Shown here: in pieces, positions 1-64,000 of the stretch | Position numbering within the stretch: the first letter of the stretch is position 1 | Layout: each line of letters opens with the position of its first letter | Source: Octopus bimaculoides | Lineage: Eukaryota | Length of the DNA: 64,000 nucleotides | NCBI RefSeq assembly: GCF_001194135.2 | Contig: NC_068987.1 | Location: 49,218,428 to 49,282,427, forward strand | Direction: 5' to 3' | The notes under the pieces: generated by a model | The model's input: the letters and a program-made list of their open reading frames with translations, nothing else | Databases searched by the model: none | What the model was told of the DNA's origin: nothing | Translations under genes and position numbers: made by a program

Positions 1-241
1 GTCGATTTACTCGACTAAAGGTAGTGCTCCAGCATACAGGTACAACAGAAACAGGAAGAAAGAGTGAGAGAAAGTTGTGGTGAAAGAGTACAGCAGGGTT
101 TGCCACCATCCCCTGCCGGAGCCTCATGGAGCTTTAGATGTTTTTGCTCAATAAACACTCACAATGCCCGGTCTAGGAATCAAAACCATGATCCTACAAC
201 CGTGAGTCCGCTGCCCTAACCACTGGGCCATTGCGCCTCCA
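1..241 (-). mobile_element. tRNA-derived SINE (family B)
   Basis: Reverse complement begins GGAGGCGCAATGGCCCAGTGGTTAGGGCAGCGGACTC...GGTTTTGATTCC, an A-box/B-box tRNA-like head followed by a non-tRNA body. Confidence 0.75.
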
Positions 242-839
242 CTGCCAGAATATTACCCATGTGATAAAAACAAATCTAACCAACCAGGACTTCGAGTGGA
301 ATAGGTTCCAGTGACAATTTCACCTTTTGGTGGTCTTCTTTCTGAGCTTAACCATCAGTATAAATTTGGCACACTTTGACTACTTGAGAGAAAGCTTGGA
401 GGGAGGATTGATAGACATCATGGAAGATGGCCAACTGTGACAGCAGACAGCAGCTGGCAACACAAAGGCAATGAACAGTCAGAAGACAAAAGAAGTCAGT
501 TACCTGGCAAGCAGCTAACCACACTAACTGTTGCTACAACAACACCAAGAACAATAATATTCAACATGCTCTCTGCATTTTTTGTTTACAGGAAGAATAA
601 AAATTTTGTTTATCAAAAAATCCCAACAGATTTTGTTGTCTTCTTTGCAACAACCCTGATAAAAATTTTAAAAATCCCATATATTCTACCAAACATATAA
701 GCAATAGAAAATGGTAATTAAAGATTGGTATGTAACGTATCTTTCTTGAAGTTATGTTTTTAATAACCACCAACATTATGAAAAAATTATTTACATTATT
801 TACATTTGACGGATATTTGTCCTCATCTTGTTTGTTGTT

Positions 840-885
840 AACACAACGTTTCGGCTGATATACCCTCCAGCCTTCGTCAGGTGTC
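840..885 (-). ncRNA. Minimal type I hammerhead ribozyme motif (Penelope/retrozyme-type)
   Basis: Minus strand reads GACAC-CUGACGA-A-GGCUG(GAGGGUAUAU)CAGCC-GAA-ACGU-U/GUGUU. It has the core CUGANGA and GAAA, a 5-bp stem II, a palindromic stem III (ACGU) and stem I GACAC/GUGUU. Confidence 0.7.
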
Positions 886-937
886 TTGGGGAAATTTCGA
901 ACCTGGGTTCTCATTCCTAACGATGTTACTATTATTA

Positions 938-968
<31 letters not shown>

Positions 969-1094
969 CAGGTCGCTGCCGTGAATCGAACTCGGAATCT
1001 TGGGGTTAGTAGCCCGCGCTCTTAACCATTACACTCTTAACCCACGGGCATATGGTGTAGTGGTTAAGANNNNNNNNNNATCTTGTTTGTTGTT

Positions 1095-1140
1095 AACACA
1101 ACGTTTCGGCTGATATACCCTCCAGCCTTCGTCAGGTGTC
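1095..1140 (-). ncRNA. Second identical minimal hammerhead motif (255 bp from the first)
   Basis: Sequence identical to 840-885; it may be an assembly duplicate across the gap. Confidence 0.65.
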
Positions 1141-1192
1141 TTGGGGAAATTTCGAACCTGGGTTCTCATTCCTAACGATGTTACTATTATTA

Positions 1193-1223
<31 letters not shown>

Positions 1224-1455
1224 CAGGTCGCTGCCGTGAATCGAACTCGGAATCTTGGGGTTAGTAGCCCGCGCTCTTAACCATTACACTCTTAACCCAC
1301 GGGCATATGGTGTAGTGGTTAAGAGCGCGGGCTACTAACCCCAAGATTCCGAGTTTGATTCACGGCAGTGACCTGATTAATAATAATAATAACAATAATA
1401 ATATAATAATAGTAACATCATTAGGAATAAGAACCCAGGTTCGAAATTTCCCCAA

Positions 1456-1501
1456 GACACCTGACAAAGACTGGAGGGTATATCAGCAGAAACGTTATGT
1501 T
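1456..1501 (+). pseudogene. Mutated (probably inactive) hammerhead copy in the inverted SINE
   Basis: GACAC-CTGACAA-A-GACTG...CAGCA-GAAACGTT-ATGTT: G8 changed to A and stem II/stem I pairs broken. Confidence 0.65.
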
Positions 1502-2124
1502 AACAACAAACAAGATGAGGACAAATATCCGTCAATTGTAAATAATGTAAATAATTCCTCATCTCTTAAATATAGAACTGTATTATGAAAAAATGTTTGA
1601 CAATTTAATTGGATTTTACTTGGCAGCAGAACTTCTTGACAGTGAAAATTGTTAGAGATTAAAATAATTATTTAGAAATAGATGTTATTTTAATCTTCAA
1701 CTCCTGTTTACTTATAATTTTTTGGTAGGATCATTATTATCATCACCATTGTTGTTGTCATCATCACTGTCATCATTGCCATTGTTGTCGTCATCACCAT
1801 CATTGTCATCGTTGCTATTGTCATCATCATTGTTGCTTTAATGTCCATTGTTCTATGATTGCATGGATCAGGCAGAATTTGTTAAAGCAATTTTTCTACA
1901 GCTGGATGCACCTGTTTTCGAATGCGGTAATATTTCCCCATGGCTAAACATGTTTAACCGGAAGATTGGAAACAAATGACACTACTTGTGTGACTGTTTA
2001 CTGTTTACAAATATCACACAATGTCAAGACAAGTAGACACGAACATGCACATACATATATGTATACACACACACACACACACAGAGGTATGCATATATGT
2101 GTGTGTGTGTATTTTTTTGTTTGT

Positions 2125-2830
2125 CTTGGCATCACAAGGCAAGCAAAAATTGCTGTGTACCGTGCATGTGTGCTGACATCGCTCCTTTACTCATGCGAGA
2201 CATGGGCCCTTTACAAACGTTATGTAAAGGTCCTTGAATGCCTCCATTAGAGATGTCTGAGATACATTCTGAATGTTGGCTAGACCTTAAAAACTCCAGA
2301 CACACAGGTCTTGAGGCAAGCTGATTTCTTAAGTATAGAGGTGATGGTACACAAACACTAGTTACGCTAGACTGGATACCTTATTAGAATGAAGGATAGC
2401 AGGATCCCTAAGCAGATGCTATATGAGGAAATTGTTACTGGAAAGAAACCCTGACAGAAACCAAGGCTGTGATTTAAGGACTGTGTCAAGTAATAATTAA
2501 AGGTCTGTGATATGCAGGAGACTGACTGGGAGAGCAATGCCTGTCATCGCCACAGATGGAGGAGGCAGGTGAAGGAGGGGATCGACACCTCTGAAAAAGC
2601 ACGTATTCTGCATGAAGAATTTAAGCATGCTACTCGAAAGCACACTGCTGGTATAGTGAATGGAGAAAGCTTGGTTTGCAATGTTTGCAGTCGTGTATGC
2701 TTGTCAAGAGCAGGGCTCATTAGCCACCAACAGAGCCACAAATGCAAAATATAAAATAATCCTAGAGTGCACGATGTTCCTAAAGGTCAGAAATGGTCAT
2801 CCTCGGTCATGAGTGGACAGCCATCATCAT
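2125..2830 (+). mobile_element. 5'-truncated RTE/BovB-like LINE remnant with C-terminal C2H2 finger
   Basis: KIAVYRACVLTSLLYSCETW, RIPKQMLY, WRRQVKEG and CNVCSRVCLSRAGLISHQQSH, interrupted by stops; ends in a (CAT)n tail. Confidence 0.85.
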
Positions 2831-4844
2831 GTATGTGTATATACATATATANNNNNNNNNNNNNNNNNNNNNNNNNNNNNNNNNNNNNNNNNNNNNNTAT
2901 ATATATATAAGCATATATATAAAAACACATGCATGCACACACACACACATACACATACAAGTATGTGTATGTATGTGTGTTTATATACCTGAACCAATAC
3001 CCACTTTAATTTGTAGAGTATGTAAAAGAAAACCTAAAGCAAAGGATGAAGGACAAAATTTATATTACCTTTTCACAAAGGTGATCACACACTGATATAA
3101 ATCCAGCCCTTCTACAATAAAATGCATTCTAATCCGTTATTATTGTCTAATTACTGTTTTACATCCATTGTTTCATAATGATGGGTTGTTATGGTTGGAT
3201 AATCATAACTTCTGACCTGCTGAAACAATTGCTTTCTTACTTTTTGTTGCCCTTCATACAGCCAGCCATTCAATTTTGAAGTAAAAGTTATAGTTGGCCA
3301 GAGTGACAGAGAACAGCAATATTTTGTTGTTGTTGTTGTTGTTATTTAACCTGGGTCAGACCTGATCGAGCAGACTTATAATGGAAGGCATGCTAACCAT
3401 GAACATCCTGCCTGTTATTTAAGGCAATATGGTTCCAGTATTACATTACACAATATGTCATTTATTTATATATGGTAAGGTGAAACTTCAAGGGTATTTG
3501 GCTGCTATTTCTTGCAAGTGAAGTAATTATACAGAAGCTCCCTCTTTGGCCCATGAAGAGCAAAGTTGTACACTTTGGTTAGAAACACACAATACAGATG
3601 AGCCAATGAAGGAGCCTGTATATGTTCAGCTGATCTGTTGAAAAAGCAGCTAAATCTCCCTCAACTAACACCTTATCATCTCAAGGAAAAGGTGGGAACA
3701 TTAATGCAACCCTAGATGCCCTAAAAATAACATAATGTTCCTGATTGAATGCCTTTGATCATAAATCTACTTGATCAGGTTTGACCAAGTAAACAAATCC
3801 TTATTAGTTTCAGCAATGACTATTCAATTCTTTGGAAAACCAATGCATTTGTTCATTACATTAGCATGTTTGAGGAGGTGCTGAAAAGTTCCTGGCTTTG
3901 GATAAAAGAAAACCCAGGAGGATCAGTTAATTATGATTTTATTTAATATATTCCCCTCTCAAATTCACACACTTATTGTAGTAGTCCTTCAGGTTTTCTA
4001 AGCCCTGAAAAAAAAAAATTGGAAGGTTGGGCATCCAACCAGACCTTCCATGATACCCTTAAAGCCAGGAACTTTTCAGCATCCCCTCATAAGTGGCTGA
4101 GTATTCTAAAGACACATGTTTGCATAATGCAATCTTCAGACAGAATCAGGGTGACAATGTATGACAAAGCTGTACTATTTGAATTACAAGGACAATCCAT
4201 CCAACAGGCTTCCTCACAGTTTCCAGTGACCCAATTTCACTCACAAGACTTGAGTGAACACTAAAACCATAGTAAACAATGCTTGCCTAAGATATCATGC
4301 TGAGGATTGAAACTGGGATCTTTTGATTGCAAAGCAAGCCCTTCTTAATCCTTCAATCATGCTGTTTCCAGACAAAATAATAACATAATACAATAGCTGT
4401 AATAATGTTTGAACTGAGACCTTGTCATCAATAATCAATATTCCACCAAAGGTCTGATTATACATATTGAACCCATTGAATACAGTCACTAGGGTCTACA
4501 AAATCTATGATGTTATGAGCATTTTATATTAAAGTTGATATTAGATAAAATTTAATCTAATGATATTCATCAAGATATTTATCCACACAGCCTGTGAAGT
4601 GTAGCAGTAGCAAGATATACTTCAAAATATTTGTATTTATAATTCTATTTTGGAATAGTCTGTCTCAAAGCAAATAAAGCTGCAAATAACAGCATGTAAA
4701 TATTGGGTTGAGAAATCCTTTTAAATTGAAAATATTGAAACAGGAGATTTGCATTTGTGTCCTACAGGCAGCCTTCAACTCTTTTTCTATTTGTCTGGAA
4801 GGAATTTTCAACCTAGTATTTACATGATATTATTCATAACTTTA

Positions 4845-5250
4845 TAAGGTTAGCAGAACCATTAGCATGTTGGACAATTGCTTAGTGGCATTTCGTTTGT
4901 CTTTTGTTCTGAGTTCCAGTTCTCCCAAGGCCAACTTTGCCTTTCATCCTTCCAAGGTCAATAAAATAAGTACCTGCTAAGCACTGGGGCCAATGGCCTT
5001 GTGCTAAAATTTGAAACCAATATTTAAAGATGGCGGACTGGTAGAATCATTTCCACACTGGACAAAATGCTTAGTGGCATTTCTTCTGACTTTACATTCT
5101 GAGCTCAAATGCTGCCAGGGACGACTTTTGCCTTTCATCCTTTTGAGGGCAATAAAATAAGTACCAGTTAAGCACTTGGGTCAATGTAATCAACTTGTCC
5201 CCTCCCTCAAAATTTCAGGCCTTGTACCTATACTAGAAAGGATTATTTAT
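4845..5250 (+). mobile_element. Two tandem tRNA-derived SINEs (family A)
   Basis: Repeated motif GCAGAATC-TTAGCA...GAGTTCAAAT...TTTGCCTTTCATCCTT...AAATAAGTACC...TTTCAGGCCTTGT, shared with many copies in the window. Confidence 0.75.
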
Positions 5251-5812
5251 AACTTCATGTATTTTGAGATCTGTTCCAAAAATTATTTTATGTTCTCCTG
5301 AGGATTTATAATTCTAATGATGTCAATTTATATTTTTATTTTATCTAACAGAATGTATGCTCAGTAATCAGAGGTTCTATGTTTATCTTCATAGGGCCTT
5401 AATATTACCATTTCTGTCGCTGTGTTTCAAGTCTAGTGAGTGCTGTTATTCATACCATGAAGTGACATCCCTGGATATCATCTTCGTGTTGTATGTCTAA
5501 CGCTAGTCAATTTGGTGGAGACTGTCTTCCACTAAGCAATAGTCTCAGGAGAGGTTAAAGTGAGTTCTATTATTTGACAAACAACCATCTGTCTTACAGT
5601 GCTCCTGCTACCTATAACCAAGAACTATACCACATAGCAGTGGCTACTAATGGCATGTAAATTAAGCAATTGGAAAGTAAGTGCGTTGATTACAAACATC
5701 TTTCAGAAAGTGAATGACAACTGTTTGGCTGACAGTTCAGTATTCATCAATTTAGTTTTACATATACATACATACATACACATAAATACACACATGTGCA
5801 TGCGCACGCACG

Positions 5813-5848
<36 letters not shown>

Positions 5849-5959
5849 TATACAAACACATATATACAAACATCACTGTCACTGTATCACTGTATCAACC
5901 TGACTACTGGATGTTATTATAAACCACTGGTCACAATGCCCTTCCAATTCTTTCTTGAT

Positions 5960-6330
5960 TGTGCTATTCTTTTTCATCTTGGTTCAAATTGTTTAACTAA
6001 ATTGTCTTGCAATCTGTGTAGAGGTTTTCTGGGTGACTTTTTCTGATCTCTTGGATTCCGCTCAGCAACTGCATGCGTCCACTTGTCTGTGAATGTTGAG
6101 ACATGTCTGATCCAGCAGAACTTGTACTTTTGGTATTCTGTGATCATATTATTCACTTCACTCCATTCTCTAATCATTTCATTTCAGACACGCTCTCGCA
6201 ATGATACTCTGAGCACAGATCTTTCCATGGCCCTTTTCATAGTAGCCCATGTCTCACTTGTATAGAAGAACAATGGTATGACAATGCTATTTTGCATGTA
6301 CTCAGACAGCTGTTGCACATTGAATTCATG
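5960..6330 (-). mobile_element. RTE-1-like LINE C-terminal fragment
   Basis: Minus frames give LFFYTSETWATMKRAMERSVL and MIREWSEVNNMITEYQKYKFCWIRHVSTFTDKWTHAVAERNPRD, a typical RTE C-terminus. Confidence 0.75.
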
Positions 6331-6631
6331 CAGGGCTCATGCAAACAAAGAAGGCCTAAACTGATGTAAAAGGACATCTTGAAAAGCACCCTCGAATGGA
6401 ATGGCATTAGTCCATGCAAACTTGAAGCCTCTGCCACAGACAGACCAGTGTGGAGGTCTCTCAACTCGTGAGTAGCAGCATCTTTCTGCTGCAAGAGACA
6501 GATGTCACAGGGAAGCATCTGTCTCAATCCAGATAACAAACTATCGTTATAGCTTTAGACTGTGCAGTCAGGCACTCTCATCACTGAGAACACAGACTTT
6601 GTCATCTTCAGATATTGATGGACAAGCAACA

Positions 6632-6635
<4 letters not shown>
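6331..6635 (+). mobile_element. RTE/BovB-like LINE 3' end
   Basis: RRPKLM*KDILKSTLEWNGISPCKLEASATDRPVWRSL, then a 3' UTR ending GGACAAGCAACAAC. Confidence 0.65.
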
Positions 6636-6691
<56 letters not shown>

Positions 6692-8950
6692 CCTTATGTC
6701 AGGAAATACTTCAGCCCTGATCAGCAGTTGACCTTCACCAAGTTTCAAGTGCAATAGAATTTTGTAATTGGTGAACTGCTCACATGCAAATATTAGTGTA
6801 TAGCTCTACACACATTGAAAAGAATACATTGAAAAGAAATCCATCCAACTGATTAGCAATGCTTCACACGCTAGTGTATTACAATCACCTGTTCACAGAC
6901 ATGTTCTTCCTTTTCATGCCTCTCCCACCCTTAGTAAACAATACCCTCTGCTTCTCTAAACCAATGAGATGTATACCCAACTCCAGCCATACCCATTTGA
7001 TATACTCTTCCTCTCACTACTCCTCTGTTATATCTCACCTCATAGATCTTGCACTTAATTTGTCTTTATTCCTCTAGAACTCACTTCCTACCTGCATATA
7101 TAAATTTCTTTTTTCCCAATTTCCGCCTTGAAACGTTCAATTTGAACATCAACCACATCGATTTTACCAGAGGCACTTCTCTCACCTTATGTTTAACTTA
7201 TAAACAATGATACCAGATGCAACCAGATTTCGTCAGGCCATACTAATAACTATGTTGAAAATGCTAAATTTCTGTTGGCAGGTTATCTTTACTACCATCT
7301 ACTTTCTTCTCTCTCTCTCTCTTGAGGTTTAAATAGGAACACAAATATGTAGGATAGTTCTGGATTTGAAATGGATAGCAGATGTACAATTTAGAAGTTG
7401 GATGTAAATATGCAGCAAATGAATGTGGGTTTTAAGTGTGATGGTAATTAAAAGTAGCAATGGCTAGGCTAGGCAAAAATATAAGACTTGTTAAAACATT
7501 TATTCTTCTTAAACATTAAAAGGTTAAGAAAATAGCACAAAGAAACCAACAACAAGTATTAGAAGTAGTTAAGTTGATGTAATATTTAAATAAATGTTAA
7601 TATTTATTTAAATACTGCTAAACAATAATATTTAAAGAAATATGGTTCACATCTCGTATGTTTTAAGGAATAGATTTCTTTATATGTGCAAGAGATAAAA
7701 GAGGAAAAAGATTTATATCCAAGAAAGGATCAAGAATTGAAGATTTTTCAGTTCAAGTTGTTGCTGTTGTCATTGTCATCATCATCATCATCATCATTGT
7801 CATTGTTGCTGTTGTCCCAGGTCAGCTCTGAACAAGAAGACTTAATGACCAGTAGGTAATTGGTCAAACAGTGAGGCATGGGCCCCACAGATGTGTAGAA
7901 AATATGTTATGCGAATATATTTTCTGCAGTTACATAGAGCAAGGTGCAACCAGATTACATTGTACTCAAGTTGTTCAACTTTTTTGATACCAACCCACCT
8001 GAAACTGATCTTGATTCTATGTTACAAACTTTCTAGTTTGAAGTGATCTAAATAAAAATACTTCCATGACAAGGTCATGCTAATTCATGTCTCAGAAACC
8101 AGGCTAACAAGGACAAAGTTATTTTTCTAAATTCTTTATCGTTTTCAAAAGTAACTGAAATAAAAGCAGTGCATTTCAATAGAAATGTGGTAACAAAAAT
8201 TTTTAATATGATACTGTTACACAAGTTGTTATTTCCTACGTGATACAACTGCCATAGCAATCTCTAACATCACTATACCTAAGATTCATTTGCTTGGATA
8301 AGGTATTTTTGACATAATACCATATTTAGTAAGTAGTCTAGCTGTTACTAAGGAGACTAGATGTAGGTGAATGGTGTGTGAGAGCTTTACAACCCACTTA
8401 CAGAGATACACTTCCTGAAAATAAGATCAAACACAGTATGAAAATAAAATCAATGGGTTACTGGAAAATTCAATTTGGTTGTTAATCTTTTTTTTTTTTT
8501 CTGAATAAGAGATACAAATGCATGACTAAAATGTTTATATTATATTAGACATGATAGTTGTCATCATATATTTTGTCCTGAAGAGTTTTATCAAATGAAA
8601 TCTGACTATAGTATAATATTTGAAGCCTCATTGAGTCTTTTAATTTAAGGCTACTTAATGATACTGGCCTAATAATTTTGGGTTTTTTAAGACAAAACAA
8701 AAAAAAAATCAGAAATAGTTAAGTCAGTATCAAAATATTTAAATCTGCATGATACTGCCTCTGGTTCTCTGATAAAAACATCTTTTTTTCTAGTGATCTA
8801 AATTAAAATCTTCCATTAAAATTCCATATTAATTTATGTTCTAAACACAAACTTAAAAGTGACAAAGTCATTCTAAAAAATATTTTGATAGTTTCAACAT
8901 TAATTGAAACTGTAACAAGGTTCAAAACCTAACTGCTTGATACTTGACCA

Positions 8951-10336
8951 GACACCAGAAGTGAGCCACCACAGTTTCACATGATTGGTCTATAAATCAA
9001 CCAATCAGCACAAAGCGGTGGCATGATACGGGGGGGGGGTTTCTCAAATGTTCTAAAATTTGACTTCTTGTCCTCTATAAAAACCACTACTGACCCCACA
9101 GATTGCCTTGAAGATTTGTGCAGATGACTTCGTGTATTTTTGGACTGACCACATGTCACACAGATAGCTTTCTATATTTTCAGAGTAGTTTTTCTCTCTA
9201 TCCCATTTGGCAATTATTTATATCATTCATTGTAATTAGCCAACACCAAATATCATTATGCTCAGCAATAAATATCAAGTTAAATGTTCATGGGTTTGCT
9301 TCAATTATTATTCTTACAACCCATAACAACATCCACATGTACACAACACAATGTTAATGAAGTCATCCACTTAAGCAAAGGTAATGCATACTTCCAAAGT
9401 AAATGTTGAATGACCAGCAAAACTCAAGCAACAAGCAATCTCTTGCAATAAAACAAAATCAATGTATTTCAAAAGGAATATGGTAACAAAAGGGCTAGTT
9501 AAAAAGCTAATTAAAATTATATATGGATGAAAAAATAGTATCAGTCTTTAACCAAAAATGACTACCTGGCAGAATCATTAGCACACCAAGCAAAATGCTT
9601 AGAGGCATTTTGTCTGTCTTTATATTCCAAATTCAAATGCTGCCAAGGTCAACTTTACCTGTTTCATCCTTTCAGGGTGGATAAAATTAGGATTAGTTGA
9701 GTACTGGGGTGGGGGTCAATGAAATTGACTTACCCAGTTGCCTGAATTTGCTGGCCTTGTATCAAAATTTTAAATCAATATTTTTATCATTTTGCCAAAT
9801 AAGTGAGACAACTTCAGATATGTTTCAATCTCATAATGACTTTAGCAGCAAAGTATACTTATTTTCAGTACACAAATATATAACATCCATGTTGAAAATG
9901 CCGTTGGTTGCTTGTTGCTGCTCAAGTTGAGCTCGTCATTGAAAATATATTTTGTTGGTTGTATGAATAATAACTGAAACAAACTCGTGAACATTTAAGT
10001 GAATATTTATTGCCCAACATATAGATATTTGATGTTGGCTATTTACAATGAACAATATAAATAATTGCTGACTGGACGAGTGAGACAGACTACATTGAAA
10101 TTATAGAAAGCTGTCTGTGTGACTACATGCATTTGATCCCAAAATATATTAAGTCAACTGCAAATCTCCATGACAACAGAAGCCCATTGGCTATCTGCAC
10201 TCCAAGTTAAGTACCAAATAGTTTTTATAGGGGACCAGAAGAACATTCAAGAAAACCATATCATACCACAGTCTACCACTGATTGGTCAATTTATAGACC
10301 AATCACTTGAAACTATGGTGGTTCATTTGTGGTGTC
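8951..10336. repeat. Inverted pair of a ~180-bp repeat (8951-9130 and 10151-10336)
   Basis: GACACCAGAAGTGAGCCACCACAGTTTCACATGATTGGTCTATAAATCAACCAATCAG matches the reverse complement of 10280-10336 with mismatches; homology continues to GCAG(A/T)TGACTT. Confidence 0.75.
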
Positions 10337-10377
10337 TGACTGAGTATTTAGCAGTTAGGTTTCAAATCACTGTGACA

Positions 10378-13347
10378 AAAAGAAGTAGTAACCAGCCATT
10401 ATAAATAGACCAGTTGCTGGTCAGCAGAGAATGTCAAGAAGGTCAAGAGTACATGCAGACTGTGTTGATAGTCGTGTCTGTGCTAATATAATAATTATAC
10501 TATGATACTGAGTGGACGTTATAATGATCCAACCTTTTGCGGATAATAACACAGTACAACTGGTGGTCGTACAGTGCTAGATAAAAACATTCTATCAACA
10601 ACTTCGGAATATAACAATATCTGTCAGAGCAACAACTGTCATCAAAAGACAGATACAACAGTGGCAAAAGACTGCTTTACAACAGTGGCGATGAAGAAAA
10701 ACCAATTTATGCAAAGAGAAAAAAAAAAACATTCACACAGAGAGTTTAAACTAATTCACGTGGAAAATTAAATACCTCAACAAAAAAGAAACAAAAATCT
10801 TGTGCAAACTTATGAAAATCATAAAATATGGAAGACTCGTTAGCTGGGATAGTTGAGTTGCAAAAACAGCAACAACAAGGACAACAACAAGTATTGCAGC
10901 AGCAAATATTACAACCGATGAAGTTGATAACCAAACCGGAGAATATGTTTTCACCTGAACATGTAGCAAATTGCAGAAGTGAATTCAATTATGACCCCAA
11001 ACAAGAAGTAACCTTCAAGGCTTACTTTCAAAGATTTCAACAAATTTTTGAAAGAGAATGTAAGGACTGGACAGACGAAATGAAAATGCATCTAGTTTGA
11101 AGAAAACTAGGAACAACGGAGTAATTTCATATTGCCAAAAAAATCATCCAACATAAATTTCATCAACACAGTTGATATTTTGTGCTAAATGTTTAGTGAA
11201 AAGAGCTCATTGTTTAATACTAGATGGAGATGTTTAAACATAGAAAAGAGTGAAAACAAAGACTTCACTACTTACACAGGCAGAGTCAACAAAGAACATG
11301 AGAGATTTAGGATAGAATGCTTACTCCAGATTCTTTCAAGTGTTTGATTTTTGCACAAGGATTAACAGATAGAAGGGATGCAGAAATCCAAATGAAAATT
11401 CTATCAAAACTGGATATGGACCAGGATTTGACAATGCAGAAACTGTCAGAAGAGTGTAACAGAATATTAAAATCAAGGCATGATATGGCAGAAATTCAAT
11501 GGAAAGAGTGTTTCCACATATGACCAGTGCAAAAATGTCAAAAGACAAATAAAGTGTTGCAAGAAAAACAGAAAAATTATCAGGATGTAGACCCATGTAT
11601 AGCATGTGGTGGGATGCACCTGAAAAAAGATTGTCCATATAAAAAAGCAAAGTGTTTTCGCTGTGGATTTACAGGACATATAAAATCACACTGCAAAACT
11701 AGAATGATAGGGAAATGGAACAAACAAGGAAAAATAAATAGTTTGTCAGCAGGAAAAGTTGTGACTATAACAAACAGAAAATTCATGAATGTGAGAATTG
11801 AAAACACTTGTGTAAGAATGCAAGTAGACACAGGAAGTGATATCACAATTATTAATGAGAAAACATAGGAACAAATGGGTAAACCAAAATTATGTAGTTC
11901 AAACAAAATAGCATACAGTGTTATGGGAAGAAAATTATATTCCATGGGCGAACGCATTTGTAATATAATGTTCAAATGGCGAACCAAAAAAGTGAATGGT
12001 TATGTGTTGAAAAATCTATGAATTTATTTGGTACCGAATGTATGGAGACATTTAATTTATGGGATACACACATAAATGCTTTGTGCAATAACGTAAATGG
12101 AGCAGTCAAATGATCGAACGACATCGATGAACTGAAACAAAAAGAAGTGATGTGGAACATCATGTGTGAACTACCAGTAACTTTGGAAGAAATAAAAAGA
12201 AATGTGAGAAATGACAAATTTATTAATGAGATGAATAGATAACTGTGGTCAACAAAAGGAAATAAAAAAAGGTCTGACGCAAAGAACCACCAAGATGTGA
12301 ACAAGTACTCTATATATGATGGGGTACTAATGTACGCTCAGAAGGTGGTCATACCACAGACATTACAGAAGAGAATGCTAAAAGAGTTTCATGTGAGATA
12401 CCCAGGCATCTCTAGAATGAAAGCACTGATGCGAAGTTTTGTATACTGGACAAGCATAGACAAGGAAGTTGAAAAGGCTGCAGAGGATGTGCACTGGCAG
12501 CAAAACTAACTACTACAAAATATGAACCTTGGCCAGAACCTTGGTCCTGATTGCATATCGATTTTGCAGGCCCACTAAATCAATATTATTACTTAATAGT
12601 AGTGGACAGCTACACAAAATGGCCTGAGGTCATTAGGTGTAAACAAGCAACCTCATATACAGTAATAAACTTCTTACACAAGCTGTTTGCAAAATTTAGT
12701 GTACCAGATATAATTGTCTCTGATAACGGAACACAGTTTGTATCCTGTGAGTTTAAAAGATTCTGTGAGATTTTCACATTAGAACATAAAACTATATAGC
12801 ACCATATCACCCTATATCAAATGGAAGGGCTGAACAGTTCATGAACACTTTTAAGAGAGCTTTAAAGAAAGTTAATAAGGAAGCTACAGACAAGGTTGAA
12901 ATTCAACAATTCTTAAGTGTATACAGGGTAACTCTGAATCCAAATGTGCCAGAAGGAAGTTCACCAGCAGAATTAATGTATGCCAGAAAGGTGAAGTCAG
13001 TATTCGATAAACTGTTACCGGTGAAGAAGAAAATATGTACTAGTAAAGACATGCTAAAATTCTTTAGAATAGGTGATAAGGTATATGTAAGAATGTAGAA
13101 AAATGGCAAGCAAGAAATTGTAACATACATAGGAAGAATGATATATGGTGTAAGAAACAGAAATGGAATGGAAAGGAGACATAGAAATCAGCTTAAGGAA
13201 AGAGTCATAGAAAAGGAACCAACAAGAGTAGAAATACTTATAGATTGGCTATATGACACTTTTCAGGTACCAACACCATTACAAGAAGTCAAAACCACAC
13301 GTACAAGAAAAAGGTAGAACACTGAATTCCTATAAGTACACCCTAAG

Positions 13348-13378
<31 letters not shown>

Positions 13379-13520
13379 GAGGTAGGGTGAATAAAAGAAA
13401 TTAATTGTTAATAAAAAAATTAAAAGGGGAGATGTTGTATAGTAAAACTGTACACCTCTCCCAGTAACAAGTGGTAGTAACCAGCCATTATAAATAGACC
13501 AGTAGCCAGTCGACAGAGAG
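10378..13520 (+). mobile_element. Decayed Ty3/Gypsy (Mag/K02A2.6-like) LTR retrotransposon lacking RT and RNase H
   Basis: Gag (FNYDPKQEVTFKAYFQRF), two CCHC knuckles, protease VDTGSDITII, integrase HIDFAGP...VDSYTKWPE...SDNGTQF. PBS-like GTGGCGATGAAG at 10685-10696, PPT AAAAGGGGAGA at 13422-13432 followed by TGTTGTA. The LTR segment GTAGTAACCAGCCATTATAAATAGACCAGT occurs at both ends. Confidence 0.9.
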
Positions 13521-13789
13521 AAGGTTTGATACTGGTGATACATTTCCATCTTCAGTCTCTAGCTCCTTACTAACTTTGTAGACGAAAGATCTGATAACTT
13601 TTAAAAATTGAGATATTTCTAAATTGCTATACTCAGCCTTTATAACTATAATAACAACATGCCTCTTCATTTCTTGTGTAAGCTGAGGGTCTGCCATTAT
13701 TATTTTCTGAAACAAAGATTATACAGAGTTAGCAAAAAATGCAACAATGACCCAAAAATGTTAAGTCCTCAAATACCTTATGCACTCTG
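13518..13789 (-). mobile_element. Tc1-like DNA transposon 5' fragment
   Basis: Terminus TA|CAGAGTGCAT at 13789. ORF from 13697 reads MADPQLTQEMKRHVVIIVIKAEYSNLEISQFLKVIRSFVYKVSKEL, an HTH-type N-terminus; truncated. Confidence 0.6.
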
Positions 13790-13799
13790 TATATATATA

Positions 13800-14445
13800 G
13801 AAGAGGTTGGCCCAGGAAGGCATGGGACAAGGTGGTGAAGCATGATCTTCAAATGTTGGGCCTCATGGGGGAATTGACTAGTGACTGAGACTTTTGATGA
13901 TATGCTGTGCTTGAAAAGACTTGTCAAGCCAAGTGAAATCATAGTCGTGGCCATTGCTAGTGTCATGTAAATGGCACTGATGAAATCGTAACCATGGTCA
14001 TTGCCAGTAGCATGATCTTTGAATGTTGGGTCTCACAGAGGTGGTGAAGCATGATCTTTGAATGTTGAACTCAAGGAGGTGGTGAAGAATGATCTTTGAA
14101 TGTTGGCCTCAAGGAGGAGATGACAAGTGACCAAGACCTTCGCAATATTCTGTGCTTGAGAAGACTCGCCAAGCCAAATGAAACCATAGTCATGGCTGTT
14201 ACCAGGGTTATCCAAATGGCACCCATGTAATCATAGTCATAGCCATTGTTGGTGTCATATAAATGGCACCCGTACAGGTGGCATATAAAGAGCACCCATT
14301 ATACCCTTGGAGTAGCTGGCATTAGGAAGGGCATCCAGCTGTAGAAACCACGCCAAATGCAACTGGAACCTGCTGCAGCTCTCCGGCTTATCAGTTCCAG
14401 TCAAACAGCATGGAAGTAGATGTTAAATGATGCTGATGATGATGA
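13800..14445 (+). mobile_element. RTE LINE 3' UTR / tail element with modular internal repeats
   Basis: Same modules as 42060-42590 (GAAGCATGATCTTTGAATGTTGG...; TGGCATTAGGAAGGGCATCCAGCTGTAGAAAC); (GAT)n tail. Confidence 0.75.
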
Positions 14446-14499
14446 TGATATGCATATATATCATCATCATCATCATCATCATCATCATCTTCATCGTCA

Positions 14500-14790
14500 T
14501 CATCATCATCATCGTTTAACATCCGCTTTCCATGCTGGCATGGGTTGGACGGTTTGACTGAGGACTGGCAAGCTAGAAGGCTCCAATCTGATCTGGTAAA
14601 GTTTCTACAGCTGGATGCCCTTCCTAATGCCAACCACTCCGAGAGTGCAGTGGGTGCTTTTACATGCCAGCAGCACGAGGGCCAGTTAGGTGGTACTAGC
14701 AACAACCACGCACAGAAGGTGTCTTTTATGTGCCACCTGCACGGGAGCAAGTCCGGTGGCACTGGCAATGACCACGCTGGAATGTTGTTT
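14500..14790 (-). mobile_element. RTE-tail-related SINE/LINE 3' end (family E)
   Basis: (CAT)n then GTTTAACATCCGCTTTCCATGCTGGCATGGGTTGGACGG...GTTTCTACAGCTGGATGCCCTTCCTAATGCCAACC. Further copies near 34385, 34800, 40670, 49040 and 57235. Confidence 0.8.
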
Positions 14791-15493
14791 TTCACAATGT
14801 ATATATTTATATATATGTATACATATANNNNNNNNNNNNNNNNNNNNNNNNNNNNNNNNNNNNNNNNNNNNNNNNNNNNNNNNNNNNNNNNNNNNNNNNN
14901 NNNNNNNNNNNNNNNNNNNNNNNNNNNNNNNNNNNNNNNNNNNNNNNNNNNNNNNNNNNNNNNNNNNNNNNNNNNNNNNNNNNNNNNNNNNNNNNNNNNN
15001 NNNNNNNNNNNNNNNNNNNNNNNNNNNNNNNNNNNNNNNNNNNNNNNNNNNNNNNNNNNNNNNNNNNNNNNNNNNNNNNNNNNNNNNNNNNNNNNNNNNN
15101 NNNNNNNNNNNNNNNNNNNNNNNNNNNNNNNNNNNNNNNNNNNNNNNNNNNNNNNNNNNNNNNNNNNNNNNNNNNNNNNNNNNNNNNNNNNNNNNNNNNN
15201 NNNNNNNNNNNNNNNNNNNNNNNNNNNNNNNNNNNNNNNNNNNNNNNNNNNNNNNNNNNNNNNNNNNNNNNNNNNNNNNNNNNNNNNNNNNNNNNNNNNN
15301 NNNNNNNNNNNNNNNNNNNNNNNNNNNNNNNNNNNNNNNNNNNNNNNNNNNNNNNNNNNNNNNNNNNNNNNNNNNNNNATATATATATGTATATATATAT
15401 ATATTTATATATATATATATATATCGATCATTGGTAAAACATAAATCTGAAAAAGAAGCACATTCTAAGTTATAGAGCAGTATATAATATAGT

Positions 15494-15754
15494 TAAAGTT
15501 AGATAAGGTTGGTTTCTGGGATTACCCTGGGTTTCACATCCATAAAGTGCTTAGCCTTATGGCATATCATCAGTTCTCAAAACCTGATGGCTTAAGGCCT
15601 CTCTAGCGAGTGTGGCTTCCATATTCCAGAGAGGCCACACATTAGAGAGGTCTTAAGTCAACAGGTTTTGGGATCTGAAGATATGCCATAAAGCTAAATG
15701 CTTTATGGACATGAAACCCAGGGTAATCCCATAAACCGGCCTTATCTAACTTTA
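15494..15754. mobile_element. Fold-back MITE, TA-flanked, almost fully self-complementary
   Basis: TAAAGTTAGATAAGGTTGGTTTCTGGGATTACCCTGGGTTTCAC... pairs with ...GAAACCCAGGGTAATCCCATAAACCGGCCTTATCTAACTTTA over ~110-bp arms. Confidence 0.85.
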
Positions 15755-15759
15755 TATAT

Positions 15760-15796
<37 letters not shown>

Positions 15797-16189
15797 CATT
15801 TGTATATATCTATATGTGTGTGTTTATGTCTGTATTTGTCCCACCACTGCTTGACAACCAATGTTGACGTGTTTACATCCCTGTAACTATTAATTTGGCA
15901 AAAGAGACTGATTGAATAAGCACTAGGCTTTAAAAAAATATATAAGTCCTGAGGTCAATTTATTTGAATAAAACTCTTCAAGGCAGTGCTCCACCATGGC
16001 CACAGTCAAATGATTGAAACAAGTAAAAGATAAAAGATGAAAGATATGTATGCCAAATTTTATGATATTACCCAAGGTTTCAAGTTACCTTTCATATGAC
16101 AGGTAACATTCTAGTTTCTTATAACTTACACTATATAAGAATATTTTTACTTTTTATTTTTTTTTTTAGTTTTGTCTTTGGCCAGTAAG

Positions 16190-16625
16190 TGTTATTTCCT
16201 ATTTGCTTCTATTTAGAAATCAAAGGAAATGACTACTATTCCCTTCAACTTTTGCTTTTGTGACCTGGACATCAATGTTTTAAAACTGACCTATTTTCTA
16301 TTACATTTCAGACAGATTGAGCACTGAGTTGCTGAAGCAGAAATATCATTATAACAAATATTCTGCTCAATAGCACAGATTTGCTTGACCTTAACCACCT
16401 GAGCATGTTCCTTTGTGGCTGACAATATGTGCACCTCTGATCATGAGCAGGAGTAATGGGGAACATCATAGCCATGAGTTGAGTGGGATTCTTTGGGGTC
16501 TGAATAACGTAACAAATGCAAAGTTTGAAGGAAATATTAACCATTTTTTATATTTTCTTGGGGTAAGCAAATAGGAGATAACTGTTGCTATCCAAGGACA
16601 AAAATCGTGTTACACAGTGTTATTA
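16190..16625. mobile_element. MITE with imperfect ~70-bp TIRs containing AGGARATAAC; inverted homolog at ~38570-39030
   Basis: GTTATTTCCTATTTGC...TTCAACTTTTGCTTTTGT versus ACAAATGCAAAGTTTGAAGG...GCAAATAGGAGATAAC; the internal sequence matches the reverse complement of 38680-39000. Confidence 0.7.
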
Positions 16626-17541
16626 AGTGTTTTAAATGTTTGTGCCAATGTTACAATAGATAAAGCAGCCAGATTGATTCAGTCAAACTTTGCTACTCAC
16701 TGAAAAATTTATAATTTTAATCAATGATAAAAAAATATTATTTCAAAAACCAATTACACATTTCAGTTGAAATCGGTTCAGTTAGAAAAGAAAAGATTGG
16801 ATATCTTGAAATGACTTTTTTCCATTGTCAATAGTTAAGTGTTGAAATTATTGGTAAGTTGCAGGCAGAATTCTCTAGAAATCATTTAATGGAAACTGTA
16901 CAGAAAAAGAATTAAATTGATAATCTCAAAGCATGTGAATCCCACTGTCTCAACTACTAGATTATTTGGAGACAGTAGGATTAATAGTATTTCTAATAAA
17001 CTGAGAAATTGTCGTTGTCATTCAATCTTACTAGGGTAGAGTTTCGAAGTAGCTATTTCTTATGACTTGATATATTCTTTTCTTTTTCAAGCCGTAATTA
17101 TTCTTATTCGTCATGCACTTAAAATTACAATTCTAGAAAACTTTATTTTCAGAATTAAATATATTTTTTCAAATTACTGAACCCCACTAGCTTTTTCTTT
17201 TCCATTATTTTTTTTTTTGTCTTTTTGCATATTCTTGCTTGTCATACATTGGAAAAAAATTTCATGTTTTGTACATAAATTTTTTCCCTTGAATTAATTA
17301 AATTTTCTACTACATTTACAAAATTGTTACTCTGAATAATGTTTTTAACAAAATAATGTAGAGGGATAAGTGATACGAAACCCAAGACTGTAGGGGCCGG
17401 AAAAAAGTTTATCAGGAACATCATTAAATCAATGAAAATCTAGTTGTTTGTTTGAATTCAAGAGGGATAACTCTTAAACCGGTGTCGTGGGGAAAAAACT
17501 ATCAAAATTTGAGATTTCCTTGAAAAATAAAGCAAATCTTC

Positions 17542-17548
17542 TATAAAA
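17542..17548 (+). promoter_or_regulatory. Candidate TATA box upstream of the small ORF
   Basis: TATAAAA lies 81-87 nt upstream of the AAAATG start at 17629. Confidence 0.35.
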
Positions 17549-17628
17549 TGCTCCTAACAAATATTTTAAGAATGGAAGGAAGGGAGATCAAAGGATCAGG
17601 GGACAGAGGATTTTTGAAAGGAACGAAA

Positions 17629-17856
17629 ATGTTCCGCGTTCGGAAAATTTTTGTATTTGGAACCCTATTATATACAATAGGTTTAACAGCGGTATTCTTG
17701 AGCATGGACATTTACAAGAAAATGTCTAACAAAATCGATGAAGTGGATCATTATTTTCAAACCGAACGGATAAAAAGATATGAAGAAATACTAGAAAAAA
17801 GAGTAGAACGTAGTAAGAAGTATGCAAAATTGCTTGAAGAGGACAAGTTGCAATGA
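17629..17856 (+). CDS. Single-exon 75-aa microprotein: basic N-terminus, one TM helix, charged helical tail (unassigned; resembles small mitochondrial membrane proteins)
   Basis: MFRVRKIFVFGTLLYTIGLTAVFLSMDIYKKMSNKIDEVDHYFQTERIKRYEEILEKRVERSKKYAKLLEEDKLQ*. AAAATG context, no repeat similarity, AATAAA at 18029-18034 followed by U-rich sequence. The frame is also open from ATG 17548. Confidence 0.65.
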   Translation: MFRVRKIFVFGTLLYTIGLTAVFLSMDIYKKMSNKIDEVDHYFQTERIKRYEEILEKRVERSKKYAKLLEEDKLQ

Positions 17857-18028
17857 AGTTTATTATTCGGTCAGCCGGTTGTTGTATAAATGACTCGAGA
17901 CAATGTAACTTTACAAACTCTTGTTCTTCAAAGAATATTACGTAAAACATTTTAGAATTTTGTTTGTATTTCTTTATGAGAATGCACTCATCTGGACCCT
18001 TAACTGAAATTAGCAAGTATGTTTTGTG

Positions 18029-18034
18029 AATAAA
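18029..18034 (+). terminator. Candidate poly(A) signal of the small gene
   Basis: AATAAA ~170 nt after the stop, followed by CTTTGGTTTT. Confidence 0.45.
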
Positions 18035-20381
18035 AGTTATTCACACTTTGGTTTTATTTAATCTTATTTCTGCTAAAAAAGAAAAAGAATCCTAAAGACT
18101 GACTTGCTGTAAACATTGTCAAACAAAATGGTGTTTACAATCATTTGAAATTTAGACCACAAAGTGTCATCTACTAAATTACAATATCATCAACTTGCAA
18201 AATATTCCCGTAACTTTGTTGAATCAATGTGGAAACTTCATTCAGTTTGAGAAGTTAAACGTAACCTGTTACATATAATTCTTGAAAAGCGAAAGCGAAT
18301 TTAACTTTAATGAATTTAATTGGAAATGACAATTTTATTTTGATAAAAAATATAAGAAAATAGACAAAATATTCTTAGTTTTGTTTTTGATTGGTTTTAA
18401 AATGTGAGAGTAAGGGTTCCTGTCTCGTGGCCAGCAGACAGCATTTTGCATTTGTTTTTATGTATTTGTTGTTTTATAAGACGGAGGGTGTGATTTGAGA
18501 AAAATTTGGTTGCTTCTACTAGCAGAACACGCTATTTCTAATGAAGCTTGTTTTTAAAACACATGGAAAATATATATTTGTAAATTACATGTTTGCATTA
18601 CTTCTGTGAATATGAGAACCGCGAGTAGAGAGTCCCTGTGTCCAGTAATCTTGAACTTTTGGTTTCACAATCGAAATTCTGGTTATCAAATTTCTGATTA
18701 AATGTAAAGTATTTATATTGTCGATAAATTATCATCTCAGCAATTGTTAATTTAATTACGTAAAATTTTCTCAATGATTCGGTCTTTTTTTTATTGGTGA
18801 CCTTGAAGTCAGGCAATCTTTCGGTCTCTGTCAACAAAGAATGTTTATATTTTGTACTGAATAACGTTATGTGTAAGACCGGCTAATCAAGATGAATATT
18901 GTTTGCAATTTACAAAGGAAATAATTTTTTTTTTTTGCATATTCGTAATCTACATCTAAAACGTAGGGATTTTAATTTTTTTTTTTTTTAATGCATTTTT
19001 CAAGGAGAGGTGCGAAACTGCATTAGCCCCAAAAGCGCTTTTCTCATAAATTAGTTTAGACATTCTCTAATAACCATACATATACTAGGCTTAAGAAATA
19101 AGTCCTTGGGTTGATTTGTTTGACTAAAACCCTTCAAAGCAGTACACCAGCATGGCCACAGTCAAATGACTGAAACAAGTAAAAGAGTAACCTTTCAAAC
19201 ACTATATCAGCTAAGCAAATGACCCTCTCTAAATCACTGTAACATATTTAGAAAATTACCTCTGTTTCCTTTGACCATATAAATAACCTTAAACCATATA
19301 AATAAATTTAGACAGGCAAAATGAGTAAGACAAGATAAGGTAAATTTTCCTCATAAGTTTTCCAGAATTACATTTCAAAAAAGACTCATACACATCAATA
19401 TCCATTCTTAGACATCAGAAAAGCCAAAAAATATTTAAATATATAAGGCAAATGGAAAATGGCACATAATATGAAATTGACGAATCTTGACTAAATTTGA
19501 AACCTCAACATAAAATATTCTCTATAGCTTCTTCATAATCTGCTGGAGTGGCTCTCTTCCTGATACATTTACATGCCATGCGGTTAAAGAGAAGAAATCG
19601 TTGAAATTAGTCATTATTCATTTTACATCATTTTTTGAAAATCAAATTAGATATTAGTGTGGGAAAAATTGACTCGGAATCCAACAGAGAAAAGGATATT
19701 TATTGTTAAACACAAAAATTGTCCAAATGTTTTATTAGCAATCCCAATTACAAATTAGTCAAAGTTGAAAAATTTCTTGTAAAAAGAAGACATGCCACTT
19801 GTCTATGATTTGGGCTCTCTCAACTTCAACAACGACTATACCGACCAATTTTTACTCCCAAAGATGATGCAAAAATACAAAACGATGATGCAGTATTTGC
19901 AATGTAATGGTTTTAAACAGGTAAAGACAAAATTTGAAGAAATCAGAAATTACTCATTTTGTCCCAGTTACCTGTTTGTCCCACCCAGCAAATCCTGTTG
20001 CATCATTATCATCAACGTTATTTAATGTCCAGATTCAATCCTGGCGTAGGTTGGATGATTTGATATCTGACAAGTCGGAGGACTGCCTCATGCACTTGTG
20101 TCTTCATCGGCATGGTTTCTATGGCTGGATGATCTTAATGACAACCACTTTACATATGTGTATGTGTACATCTGCAAATATTGTGATATTTACATTTGTA
20201 AAAAGACGATACTCAGTATTTAAACTTTGCCATTCAATAAAAGGAAGTCGACAATTTAAGTAACAGATTATAAATGTCTAAAATTCTACTAGCGTGGCGG
20301 TTGTCCAATGCTTGAAATCATTCCAAAAATAAAAAGAATATATACTTAAGCAAAATCCACGTAATTACTGACAGGAGACAT

Positions 20382-20410
20382 GGGCGGTAACTCTATTAGA
20401 GTTACTTCCC
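20382..20410. promoter_or_regulatory. Palindromic motif pair GGGnnGTAACTCT-ATT-AGAGTTACnnCCC
   Basis: Perfect 8-bp inverted repeat with a 3-nt spacer plus outer GGG/CCC; a related half-site GAGGGATAACTCT lies at 17462-17474. Confidence 0.4.
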
Positions 20411-21025
20411 TTGTGAACCGTTTCTTTTTATTTATTTTTTTCATTGTAATCAATATTATACTATTATTAAATAGTACCTTGTTCTTTTATGATTTTTGGA
20501 TATAATGAAACACTTTATTTCGTAATTATTTTAAATCACTTTATTGGAAAATAAAGTAACTGACTTTGCAGCAGATTCGTCCATTATTTAAATCTTCAGG
20601 GCAGTTAGTTTGTAGAGACAAACATCATCAGCATCATTGTTTTAGCCCCCACTTTTCCATGCTTGCATAGGCTGGACGCAGTTTTATTGAGGCGGATCTT
20701 CTACGGCCAGATGCCTTTCCAGTTGCTAACTCTTTTCTGTTTCCAAACTTAATAATGTTTCCTGTGGGCTAGAATGTTTCCATAGAATATTAGAAACGAA
20801 TGACATTCATTTAAAACGATCATGCAATGTTCCAATGACAGGCCTGTCACCAGACTTTGGTGCCTGGGGGTGCTTCAGAATATTCTGGATGGACACGAAT
20901 TTGTATTGCAGGAAAATTTTTGTAAACTGTATTTTCTAAATCTGAGGGTGCACCATTGAATAGAGAGGGAGCAGTGCCATCCAGTGCATCCCCTTAGCGA
21001 CAGGCATGCTGGATGAGGAGCACAA

Positions 21026-21056
<31 letters not shown>

Positions 21057-22304
21057 GATCACAATGGGCTTCTTTCAGATTCCAGTTACAAAATCCACTC
21101 ACAAGGCTTTGGTTGGGCAAGGCTATAGTGGAAGATACTTACTAAAGATGACATGCAGTGGGACTGAACCCAAAACTATGTGTTTGGGAAGTAAACTTCT
21201 GAACCACACATCCACGCCAGTACCTCTCTCTCTCTCCCTCTCTCTCTCCCTCTCTCTCTCCCTCTCTTTCGTATAGACACATATGCACACAAACACACCT
21301 AGGCATCTCTTGTTGGTTCACCACCTAAGTGTAAAACTTTAAAAAACCCAAAACAGGTGACTTTGCCTAAATACACTCCATCAAGACATTCTCAAGTAGT
21401 ATTCTCAGTATCATGACTTGTTCTGTCACTCCTTTTACTAGTCACCTTGATGCTTAATTATACACTATTTAAACTTAGATGAATTCTGAAATAAATTCTA
21501 GAGGATGCAGGTAACTACTCCATTGAGTGTTAACTATCCTACTAAGATTACTGTACACTAAAGACTAGGTATAAAATAGCTCTTTCTGCCAAAGATATTT
21601 ACAAAATATGTCAACAGCTCCATAAAGAAGCGCCAATCATGCAAAATGGATGGAACTTGTGGAAGAGGGCGACCCAAGAATACATGGGACAAAGTACTGA
21701 AGGACAACCTCAGAACACTGAATCTTGTGAAGGAGATGACAAAGGACCACAATATCTAATGCCTTGGTGTACTCAACAACTCAAGAAGACTCGTCCTCCA
21801 CAGCAGAAGTGTTAATGCTCCCCTCCCCCATGAAGAAAATTAGCCTGCAAGAGTCCTGTGTTGATGCTACATAAAAAGTACTTGTGCCAGTACCACTTAA
21901 CAGTGCTTGTGCTGGTACCACGTTAAAAGCACTCAGCACACACTGTAAAGTGGTTGGTGTCAGGAAGGGCATCCAGCTGTAGAAACCAAGCCAAATCAAA
22001 CTGGAATCTGGTGCAGTTCTCTGGCATGCTACCTCTGGTCAAACCGTTCAACACATGTCAGCATGGAAAACAGATGTTAGGGGTTGATGATAATATTCCC
22101 TTAACATTTAGCTAGTTTGCCTTATCAAGCAAGTAGTAAAATAAAGTATTTATTTCACTTATGGCTATAGTTTTAACTTCTGTTATCATTTATGTGTTGA
22201 AATATGCTGCCTATGTTTCAATTAATTTTTGAAATAATGAAGAATTTAGTAAATTCAGCTGGTGTTTTGAACATAAATTTACAGAATTTCATATTGGTGC
22301 TACG

Positions 22305-22512
22305 GAATTTGCAGATATGGAAGAGGTGAAGAAAAAATGACAGAGGCATTAAAAGGCATCACTTTGCAAGAGTTCATGCACTGCTTCAAGCAGTGGAAAA
22401 TGCATCTGGATCAATGCATTGCTTGAAATGAAGGTGATAAAAGTGTAAACATGTAAAGCAAAGTGAATAAAATTATATTGCAAAATTCTGGTTTCTTTTG
22501 GGTACCCCACAT
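22305..22512 (+). mobile_element. Mariner 3' end fragment
   Basis: Across a frameshift reads FADMEEVKKKMTEALKGITLQEFMHCFKQWKMHLDQCIA*...EGD, then TIR-like AAAATTCTGGTTTCTTTTGGGTACCCC. Confidence 0.65.
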
Positions 22513-23478
22513 ATGTTCTTGAGATACTGCAATTATAACTTCAGAAACTTATTGACACCAAGGAAATAAAGATGGCTTAATCGCATCTGGAATGTCATTA
22601 AACAAGGGTCTGCTCATTCATGCCTCAGTTGAAGCTGAATAGTAACAATATCCTGAAGATCAAATAGCTAATTAGTGGCACACTAATTGAAAAAAATAAC
22701 TATTTTTCATTGTAAAGAACCAACAAAAGTTTGAATCAAAATGAACTCAGACTATTGTTTCTAGCGAAAGGACCTCTCTGTCATCCACTCCCACACACTT
22801 AATCCACTTCAGAAACAAAACAACAAACATTATGCTGTTATTTTTAACAAGGTAATATACCTTTGGAGAATTTTCTCCTGTGAGGTATTTCCGAACATAC
22901 AGTGTTACTAGTACTTTTTAGCAAAAAATTCACCTCTTGTTGATTACATTGCTGAATGTCTTTTCTTACAGAAAAAAAGTATGAGTTTGCTTCTAACAGG
23001 AACTTTTTTCATTCAAATTGTATTTTAAACGAAAGATTCATTAAAGTTGGTTTTTGCATATAATATTCCTGTTAGCTTGTATTATAATGGACGTAGGGTT
23101 GATCATGGAATGTTTATAATTTTGATATTTTTAATAATATTTTTCTATCTTAATACAATAAGTATTTTATATACATTCATTTGTTATTTATTGTTGGTTG
23201 ATATATACATTCTTTTATTATTATTATTGTTGTATTTTGACATGAAGATTAGCTATATTTTTGAATAGAATTGATTTTCGATAGTTTTAATTGATTTAAA
23301 TATTCTTTCTATTTGAAAATTGGTTATGAAACACGTGTAGTCTTTTTATTATCATTATCTTATGATATTTACTTTGTATTATATTATACTTATTTATTGT
23401 GCTTTTACTTATTAATTTTTCTATATGTGACAGTGGATTTTCATCGATGAGTTCATGAACCTTGGTTCTTTTCCCTAA

Positions 23479-23531
<53 letters not shown>

Positions 23532-24184
23532 TATATATATACACACACATATATATATATGACGGGCTTCTTTCAGTTTTGTTCTACCAAATCCACTCAC
23601 AAGGCTTTGGTCGACCTAAAGTTATAGTAGAATACACTTTTCCAAGGTACCATGCAGTGGGACTGAACTTGGGACCATGTGGTTAGGAAGCAAGCTTCTT
23701 ACCTCACAGCCATGCTGCATCTATCTGTGTACCTTTTCGTAATTTTTTTTCCAATTTAAAATATTTAATTTCATATAATGAAAACCACAAATCTAGTGAA
23801 TTACAGCTGCCCAGAGTTTCATGGCTGAAACATTAATTCATTTTGCCATTTTTCAAACTGACAATAATGGTCAGTTGATGACATTTGTATAGGGAATGAT
23901 GACGTTTGAACAAGGAATGTTTATAAGGGAGAAAACAGAAAGAAAAACACAAAGGAGATAACCAACATTACAATAAATGTCAAAAAAGAAAATATTAATG
24001 GTTTATGATGTATCCAGTGGGTTATTTTTAAATTCTGCCAAGATGTATTTCTCAAAATGCAGACATAAAGAAGAAAGTCTTGTTTCTGGAACTTACGTAG
24101 TCACTGAAGACTCTCAAGTTCTTTAAGAGTTATAGTTTTTAAGAGAACATATTGAGCATCTCTTTGACCTGTTGATATGTTTGG

Positions 24185-24790
24185 TGAAGGTAGCGAGTTG
24201 GCAGAAACGTTAGCACGCCAGGCGAAAATGCTTAGCAGTATTTCATCTGCTGTTACATTTTGAGTTCAAATTCCGCCGAGGTCAACTTTACCTTTCATCT
24301 TTTCGGGGTCGATAAATTAAGTACCAGTTATGCACTGGAGTCAATGTAATTGATTTAATTCCTTTGTCTGTCCCTTCTATGTTTAGCCCCTTGTGGGCAA
24401 TAAAGAAATAAGAAACATTAGCGCACTGGGTGAAATGCTTAGCAGTATGTCATCTATCTTTACATTCTGAGTTCAATTTCCCCCAAGGTCGACTTCACCT
24501 TTCATCCTTTCAGGGTTGATAAATTAAGTACCAGTTGTGTACTGGGGTTGATCTAATCGACTGGTCCCCCTCCCTGAAAGTTTTGGGCCTTGTGCCTAGA
24601 GTAGAAAAGAATATCAGGTTTGGTGAAGGCAATGAGCTGGCAGAATCGTTAGCACGTTGAGCGAAATGCTTTGCAGCTTTTCTTTTGGGATAAATAAAAT
24701 AAGTACCAGTTGAGTACTGGAGTTGATGTAATCAATTTACCCTCTCTTCCAAATCTGCTGGCCTTGTACCAAATTTTGAAATCAATATAG
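24185..24790 (+). mobile_element. Array of three family-A SINEs
   Basis: Heads at ~24190, ~24410 and ~24625, each followed by ...TTTCATCCTTTC...GATAAATTAAGTACCAGTT. Confidence 0.8.
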
Positions 24791-24954
24791 GGTTTGCTTT
24801 TGGAAAAGATTTTCCATTTGATGATGTGGTTGGACTCTGTATCTTTAAGTTTTCAGGTTAAAGCCAGAAAGGTAGTTGAATGTCATGGTGTGTAAAAGTT
24901 GTAAGATGGCTGTTATATTTGGATTTATATTTTCCTTCCACTGCCAGTTACAGC

Positions 24955-27230
24955 ATAGGTGTTGATGGTCTCCGATCTAGCCATCTCAAAGACTTGCTGT
25001 ATCCCCTTAATGCTAAAACTGGGCACTGCCTGCTGAGCACAGTTACAGCTCTCATTAACAGGTTCATTCACAGTGCCCTGGACCATTTTTCCTGAAGCCT
25101 CTTCAATTCAGCCTGCCCTAATCGATATCAGGAAGAAAGGCGGTGGCATATGCCCTATTGCTGTGGACAATGTCTTCCATAGCCTCATGGTGAAAGTCAT
25201 CTACAGATCTGTCACACCCGAAATAGGCAAGGAACTCAGTCTGGTGCAACTAGGGGGTCAATATGCTCAGCGGGTGTGAAGGAACTGCTCATGTTGCTAG
25301 ACACTTCTTCAATGACTGTCCTGAGCCAACATCAAGTGATTCCAGGCACCTCACTATCAAGCTCGACATATGCCTTTAACTGTCTGTACCGTGACCACTT
25401 GCTCCAGCCATGCCCTATCTGCCTACATGCTATCTTACCTGTTGTGTGGATCTCCAAGCATGCTCCTCACTGCAGATTAGGTCATACTATCTTTGACTGG
25501 CATTCAACAGGGCAATCCATTGGACTCCCTCCACTTTGCTCTTGGGTTGAACAGAATTGCTTGGAGCATCGTGTCAGGTACCTGAACGATGTGATGGTGG
25601 GTAGACTCATAGAGTGTTGGTTAATGTTTCCAATCACTGGTTACTGTTCTGGCGAGGATTGGCCCCGAGATTTTATTTCTTTATTGCCCACAAGGGGGCC
25701 AAACATAGAGGGGACAAGCAAGGACAGACAAAGGGGTTAAGTTGATTACATCGACCCCAGTGCATAACTGGTACTTAATTTATCGACCCTGAAAGGATGA
25801 AAGCAAAGTCGACCTCAGCGGAATTTGAAGTCATAACAGCAGACGAAATACCGCTAAGCATTTTGCCCGGTATGCTAATGATTCTGCTAGCTCAACATGT
25901 ACAAATCAGAGGTCAGGAACATCAACTACAACACAGAGGGATTTGTGGCTTCTGTTTCAGATATGCGATCATTATTTCACCAGGTACAGGTGACCTTGAA
26001 AGAGGATGTCTTTATCCTTTGTTTGCCTGTCCTCCTGCTTCAGGTCCAGGCTTCACCAGCTCGAAACTCTGATGAGCAGACTTAATGGGATCAACAACCA
26101 TCCAGCATTCTTCCCATTAAGGAACTGCTTCATGATGTTGAAGTTTCTGTATACCCTCCACTGTGCCCCTTGCTACAACTACACATCTCTCCTCACAGAT
26201 CTCAATGCCTGTATTCAACAGGCCACTGAAGAGATATGCAATGTCCAGTTCAACAACACTGGATGGCAACAGGCCACTTTACCTGTCAGATATGGCAGCC
26301 TTCAGTCTCTGGTCACACTGGTCCTGCTGGCATTTCTTTCATCAGTGACCTCTTGCTGTGTCCTCATCAACAGGGTTGAGATGACATGGAGTCATCTTGC
26401 CCACCACCTTGTGGACATCCATCCCCCTCTCCTTTTTGTGGATGCCTGGACACCTTCCAAACAAAAGGGATACTATCCAGAGCAGCTTGATCTCAGATGG
26501 GCTGGTGTGCCAACTTGACCAGTACCATGTAGCTTGTTTCTGCTTGGCCTCCCAGTTCCATAGCAGTACCTGGCTCAACACAGTGCCATTCACTCTTAAC
26601 TAGCACTCAGCTTGATAACAATTGTCTGTATATTGGTGTTTTCCATAAGGCTTGACCTCAAAATCTGTGAGCTGCACAAATACTGCTGTGGATTTTTTCA
26701 ACCTCCAACTATTGTCATGCCAATATGGTGCTGACATTATGAGATCATAAGGCATGTCCTAAATGTTGCAGGCTTCATTCTTAGCTCATGCTAGCAAGGC
26801 TAGACCGAGGGGACAATGAAAGGCCAGATAGCATGATAGTTTTCCTGTTCTGCAGTGATAGGCCCCTCATCTGGGATGCCAAATGCAGTGACCCCTTCTC
26901 CAGTGGCAGCTTGGTGTGTTCAGCTGCTACCTCGTGTTTCATCAGGTTAAGAAGGGCAAACTCTCAAAGTATCGGTCAATCACACACAGATTTGTTGTCA
27001 AGCCTGTGACAGTGGAGACTTCCAATATTCTTACCACATTCCTGCTCACCACTATTACAGCAGAGATAGCTATCCACAAGTATGAGTCCCATAAGTCAGA
27101 GTGGCTGTTCCGGCACATCTTCTTTTACCATTCTCTGGGGCAACACCTTTACCATTTTGCATGCTGCTTCCATGGAGGCAGACAGACAAGCCTTTTTAGG
27201 TGTTACTTATTATTTATTGTTTTATTTAAC
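24955..27230 (+). mobile_element. Decayed CRE-clade-like non-LTR retrotransposon (RT plus restriction-like endonuclease)
   Basis: Fragments GVDGLRSSHLKDL, KKGGGICPIAV, YLND (YLDD motif), LRNCFMMLKFLYTL...WQQATLPVRYG and RGDNERPDSM...LIWDAKCSDPF; many frameshifts. Confidence 0.8.
25671..25892 (-). mobile_element. Family-A SINE nested in the CRE-like element
   Basis: Reverse complement of the consensus seen at 24190-24410; it interrupts the RT region. Confidence 0.85.
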
Positions 27231-28393
27231 CAACCATAATTTAATAAAATAGCTACAATAAAAAAAAGATTCTAAAAACATAGTTTCACATAGACAGGAA
27301 TAATTATTTTGATGTTCCTGGAGTAATTTTTTTTCATTTCAGATTAATCATAAGTGAAACTAAAACAATAAATAAACAAAGAAGCAAAAATAAGAGAACA
27401 AGTAATGTAATACAGAGACATTCCTTGGTAAATGGTCTTGGTGTTTTTCAAGTCTGGAGTCATTACATCAAAACAAACTCATTAACAAATTGTGAAGTGT
27501 CTGGCACAAATTCCTTAAATTTCTTAGGTCATACTGATTTTACTTGCAGTTGACCTATATTAGTTGAACATGTCATTTTAGGAGACTGCATCACACTGGC
27601 AAAAACTTTAAAGCATCAGCAATAATGTGCACTGACTGGTCAAGGAGTGTAAAACAATAGCAGTAATTTCATTTCAAAGTTTCAGCTCAGAGCTGCGGCC
27701 ATGCTGATGCACCACAACTAGTCAAAAATTATAAACCGATAACAGTTATGGTCACTGATTAGTCAAGAGCTGTAAAACAACAGCAGTATTGTTAAAAAAC
27801 TTGAATTCTGCATTTTTTTTTATTGAATATTACCAAAAATGCTATAAAGAAAGAGCTGCCAGTACCAGCTATTCTTTAATGGTTAAAAGTGGTAGAGGTC
27901 ATTTTTGTTGTTGTTGCTGTTGTTGTGGTTGTTGTTTAGTCCCTGGTCAGCTCTGATCAAGCAAATGTATTATGAAATATTCCAGTTGAGGTTATTCTAT
28001 ATTATTTATTTTGGATTATCTTATTTAATGTGTCCTTCTATTTTTAAGATGGTAGGGTTTGATTCAAGAGAATTTGGCTGCTATTACTAACATATAGAAG
28101 TTCCTCTGTTGATTCAGTCAAAGATAGCTGACTGCTATCAATGCCAAGAGTGACACTATAAATGCTGAGAGTTGGTGTACAGTGCTGATCCCAAAGTAAA
28201 CCTACAGACAAAATAGTAAACAAGAAAGTGGAGGAGGAAGAGCTCAAAGTTTTCAATAATCTCAACCTGTGTGAGAAAGAACAATAATAACTATGACAGC
28301 GACAGTGACAGTCTGGCATGGATCCCATCTTTATGTGGTACCAGGCAGAGAGCAGATAGAAACAGTAAAAAAAAAATATTGGTCAATATCAAT

Positions 28394-28629
28394 TTAATTC
28401 CCTTTTGTTACCATATTTCTGTTAAAATATACTGCTTTTGCTTCAATTAATTTTGAAAATAATGAAGAATTTAATAAAATGACTTTGCACTTATCGAGTC
28501 AGTGTTTGAAACATAAATTAACATGGAATTTTGATGGAAAGTTTTTAATTTAGATTACTTTATAACAGGAAGTCTGTATTGTTACAGAGGCAGGAGAAGT
28601 CTCCGGTGGGTTGGTATCAAAAAGATTAA
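28394..28629 (-). mobile_element. TTAA-bounded MITE (TTAACCCTTT...AAAGGGTTAA type)
   Basis: TTAATTCCCTTTTGTTACCATATTTCTGTT...GGTTGGTATCAAAAAGATTAA. Related copies at ~7960-8215, 8760-8910, 22150-22290, 50110-50356 and 51350-51550. Confidence 0.7.
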
Positions 28630-29383
28630 TTCCTATATACTATATAATTCTTATATACTTCCTATATACTCTATGTCCAAATTGATAGGGTGGCTGGGGA
28701 AATAGTTGAGAAGAGGTTATTTTATATTTTCATTTTACTTCCTGTATTTTGTAAACTCTAGTGTTATTGGTTCACCATATTTGTAAGATCAGAAGTGACT
28801 AGGGAGTCCATGAAATCCAGATAGAATAAGCACCACAAGTTATTTTTGTTCAAATACATCAGATTTAATTATGTACCTTTATAAATTGGTGAAAGGTATA
28901 GAACTTTTTGTTAATGCAGACCATCATTGGTTTCCTTGGACCCAGGATTATTGACAATGCTTTTCTTAGATGAAACATGTCACATTTAGAATTGTTGATG
29001 CATGAAAGAGATTACCGACACCAGTTGCTAGCTGTCAGGACATATTGCATCCTACAAGATTTCCATTCTTCCTGAAATTCACCAATGCTAAGTTATATGC
29101 TTATGTACCATTCCTCTTTAGTCTTTTATTCTTTTAGCTGTTTCAGTCATTTTACTGTGGCCATGCTTATTTTTTAAGCCCAGCACTTATTCTCTTGGTT
29201 TCTTTTGCCAAACTGCTAAGTTACCAGGATGTATACACACCAAACCCAGTTGTTGAGTGGCAGTGGGATACAAACACAGACACAAAGACACACATACACA
29301 CAAATATATACATACATATGTACATACATGTGTGTGTGTGTAGAATGTTGAAAAGTGACACATGAGTTGATACATATAAAGAC

Positions 29384-29961
29384 AATAAGACAAGGTAGAA
29401 ATGCTAAAATAATTTCATTATTAATACATTTGTAACAGTTATTACTGGTTTCTGTCTTTTCAACTTTTTCACCTAAGAGTAAGACAAAGGTGGATATTAA
29501 TTAAGAAGAAAACAAATTGAAAATAAAATGTTTTATAAATATTTCCGTAGTCTTCAAATAGGTAGGACATTTTCGTTTTTTGTCTCTCTCTCTTTTCCTT
29601 TGTGAAGGCTCGTAAGGTATCAAGTAGCAGTATTATGAAATACATTTTTGTAAAGTTTAGTACCAGTTTCTGTCTTTTCAATTTTTTCAACTAAAAGTAA
29701 GACAAAGGTGGATATTAATTAAGAAGAAAAGAAAGAGAGAGACAGAAAAAAGGAAAATGTCCTACTTATTTGAAGACTATGGAAATATTTACAAAACATT
29801 TTGTTTAATTTTTTCTTCAATTTAATTGTTTTTCTTCTTAATTAACATCCACTTTTGTCTTGCTCTTAGTTGAAAAAGTCCAAAAGTCAGAAACCGGTAC
29901 TAACCGTTACAAAATGTGTTTCATGATAAAATTATTTTAGCATTTTCTACCTTGTCTTATT
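29384..29961. mobile_element. Fold-back element with ~220-bp arms and a partial third arm in the spacer
   Basis: AATAAGACAAGGTAGAAAATGCTAAAATAATTT... is the reverse complement of ...AAATTATTTTAGCATTTTCTACCTTGTCTTATT; ~29640-29725 repeats part of the left arm. Confidence 0.85.
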
Positions 29962-30559
29962 TTTCTTATATATAGTTCAGTTTCTTTCTACCAAATCCAC
30001 TCACAAGGCTTTGGTCAACCCAAGGCTATAGCCCAAGGTGCTATGCAGTAGGAACCATGTGGTTGGGAAGCAAGCTTCTTACTACACAGCCACGCCTGCC
30101 TTTCATGACTCTTTTAATGTTGACTCTTCTTATTTTCTTGTTTTACCCTGTGTGCCATGCAAACAGTTTTAGTTTTCTTTGCTGTCTTTCTATCTTGATT
30201 TGTGGCTACATTCTTTCCTCTCTTTTACTATTTTACAATGAGTTGCAAGTGCACCTGAGCACTGTATTCAATAAAATTATTATTATCATTATTATTATTA
30301 TTATTATCTGCTTAACTCAGACTTAATTTTTATTCCTGGTAGAATTTATGAAGATAGCAAAGTTACTACCAGTAACCTCAAATAACCACATGGTTTCAAT
30401 AAACCATCAAGTGTTCAAAACCCTTCAGGGGATCTTCCCTGTTTATAAGGGGTAAACTTTCTGTAGAAACTCTACAGGTTACTCCTTTCTAATCTCATTT
30501 ATTTGTTTGTCTATTTCATCACTCACAGCCTCTAACGCACTAATCATCACAGGTACATT

Positions 30560-30895
30560 CTTTACATATTTCACATTCCAAATCCTTGCAATCACAAATT
30601 TTGAGATGTTATATTTCTTTCAACTTTTCATCTGCTTTCTTCTCAATCCAACATAGTATCAAATGGTCAAGATGGATTAATCAATATGCAAATTCGATTT
30701 TCTGTGTCTAATACTGTAATTTCTGGCTTGTTACATTCCATCTTCTTATGCATTTGAATGAAGAAATCCCACAAAACCTTGAATGTTTCTGACTCAAATA
30801 CTCTTTCTATTGATGAATGTACCCTGTACTTCCAACTTCAACCCCACATTTTTGGTAAAGCTTCAAATGTGAAATGTTTCATCCCAAATTGCATA
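30560..30895 (-). mobile_element. R4/Dong-like (RLE) LINE C-terminal remnant
   Basis: Minus translation ERVFESETFKVLWDFFIQMHKKMECNKPEITVLDTENRICILI, resembling the KILWDF...RPDIV..DK motif. Confidence 0.7.
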
Positions 30896-30909
30896 ATTAT
30901 TAATATTAT

Positions 30910-31445
30910 TTCATTCATCTTTATGTTCTGAGTTCAAATTCTGCCAATGTTAACTTTGCCTTTCATCCTTTCAAGGTTGATAAAATAAGTACCAGTTGAA
31001 TACTGGGGTTGATGTAATTGACTTAGTCCTTCTCCCCAAATTGCTGACCTTGTGCTAAAATTTGAAACCAATAATATTAGTTTGTCTCTCTTTATGTTCT
31101 GAGTTCAAATTCTGCCTTTCAGGGTCAATAAAATAAGTACCAGTCAAAAACTGGGGCTTATGTAATCAACTAATCCCCTCTCCACAAAAATTTCAGGCCT
31201 TGTGTCTATAGTAGAAAGGACGGCAAGCTGGCAGAATTATTAGCATGCCAGGCAAAATGCTTAGTGGCATTTTGTCCATCTTTACGTTCTGATTTCAAAT
31301 TCCACCAGGGTCAACTTTACCTTTTATCCTTTCAGGGTCAATAAATTAAGTACCTGTTTTGCACTGGGGTCAATGTAATCAACTAGTCTCCTCCCCACAA
31401 AAATTTCAGGTCTTGTGCCCTTAGTAGAAAGGATTATTATTATTA
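30910..31445 (+). mobile_element. Array of three family-A SINEs
   Basis: Three consecutive TTCTGAGTTCAAATT...AAATAAGTACCAGT units ending GTAGAAAGGATTATT. Confidence 0.8.
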
Positions 31446-31887
31446 TCATCATCATCATCATCATCATCATTATTATTATTATTACCATCATCATCGCCAT
31501 CACAGTTCTGTCACTGCTTACAATTAGAAGGTTGTTTCTAATCACTGATATCTACTTATATGATATTTAAAAGTTATATATTTCAACACAGTACTGAAGC
31601 TAAGGTATGAACTGTTGACCTCTCAGACAATCAGTTGCTTATCCAGTTTGCTATTTATTCATCCATTTTTCTCTCACCTTCTACTTCTACTTATGTATTC
31701 AATGACACTTGCAAACTTGTATGTCAGCTAAACAAGTTTTATCAAATTTTTTTTCACTGAATCAATATTTGTCTCAAATACCAATTAATTGCTGTTAAGC
31801 AGGTTTTTCGACTCATAAAACTTTCTACTGTTACATACTGTTGTTACTTTGAAAAGAAGTAGTAATAGTTATATGTAGCCTCATAAA

Positions 31888-32020
31888 TCATGAACGTTTA
31901 TCTATATGCATGCACATATATTCATGTATGTATGTATGTATGTATGTATGTATGTGTGAGTGTGTTTGTGCATGTGCATATATGCACAGATACATACTTG
32001 TACACACACATGTATGTGTA

Positions 32021-32059
<39 letters not shown>

Positions 32060-32125
32060 AAGCATATGCAAATGCATGTGTGTTTGTGTATGTATGCACA
32101 CACACACACACACACACACACATTT
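31888..32125. repeat. Compound microsatellite (TATG)n/(TG)n/(CA)n, representative of dozens in the window
   Basis: Read directly. Similar (AT)n, (CA)n, (CAT)n, (AAT)n, (AG)n and (ATCT)n tracts occur throughout, and most N gaps are flanked by them. Confidence 0.95.
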
Positions 32126-33074
32126 TTGTTGCAGTAGACTGACAGACAAACTTATATGACCTTAGACAGTACAATTTTAGTACTTTTAAGAAAGATTTTT
32201 AGTCATTGATATAGTACTCAACAACACAAGTACCAGATGCTATGCCTATATATAATTGAAGATTCCATAATCACTATGATATTATGGTATTATAAAGCCC
32301 ACCTCTCTTAATGGAATCATAAGGCACAGAGATGATAATATAGTGTATCTTGGGCATTTTAAAGCCAAGTGGAGCCCAACCCTGTCCAAGTTTAAATGCT
32401 ACCAGTTCCTTCCAAGGAGAAACTGAGAGAGAACGAGAAATGGAGGAGGGGGTGGTGGTTTCGTCATATTCAAATATATTTAAGCTCTTTTGTTTAACAA
32501 CATGCTGTGCTTATATCGATTAATTTATGATAAGTTGTAAAATTCACGTTTATGCAAATTAGGTTATCCACCATGGTGCTGTCCTCATTCATGACTGCTT
32601 TATAAGTAGCTGATCTATTGATTGAAGCTAACTATGTGTTTCTCTGAGTAGTGGCTAACAACCATGATATAGTGTGTTACAAGATGCTCTCCAGCTTTAA
32701 TCTCCACATCAGTAGAATAGAAAGGATGTAATTGCATTCTTATTTAACTCACAGTGAGGTTTATGATATATATATATATATATAAACATATATACATACA
32801 TGTATATGGATGTGTGTATATATAAATGCTTATATATGCATAAATGTGTACACCCTAACTTTTCATCATCTGACACAAGATCATCTCCTGCAATGCCCCC
32901 TCCCCTTCCCAAATATTCCTTGTCTTGTGAGTTACTTGGTGACCCTGCTAGTCTACAAATGGATTGTGGATAATTAATGACTTGTTTGAGTGTGTGTGTG
33001 GGGGGGGTATGTGTGTGTGTGTGTGTGCACATACATACATATCATCTTCATGTGTGTGTATAAATACACACACA

Positions 33075-33115
<41 letters not shown>

Positions 33116-34044
33116 TATATGCACATATGCATGCATGTATGTGTGCGTGTGTGTGTATGCGTATGTATACATAAACAAACATGCACATGTAAATCTGGTA
33201 GTTTATATAAACCTGTCTGTTTGCTCTATTATCAAGTGTCATTCACCTAGTTTATGATTTCAAACATAATACTTGCCTAACTCACTAGCTCTAGAAAGTT
33301 ATTTCATACTTTGTCCTTTGTCTTCTTTTGTGTACAACTCTCTCTATGTCCCACCCCACCTCTCTCTCTCTCTCTCTCTCTGTATGAGTATGTAGAATAT
33401 GTGGAAGAGAGGAATGGGTTTGCACTTTTGGTTTTTTTTTTTAGTCTTCTCCAACAATAGGGTTGTTCTGATGGCAAGAACAACAACATGAGTATTTGTG
33501 CAACACAGAGTAAATAACCAAATAACACAAGGTATATTTTATTCAATGCAATCCTTTGTCATCAATTTTCTAGTTCACACATATATTTTTCATTGATATA
33601 CACACACATACACACATATATAGAGATATATGAATATACATATATATTTGCAAGATGGTGGTTTCAATTCCAAGACTTCCAAAGAATTGTGTTCTTGAAC
33701 AAAACATTTCGTTTCACATTGCTTCAGTTCACTCAGCTGTAAATAGGTTACCCTGCCATAGACTGGCACTCCTTTCAGGAGGAATGCTGGCTGGCCTGCT
33801 AGCCAGCTGGATGGCATCCTTCAAAAGCTACAAGGCAAGAAAGTGCACTGTGACTGGTGATGCATAACAACATCTGATTCTGGTTGATCTGAACTTTTTG
33901 ATGAAAGCTACCAGACCAGAATTTACTGTCACCTGTCGTCTTGTAAAAGTGTAATAAATATGTACTCTACAAAATGAATTGTGCTTCAGCATGACTGCAG
34001 CCGCATGGCTAAAATGAATAAAAGAATGTATGTGTGTGTGTGCA

Positions 34045-34095
<51 letters not shown>

Positions 34096-34107
34096 TATGA
34101 TTGACCG

Positions 34108-34296
34108 TTGACTGAACACTATTCAATTTTTTTTTCTCCGTGTTTTTCTCCTTGTCTCCGTATTCTTTCTGTTGAAGAGCGTAGCTCGAAACGTCAAAGA
34201 CTTACCGTATTCCCGAGCATCATACTAATATATACTTTTGTTATTTACACCACCTGTCATCGTCTGTTGTTATTATTTGTATATTCTCCCATATAT
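34108..34296 (+). mobile_element. Short Penelope-pLTR-like element carrying a hammerhead-like motif
   Basis: Pyrimidine-rich arm, then CTGTTGAAGAGCGTAGCTCGAAACGTCAAAGA; flanked by (AT)n. Confidence 0.55.
34164..34200 (+). ncRNA. Minimal hammerhead ribozyme-like motif, A6U variant
   Basis: UCUUU-CUGUUGA-A-GAGC(GUA)GCUC-GAA-ACGU-C/AAAGA: stem I 5 bp, stem II 4 bp, palindromic stem III, GUC triplet. Confidence 0.55.
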
Positions 34297-36171
34297 ATAN
34301 NNNNNNNNNNNNNNNNNNNNNNNNNNNNNNNNNNNNNNNNNNNNNNNNNNNNNNNNNNNNNNNNNNNNNNNNNATATATATATATATATGTATATATACA
34401 TACCAGATTGGAGCCTGATGTGGCTTCCTGGCTTGCCAGTCCCCAGTCAAACCGTCCAACCCATGCCAGCATGGAAAAGGATGTTAAACGATGATGATGA
34501 TGATGATGAAATAAGTAAGAAGACAAAGAAAATTCTTTAGCACATCTCTAATGAATCATTAGAGATATGTTAAAGAATTTTCTTTCTCTTCTTCTTATTG
34601 TTATTTAGATTGTTTATTCTTCATTAAACTCACTTTATGGTGTGATTGTCATGAAATTTGAATTTCCTAAACCTGAGGAATTCAATATTGGCTGGGAACC
34701 CAACGCCGTTAATAACCCAATATTCAGGTTGAGTGCTTCTCTGGAAATACCCTAACTTTACACCCAACCAGCAGGATATATATATCATCACCATCATCAT
34801 CATCATTTAATGTCTGTTTTCCATGTGGGCATGGGTTGGATAGTTTGAAGGAGCTGGCCAGCCACAAAGTTGTTCAGGCTCCAATTGTCTGTTTTTGACA
34901 TGGTTTCTACAGCTGGATGTCCTTCCTAATGCCAACCACTTTACACAGAGTGTTGGGTGGTTTTTATGTGCAACCAGCATGGGTGCTCTTACATGGCCCT
35001 GGCATGAGTGCATTTTACGTGGCACTGGAAGACAAAGACCTCTCTGCTAGAATAGGGAGAGGAGGCATGGCCATAAAGGCACATATATACATATATGTAT
35101 ATATATATATATATATATCATAGCCATGACCATTGCCAGTGTCATGTAAATGGTACCCATGAAATTGTTGTGACCATTGCCGGTCATGTTTACACACAAC
35201 AATACACGCAAGTAATATATCATTAGAAAAACAGGCAGTGTGTGTATATATATATATAAATAAATAGAGAATATTAATACTCATGAGATATAGTAATGTT
35301 AGTGGCTGCNNNNNNNNNNNNNNNNNNNNNNNNNNNNNNNNNNNNNNNNNNNNNNNNNNNNNNNNNNNNNNNNNNNNNNNNNNNNNNNNNNNNNNNNNNN
35401 NNNNNNNNNNNNNNNNNNNNNNNNNNNNNNNNNNNNNNNNNNNNNNNNNNNNNNNNNNNNNNNNNNNNNNNNNNNNNNNNNNNNNNNNNNNNNNNNNNNN
35501 NNNNNNNNNNNNNNNNNNNNNNNNNNNNNNNNNNNNNNNNNNNNNNNNNNNNNNNNNNNNNNNNNNNNNNNNNNNNNNNNNNNNNNNNNNNNNNNNNNNN
35601 NNNNNNNNNNNNNNNNNACATCTTCAAAATGAGTTTCTAAAATGAAATTCCATTATGCAGCTGAGGAGTACATTTTCATTGTATTTTCTGTGGTGTTCTC
35701 ACTACATGAATAAATGGAGCTTGTACGAAACGTACGTACTGCTATAACCTATTGAATTTTTGTTGCTTAACTTCAAATTTTATTCACCAAATCTCTTGAT
35801 TTTGTTTTTGGTTTTTTCCTACCAAATTCTGGTGCCTCAAACATTTTAAGTACCACATTTAATCTTTTGATTAAATCTATATTATCATTATATGTATATA
35901 TATATATATATATATCATAGCCATGACCATTGCCAGTGTCATGTAAATGGTACCCATGAAATTGTTGTGACCATTGCCGGTCATGTTTACACACAACAAT
36001 ACACGCAAGTAATATATCATTAGAAAAACAGGCAGTGTGTGTATATATATATATAAATAAATAGAGAATATTAATACTCATGAGATATAGTAATGTTAGT
36101 GGCTGCAAGCTAAAACCCTATAGGCAAAATTAATAGATATATAATTAATAGATATATAAAAGAATTATATA

Positions 36172-36664
36172 TAACAAGAGCACTTTTTTAAAAAACACCA
36201 GCTTTGCTAAAATCAGAGTAAACACTCAGAAGCCACAAAAGTTAACACTATATTTTCGCAGGGATGGTTGGAAAAAAATTAAGCGAAATAAGTTTGCAGC
36301 CACTAACATTAATATATTTCATGAGTATTAATGTTCTTTATTTATTTTTATTAAAAAAATTGTATTCACTTGATTCGTTTTTCTCAGTGCAGCTTGGGCA
36401 GTGAAATGAACACAGGCATTGGTTGAAGTGATATATAAGAGTTTGTTACTAGTAGACTTATTGTTTTTTGGCGTTAAATTCGAAATCATGATATCAAGTT
36501 AACTGGCATTCCTTCTTGCAATTTTGCGGACATAAGATGCAATCCTTATTTTACTTAATTTTTTTCCAACCATGCCTGTAAAAATATAGTGTTAACTTTT
36601 CTGGCTTCCAAGTGTGTACTCCTATTTTAGCAAAGCTGGTGATTTTAAAAAAGCGCCTCTGTTA
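36172..36664. mobile_element. MITE with ~110-bp TIRs in a TA context
   Basis: TAACAAGAGCACTTTTTTAAAAAACACCAGCTTTGCTAAAAT...GGTTGGAAAAAAATTAAG pairs with CTTAATTTTTTTCCAACC...TTTAGCAAAGCTGGTGATTTTAAAAAAGCGCCTCTGTTA. Confidence 0.85.
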
Positions 36665-36743
36665 TATATACACGTAAATGTTGAACAATGGGAATGAGCA
36701 CTCAACACCACATTGGTGGATAGAATTTCTTTATTCATGCATT

Positions 36744-36946
36744 AAGGCTACCATTGGTTTCATATTAAGAAAATTATCTTAATATCTTAACAATTTTCCA
36801 AGTCAGTCACATAGAGGAATAATGTTCATTTCTGTTTTGGAGATGAACACCAAAATAGAAACTAACACCATTCCTCCATGTGATTGGCTTGAAAAATTGT
36901 TAAGATATTAAGATATTTTTCTTAACATGAAACCGATGGTAGCCTT
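36744..36946. mobile_element. 203-bp hairpin MITE
   Basis: AAGGCTACCATTGGTTTCATATTAAGAAAATTATCTTAATATCTTAACAATTTT... pairs with ...AAAATTGTTAAGATATTAAGATATTTTTCTTAACATGAAACCGATGGTAGCCTT. Confidence 0.85.
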
Positions 36947-36963
36947 GCTCCAGTATGATATCT

Positions 36964-37007
<44 letters not shown>

Positions 37008-37359
37008 NNNNNNNNNNNNNNNNNNNNNNNNNNNNNNNNNNNNNNNNNNNNNNNNNNNNNNNNNNNNNNNNNNNNNNNNNNNNNNNNNNNNNNNNNNNNN
37101 NNNNNNNNNNNNNNNNNNNNNNNNNNNNNNNNNNNNNNNNNNNNNNNNNNNNNNNNNNNNNNNNNNNNNNNNNNNNNNNNNNNNNNNNNNNNNNNNNNNN
37201 NNNNNNNNNNNNNNNNNNNNNNNNNNNNNNNNNNNNNNNNNNNNNNNNNNNNNNNNNNNNNNNNNNNNNNNNNNNNNNNNNNNNNNNNNNNNNNNNNNNN
37301 NNNNNNNNNNNNNNNNNNNNNNNNNNNNNNNNNNNNNNNNNNNNNNNNNNNNNNNNNNN

Positions 37360-37516
37360 GGTGCCACGCAGTGGGACTGAACCCGGAACCATGTGGTTGG
37401 TAAGCAAGCTACTTACCACACAGCCACTCCTTCGCCTATAGAAGACACTTGCCCAAGGTGCCACGCAGTGGGACTGAACCCGGAACCATGTGGTTGGTAA
37501 GCAAGCTACTTACCAC

Positions 37517-37517
<1 letters not shown>
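37360..37517 (-). mobile_element. tRNA-derived SINE (family D) with a partial tandem duplication
   Basis: GTGCCACGCAGTGGGACTGAACCCGGAACCATGTGGTTGGTAAGCAAGCTACTTACCACA occurs twice (37361, 37458). Family copies also at ~21065, 23560, 29980, 41105, 50650, 54605 and 55760. Confidence 0.8.
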
Positions 37518-37547
<30 letters not shown>

Positions 37548-37570
37548 CATACATACATATATATATATAT

Positions 37571-38678
37571 AAAAGCAAAGTTTGAAGAAAATATTGGCCA
37601 TTTTTCATACTTTCTTGGGGTAAGTAAATAGGAAATAACAGTTGCTACCCAAGGACAAAAATCGTATTCTACAATGTTATCGACATACTATGCTGAATGT
37701 TTTAACAATTTAATTTAATTTAATTAACGGGAAGTGATGGCCAACTCTGCCATATCTACTTACATACACATGCATTTTATTTTCTGTCAGATGAAATGAC
37801 AAACAGGTTGGCTTCATAGTCATCAGGAAATAGGATTGGCAGTTAGTCACAAATACTAAGGCTTTTCCTGGTGAGTCACATATATATGACATCCCAAACC
37901 TCTTCTCATCATCAGTAATGACAGGTGTGCAAACTATCATTTCATATGCACTTTCTCATAAAAACATTTTAATTTCTCCTGACACAACCTTACAATAGAG
38001 AACTCCTCCCACCTCTGTTCCTTTCATCACAGAACATTGGCAAACCTTTTACTTTTAGCTTATCTCCATGACATGGATACCTAATGTCTAGTATCTCTTC
38101 TAGCAACCAGATAGTCTTCCTTGCTTCTAATACTTCTAGGCTTGTCACCTTGGTTAGAATATTGCTGCAACCACAGATCTCTGGCATCTCTGGTCTACAA
38201 CAGATTGTTTCACAAAAACTCCAAACTGTCCTTCTGTTTGTCATATGCTTCAACTAGTGCTACTGTGAAGCTGTTTGATCGCAGGATATTTCAACCTCCT
38301 TAACTTGCTTCTCCAAACTATTTCGTGTTTCTGAGTTTTTTCAGCTCTCACTCTGCTGTCCCTCATCACAAGTCTTTGTTGAGTGACTCACCAGGAAAAG
38401 CCTTAGTATTTGTGACTAACTGCCTATCCTATTTCCTGATGAGTATGAAGCCAACCTGTTTGGCATTTTATCTGACAGAAAATAAAATACATGTGTATGT
38501 AAGTAGATATGGCAGAGTTGGTCATCACTTCCCAATTAAATTGTTAAAACATCCAGCATAGTATGTTGATAACATTGTATAATACGATTTTTGTCCTTGG
38601 GTAGCAACAGTTATTTCCTATTTACTTACCCCAAGAAAGTATGAAAAATGGCTAATATTTTCTTCAAACTTTGCTTTT
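37571..38678. repeat. Long inverted repeat: ~300-bp arms (37571-37879, 38383-38678) around a ~500-bp spacer
   Basis: The arms are near-perfect reverse complements from AAAAGCAAAGTTTGAAG to CCTGGTGAGTCAC. Confidence 0.9.
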
Positions 38679-39755
38679 GTTACATTTATTCACACCCCAA
38701 AGAATCCCTCTCAACATCTGGTTATATGATGCTCCCCCATTGCTCCTGCTCATGATACACATATTGTCATCCACTAAGGGACATGCTCAAGTGGTTAAGA
38801 TCAAGCAACTGTGGTACTGAGCAGAATATTTGCTATAGCAATATTTCTGCTTCAGCAGCTCAACACTTGAATGTGTCTGAAATGTAGTGGAAAATAAGTC
38901 AGTTTCAAAACATTGATGTCCATGTTGCAAAAATAAAGTTTGAAGGAAATAGTAGTCATTTCCTTTGATTTCTAGATAGAAACAAATAGGAAATAACACT
39001 TATTGACCAAAGACAAAAAAAAAAAAATTATTTTGTTACACAGTGCAATAGCACTTTTTCTCCAAACCATTGGACAATCCCTCTAAACACATGGCTTATA
39101 TTTTATCACAGAGATGTGAGTTTGAGTCTCATGGCTGGCCAGTAGCATATTTTTCTGCAATAAATGGATATCCTGATCACGCTATTTATAGCATTATCAT
39201 GCGTTTGAGAAATAAATTTATTTCAGTTCTTAAATTTTATGTTTTATAATCTTTCTTATATTTAATAATCTTTCCCAAAATACAATTGAAGCATTGCACA
39301 ACTTGTGTAAGGTAATGTAGTTATAGTCTTTGTTATGATTCATTGGCATCACCTTACATATTTTGTCTACCTTGTCACTTGCATTGTTTAAAGGATTTCA
39401 AAAATATTTATATCATAATACATCCCCAATTATATTCTAAAATGCTGCTATATCGTTAATCTTTGATAATATTTATACACATCTCCTGACCTTTCAAACC
39501 ACTTCCATTGGTTCACTCCTGAGACTGATATACTAAAGTTATTTACAGTGAATTATGCACCACACCTATCTAATTTTGCCATGAAACCCAAACTGTTTGT
39601 TTTAAGTTAATCACATAAAGCAGATACTCTCTTTTCTGTGAAGTAAATCCTGAGTTTTCCTCAAAGTGTATGTATACTTATATGTATGTGTGTTTGTCAG
39701 TGTGATTATGTATGTATGAGTGTTGTAGAAATCTAATCTATTTTGTGTGTGTGTG

Positions 39756-39797
<42 letters not shown>

Positions 39798-40608
39798 TTG
39801 CAGTAAATTAAGTCAAGAATGTTAAGTGTAATAGGAAAAGTTACGATAAAATGATGCCCTTTAGTGTGGAAGTATTCCTTTCAGTTATTAATATACAGGG
39901 AAAGGAAATAAAACAACCAACACAACAAAAACTCTGAGAACAACTTTTAAACTGATTAAGAGTGTCTAAAAACAGAAATGACTTCAGTGAGAAATTATGT
40001 TGTTTGTGAAGAGTTTAATTGATTAGATTTTAACAGTAAACCAAAATAGAATTTAGATAAAGAACCAATGGAGTATTTTATATTCCGAGAAGAAATCCGT
40101 GATTACTAAACAAAAAGTTATAAAATGTTCCCTTTGTCCTTTGTCTATATTTTCTATCTCTGGCTCCATCTCTTTGTCTCTGAGCTCTCCCAGTTTTCTC
40201 AGAATTTCTACTTTATCTAAGGAAATGAAGAATACAAGTCTTATGCAGCGTTCAGGAATTGAAACACAATACATATGTTAACATAGCTATTATTGTTGTT
40301 TAAATTTAAGTGAACTTTGTTTGAATATTTCCACTAAAGTTTACTGGTGGGGGCATATCAATAAATTTTAGGTGTCACTCATCATCACCATCATCATTTT
40401 AATGTCCACTTTTCTATTCTTACTTGGGTCCGATGGAGTTTATTAAGGGAGATTTTCTACAGCTAAATGTTGCTAGTCCTTACCTGTTTCTAAGCAGCAA
40501 GGTTATATTTCCCCCTGGTCAGACATTTTTTCTGTGAATATTGGAAATGAATGACACTGCTTGTATGACAATAATATTTGTTTGTAACTATGATTCAATG
40601 TGAAGAGG

Positions 40609-40641
<33 letters not shown>

Positions 40642-41589
40642 TCAATCATCAATTATCATTCATTATCAACATTTTACATGCTGGCATGAGTTGGACAGCT
40701 TGACAGGGACCAGTAAGGCCAAGGACCACACCAGGTTCTATAGTCTCTTTTGGCTTGGTTTCTATAGCTGGATGCCCTTCCTAATGCCAAGTACCCCACA
40801 AAGTGTATTAGGTGCTTTATATGTGACACCAGCACCAGTGCTTTTTATATGGCTCCAGCACCCACATCAATGCTTTTTAAATGACACCTTGGTTTTAGGA
40901 TCTTAATTATCTTGTGGTGGGCAGATCTCCTCAAGTACAGCAATGCACCACATATTTCAATCCTTTGTCATCTCCTTCACAAGGTTCAGTGTTTTGAGAT
41001 CAATCTTCAATACTTCGTTGCATGTCTTTCTGGGTCTCCCTCTTCCACAAATTCCCTCCACTTACATACATACATACATATGTATGTATGGTATACTATG
41101 CTATGCTTCTTTCAGTTTCCATCTACCAAATATACACGAAGATTTTGGTTGGCATGGGTTACAGTTGAATACATTTGCCCAACATGCCCCACAGTGGACA
41201 TGAACCCATATCATATGGTTGGAAAGCAAATTTCTTAACCACAGAGCCATTCCTGCACCTTAAATTTACTGGATACATAAGACAATTGTAAATGTCTATC
41301 ATGTTTACTATAGACAGGGACACTGGGTTTGACTGAATGTTGTCATTCCAAATACTCTTATATTCTCTTCAGTAACTGGTTACCCTACAATAACTGCCAC
41401 TGGGAAATTATATTTAAAGCTGCTATTGTTACATTTATAACTAGCACTATAGCATTTAAACTGGCCATATCCAACCCAAATACGCTATCTGTGTTATGCT
41501 ATTTTAATTTCAAACCAGATTCGTCTGTCTTCTCATACCTACTCTACAATGTCATTCTTAAAATAAACAATCACATCCATCAACTGCCA

Positions 41590-42590
41590 ATGGGGCAAGC
41601 TAGAGGTAGTAGATAGTTTCTGTCATCTAGGTGACCAAGTTAGTAGTGGAGGTGGATGCTCCAAGAGTGTAGCTGTGAGAATAAGATTAGGATGGGCAAA
41701 ATTCAGAGAACTCCTACCCCTGTAGGTAACAAGGAGCCTCTCTCTCAAAGTGAAAGTCAGATTGCTTGATGCCTGTGTGCAAACAGCTATGCTACATGGC
41801 AGTGAAACATGGGCTATGACAGCCAAAGACATGCATAGGCTTGAAAGAAATGAAGCCAGTATGCTTTGCTGGATGTGTAATATCAGTATGCATGTTTGAC
41901 AGAGTGTAAGCATCTTGAGAGAAAAGTTAGGCATAAGAAGCATCAGATGTGGTGTGCAAGAGAAATGACTGTGCCGGTATGGTCATGTAATACATATGGA
42001 CGAGGACAGCTGTGTAAAGAAGGGCCGATCTCTAACTGTAGAGGGAACCTGTGTTAGAGGTAATGAAGCATGATCTTCAAATTTTGAGCCTCACAGAGGC
42101 AATGACTAATGACCAAGACCATTGGCAATGTGCTGTGCTTGAGAGGACCCATCAAGCTAAGTACATCCATGCTGGTGGCATGGAAAGAACACCTTTCCAG
42201 CATTGGGCCTCACAGAGGCAAAGTGATTGAGTTCCTTTCACGTGTTGAACCTCATAGAGGCAATGACCGAGACCTTTGGCATTGTTGTGCTTGAAAAGAA
42301 GACGCATCAAGCTGAGCAAAATCACAGTCATGGCAGATACTGGTATCATGCAAATTGGCACCCATGCTACTGGCACATAAAAGCACCCTAGTGTCATGCA
42401 AATGGCACCCGTGCTGGTGGAACGTAAAAGCATCCATTACACTCTTGGAGTGGTTGGCATTAGGAAGGGCATCCAGCTATAAAAACCATACCAAATCAGA
42501 CTGGAGTCTGGTGCAACCTTCCAGCATGCCAGCCTGGTTAAACCATCCAACCCATGCCAGCATGGACAATGGACACTAAATGATAAGGAT
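41590..42590 (+). mobile_element. 5'-truncated RTE LINE: ORF end plus 3' UTR and (GAT)n-like tail
   Basis: EVVDSFCHLGDQVSSGGGCSKSVAVRIRLGWAKFRELLP...LHGSETWAM...ERNEASML, followed by the family-E tail sequence. Confidence 0.9.
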
Positions 42591-43159
42591 GATGAGCAGG
42601 ACATTCACTAAATCTTGAAGCTATAAGATAATGCATGATTAATTCAAAACAAAGTGAATAAATAAGCATTATATTTTTTGCCAAAGTAATCTGAAATGCT
42701 ATCTGACATATTTTCAGCTAATTAGTTCTGTCATGTAAATTATTGATGTCACAGCAGCATTTATTTGAAATACTGATGAGAGTATAAAACTACTCAGAGC
42801 AGCATTGTCAAACTGATCCTTCTTTTACTGTCCATAGTAAGATTGAATAAACATAATAAATATTTACAACGGTTTTATGTACTTTGTAAATTTGGTCACA
42901 AATTTTGGCACAAGGTCAGTAAATTTGGGGGCGGAGGGGAGAACAATTATATCGTCTTCAGTGCTCAACTGGTACTTGTTTTATCAACCTGAAAGGATGA
43001 AAGGTAAAGTCGATCTCAGTAGAAATATATATCTTGTAAATTTATTTAATTTACAAAGGCAGCAACTGCTAAAATCTATGAGTATATCCACTAAAGTTTA
43101 TTGTGGTGGGCAGAAGGTTCTATCAATAAATTTTAGCTGTCACTCATTGTCATCATCAG

Positions 43160-43192
<33 letters not shown>

Positions 43193-43999
43193 TTTACTAT
43201 CCACTTTTCTATTTTTGTATGGATCAGATGGAGTTTACTAAGGGAGATTTTCTACAGCTGAATGTTCTTATTGCTAACCTTCGCCTGTTTCTAAGCAGCA
43301 AGGTAACATTTCACCATGGCCAGATATGTTTTCAGTGAATACTGGAAATGACTGACACTGCTCGTATGACTAACATCCATTTACAACTATGATTCAGAGT
43401 GAAAAGGATACCCAAACACACAGAAATATATACACACACATACACGTGTGTGTGTATAGATAGGTAGATATACATATACATATATATATATTTACACACA
43501 CACAGACACAACACATATGGCATACTCCTTTCAGTTTCTGTCTACCAAATCCATTGCAACTCTTTGGTTGGCCTCTGTTATAGTGAATACATTTGTCCAA
43601 CATCTCTCTGAGTGAGGTATGTAAGCTAAGTAGACTTTAGTGTGAAAATTAAATACTATTGACATTTCAGTAATATACATAGCCTATACTCTCATGGTCA
43701 AAGGTGTTTGGATTACAATATTACAATGCTGAACCCTTTATCTGATGTAGTTCTTTGAGAATACACAATCCAATAGATCCTTCTTCTTATAAGATGGCAG
43801 TGTGTGATATTAAGGAGATTTAGCTGCTGTCTCAAGGAAGTAATGTGACCACATAGTTTACTCTGTTGGCTCAGTTAACATAATTTCAAACACTGTGTCT
43901 TTTAGTGCAATGAAACATGTGGCTTCCTGTAGTTTTGAATGGAAATATGACACAAAAATAATGTAAAATGAACAAGGGAAAAAAAGAAATCCAAAGAAA

Positions 44000-45817
44000 A
44001 ACAACATTATGCAGAATATTTTATTTCACTTTTCAAAACCACATGTGTTCATTTCCTTAAAAAATACAGAATTTCAGAATATCTCTGATGGAAAAAGAAA
44101 ATTAAAGAAAAAATACTGATTTCTGAAGCTAAATGCACTGTTCAATAATCATAAATGAGCAGGGTATGTATTTGTGTATACATGTGTGTGTGTATTTAAG
44201 TATGTATGTTTGTATGTATGTGTCCATATGTGTGTTTGAAAGAATTTTGCCACTGGCCTTCGTTGTTTATTTATTTAGAGGATAATTAAGATCTTCAATT
44301 TCATCCAATGCAAGACTTTATTTGTAGAGAAGTGTACCCCAATATTGATTACAAAAGAAAAAGCAAAGCAAAACGAAAATAAAAACAAACAAAAAACATT
44401 CTATAATAATTTAATGATTGCAAAGAGGGGCAAAATAATTAAGTGACTAGGATAAAATAAAATTTTTAAAATATCTATAAAAATGTGAGAATTAAGGAAG
44501 CTTTGCTGATTTCTGGTAGAAAGAAAAACCTGTCAACTGAAGCTGTAATTTGCAGCATATTGGAAACAATTAAAAATAAACTTTAATCTGTTCACAAACA
44601 ACAATAATCCATAGATCCAGTTTCCAGGCCTTCTATGTGTTGTGTTAAGCAACTGAGAGACAAATAAACTTCTGTTGAGAGAATTCTTGTCTGTTGTTTT
44701 TGTTGTTATTGTTGTTATTATTATTATCATCATGATTATCATCATCATCATCGTCGTCGTCGTCATCATCATCTCTGTTCTGATATGTTGCCAAAAAAAA
44801 CAGAAGAGTCCTTTGACTTGCTTCTGCTACATTCTTCACATCAATGTCTGTTACTCTCCAGACATTCCTTTAACAGCTGTAACCAGCCAGCCAGCAAGTT
44901 AAACTTCAGAGAGTTAAAACATGAATTCTTTCAATTTGGAATATGAAGAAGATATTCTGAGCAAGAAATATTAGAAGTCTCATTTATGTGCCCAAATAAT
45001 TTTTTCATTGGCAAATGTTTTATTCTATTTGATGATTTAGTATAATTATTCCATTTATTCTATGGAAGCAAATGCTACGTCTTACAAATGTGTATCAAAA
45101 CCCTTCTTCAGTTTGAACCTAGACTGTTTTCTCTCCAATTATAAGATTTTTACAAACAAAAGTAGGATCTTTCAAACTGTGTAATGACAGCATCAAAAAA
45201 TTAACCAATGAAGCTTAACAGCTACACATAGTAGCAAACAACAAGCAGAAAGACAGACAGGAGTGAGTCATATAGTCAAATAAGAGAGGACTGAACAGTC
45301 ACACATCACATCAGATACTGTTGAGTAGTGGATGATGTAAATGACTGAAATTGCTACTAATCTGGTGCGATCACTTGCATTCAGATTTTGAACTTGTATA
45401 CAGGATGTGCAGCTAGCCATGATAACAGAGCACCAGTCTACCTCTACTGACTGAAACCTTGATGTGTCCAGTACTTCATTGATATTGATACATCACTGCA
45501 TTGCAATACATCCAAGGCAAAAGACACTTAACTTGAAACGGCTTAGTTTACTCAGTTTCAAACAGGTAAATTAAGGAGTTACCTTTTCCAGTTGTACTTA
45601 GCAAGAACATCATAATGTTGGCAACTATTTCGTAAAACTTCATGGTAGACTCTCATGGCAAGAAAAATAATTTGGAGGTGAAATGTCTCTCACATGCTAA
45701 CAGCTTTGAAAACTGGGGTAAGATCCAGCACACTGTAACACCTTCAGATAAAGGTGAATTATAAGGAAAATGAGCAAGAGAAAAAAAAAATGTCACTTCA
45801 CCCATAACAGACACTGT

Positions 45818-45866
<49 letters not shown>

Positions 45867-46046
45867 TATGTACTCATTAGCCCTAATCTCCACCAAATAC
45901 ATTCCAAATTTGCTCCAAAAAGGCATTACTCATAATAAAAAAGATGTCATTTTAGTGCAGATCTTTGTGATTTGTCTTATCCATGCATAATTAATAAGTA
46001 GTAAAAGCATGTAGATATTTGTATGTATGTGTGTCCATATACATAT

Positions 46047-46084
<38 letters not shown>

Positions 46085-46855
46085 TCACATACATGCTATA
46101 CACATTGACACATATAAGCAGTTATATATATAAATATATATATGTATATAAAATATATATATCTATGCATAGATCAAATAACTCTGGAGAAGAAAAAGAG
46201 CTTTTAATGTTAGGATCTGGAGGGGAATGTCTGGATAGGGTGTGCTTGTGTATGTATATAACAAAACAGATAAGAAAGGCATGTCCTTAGTTTAATGAAC
46301 CACACCTTTTCGAGGAAGTTATAAGACAAAGAATTTATACACACACTTGTGCACACATACACATTCAGAAACAGACTAACATACATACTTCATTCACATC
46401 TTCGCATATGCATACACAAACACACACCAGACATTTAGCTATCTGAAAACATCCCCACCAACCACCCCAACAACAACAACAACAACAAAAATCCCTAAAT
46501 AATGTAATTTTGATCCAAAAACAGTCCATAAAAAAAAAAAAAATTCTTTCCAGAAATAGTGGAAGGAGTTCAAATGAGAACAAATCTGTAAATTGCAAAT
46601 CCTTGGTAATTAAAAAGGAAGAAAAAAAAACAACAGTTATTAAGAGGAGATATAAGCCAAAGTTTGTGTCAGTTGCTCTGGTGGATACACACACACAAAG
46701 GATGTGTGTATTAACGGAATAGTGGATCATAACTGGTTTATTTCTTTACAAACATGTCAGGGGTAGGCTGAGGTTGAGTATTCTACAAACAGAAGCAATC
46801 AACAGGTATTCTTCTTTTCAGAAGAAAAGAATATAGGACTTTCTTCAGTGTTTAC
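44000..46855 (-). other. PDLIM: Terminal exon (G + TAA + ~2.85-kb 3' UTR) of the PDZ-LIM gene
   Basis: Strong acceptor TTTTACTCATTTTCTCTCTTTTACTTTTTCTTTTTATACAG|GTAA; phase-compatible with the upstream exon ending TAT AG. The region is nearly free of SINEs. Confidence 0.6.
44020..44025 (-). terminator. Candidate poly(A) signal of the PDZ-LIM gene
   Basis: Minus strand AATAAA followed ~15 nt later by a UGUUGUUUUUCUUUGG U/GU-rich downstream element. Confidence 0.55.
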
Positions 46856-48210
46856 CTGTATAAAAAGAAAAAGTAAAAGAGAGAAAATGAGTAAAAGGCA
46901 AGTTTGATTTCTTGGTTAAACAAAAATATGTACTGTTAATTTCTTAAGAATTTAGAAACTTTGAGAGATAGGGAATAAGTTGTTTTTAATGGTGGAACTT
47001 GAAGTAAATAAAGATATCAATAAGGTGTAGAATGCTGGATTAAAAACCTCATGGATGTAAAAAAAAAAAAAAAAAAAAGTTGAAGGCTGCCCATGGGGCT
47101 CAAACCCACATCTTCTATAAGCATGACCGTTGTTCAGTCATATCAAAGCAACCCCTTGAATTTTTTCCATCCATTTTTGAGAATAATATGTTGCTTACAT
47201 CTTAATAATTTAGAAAATTTGAGAGTTATGAAATAAATCATTTTTAGTTGTAGAACTCAAAGCTGACAATGCTATAAATAATAGCATGTAGGTAACCTTC
47301 AGCTTCAACTTCTTTCATCCAAGGGGCTTTTTAACATAACATTCTATACACTATTATTTATAACTTTATCTACTTGAAGTTACATCATTAGAAATAACTT
47401 ATTAAAAATATGTTTTGCTATGTATTAGTATTTATACATATGCAAACAGACACACATACAGATGCATGCATATACACATGCACATCGTTTGTTTTATATC
47501 TGTTTTACCACAGCAGGGTTTTGATGAGCACATTGTTTCTTTGCAGCTAGATGCCCTTCCTGACACTGACTGCTTTTTATGCAAGGGAAGATTTTTTATT
47601 CTACTTATTTTTAAAAATGCAGAGTTGAAGGATGATTTGTTAACAGGGAATACTGACAAACATCGGTGTTTTTAGCTCAATGTGCGAAAGTGTAGAACAT
47701 AAACATCACACAGACATATGCATTCACACATATGTACAACTGAACACAATTGTAATAAATTTGTAGAATTAATTACCATTTCCCCTGTATTCTCTTTGTA
47801 TTTTTCCTGACCATGCTACCAGGTATCCTTACACATCACTACTCACAAAGCATTTCCATTCTTCCCTTAATTACACCCTTCTCTTCAATTTGGGACCAAA
47901 TTCTTTGTCATTTTCCCATAATCTTCAAGATTTTCCCATTATCTTCAAGATCTTCCAAGTGGTCTCTTCTGATAACTTGGATACCACTTAACAACTGCAC
48001 TGGTCCACCTTTTGTCCATGAAGCTTGCCAGTCATCTAGCTTAGACGAGCTTGTGCTTTGCTACTTCATGATCACATTGTTTGCTCTACTCCAGTCTTGA
48101 ATTACCTCATTTCACATTCTAATGATGACAAAGAATTATGAATAGCACCCACTGCCACCAAACAAAAACTCCAGAAAACAAAAAAAAAATAATAGAAACA
48201 TGCTTTTTAC

Positions 48211-48307
48211 CTATATACAGGTACAGCAACCATGTCAGGGCCTGGTGCTTGAGCATGACGCCGTGCATGAGTTTCACAATACAATTTTGAATCAATAACA
48301 AAATATC
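48211..48307 (-). CDS. PDLIM: ALP/Zasp-family PDZ-LIM protein, last LIM exon
   Basis: CTCTCTTTCCAG|GA TAT...: GYFVIDSKLYCETHARRHAQAPGPDMVAVPVYR, like the PDLIM3/4 C-terminal GYF..EG.LYCETHAR...P motif; donor AG|GTAAAA. Confidence 0.9.
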
Positions 48308-48603
48308 CTGGAAAGAGAGAAAAAAGATGCATCAGTACCTGAATGCATATACCAATGTATATATACATGCTATATCCATGTACACACACACAAACACACA
48401 CACAGACACACACACACACTCACACACATGCACAAATACATACATATAGTTAGATACAAGTGTTTTTATATGAATGAGAAAAAGGAAGATTCATTGAATG
48501 AAGAACTCAATACATGCAGAGTCAAATATTGCCAACCTGGCATTGAGTGCTCTCATGTTTTATATAAAAATTTCACACATGTATGTATGTGTATAAATGA
48601 ATA

Positions 48604-48672
<69 letters not shown>

Positions 48673-51600
48673 NNNNNNNNNNNNNNNNNNNNNNNNNNNN
48701 NNNNNNNNNNNNNNNNNNNNNNNNNNNNNNNNNNNNNNNNNNNNNNNNNNNNNNNNNNNNNNNNNNNNNNNNNNNNNNNNNNNNNNNNNNNNNNNNNNNN
48801 NNNNNNNNNNNNNNNNNNNNNNNNNNNNNNNNNNNNNNNNNNNNNNNNNNNNNNNNNNNNNNNNNNNNNNNNNNNNNNNNNNNNNNNNNNNNNNNNNNNN
48901 NNNNNNNNNNNNNNNNNNNNNNNNNNNNNNNNNNNNNNNNNNNNNNNNNNNNNNNNNNNNNNNNNNNNNNNNNNNNNNNNNNNNNNNNNNNNNNNNNNNN
49001 NTATATATATATATATATGTGCACATATATGTATGTATATATTTCTCTCTTTTTACGCCTGCTTTCCATGCTGTCATGAGTTGGACGGTTTGACTGAGAA
49101 CTGGCAAGCTGGAAGGCTGCACCAGGCTCCAGTCCAATTTGGCAAGGTTTCTACAGCTGGATGCCCTTCCTAACACCAACCACTCCAAGAATGTAGTCGG
49201 TGCTTTTACGTGCCACCAGCATGTGAGCCAGTCAGGCAGCACTGGCATCATCCACGCTCATGTACATATATATGCACATATATGTATGTATTTATGCATA
49301 TGAATGTGTACACACACACACATGTGTGTGTGTGTGTGTACATTATCATTACCAACGCCGCCTCCCTTTATCTCTGATAATTTTCACTTACCATAATCAT
49401 CTGAGAGCTGAGTAGGCACATTCTACGCCCATTCCCAGAATCATTTCCATTCCTCGTTATATTTCTCCATCCATGCTTTCTCTTCTCTGCTATACTCCAT
49501 CCTTAATACCTCTTTCATCTCCTATCTCTTCCAATGCCCTCATATATCTAACATAACCCCTCCTCCCCCTTCAATTACTACAGCCACCTCTATCTCATCT
49601 AATCATCTCACTTCACATTCCTATGAAAGTTTGACCCCCCCCCCCCACGTCCATTCACCCAGTCCAATCCTCTGTATCATTTCACCTATATATTCCCTCC
49701 CACTGTACCACTCCCTCCATCTCTGTCTTTTTCTCTAAGTCTCCTTCTTCCTTCTCCTCCAACTGGAGATATCCTTGTATCTCTTCTACAACAAGATACC
49801 TATCTTTATCCTTCCATTATTCTTTTAGCCTTATCAACTGACACAAAGTCACCTCCCTCAATACTACTCCCCCTACTCAAGGGGACCTTTGTATTCTCTG
49901 ACTCTGCTGGTGTTGGTGCCATGAAAAAGCACCCAGTACACTCTAAATGACAATGATGATGAATTTTGGAAACAAAATATAATTGATAGGGTATCATAAT
50001 GAAAAGAATATAGTCAATGCAACCAACCATTTTGAATAAATTCATATTAAACATGCAAAACTGAAACAAGAAGCAAAAGAAAAATATTGATATTAACCTT
50101 TCATTGATATCAACCTTTCATTGATATTAACCTTTCTGATACCAACCTGGTCATGACCACCCCTCATCCTATGGCACGAACTTCCTGTTTTGACATGATT
50201 TATATTAAAAACTTCCATCAAAATTTCATGTCAATTTATGTCCCAAACACCAGCTTAGTTAGGACAAAGTTATTTTACTAAATGCTTTATTATTTTCTAA
50301 CTTAATTGAAGTAAAAGCAGAGGATTTCAACAGAAATATGGTAACAGAAGGGTCAATAATCACTTACAACCAAATTTGTCTTTCAAAGGCTCATCTAGTT
50401 AGTCATTTAAGTTGACATCATCATCATAATTTTAGCATCCTTATATGTCTGACTGAATTCACTGAGACAGATTTTCTATGGCTTGATGCCCTTACCAACC
50501 CTCACCTGTTTCCAAGTAAGGTAAGATTTCCTCATAGTTAGACATATTTTCACAGAATATTGGATACTACTTTTATGATAATGACACTTGTTTATAATTA
50601 GTTTGTGACGCCAAAACAAGGAGATACTAACACACACACACATGTACTATGGGCTTTCTTTTAGTTTCCGTTGATTAAGTCCACTTACAAGGCTTTCATC
50701 ACCCACAGTTATACTTGAAGACATTTTCCCAAGGTTCCATGCAGTAGGACTGAACCTGAAACCATGTGGTTGAGAAGAGAACGCCTTAACCACACAGCTA
50801 TGCCTTTTGACATGAAATCCAAGATGTCACTCACAAACAAGTATAATGTTATAACATGTACCATACTTTCACTCATTGGTTTAGGTGCTTGTGTATTAGT
50901 CATAAACAGATGTGACACTCTCTCAGCTCTCTTTCATTTGGCTCAGTGGAATACTGATGTGACAGCTGGTAAAAGAAAGAATGACATCAGGACTTAACTG
51001 GTAGTCATTTTCATCTGAATAGACAGGAGCAATGGGAAATGAAGTGCCTAGCTCAAGGGCACAACAAGAGCACTCAATCTTATGATTGTGAGCCCAACAC
51101 CCTAACCACTTGGCAATGGCACCTTCACATGAATCAAAATAAATTAACAGTGGATCATTATCATCTGAAAGTACATATGTCTACCAATCATGTTACAAAC
51201 ATCTTTCTGTTTGTAGTCTAAAGAGACTGATGTCTGTACACTATACCAATTGTTGTGATTCTGCATTGCATTTAACTGAGAGGAGACATGTAATTGTTTC
51301 AGTAAAAGTCATCTTCACTTTGTAGCTCTTTAAGCCTTTTCTTACAATATTTCTATTGAAATACACTGCTTTTCTTTCAATTAATTTTTAAAATATGAAA
51401 AAATTTAATAAAATAACTGTCCTTATTAACTTGGTGTTTGGGACATAACATGGAATCTTGCTGAAAGGTTAATTTAGATCACTTTTAAACAAGAAGTTTC
51501 TATAATTGAACTGAAGATGGTTGCAGGTGGGTTGGTATTGAAAGGGTTAAGAAGCAAGTTGTACTCCTTATTGAGCCAACTGTGTGTGTGTGTGTGTGTG

Positions 51601-51736
51601 CGCGCGCGCTGTAATGCTGTTAATGCTGTAATGGACTAGCATCTTGTCCAGGAGAAACCTTCAAGGGTAGGTTAGAGAATGCGTGATATTTCATTTTCAG
51701 TAGAGAAAAGCTATCAAGATATGCTAAGTTGCCTGG

Positions 51737-51784
<48 letters not shown>

Positions 51785-52806
51785 TACACGCACAAAATAA
51801 ATGTTTAACAAGAAAATGAAAAGATGATCATATGATAATTCACAACCAACCAAACAAACATGATGTCTATAGTTTTAATGNNNNNNNNNNNNNNNNNNNN
51901 NNNNNNNNNNNNNNNNNNNNNNNNNNNNNNNNNNNNNNNNNNNNNNNNNNNNNNNNNNNNNNNNNNNNNNNNNNNNNNNNNNNNNNNNNNNNNNNNNNNN
52001 NNNNNNNNNNNNNNNNNNNNNNNNNNNNNNNNNNNNNNNNNNNNNNNNNNNNNNNNNNNNNNNNNNNNNNNNNNNNNNNNNNNNNNNNNNNNNNNNNNNN
52101 NNNNNNNNNNNNNNNNNNNNNNNNNNNNNNNNNNNNNNNNNNNNNNNNNNNNNNNNNNNNNNNNNNNNNNNNNNNNNNNNNNNNNNNNNNNNNNNNNNNN
52201 NNNNNNNNNNNNNNNNNNNNNNNNNNNNNNNNNNNNNNNNNNNNNNNNNNNNNNNNNNNNNNNNNNNNNNNNNNNNNNNNNNNNNNNNNNNNNNNNNNNN
52301 NNNNNNNNNNNNNNNNNNNNNNNNNNNNNNNNNNNNNNNNNNNNNNNNNNNNNNNNNNNNNNNNNNNNNNNNNNNNNNNNNNNNNNNNNNNNNNNNNNNN
52401 NNNNNNNNNNNNNNNNNNNNNNNNNNNNNNNNNNNNNNNNNNNNNNNNNNNNNNNNNNNNNNNNNNNNNNNNNNNNNNNNNNNNNNNNNNNNNNNNNNNN
52501 NNNNNNNNNNNNNNNNNNNNNNNNNNNNNNNNNNNNNNNNNNNNNNNNNNNNNNNNNNNNNNNNNNNNNNNNNNNNNNNNNNNNNNNNNNNNNNNNNNNN
52601 NNNNNNNNNNNNNNNNNNNNNNNNNNNNNNNNNNNNNNNNNNNNNNNNNNNNNNNNNNNNNNNNNNNNNNNNNNNNNNNNNNNNNNNNNNNNNNNNNNNN
52701 NNNNNNNNNNNNNNNNNNNNNNNNNNNNNNNNNNNNNNNNNNNNNNNNNNNNNNNNNNNNNNNNNNNNNNNNNNNNNNNNNNNNNNNNNNNNNNNNNNNN
52801 NNNNNN

Positions 52807-53795
52807 CATAGCTGAAAGAACTGCTTGTGATTGGTATGCCAAGTTCAAAAATGGAAATTTTGACCTCAAAGACACACCTCCTTCTGGCCGTCCAGTTGAG
52901 TTCGATGAAGAGTGATTAAACCAACTTTTGCACAAAAATTCTCGTCAAACAACAAGGGAACTGGCAAAGAAAATGGAATGCTCCCACACTGCTATAGAGA
53001 AGCATCTTCACTCGATGGGAAAGGTTCAGAAGAAGTATGGAGCATGGGTTCTGCATGCTTTAAGTGACAACAACAAAAATCAACAAGCCACAATCTCCGC
53101 TGGTTTGCTTGCTTGTCACTGCTCAACTCATGTACACAAACAACGGTTTCTTTACCAAATTGTTACTGGCAACGAAAAATGGTGCCTGTACATCAATATC
53201 AAACAGTGTAAAGAATGGCTTAGCCCTGGTAAACAAGCAACACCGCGTGTGAAACAAGATCTTCATCAGCGTAAAATGATGTTGTGCGTATGGTGGAACT
53301 AAGAAGGGATTATCCATTACGAATTGCTTGAACGGAACCAAACAGTCAATGTGGAACTCTATCTATGTTCAACAGATGGAATGACTATTCAAGAGAAAAG
53401 ACCTAATCGGCAGCATGGAGTTTTTCTTCTGCACAACAACGCCCGCCTTCATATCGCTAATATGACCAAGGAAGCCATTCAAACGCATGGCTGGGAAGTG
53501 CTGCCACACCCGCCGTACCCTCCTGATTTGGCACCAATGGATTTCCACCTCTTTCGATCTCTTTCAAATGCTATGCGCAGAGTTTCGTTCAATACTGATG
53601 CAGAACTGAGAGCTTGGTTGGATCAATTTTTCGAGTCAAAATCGGGTGATTTCTACTAACGAGGTATTGAAAATCTTGTTGAATGTTGGTAAGAAGTTGT
53701 AAACAATAAGAGTGAATACATTATTGATTAATTAGTTGTTATTTTTTATTAAACCTTTTAAAAAATTTAAATTTAAACAAAACGGCATTTGATCT
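52807..53795 (+). mobile_element. Mariner (DD34D) transposase pseudogene in a PDZ-LIM intron, 5' part in a gap
   Basis: WYAKFKNGNFDLKD..SGRP, WVLH.L, TGNEKW, HNNARLH, HPPYPPDLAPMDFHLF with 34 residues between the 2nd and 3rd catalytic positions; internal stops. Confidence 0.92.
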
Positions 53796-54022
53796 GATAT
53801 TCTCATTGTTCTACCAATCCACCACCTTGGATAGGTACATTTTTATTGACCCTGAAAGGATAAAAGGAAAAGTTGACTTTGGTAGGATTTGAACTCAAAG
53901 TGTCAGAACAAATACCATGTAGCATTCTATCCAAAGCTCTGATGACACTGCTAATTCACAGTCACTATCTGGATATGTACATGCAGGAATGTCCAAGAAA
54001 GGCTTAGAAAGAAATTACTTAC

Positions 54023-54149
54023 GTAACAAGCATATCACATCCTCCACAGCGCATATGTTGAATCTGTTGTTGTTGCTTCTGAACAGCATCGAAATCAGTC
54101 TTTGGGGCACAGACTGAACGGAAACCAGAAGGCATGTCTTTGGCAATGG
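54023..54149 (-). CDS. PDLIM: ALP/Zasp-family PDZ-LIM protein, exon with GFRSV motif and start of the LIM domain
   Basis: TTTCATTACAG|CC...AC|GTAAGT encoding IAKDMPSGFRSVCAPKTDFDAVQKQQQQIQHMRCGGCDMLVT; GFRSV.AP and CxxC are ALP-subfamily hallmarks. Confidence 0.88.
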
Positions 54150-54323
54150 CTGTAATGAAAGCAAGTATATTGAATGCTAAAATATTGTTGAATAATAAAA
54201 TAATAACTGAATGTTTCATACTGAATGATACAAAATTAGAATTGGGGCACATATGATTGTGTGCATGCATATGTGTGTGCGTAAGTAGACAGAACTATAT
54301 ACACACACACATAAATATTTATG

Positions 54324-54357
<34 letters not shown>

Positions 54358-54930
54358 TATAGATATATAGATATAGATAGATAGATAGATAGCTAAACAG
54401 AGAGAGATAAAAAAGTATATAGATTTAGATGTACATATATAAGTGTATACGTAAATATATATTTATGAGTGGCTCATTAGATTCATGCACACATACATAC
54501 CATGCATACATATGTACATAGTTTAAAGTATACATTTATTAAATTATAATGAAACATGTATATAATTATACACACATACACAACATATATATACTCACAC
54601 ACAACAGGCTTCTTTATAGTTTCCATCTAACAAATATAGAAAGGTTAGCCTGGTCAGGGTTATAGCTGAAAGCACTTGCCCAAGGTGTCATGCAGTGGGA
54701 ACTGACCAAAAAATCACATGGTTTCAAAGTAAACTTCTTAAACAATGGCTGTGCCTGCACCTAACATTAATGGCGAAACTGGGTATAGCTTGGGTTTATA
54801 TTGAAAAACACAGATACATTCGCGCACACACACATATCAATATGTATAGCCAAGCTTCTACTGCACCAAATGCTTTGTCAGTGAATTTATTAGATGGAAA
54901 CTGTACAGAAAACCATTCTATATATGTTTA

Positions 54931-54992
<62 letters not shown>

Positions 54993-57477
54993 CATACATA
55001 TATACATACATATATACATACATATATACATACATACATATATACATACATACATACACACACACACATAAATACATATAGTGTAAATACAATGAACAAT
55101 GAAACAGACAACACAAGAAGAACAAAGTTTGATAAATATGGTATTAGCTGGAAAGAGAAAGTATCTTAATTAGTTCTCTTATTGAAGTAAAGATGTGAGA
55201 AGTTTGAGGTAGTGAAAAAAATTGATAAAGTGTTAGAAATCGAGTGGCTGTCTTGTTCAATGTGGGGTGGAATTAAAAAAAGAGAAAGGGACAGGTGTTT
55301 AGATGTGTCCACAAGTATAAGAGATGAGTAGAGATGTATGTGTGTATATGCATATGCAAGTGAACAGTGTGAATGTATGGAGGAGGATGAGTCAATGGGG
55401 GAAGGGGTACATGTGTACGTAAAAATTGTGTTAGAGTCTTGATGTGTAAATATTGGAATGGTGAGGGGGTAAGATGTAGATAGTGGGGATGGTGTGAATG
55501 GGGGTGAGACACAGGTAGAGATGTGGAAGAAAAGGGGAGGGAAGTAAGAGGAATAGTTGTGTAATTCCAGAGTAGGAAGTGCAAGTTAGGAAAAGTGAGA
55601 TGATGAATTTAGACCAAAGGGCATGTACATTGGGAGGAAAAAGATAAGTTCTGTTCCCTCTGAAAGTGAGAAACAGGTAAACCACTGCTAAGTTGGATGT
55701 CCCTGAGATACATTCTGCAAACCTGTCAGCCTACACACACACACATACAATAAGCATGGTTGTGTGGTTGAGAAATTTGCTTCATAACTTAAGCAATTGA
55801 ATTTGGGTTCAGCCCCACTGCTCAACACTGCGAGCAAGCATCTTCTTAGCCCTGGGCTAGTCAGAGCCTTGTGAGAGAATTCTGTGGACAGAAACTGAAA
55901 GAAGCCCATCAGATATATATATATATATATATACATAAACACACACATGTATCTGTGTGGGTATGCATGTATGTTTGTGTGAATGTTTGCAAAACAACTT
56001 GAGCTACAGGTACAATGACATCCCCATTTGCAGTTTATGTAGAAGCTGTGACATCATTGTTTGTGATTGGGTTGCAGCTGGTCAAGTTTGTTGACATTTC
56101 CTGTCAACAAAATTGTCTGCTATCTCTGTACTCTTGAATTCCTCCACAACTCAAAAAACAGGAAAAGGATGGCAACAGGAAGTACATTTGGCCATAAAAT
56201 TTACTTCTACTTAAATCATACAGCACAGAAAACATGTAAAGTTGGGGCTAACAAACTGAATGGAATGGTAGATATTGTAATTAATCAGCCCCAGTACATT
56301 ACAAGTACTTTATTTATTGACCTTTGACCCACTCACCTCATACCTTGAGGGACCACCCAGACATCTCATCACCATTTTTCTACCTCTTCAGCACCACTGA
56401 TCATTCTCACCCTCTCTTCTAAAATGTGGAAAGTCACATTTAGTCCTCCATAGTAAGAAACCTACTCTGCTCTTCTTCCTTCTCACATACTTTAACTCTT
56501 CATTTCCTAGCATAAAGCCACCCACCTTCACCCCTGCTGCAGGATTCATAGTCTTGTAAGCTGATTGGTAGTCAGCATGGAGCATGAATGTTAAATGATA
56601 ATGATGATGATTCCAAAAGGATGAAAAGCAAATATGACTTCTGTGAGATTTGAACATTGAATGTAGAGATCCAAAATGATTGCCTCATAACAATTTATCC
56701 AATGCTCCACTGACACTGCCAAATGACTACCTTATTAGCTAATATCCCTGATATAGACCAAACAAACTATGAAAGCAGCCTCTTCTACTTTAACTAACAA
56801 ATAAGACAAATTATCAATCAATATTTTACACAAAACATGCAATATATGTTACTTAAGTCCACAAGAAAAGGAATGAATGTGACACTGTTTTGTTCCTCTT
56901 CTCCAATCATAAAACTGGCTGTGTATCTATATGGCTCTCTGTCAGGTACAATGATGAGTGTTCCACTTGATTCGATCAACTGAACAGTCTTTCCTGTTTG
57001 TTTTTCTTTTATTTGTTTCAGTCATTTGACTGCAGCGCCACCTTGAGTTGAACAAATTGACCCCAGGATTTATTCTTTGTAAGCCTGGTACTTATTCTAT
57101 TGGTTTCTTTTGCCAAACCACTAAATTACAGGGATACAAACACACCAACATCAGTTGTCAAGCAATGGTGGTGTGGGACAGACACAGACACACACACACA
57201 TATATATATGTGTGTGTGTGTGTGTATCATCATCATCATCGCTTAATGTCCACTTTCCATGTTGGCATGGATTGGATGGTTTGACTGAGGACTCACGAGC
57301 CAGATGGCTGCACCAGGCTACAATCTGATATGGCAGAGTTTCTACAGCTGGATGCCCTTCCTAATGCCAACCACTCCGGGAGTGTAGTGGGTGCTTTTAC
57401 GTGCCACCAGCATGAGGGCCAGTCAGGCGGTAGTGGCAACGGCCACGCTCAAATGGTGATTTTTTACATGCCACCTA

Positions 57478-58502
57478 GACAGCTGCAGGAGAAATACCTA
57501 GCCAAAGATAAACCTCTGTACCTGGCTTTTGTTGACATGGAGAAAGCCTTTGACAGGGTCCCCCGATCCCTTATCTGGTGGTCAATGACGAAACTAGGGA
57601 TAGATGAATGGTTAATGAGAGCTGTGCAAGCCATGTACAGGGACGCTGTCAGTAAGGTGAGGGTTGACAACAAGTACAGTGAAGAATTCCAGGTAGAGGT
57701 AGGGGTCCACCAAGGTTCAGTCCTCAGCCCCCTCCTATTTATCATAGTCCTCTAGGCAATAACAGAAGAATTCAAGACAGGATGCNNNNNNNNNNNNNNN
57801 NNNNNNNNNNNNNNNNNNNNNNNNNNNNNNNNNNNNNNNNNNNNNNNNNNNNNNNNNNNNNNNNNNNNNNNNNNNNNNNNNNNNNNNNNNNNNNNNNNNN
57901 NNNNNNNNNNNNNNNNNNNNNNNNNNNNNNNNNNNNNNNNNNNNNNNNNNNNNNNNNNNNNNNNNNNNNNNNNNNNNNNNNNNNNNNNNNNNNNNNNNNN
58001 NNNNNNNNNNNNNNNNNNNNNNNNNNNNNNNNNNNNNNNNNNNNNNNNNNNNNNNNNNNNNNNNNNNGTACCCAGTGTAAGCTATGGACACATAAGAGGT
58101 GCAGCAATATCAAAGGAAGGCTAACTAGGAAGATAGTTTTTGTATGTGGCAGATGCGCAGGAGCAATAAATACTGAAAATGTGCAGAGAACAACTTCTGC
58201 CACATTCCAGGGAGAAAAACTAGAAGTAGTTGATAGCTTCTGTTACCTAGGTGAAGTAGTTGATAGCTTCTGTTACCTAGGTGACCAAGTCAGTAGCAAG
58301 GGTGGGTGCTCTGAAAGTGTAGCTGCTAGAATAAGAATAGCCTGGGCAAAGTTCAGAGAGCTCCTACCTCTGCTGGTGACAAAGGGCTTCTCGCTCAGAG
58401 TAAAAGGTAGACTTTATAACACATGTAGACTGTAAAAGGTAAACTGTATGACACATGTAGCCATGCTACATGGCAGTGAAACATGGGCCATGACTGCTGA
58501 GG
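57478..58502 (+). mobile_element. RTE LINE reverse-transcriptase fragment (gap in the middle)
   Basis: LQEKYLAKDKPLYLAFVDMEKAFDRVPR...GVHQGSVLSPLLFIIVL, then EVVDSFCYLGDQVSS...WAKFRELLPLL; same family as 41590. Confidence 0.92.
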
Positions 58503-58778
58503 ACATTTTATTTTGCATTATGTATCTATATAAGAAATGAATATATGACAACGATATCTACACGGAAAGGTATGAATGTTGCACTCTCATGTGTCATCTT
58601 TTAAATTCATGACTATGTATCTTTATAAGAAATGACTACAGGTTATTTCTCCAAGAAAGGATGGTACAAATCTTTAGAAGAAGGACACAAGTATAATATT
58701 TTGTTTTAAATAGATGTCCTCAGTATCCAAATACACGCCCAACACCTACACACACACACATATATATTCATTGTGTGA

Positions 58779-58816
<38 letters not shown>

Positions 58817-60079
58817 CAATTGTTTTTCCTAATAAATTTCTCAAACATAACAGTTTTAAGGTCACAGATTAGGAACTCTTTGTAATTAAAACAAAATTAA
58901 CATAGTCTGAGTAGTTTATATATGAACTGCTAATGTCTTTTAGCAATTTACTATTAGAAGAAAAATGTATAAAATATCTTTAAATGCATTTGTACTACAA
59001 TTTTCAAATGAATTTTAACAAAGTGTCTGTAAGAGAAAATGCATGGAATGTGGTGAAATATAAGCAAAAGCCATATAAACAGGTTACAAGAAAATAGTAT
59101 AGCTGTAAAAATGAAAGAAGTTTGTTAATTTTAGCAACAGGAAATCATCAAAATATTAAACAGAGTGTGGCAAAAAAGCCACCCAGATTAATCATTCTTG
59201 ATAAACACTTGAACAGTAAGTGCATGGTGTACACTGATACAAACCATGAGAATTACTAAAAGAAAATGATAAAACATTAAGTACACGGAGACAGCATTAC
59301 CACCTGTCTAACTTCACAAGTGCATCACAAATAGTTGTGTAAGTTATAGGACTTTTTTCTATTGTACCCTGTAATACTGGAAAATTTCTCAAGTATCAGC
59401 AGAAATTGTAACATTGTAGAAGTTTTTATCATTGCTTTGTATGTTGAGATTCCAATTTAAAAAAAAAAAAAAAAAGAAATAAGAAAATCATAAATGTTAT
59501 AAATGTACAAGTATGTAATAATACAAAATTATAGACCAATACATAAGCAGGTGTAACATCATTTAATATCCATTTTTCCATGTTTGCATGGGTACAAAAC
59601 TTGTTGAGGCAGATTTTCTATAGTTAGATGCCCCACCTGTCACCAACTTTCATCTGGTTCGAAGCTTAGTAATATTTTCCCCACAGTCAGAAAATGTTTT
59701 TCATGGAGGACTAGAAACAAACAATATTCTTTTCTACTCTGAGCACAAGGTCTAAAATTTTGGGGGAGGGGGTTAGTCAATTAGATCGACCCAGTATGCA
59801 ACTGGTACTTAATTTATTGACCCCGAAAGGATGAAATGCAAAGGTGACCTCGGTGGAATTTAAACTCAGAACGTAAAGACAGACAAAATACCGCTAAGTA
59901 TTTCGCCCAGTGTGCTAATGTTTCTGCCAGTTCGCCGCCATGGAAATAAACAATATTGTTTGTATGATGATGAAGCTCTTACAACCATCATGTGACGTCA
60001 CAACAAAAAGACACACAAACACTCCTTTACAAACTACACAATGGGCTTCTTTCAGTTTCTATCTAGGTAGGAATAAGTG

Positions 60080-60540
60080 AGTGCAATGTCATTAGTTTAT
60101 GAACTTTTATGGATGTGTGAGAAGGTTGTGTAAGTACAGGTTGAAAAAGTGCAAGTGAGAGAACAGATCCCTGTAGTTAACCATTCAGGTAATTGCAGTT
60201 TCTGAAGTATTGTTGTTGTACACTATACAGGTTTGGTGACCTGACAAACAGTTTGCTTGACAGCATTCTGGTTTGTTTCTTAATGTTGAGTATCTTTCAT
60301 GTGAGTGGATATCAAGGAACAGAGTTAATAACTTTACTGATGTTGGTGCATGCTATAATGGTATGTATGGAACAATTTTGTGTTATTAAAGCCTCCATCT
60401 ATTTTCTGTGTTAGGTTTGTGAATAGTGTGTGGTTGAGTTTAGTGGTCTGAATCCATTGATGAGATTTGAAGAGTGGGATGTGTGGGTTAGTTATGTCAA
60501 ATATTAGCTTGTCTAGAATTTTGAGGGTGTACATAGGAAG
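60080..60540 (-). mobile_element. Highly decayed Penelope-like (GIY-YIG region) remnant
   Basis: Minus frames give CTNISKVINS, RNKPECCQANCLS...IVY and HKSS, resembling the PLE SYSC..N..II.SHN / CNCR...C..L...VY / NHKSSF motifs; weak. Confidence 0.4.
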
Positions 60541-62437
60541 ATAAACATATATTTGTTGTATGTATATGTTTCTACACATATGCATACACATCCACATCAT
60601 ATATATATACACACACACACATATATATATATGCACACCTACAATGTATTTATATTTCTCGTGAGAAGCAACAGGATTCTCTAAACAGTAAATGTTTGTC
60701 TGGTAGCCTGGTCTAGACAATCTATAAATAGTTGAATGTTTTAAAACTTTCAACAACTTTCATCAAGTTATCTAATTCTCAAATCAAGATACCAACTCTC
60801 TAATAAACATTCTAACTCAAACTTCCTTATATCTAGAAGAGAGAGAGGACATATTTTAGTTCTGACACTATTTCCATAGCAATGAGAGCTGAGTTTTCCA
60901 TAACCCATTGAGTCATTGTGGAACCATTTTGAGAATTACTGTATTTTGTGGTATGGAGATGCATATTTTGTAAAAGAAAATATAGATACAACACTGACTT
61001 TCCAGACACTGATGGTCTGGAACTTCTTATAATTCACACTAATTTACAAGCAAGAACTTCCGATTCCAGCAGCTGCCAGTCTAGTTTACTGGGTGTCCTT
61101 TGTTTCACAGTACCTTGCACAGTACAGTTTTAATAAACTTGCATCATCTATAATAAACATGAAATTCTGTCCATCTGTCTGTCCAGGACCCTTGTATCTC
61201 AGTCTACATTCATTCTACATAGACATATATATCTTTTTGGAATCAGGATGATCCCAGGATTGAAAATCTACCCTTCATTTGGTTCTTGAACATCCAGCAT
61301 TGGGATCAGGTCTGGATGAGGATTTGTTATACGCTAACAATTGAAGATTCAAATAAAAAAAAAAACTCCCAAAATTTGTGAACTTACAAGTTTTTCATTT
61401 AAACTGAGCTTAAGTAATATCATATTAGTAGGGTAGCAACAAATGCTTTATTATTATTATTCTCTTTAGTTTTGGGCCATAGGCCCAATTAGCCCTCTGC
61501 AGGAGCTAGCTTAAAAGTCTGCACAGAGTGAGGCTTTCAAGTTGGTTTAAACTAATGCACAGGTACCTGTATTTAATTTAATTAAGTAAACATAATATCT
61601 GTTTAATTTGAGGTGAAAAATCAATCGTCCAGAAAAGCTTTGGAACAGAAGGCTTCAGAAAATCAATGTTGTATCTGTACCTTGAAAATTACTGCGTGCA
61701 TTCCAAAATTCTTGTTGAGAAGTTACTGTGGTTTTCCTAAATCATCAGGGTGTTTGGCAGCAGTTTTGTTTAGGCACCAGTAGGTAGATGTGGTATGATC
61801 ACCATTGTGTGTTGTAGGAATAATCTCAGCATAGTTAAAGGAAAGAGTATAGTGTTGTGTACTATGATGATATCTGGCAGCAAATCACCAATTAAATATA
61901 TTTTTGGGCAATAATTTCCTGGTTATGGCATTATAACTGGCCAGAATGTTACCATCAGTTTCATGCCACATATTGCACCCATGCAGTATGACCACTTTTC
62001 CAGCAAGTATAACTGTAAAGTTGTCAATACTGCCCAGATACAATAGTTGGGGTGCAAAGCCAAAGGTAACATTCTGGTCAGTTATATGCCATAACCAATA
62101 ATATACTGCTTGACTACATGCGCACACATATATATAACCCAAATTGAATCTGCTTTTCTTATAACAGATGGACAGCTGATGATTATATACATATATGGAA
62201 CCACAGGCAAGTGTCTTCCATAACATCAAATTGATCAATGCCTTGGCAATGAAACTGGTAAATGGAAACAGCATAGGAGCATATGGGATGGGTGTGAGTG
62301 TGTATGCATGTATGTTTATTTCCATGAGTCTTCAAATGACACCATTTAGGCAACAGTGTAAAGAACACAAAAGTTGGTGGTAGGAAGGTATCATGCCTTA
62401 GAATACTGCCAAGAAGTTTTGTCCAATAACAATAATA

Positions 62438-62476
<39 letters not shown>

Positions 62477-62791
62477 GTTGTATACCATACTAACCATTTA
62501 GACATTTAATTCTACTGGATTTAAAACAATGACTACAATATTGATAAAACATAATAATAATAATAATTATTATTATTATTTCCCATTTTGGTCAACAACT
62601 TATTTCAAGGAGAGGGGAGGGGATGTCAATTTCAGTACTTGACTGGTATGTTATTTTATTGACTTCCAAAGGAAAACTAATACAGTTGACCTCATAGAAT
62701 TTGAACTCAGAATGTACAGAACTGGAAGACATGCTGCTAAGCATTTTGTCCAACATGCTATTGACTCTGCCAGCTCACTTCCTTAATGATG

Positions 62792-62845
<54 letters not shown>

Positions 62846-63094
62846 GTAGTAATCCTTTCTACTAGAGGCACAAGGCCTGAAATTACAGGGGAAGGAGTAA
62901 GTCGATTACATCAAATCTAGTGCTCAACAGGTACTTATTTTATTGATCCTGGAAGAATGAAAGGCAAAGTCAACCTCAGCAGAATTTGAACTTAAAATGT
63001 AAAGAACCAGAGAAAATGTCACAAAGAATTTTGTCTGATGTGCTAATGATTCTGCTAGCTTACTGCCATAATAATAATAACAACAACAACAATA

Positions 63095-63310
63095 GTACAT
63101 GGGACAAATAGGGGCTGCAAGTACATGGAACAAATAGGGGCTGCAATAAGGGTTGAGCACTTGCAGAAAACAGCACTGCTTGGAACCGCTTGAATACGCC
63201 GGATGGTGTTAAAAAAATAAGGGATGTTACCTTAGTTCACTGGTAGTGAACAGCTGACACCATAGTACATCCCCAGCGTTAGAAGCTGTGCAAAGACAAT
63301 AAAATAATAA
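63095..63310 (+). mobile_element. R4-like LINE 3' end
   Basis: KYMEQIGAAIRVEHLQKTALLGTA*IRRMVL then an (AAT)n tail; a ~26-bp duplication GTACATGG-ACAAATAGGGGCTGCAA at the 5' edge. Confidence 0.7.
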
Positions 63311-63628
63311 TTTTTCTGGAAATATGGATAGTTTATCCTGTTCATGCTAAATTATTAGCATTATCCTGTGTTTGAGAATAAAAAATGACTTCCTTATCTG
63401 TATCTTTCAATAATAATAATAGTTTCAAATTTTGGCACAAGGCCAGCAATTTTGGGGAAAGGACTAAGTCAATTAAATCAACCCTANNNNNNNNNNCCAA
63501 AAGGGTGAAAGGCAAAGGTAACCCTGGCGGAATTGGAACCTAGAACGTAAAAACAGATGAAGTTCTGCTAAGTATTTTGCGCAGCTTGCTAACAATTCTG
63601 CCAGCTCGCTGCCCCTAATAAAAACGAT

Positions 63629-63669
<41 letters not shown>

Positions 63670-63673
<4 letters not shown>

Positions 63674-63990
63674 TGTAAGGATGTGGGCAATGAGGAGAGT
63701 AACTGTTAAGAAATATGTTGGAGAAATTGGAATTGACATGAAGGCAAAAAAAAAAAAAACTGCTCTATTGGGGACAGATAGGATTTTGAGATTGGTGCTT
63801 GGGTGTTGAGTGTCTTCCATAATAGTTAACATCTAAGTACCAAAGCTTATAGCTTGCAGAAAGAGACCCTGTGAGACCTTTGACAACAGGTTGCTGTCTG
63901 CTCTCACAGAATCAACCAGAGCAAGTAAGACTGAGAGTTTTAAGAAGTAAAATAATATTAATAATAATAATAATAATAATCTTCTAAGAA
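63670..63990 (+). mobile_element. Second R4-like LINE 3' end
   Basis: RMWAMRRVTV / KKYVGEIGID / KTALLGTDRILRLVLG, then a 3' UTR and (AAT)n. Confidence 0.6.
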
Positions 63991-64000
63991 CTCAATAAAT

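Follow-up and report, generated by a model that had tools for sequence, protein, structure and literature searches.

A predicted single-pass membrane microprotein conserved in frame between octopods and cuttlefish

Does a short open reading frame (ORF) in transposon-rich octopus DNA encode a protein and, if so, where does that protein begin and to what family does it belong? The question is raised by a stretch of 64,000 nucleotides from Octopus bimaculoides (contig NC_068987.1 of assembly GCF_001194135.2, positions 49,218,428 to 49,282,427 of the forward strand), referred to herein as the window and numbered from its first nucleotide. On the + strand, an ATG at 17629, in the context AAAATG, opens a frame that continues to a TGA at 17854-17856 and specifies 75 amino acids. 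The initial annotation took this ORF for an intact gene, coding for a microprotein with a single transmembrane (TM) helix. The 75-codon frame is indeed open, but it makes up only the 3' three-quarters of a 102-codon coding sequence (CDS). A longer ORF in the same frame, present in the list of ORFs, extends from an ATG at 17548 (ATG1) to 17856 (+) and encodes 102 amino acids; a second in-frame ATG at 17572 (M9) would yield a 94-amino-acid product, and an in-frame TGA at 17521-17523 closes the frame 5' of ATG1. The features of the locus, from 5' to 3', are as follows.

17459..17498, +: octopod-conserved block CAAGAGGGATAACTCTTAAACCGGTGTCGTGGGGAAAAAA, 40 nucleotides, 50-90 nucleotides upstream of ATG1 (three-species alignment)
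17542..17547, +: "TATA-like box", immediately 5' of ATG1, not conserved
17548..17856, +: full conserved CDS, 102 codons plus TGA, with an "A" at position -3 of ATG1; an ungapped 102-codon ORF is present in contig L001 (an Octopus-like species) and in Argonauta
17572..17574, +: second in-frame ATG, M9, in the context AAGAATGG, equivalent to the start of the cuttlefish protein (MMKGREIK)
17578..17646, +: basic Gly-rich juxtamembrane peptide GREIKGSGDRGFLKGTKMFRVRK, codons 11-33, the most conserved segment (invariant columns in alignments)
17629..17856, +: 75-codon ORF of the initial annotation, the C-terminal three-quarters of the CDS (ORF list)
17647..17706, +: predicted single TM helix IFVFGTLLYTIGLTAVFLSM, codons 34-53 (Kyte-Doolittle; AlphaFold2)
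17707..17853, +: charged helical C-terminal tail, codons 54-102 (alignments; AlphaFold2 helix)
17857..18060, +: probable 3' untranslated region (UTR) with conserved islands, including AATAAA at 18029-18034

By itself, an ORF of this size is unremarkable in the window, which has a G+C content of 35.5%, contains 2,888 N and belongs to a transposon-rich draft assembly. There are 51 ATG-initiated ORFs of at least 75 amino acids and 15 of at least 102 amino acids in it, compared to 13.5 and 1.8, respectively, in first-order Markov simulations, and transposon remnants account for most of this excess. Gene status was judged by looking at other species, and it is conservation of the frame across species that makes the gene real.

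Such relatives were found in octopods and cuttlefish. When 5.8 billion proteins were searched, the 102-amino-acid product of the window itself was recovered, together with a second protein of 102 amino acids (P0002) from the Logan assemblies of SRR11869384/91/94, which represent an Octopus-like species (contigs L001-L003). Scanned with a HMMER profile, a set of 1.84 billion representative proteins yielded a 94-amino-acid protein (P0003), of which residues 2-86 matched profile positions 9-93, and the 90% cluster of this protein contains four more cuttlefish variants of 74-94 amino acids (P0004-P0007). To these a search with the family alignment added a 102-amino-acid protein of Argonauta hians (P0008), deposited as "hypothetical protein Ahia01_001010500". 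The cuttlefish orthologues, 93-94 amino acids in length, belong to Sepia esculenta and two relatives; P0004 was assigned to Sepia (Acanthosepion) esculenta via its run accessions. SRR19578108 is a larval RNA-seq run of S. esculenta (PMC10141105), and ERR12945500 consists of short reads of the same species (bioRxiv 10.1101/2025.04.22.649952).

With BLASTP, the window protein aligned to that of S. esculenta from M9 onward over 83 residues, without gaps, at 47% identity and an E value of 1e-23. None of the orthologues (93-102 amino acids) contains an internal stop, and indels are confined to the vicinity of the C-terminus. No non-cephalopod relatives were detected at E<=0.001 in the HMMER scan of 1.84 billion proteins and the word-indexed searches of 5.8 billion proteins, and no relatives were recovered from JGI metagenome contigs scanned with the family motifs. 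The family is conserved across coleoid cephalopods (octopods and cuttlefish), with no detectable relatives elsewhere. The limitation of the HMMER matches to cephalopods agrees with the earlier suggestion of a lineage-restricted microprotein. The gene had also been thought likely to have been missed by annotation; this is not so, because the exact 102-amino-acid sequence of the window is already present in UniRef / MetaClust, and in Argonauta the orthologue has likewise been annotated, as a hypothetical protein.

When the window was compared to Argonauta by blastn, positions 17545-17846 gave one long, clearly orthologous match (74.8% identity, 0 gaps). In this pair the dN/dS ratio (omega) of the frame was 0.25 (bootstrap 95% interval 0.13-0.48), while out-of-frame controls on the same DNA gave 1.07 and 1.60. 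The ratio was 0.30 for L001 versus Argonauta and ranged from 0.12 to 0.34 among the three cuttlefish, in which the CDS is 93-94% identical, as opposed to 88-89% for UTRs and flanks. The closest pair, the window and L001, gave an omega of 0.48 over the full ORF and 0.73 over the 75 codons from 17629; its non-coding flanks are 85-93% identical, approximately the same as the ORF, so that this pair alone is uninformative with regard to coding. The similarity of flanks and ORF in L001 is nonetheless the kind of result to be expected if the frame were open by chance, in DNA that is conserved but non-coding or that derives from transposons, with no gene at all, and the setting, an AT-rich window full of transposon remnants, would suit such a reading as well. 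Several results argue against it. Six species, drawn from two cephalopod superorders and with protein identities of 41-47%, have kept the frame open for ~300 nucleotides; only in this frame does dN/dS fall well below 1; the CDS is the one long blastn match left at the distance between Octopus and Argonauta; and the sequence is single-copy within the window and devoid of any transposable element (TE) domain. A chance ORF is effectively refuted by the present data, and we assign it a negligible probability.

Selection on one frame, ungapped alignments to distant relatives, and a single copy without a TE domain together show the ORF to be a protein-coding gene under purifying selection, whose frame is intact in six species. 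That this is a real, conserved coding gene, with boundaries corrected as described below, is in our judgment close to certain. Purifying selection on it dates back to at least the split between octopods and decapodiforms. The view of the locus as coding has therewith stood up in respect of its orthologues, which carry no stops or frameshifts and have dN/dS values well below 1, and in respect of transcripts, which were found in cuttlefish.

The start codon and the length are another matter. Translation had been placed at 17629, with a product of 75 amino acids; the best-conserved 19-27 codons lie upstream of this ATG, and the conserved protein is 94-102 amino acids long. Codons 9-27 constitute the most constrained stretch of the protein, with an omega of 0.04 between the window and Argonauta, and over codons 1-27 the window and L001 differ at six nucleotides, all six of them synonymous. 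The conserved motif, GREIKxSGxxGxxKGTKM(F/Y)RxR, is located mostly upstream of the 17629 ATG. Cuttlefish proteins open with MMKGREIK, which aligns to octopod M9-E-G-R-E-I-K, and octopods possess eight extra N-terminal codons (MLLTNILR in the window and MFLSKLLR in Argonauta). ATG1 has an "A" at position -3 in all three octopods and is preceded by a stop in frame. Judging from these features, the octopod product is probably 102 amino acids long, with a start at M9 (94 amino acids) as the alternative.

What can be said for a 75-amino-acid product, with the upstream frame being a 5' UTR that is open by chance, is that M28 (17629-17631), part of KGTKM(F/Y)R, does not vary among the six sequences, that its A-rich Kozak context (AAAATG) is preserved, and that one gene caller picked a 74-amino-acid form on contig L019. 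The DNA of L019, however, holds the intact extension, as does that of L015, so that the 74-amino-acid form reflects the choice of the gene caller. Moreover, the 19 codons that such a start would relegate to the leader are those with an omega of 0.04, the substitutions separating the window from L001 in codons 1-27 are of the synonymous kind only, the upstream motif GREIKxSGxxGxxKGTKM matches the cuttlefish proteins residue for residue, and a scanning ribosome would reach two upstream ATGs, with an "A" at -3, before it arrives at 17629. We consider a start at 17629 improbable as the source of the main product, while a minor short isoform produced by leaky scanning to M28 is conceivable. The distinction has a practical side, in that tagging or knockout of the 75-amino-acid version would leave out the 19 most conserved residues.

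The corrected start also affects how the 5' flank is read. A TATA-like box had been noted as a promoter element, and the sequence TATAAA is present at 17542-17547, but it directly abuts ATG1. Because the same position reads CTGTGAA in L001 and CGACCAA in Argonauta, TATAAA is not a conserved promoter element; the simplest reading is that it belongs to the Kozak region of the true initiation codon. Further upstream, the ungapped block of the window-L001 alignment begins at ~17459, at the conserved block CAAGAGGGATAACTCTTAAACCGGTGTCGTGGGGAAAAAA, which itself begins with CAAG and has equivalents at ~637-677 of L001 and ~9929-9966 of L022 (Argonauta). This block may be either the start of an exon after an AAG acceptor or a core-promoter or 5' UTR element. 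On the 3' side, the AATAAA reported downstream of the ORF is present at 18029-18034 and is retained in L001, and the aligned position in Argonauta reads TGTGAAAAATAA; a poly(A) site is predicted near this hexamer. An Rfam scan of the window at gathering thresholds gave no match.

The CDS had been described as intronless, and the whole of it (17548-17856, +) does lie within one exon. The octopod exon boundaries are predicted ones, the transcript evidence coming from cuttlefish contigs. An S. esculenta RNA-seq contig from SRR19578108 (L014) can be aligned to the genomic contigs L005-L013 over L014:418-961 and nowhere else, the matching genomic stretch in L005 being 633-1175. Transcripts of cuttlefish use a GTGAGT splice donor located 218 nucleotides 3' of the stop. 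The presence of genomic GTGAGT at the 3' boundary therefore places the whole S. esculenta CDS in one internal exon, which is followed by a spliced 3' exon. Three contigs from a related cuttlefish (L004, L020 and L021) have a 3' junction identical in place to that of L014, and at their 5' ends they either end 20 nucleotides before the ATG (L004) or run into genomic sequence upstream of the acceptor. Positions 1-23 of L004 are an Illumina adapter (CCTACACGACGCTCTTCCGATCT) joined 20 nucleotides upstream of the microprotein ATG, and the 5' end of this contig may be a real cDNA end or an assembly artefact.

L014 (1-1411) has the appearance of a complete, bicistronic, spliced mRNA. Its first ORF (54-401) encodes a Cys-rich protein of 115 amino acids with a signal peptide and an RKKR site, which matches the Pfam family DUF4787 (PF16029) at 2e-22; this ORF occupies the upstream exon(s) and terminates ~16-22 nucleotides short of the junction. 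The microprotein is encoded by the second ORF (461-742), which begins 59 nucleotides after the stop of the first. What looks like a bicistronic link to DUF4787 is seen on this single contig, and other cuttlefish transcripts are without the upstream exon. No DUF4787 exon was detected on the + strand of the window between 1 and 17547, either by tblastn with the Sepia protein or by a scan for the Cys pattern, and none was detected in the 10 kb upstream in Argonauta; such an exon could sit further upstream or in assembly gaps. A literature search on DUF4787, PF16029 and IPR031985 found no papers. A precedent for the arrangement is the bicistronic microprotein locus sloth1/sloth2 of Drosophila, the products of which are orthologues of SMIM4/C12orf73. 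The S. esculenta ORF resembles it in being the second cistron behind another small ORF on a spliced contig, but its companion ORF does not encode a paralogue, coding instead for a secreted, Cys-rich DUF4787 protein, and the bicistronic arrangement was not found at the octopod loci examined.

Both structural elements ascribed to the protein at the outset, a hydrophobic helix of ~20 amino acids and a K/E/R-rich amphipathic tail, were recovered. The former corresponds to a hydrophobic stretch of 19-20 residues, IFVFGTLLYTIGLTAVFLS, with a Kyte-Doolittle (KD) mean of 1.99. The window's best 19-mer has a KD mean of 1.99, those of the remaining octopods reach 1.92-2.20 and that of cuttlefish 1.51, and one hydrophobic 19-mer is found at the same position in all five sequences analysed. 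The tail contains 13 K+R and 12 D+E, has an omega of 0.22 relative to Argonauta, and includes a conserved core, Y/F-E/Q-E-I-L-x-K-R-V/I-x-R-x-x-K, at which the hydrophobic moment reaches its maximum (codons 71-82). The 15 residues before the TM helix carry a net charge of +4 to +5 and the 15 residues after it one of -2 to +1 (five of five sequences). Because the charge is higher before the helix than after it, the positive-inside rule predicts an N-in/C-out topology. AlphaFold2, supplied with a six-sequence alignment, modeled residues 11-93 of the 94-amino-acid form as one continuous helix, with a mean pLDDT of 75 and values of 80-89 over the TM helix and the proximal tail. With 93-102 amino acids, exactly one predicted TM helix, and a reading frame under purifying selection (omega 0.25-0.30 in octopods and 0.12-0.34 in cuttlefish), the product is an uncharacterised single-pass membrane microprotein, of a generic layout that is also common to many ER, Golgi and plasma-membrane microproteins.

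It was this layout that had suggested a kinship to mitochondrial proteins such as PET100, PET117 and PIGBOS1. PET100 is a cytochrome c oxidase assembly microprotein, the TM helix of which starts almost at residue 1, and it assists a large complex as a small, membrane-anchored factor. PIGBOS1 is a mitochondrial outer-membrane microprotein of 54 amino acids in which the TM helix forms the very N-terminus; PIGBOS1 and PET117 are vertebrate or opisthokont families. The protein described here falls into the size class of PET100 (~70-100 amino acids) and, like PET100, has one TM helix close to its N-terminus and a helical tail rich in K/E/R, but it has no sequence or profile similarity to PET100 and carries a conserved basic, Gly-rich peptide of 25-33 residues before the TM helix, which is its most constrained part. 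Likewise, the MFR-type basic start of the 75-amino-acid ORF, the one TM helix and the charged tail recall PIGBOS1 and PET117, but MFR is internal in the real protein and the family is seen in cephalopods only. Membership in PIGBOS1 was rejected on the contrast between the conserved 25-33-residue peptide that precedes the TM helix here and the N-terminal TM helix of PIGBOS1. SMIM-type microproteins are mostly accessory subunits or of unknown function. SMIM11, SMIM15 and SMIM8, as well as ATP synthase subunit e, are similar in having ~60-100 amino acids, one TM helix and a Lys/Glu-rich C-terminal helix; for all of these the hhalign probability was <=1.7%, no PDB chain of a solved small subunit matched the family profile, and the GxxxG motif of subunit e is missing from the protein here.

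Database searches gave no support for any such kinship. In a Pfam-A hmmscan of the 75-, 94- and 102-amino-acid forms and six members, neither Pet100 (PF09803) nor PET117 (PF15786) was matched at E<=10, and at this threshold no family was matched in more than one of the six members. The SpoIISA toxin family (PF14171) reached 16 bits in a single member, below its cut-off of 27, and was dismissed as a compositional chance match to a TM helix plus a charged helix. Searches of PDB chain sequences with phmmer and with a profile gave nothing below an E value of 1, the best profile match being 1.8, and a Foldseek search of the AlphaFold2 model against the PDB gave zero matches, a single long helix being an uninformative query. 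The family profile was also aligned by hhalign to 13 human microproteins (PET100, PET117, PIGBOS1, SMIM4/8/11/15, COX14, COX16, ATP5ME, MICOS13, CEBPZOS and DAPIT), and the resulting probabilities of 0.1-1.8% are of lead-level value. The probability was 1.8% for PET100 and 0.1% for PET117, and 0.4% for PIGBOS1, for which this is a weak test.

Orthology, obscured by divergence, to one of the mitochondrial assembly microproteins already described (PET100, PET117, PIGBOS1 or a similar one) would account for the likeness in layout (basic N-terminus, one TM helix, K/E-rich helical tail), and detectable similarity does fade fast in short proteins. But six members are without a Pet100, PET117 or shared Pfam match at E<=10, the best PDB profile match stayed at 1.8 even though many small membrane subunits are included there, the hhalign probabilities for all 13 candidates, a lead-level result, are below 2%, and the conserved N-terminal peptide has no counterpart in PET100, PET117 or PIGBOS1. 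We regard orthology to one of these proteins as very unlikely.

What, then, might the protein do? No homologue of known location or function was found in Pfam, in the PDB, by Foldseek or in the searches of 1.84 billion proteins. On balance we favor, as the best explanation overall, a single-copy, one-exon gene for a one-TM microprotein that is probably an accessory subunit. According to this proposal, the basic, Gly/Ser/Thr-rich N-peptide of ~25-33 residues would lie on the cytosolic or matrix ("inside") face of a membrane and the charged amphipathic helix of ~48 residues on the opposite face. The TM helix would dock onto a larger membrane complex, with the invariant N-terminal juxtamembrane peptide and the EIL-KR-R-K motif of the tail as putative interaction surfaces, and the protein would act as a small accessory or regulatory subunit, by analogy with other single-pass microproteins.

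Which membrane this might be is a more tentative matter. Small mitochondrial inner-membrane proteins (PET100, COX16, subunit e) follow the pattern of a moderately hydrophobic helix with basic flanks and, after it, a Lys/Glu-rich helix. A mitochondrial reading fits best because of the moderate TM hydrophobicity, the positive flanks and the K/E-rich helix, although the three acidic residues in the octopod N-terminus are atypical of a presequence. A mitochondrial accessory subunit is accordingly put forward as a possibility by analogy and with low confidence, and the respiratory-chain assembly factor initially proposed is plausible as an analogy drawn from layout. An ER or secretory protein of type II is nearly as likely as a mitochondrial one, and some other location makes up the remainder. 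In the ER case, the microprotein would be a signal anchor with a cytosolic regulatory N-peptide and a lumenal or extracellular tail, maybe coupled to DUF4787. The charge distribution, which predicts N-in/C-out, the hydrophobicity of the octopod TM helix, sufficient for ER insertion (KD 1.9-2.2), and the S. esculenta contig with a complete signal-peptide DUF4787 ORF 59 nucleotides upstream are consistent with this arrangement. K/E-rich, highly charged helices are unusual in the ER lumen, however, and the tail is of just this type; it is also without Cys or features of the N-glycosylation type, the TM helix of cuttlefish is marginally hydrophobic (KD 1.51), and the DUF4787 link is seen on one contig, with the exon not found upstream in the window or in Argonauta. 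Taken by itself, an ER or secretory location is somewhat doubtful.

A further proposal goes beyond the accessory-subunit explanation favored above: the protein may represent a new coleoid-specific membrane microprotein family, the N-peptide of which regulates or assembles an organellar complex and which ancestrally was a downstream cistron with DUF4787. We consider this unlikely as it stands; if true, a coleoid family with a DUF4787 bicistron would be a lineage-specific innovation in a clade whose genome and RNA biology are unusual. Annotation often overlooks conserved microproteins, and these are frequently subunits or regulators of essential membrane machines. Being single-copy, constrained and without a Pfam family or detected relatives beyond the cephalopods, the present one qualifies as a candidate lineage-specific part of cephalopod cell biology. 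At present it is an uncharacterised hypothetical protein already in the databases.

The surroundings of the gene contain several kinds of repeats. At ~11527-12800 (+), an ORF with a zinc-knuckle-like pattern (CX2CX4HX4C, no Pfam match) is followed by an rve integrase core, which marks an LTR retroelement. The remnants at ~11527-12800, 52928-53659 and 57330-57755 (+) include mariner-type fragments (Transposase_1/DDE_3) and a fragment of a reverse transcriptase (RVT_1). Another repeated element is present in at least three copies (~14391-15475, 48428-49251 and 57330-57500), with the translated motifs LQLDALPNANHS..GAFTC.QHEGQ.GG and LPDWL.CWWHVKAPT. Every copy adjoins TA/CA microsatellites and assembly gaps (N runs), and the element may be a SINE- or LINE-associated repeat.
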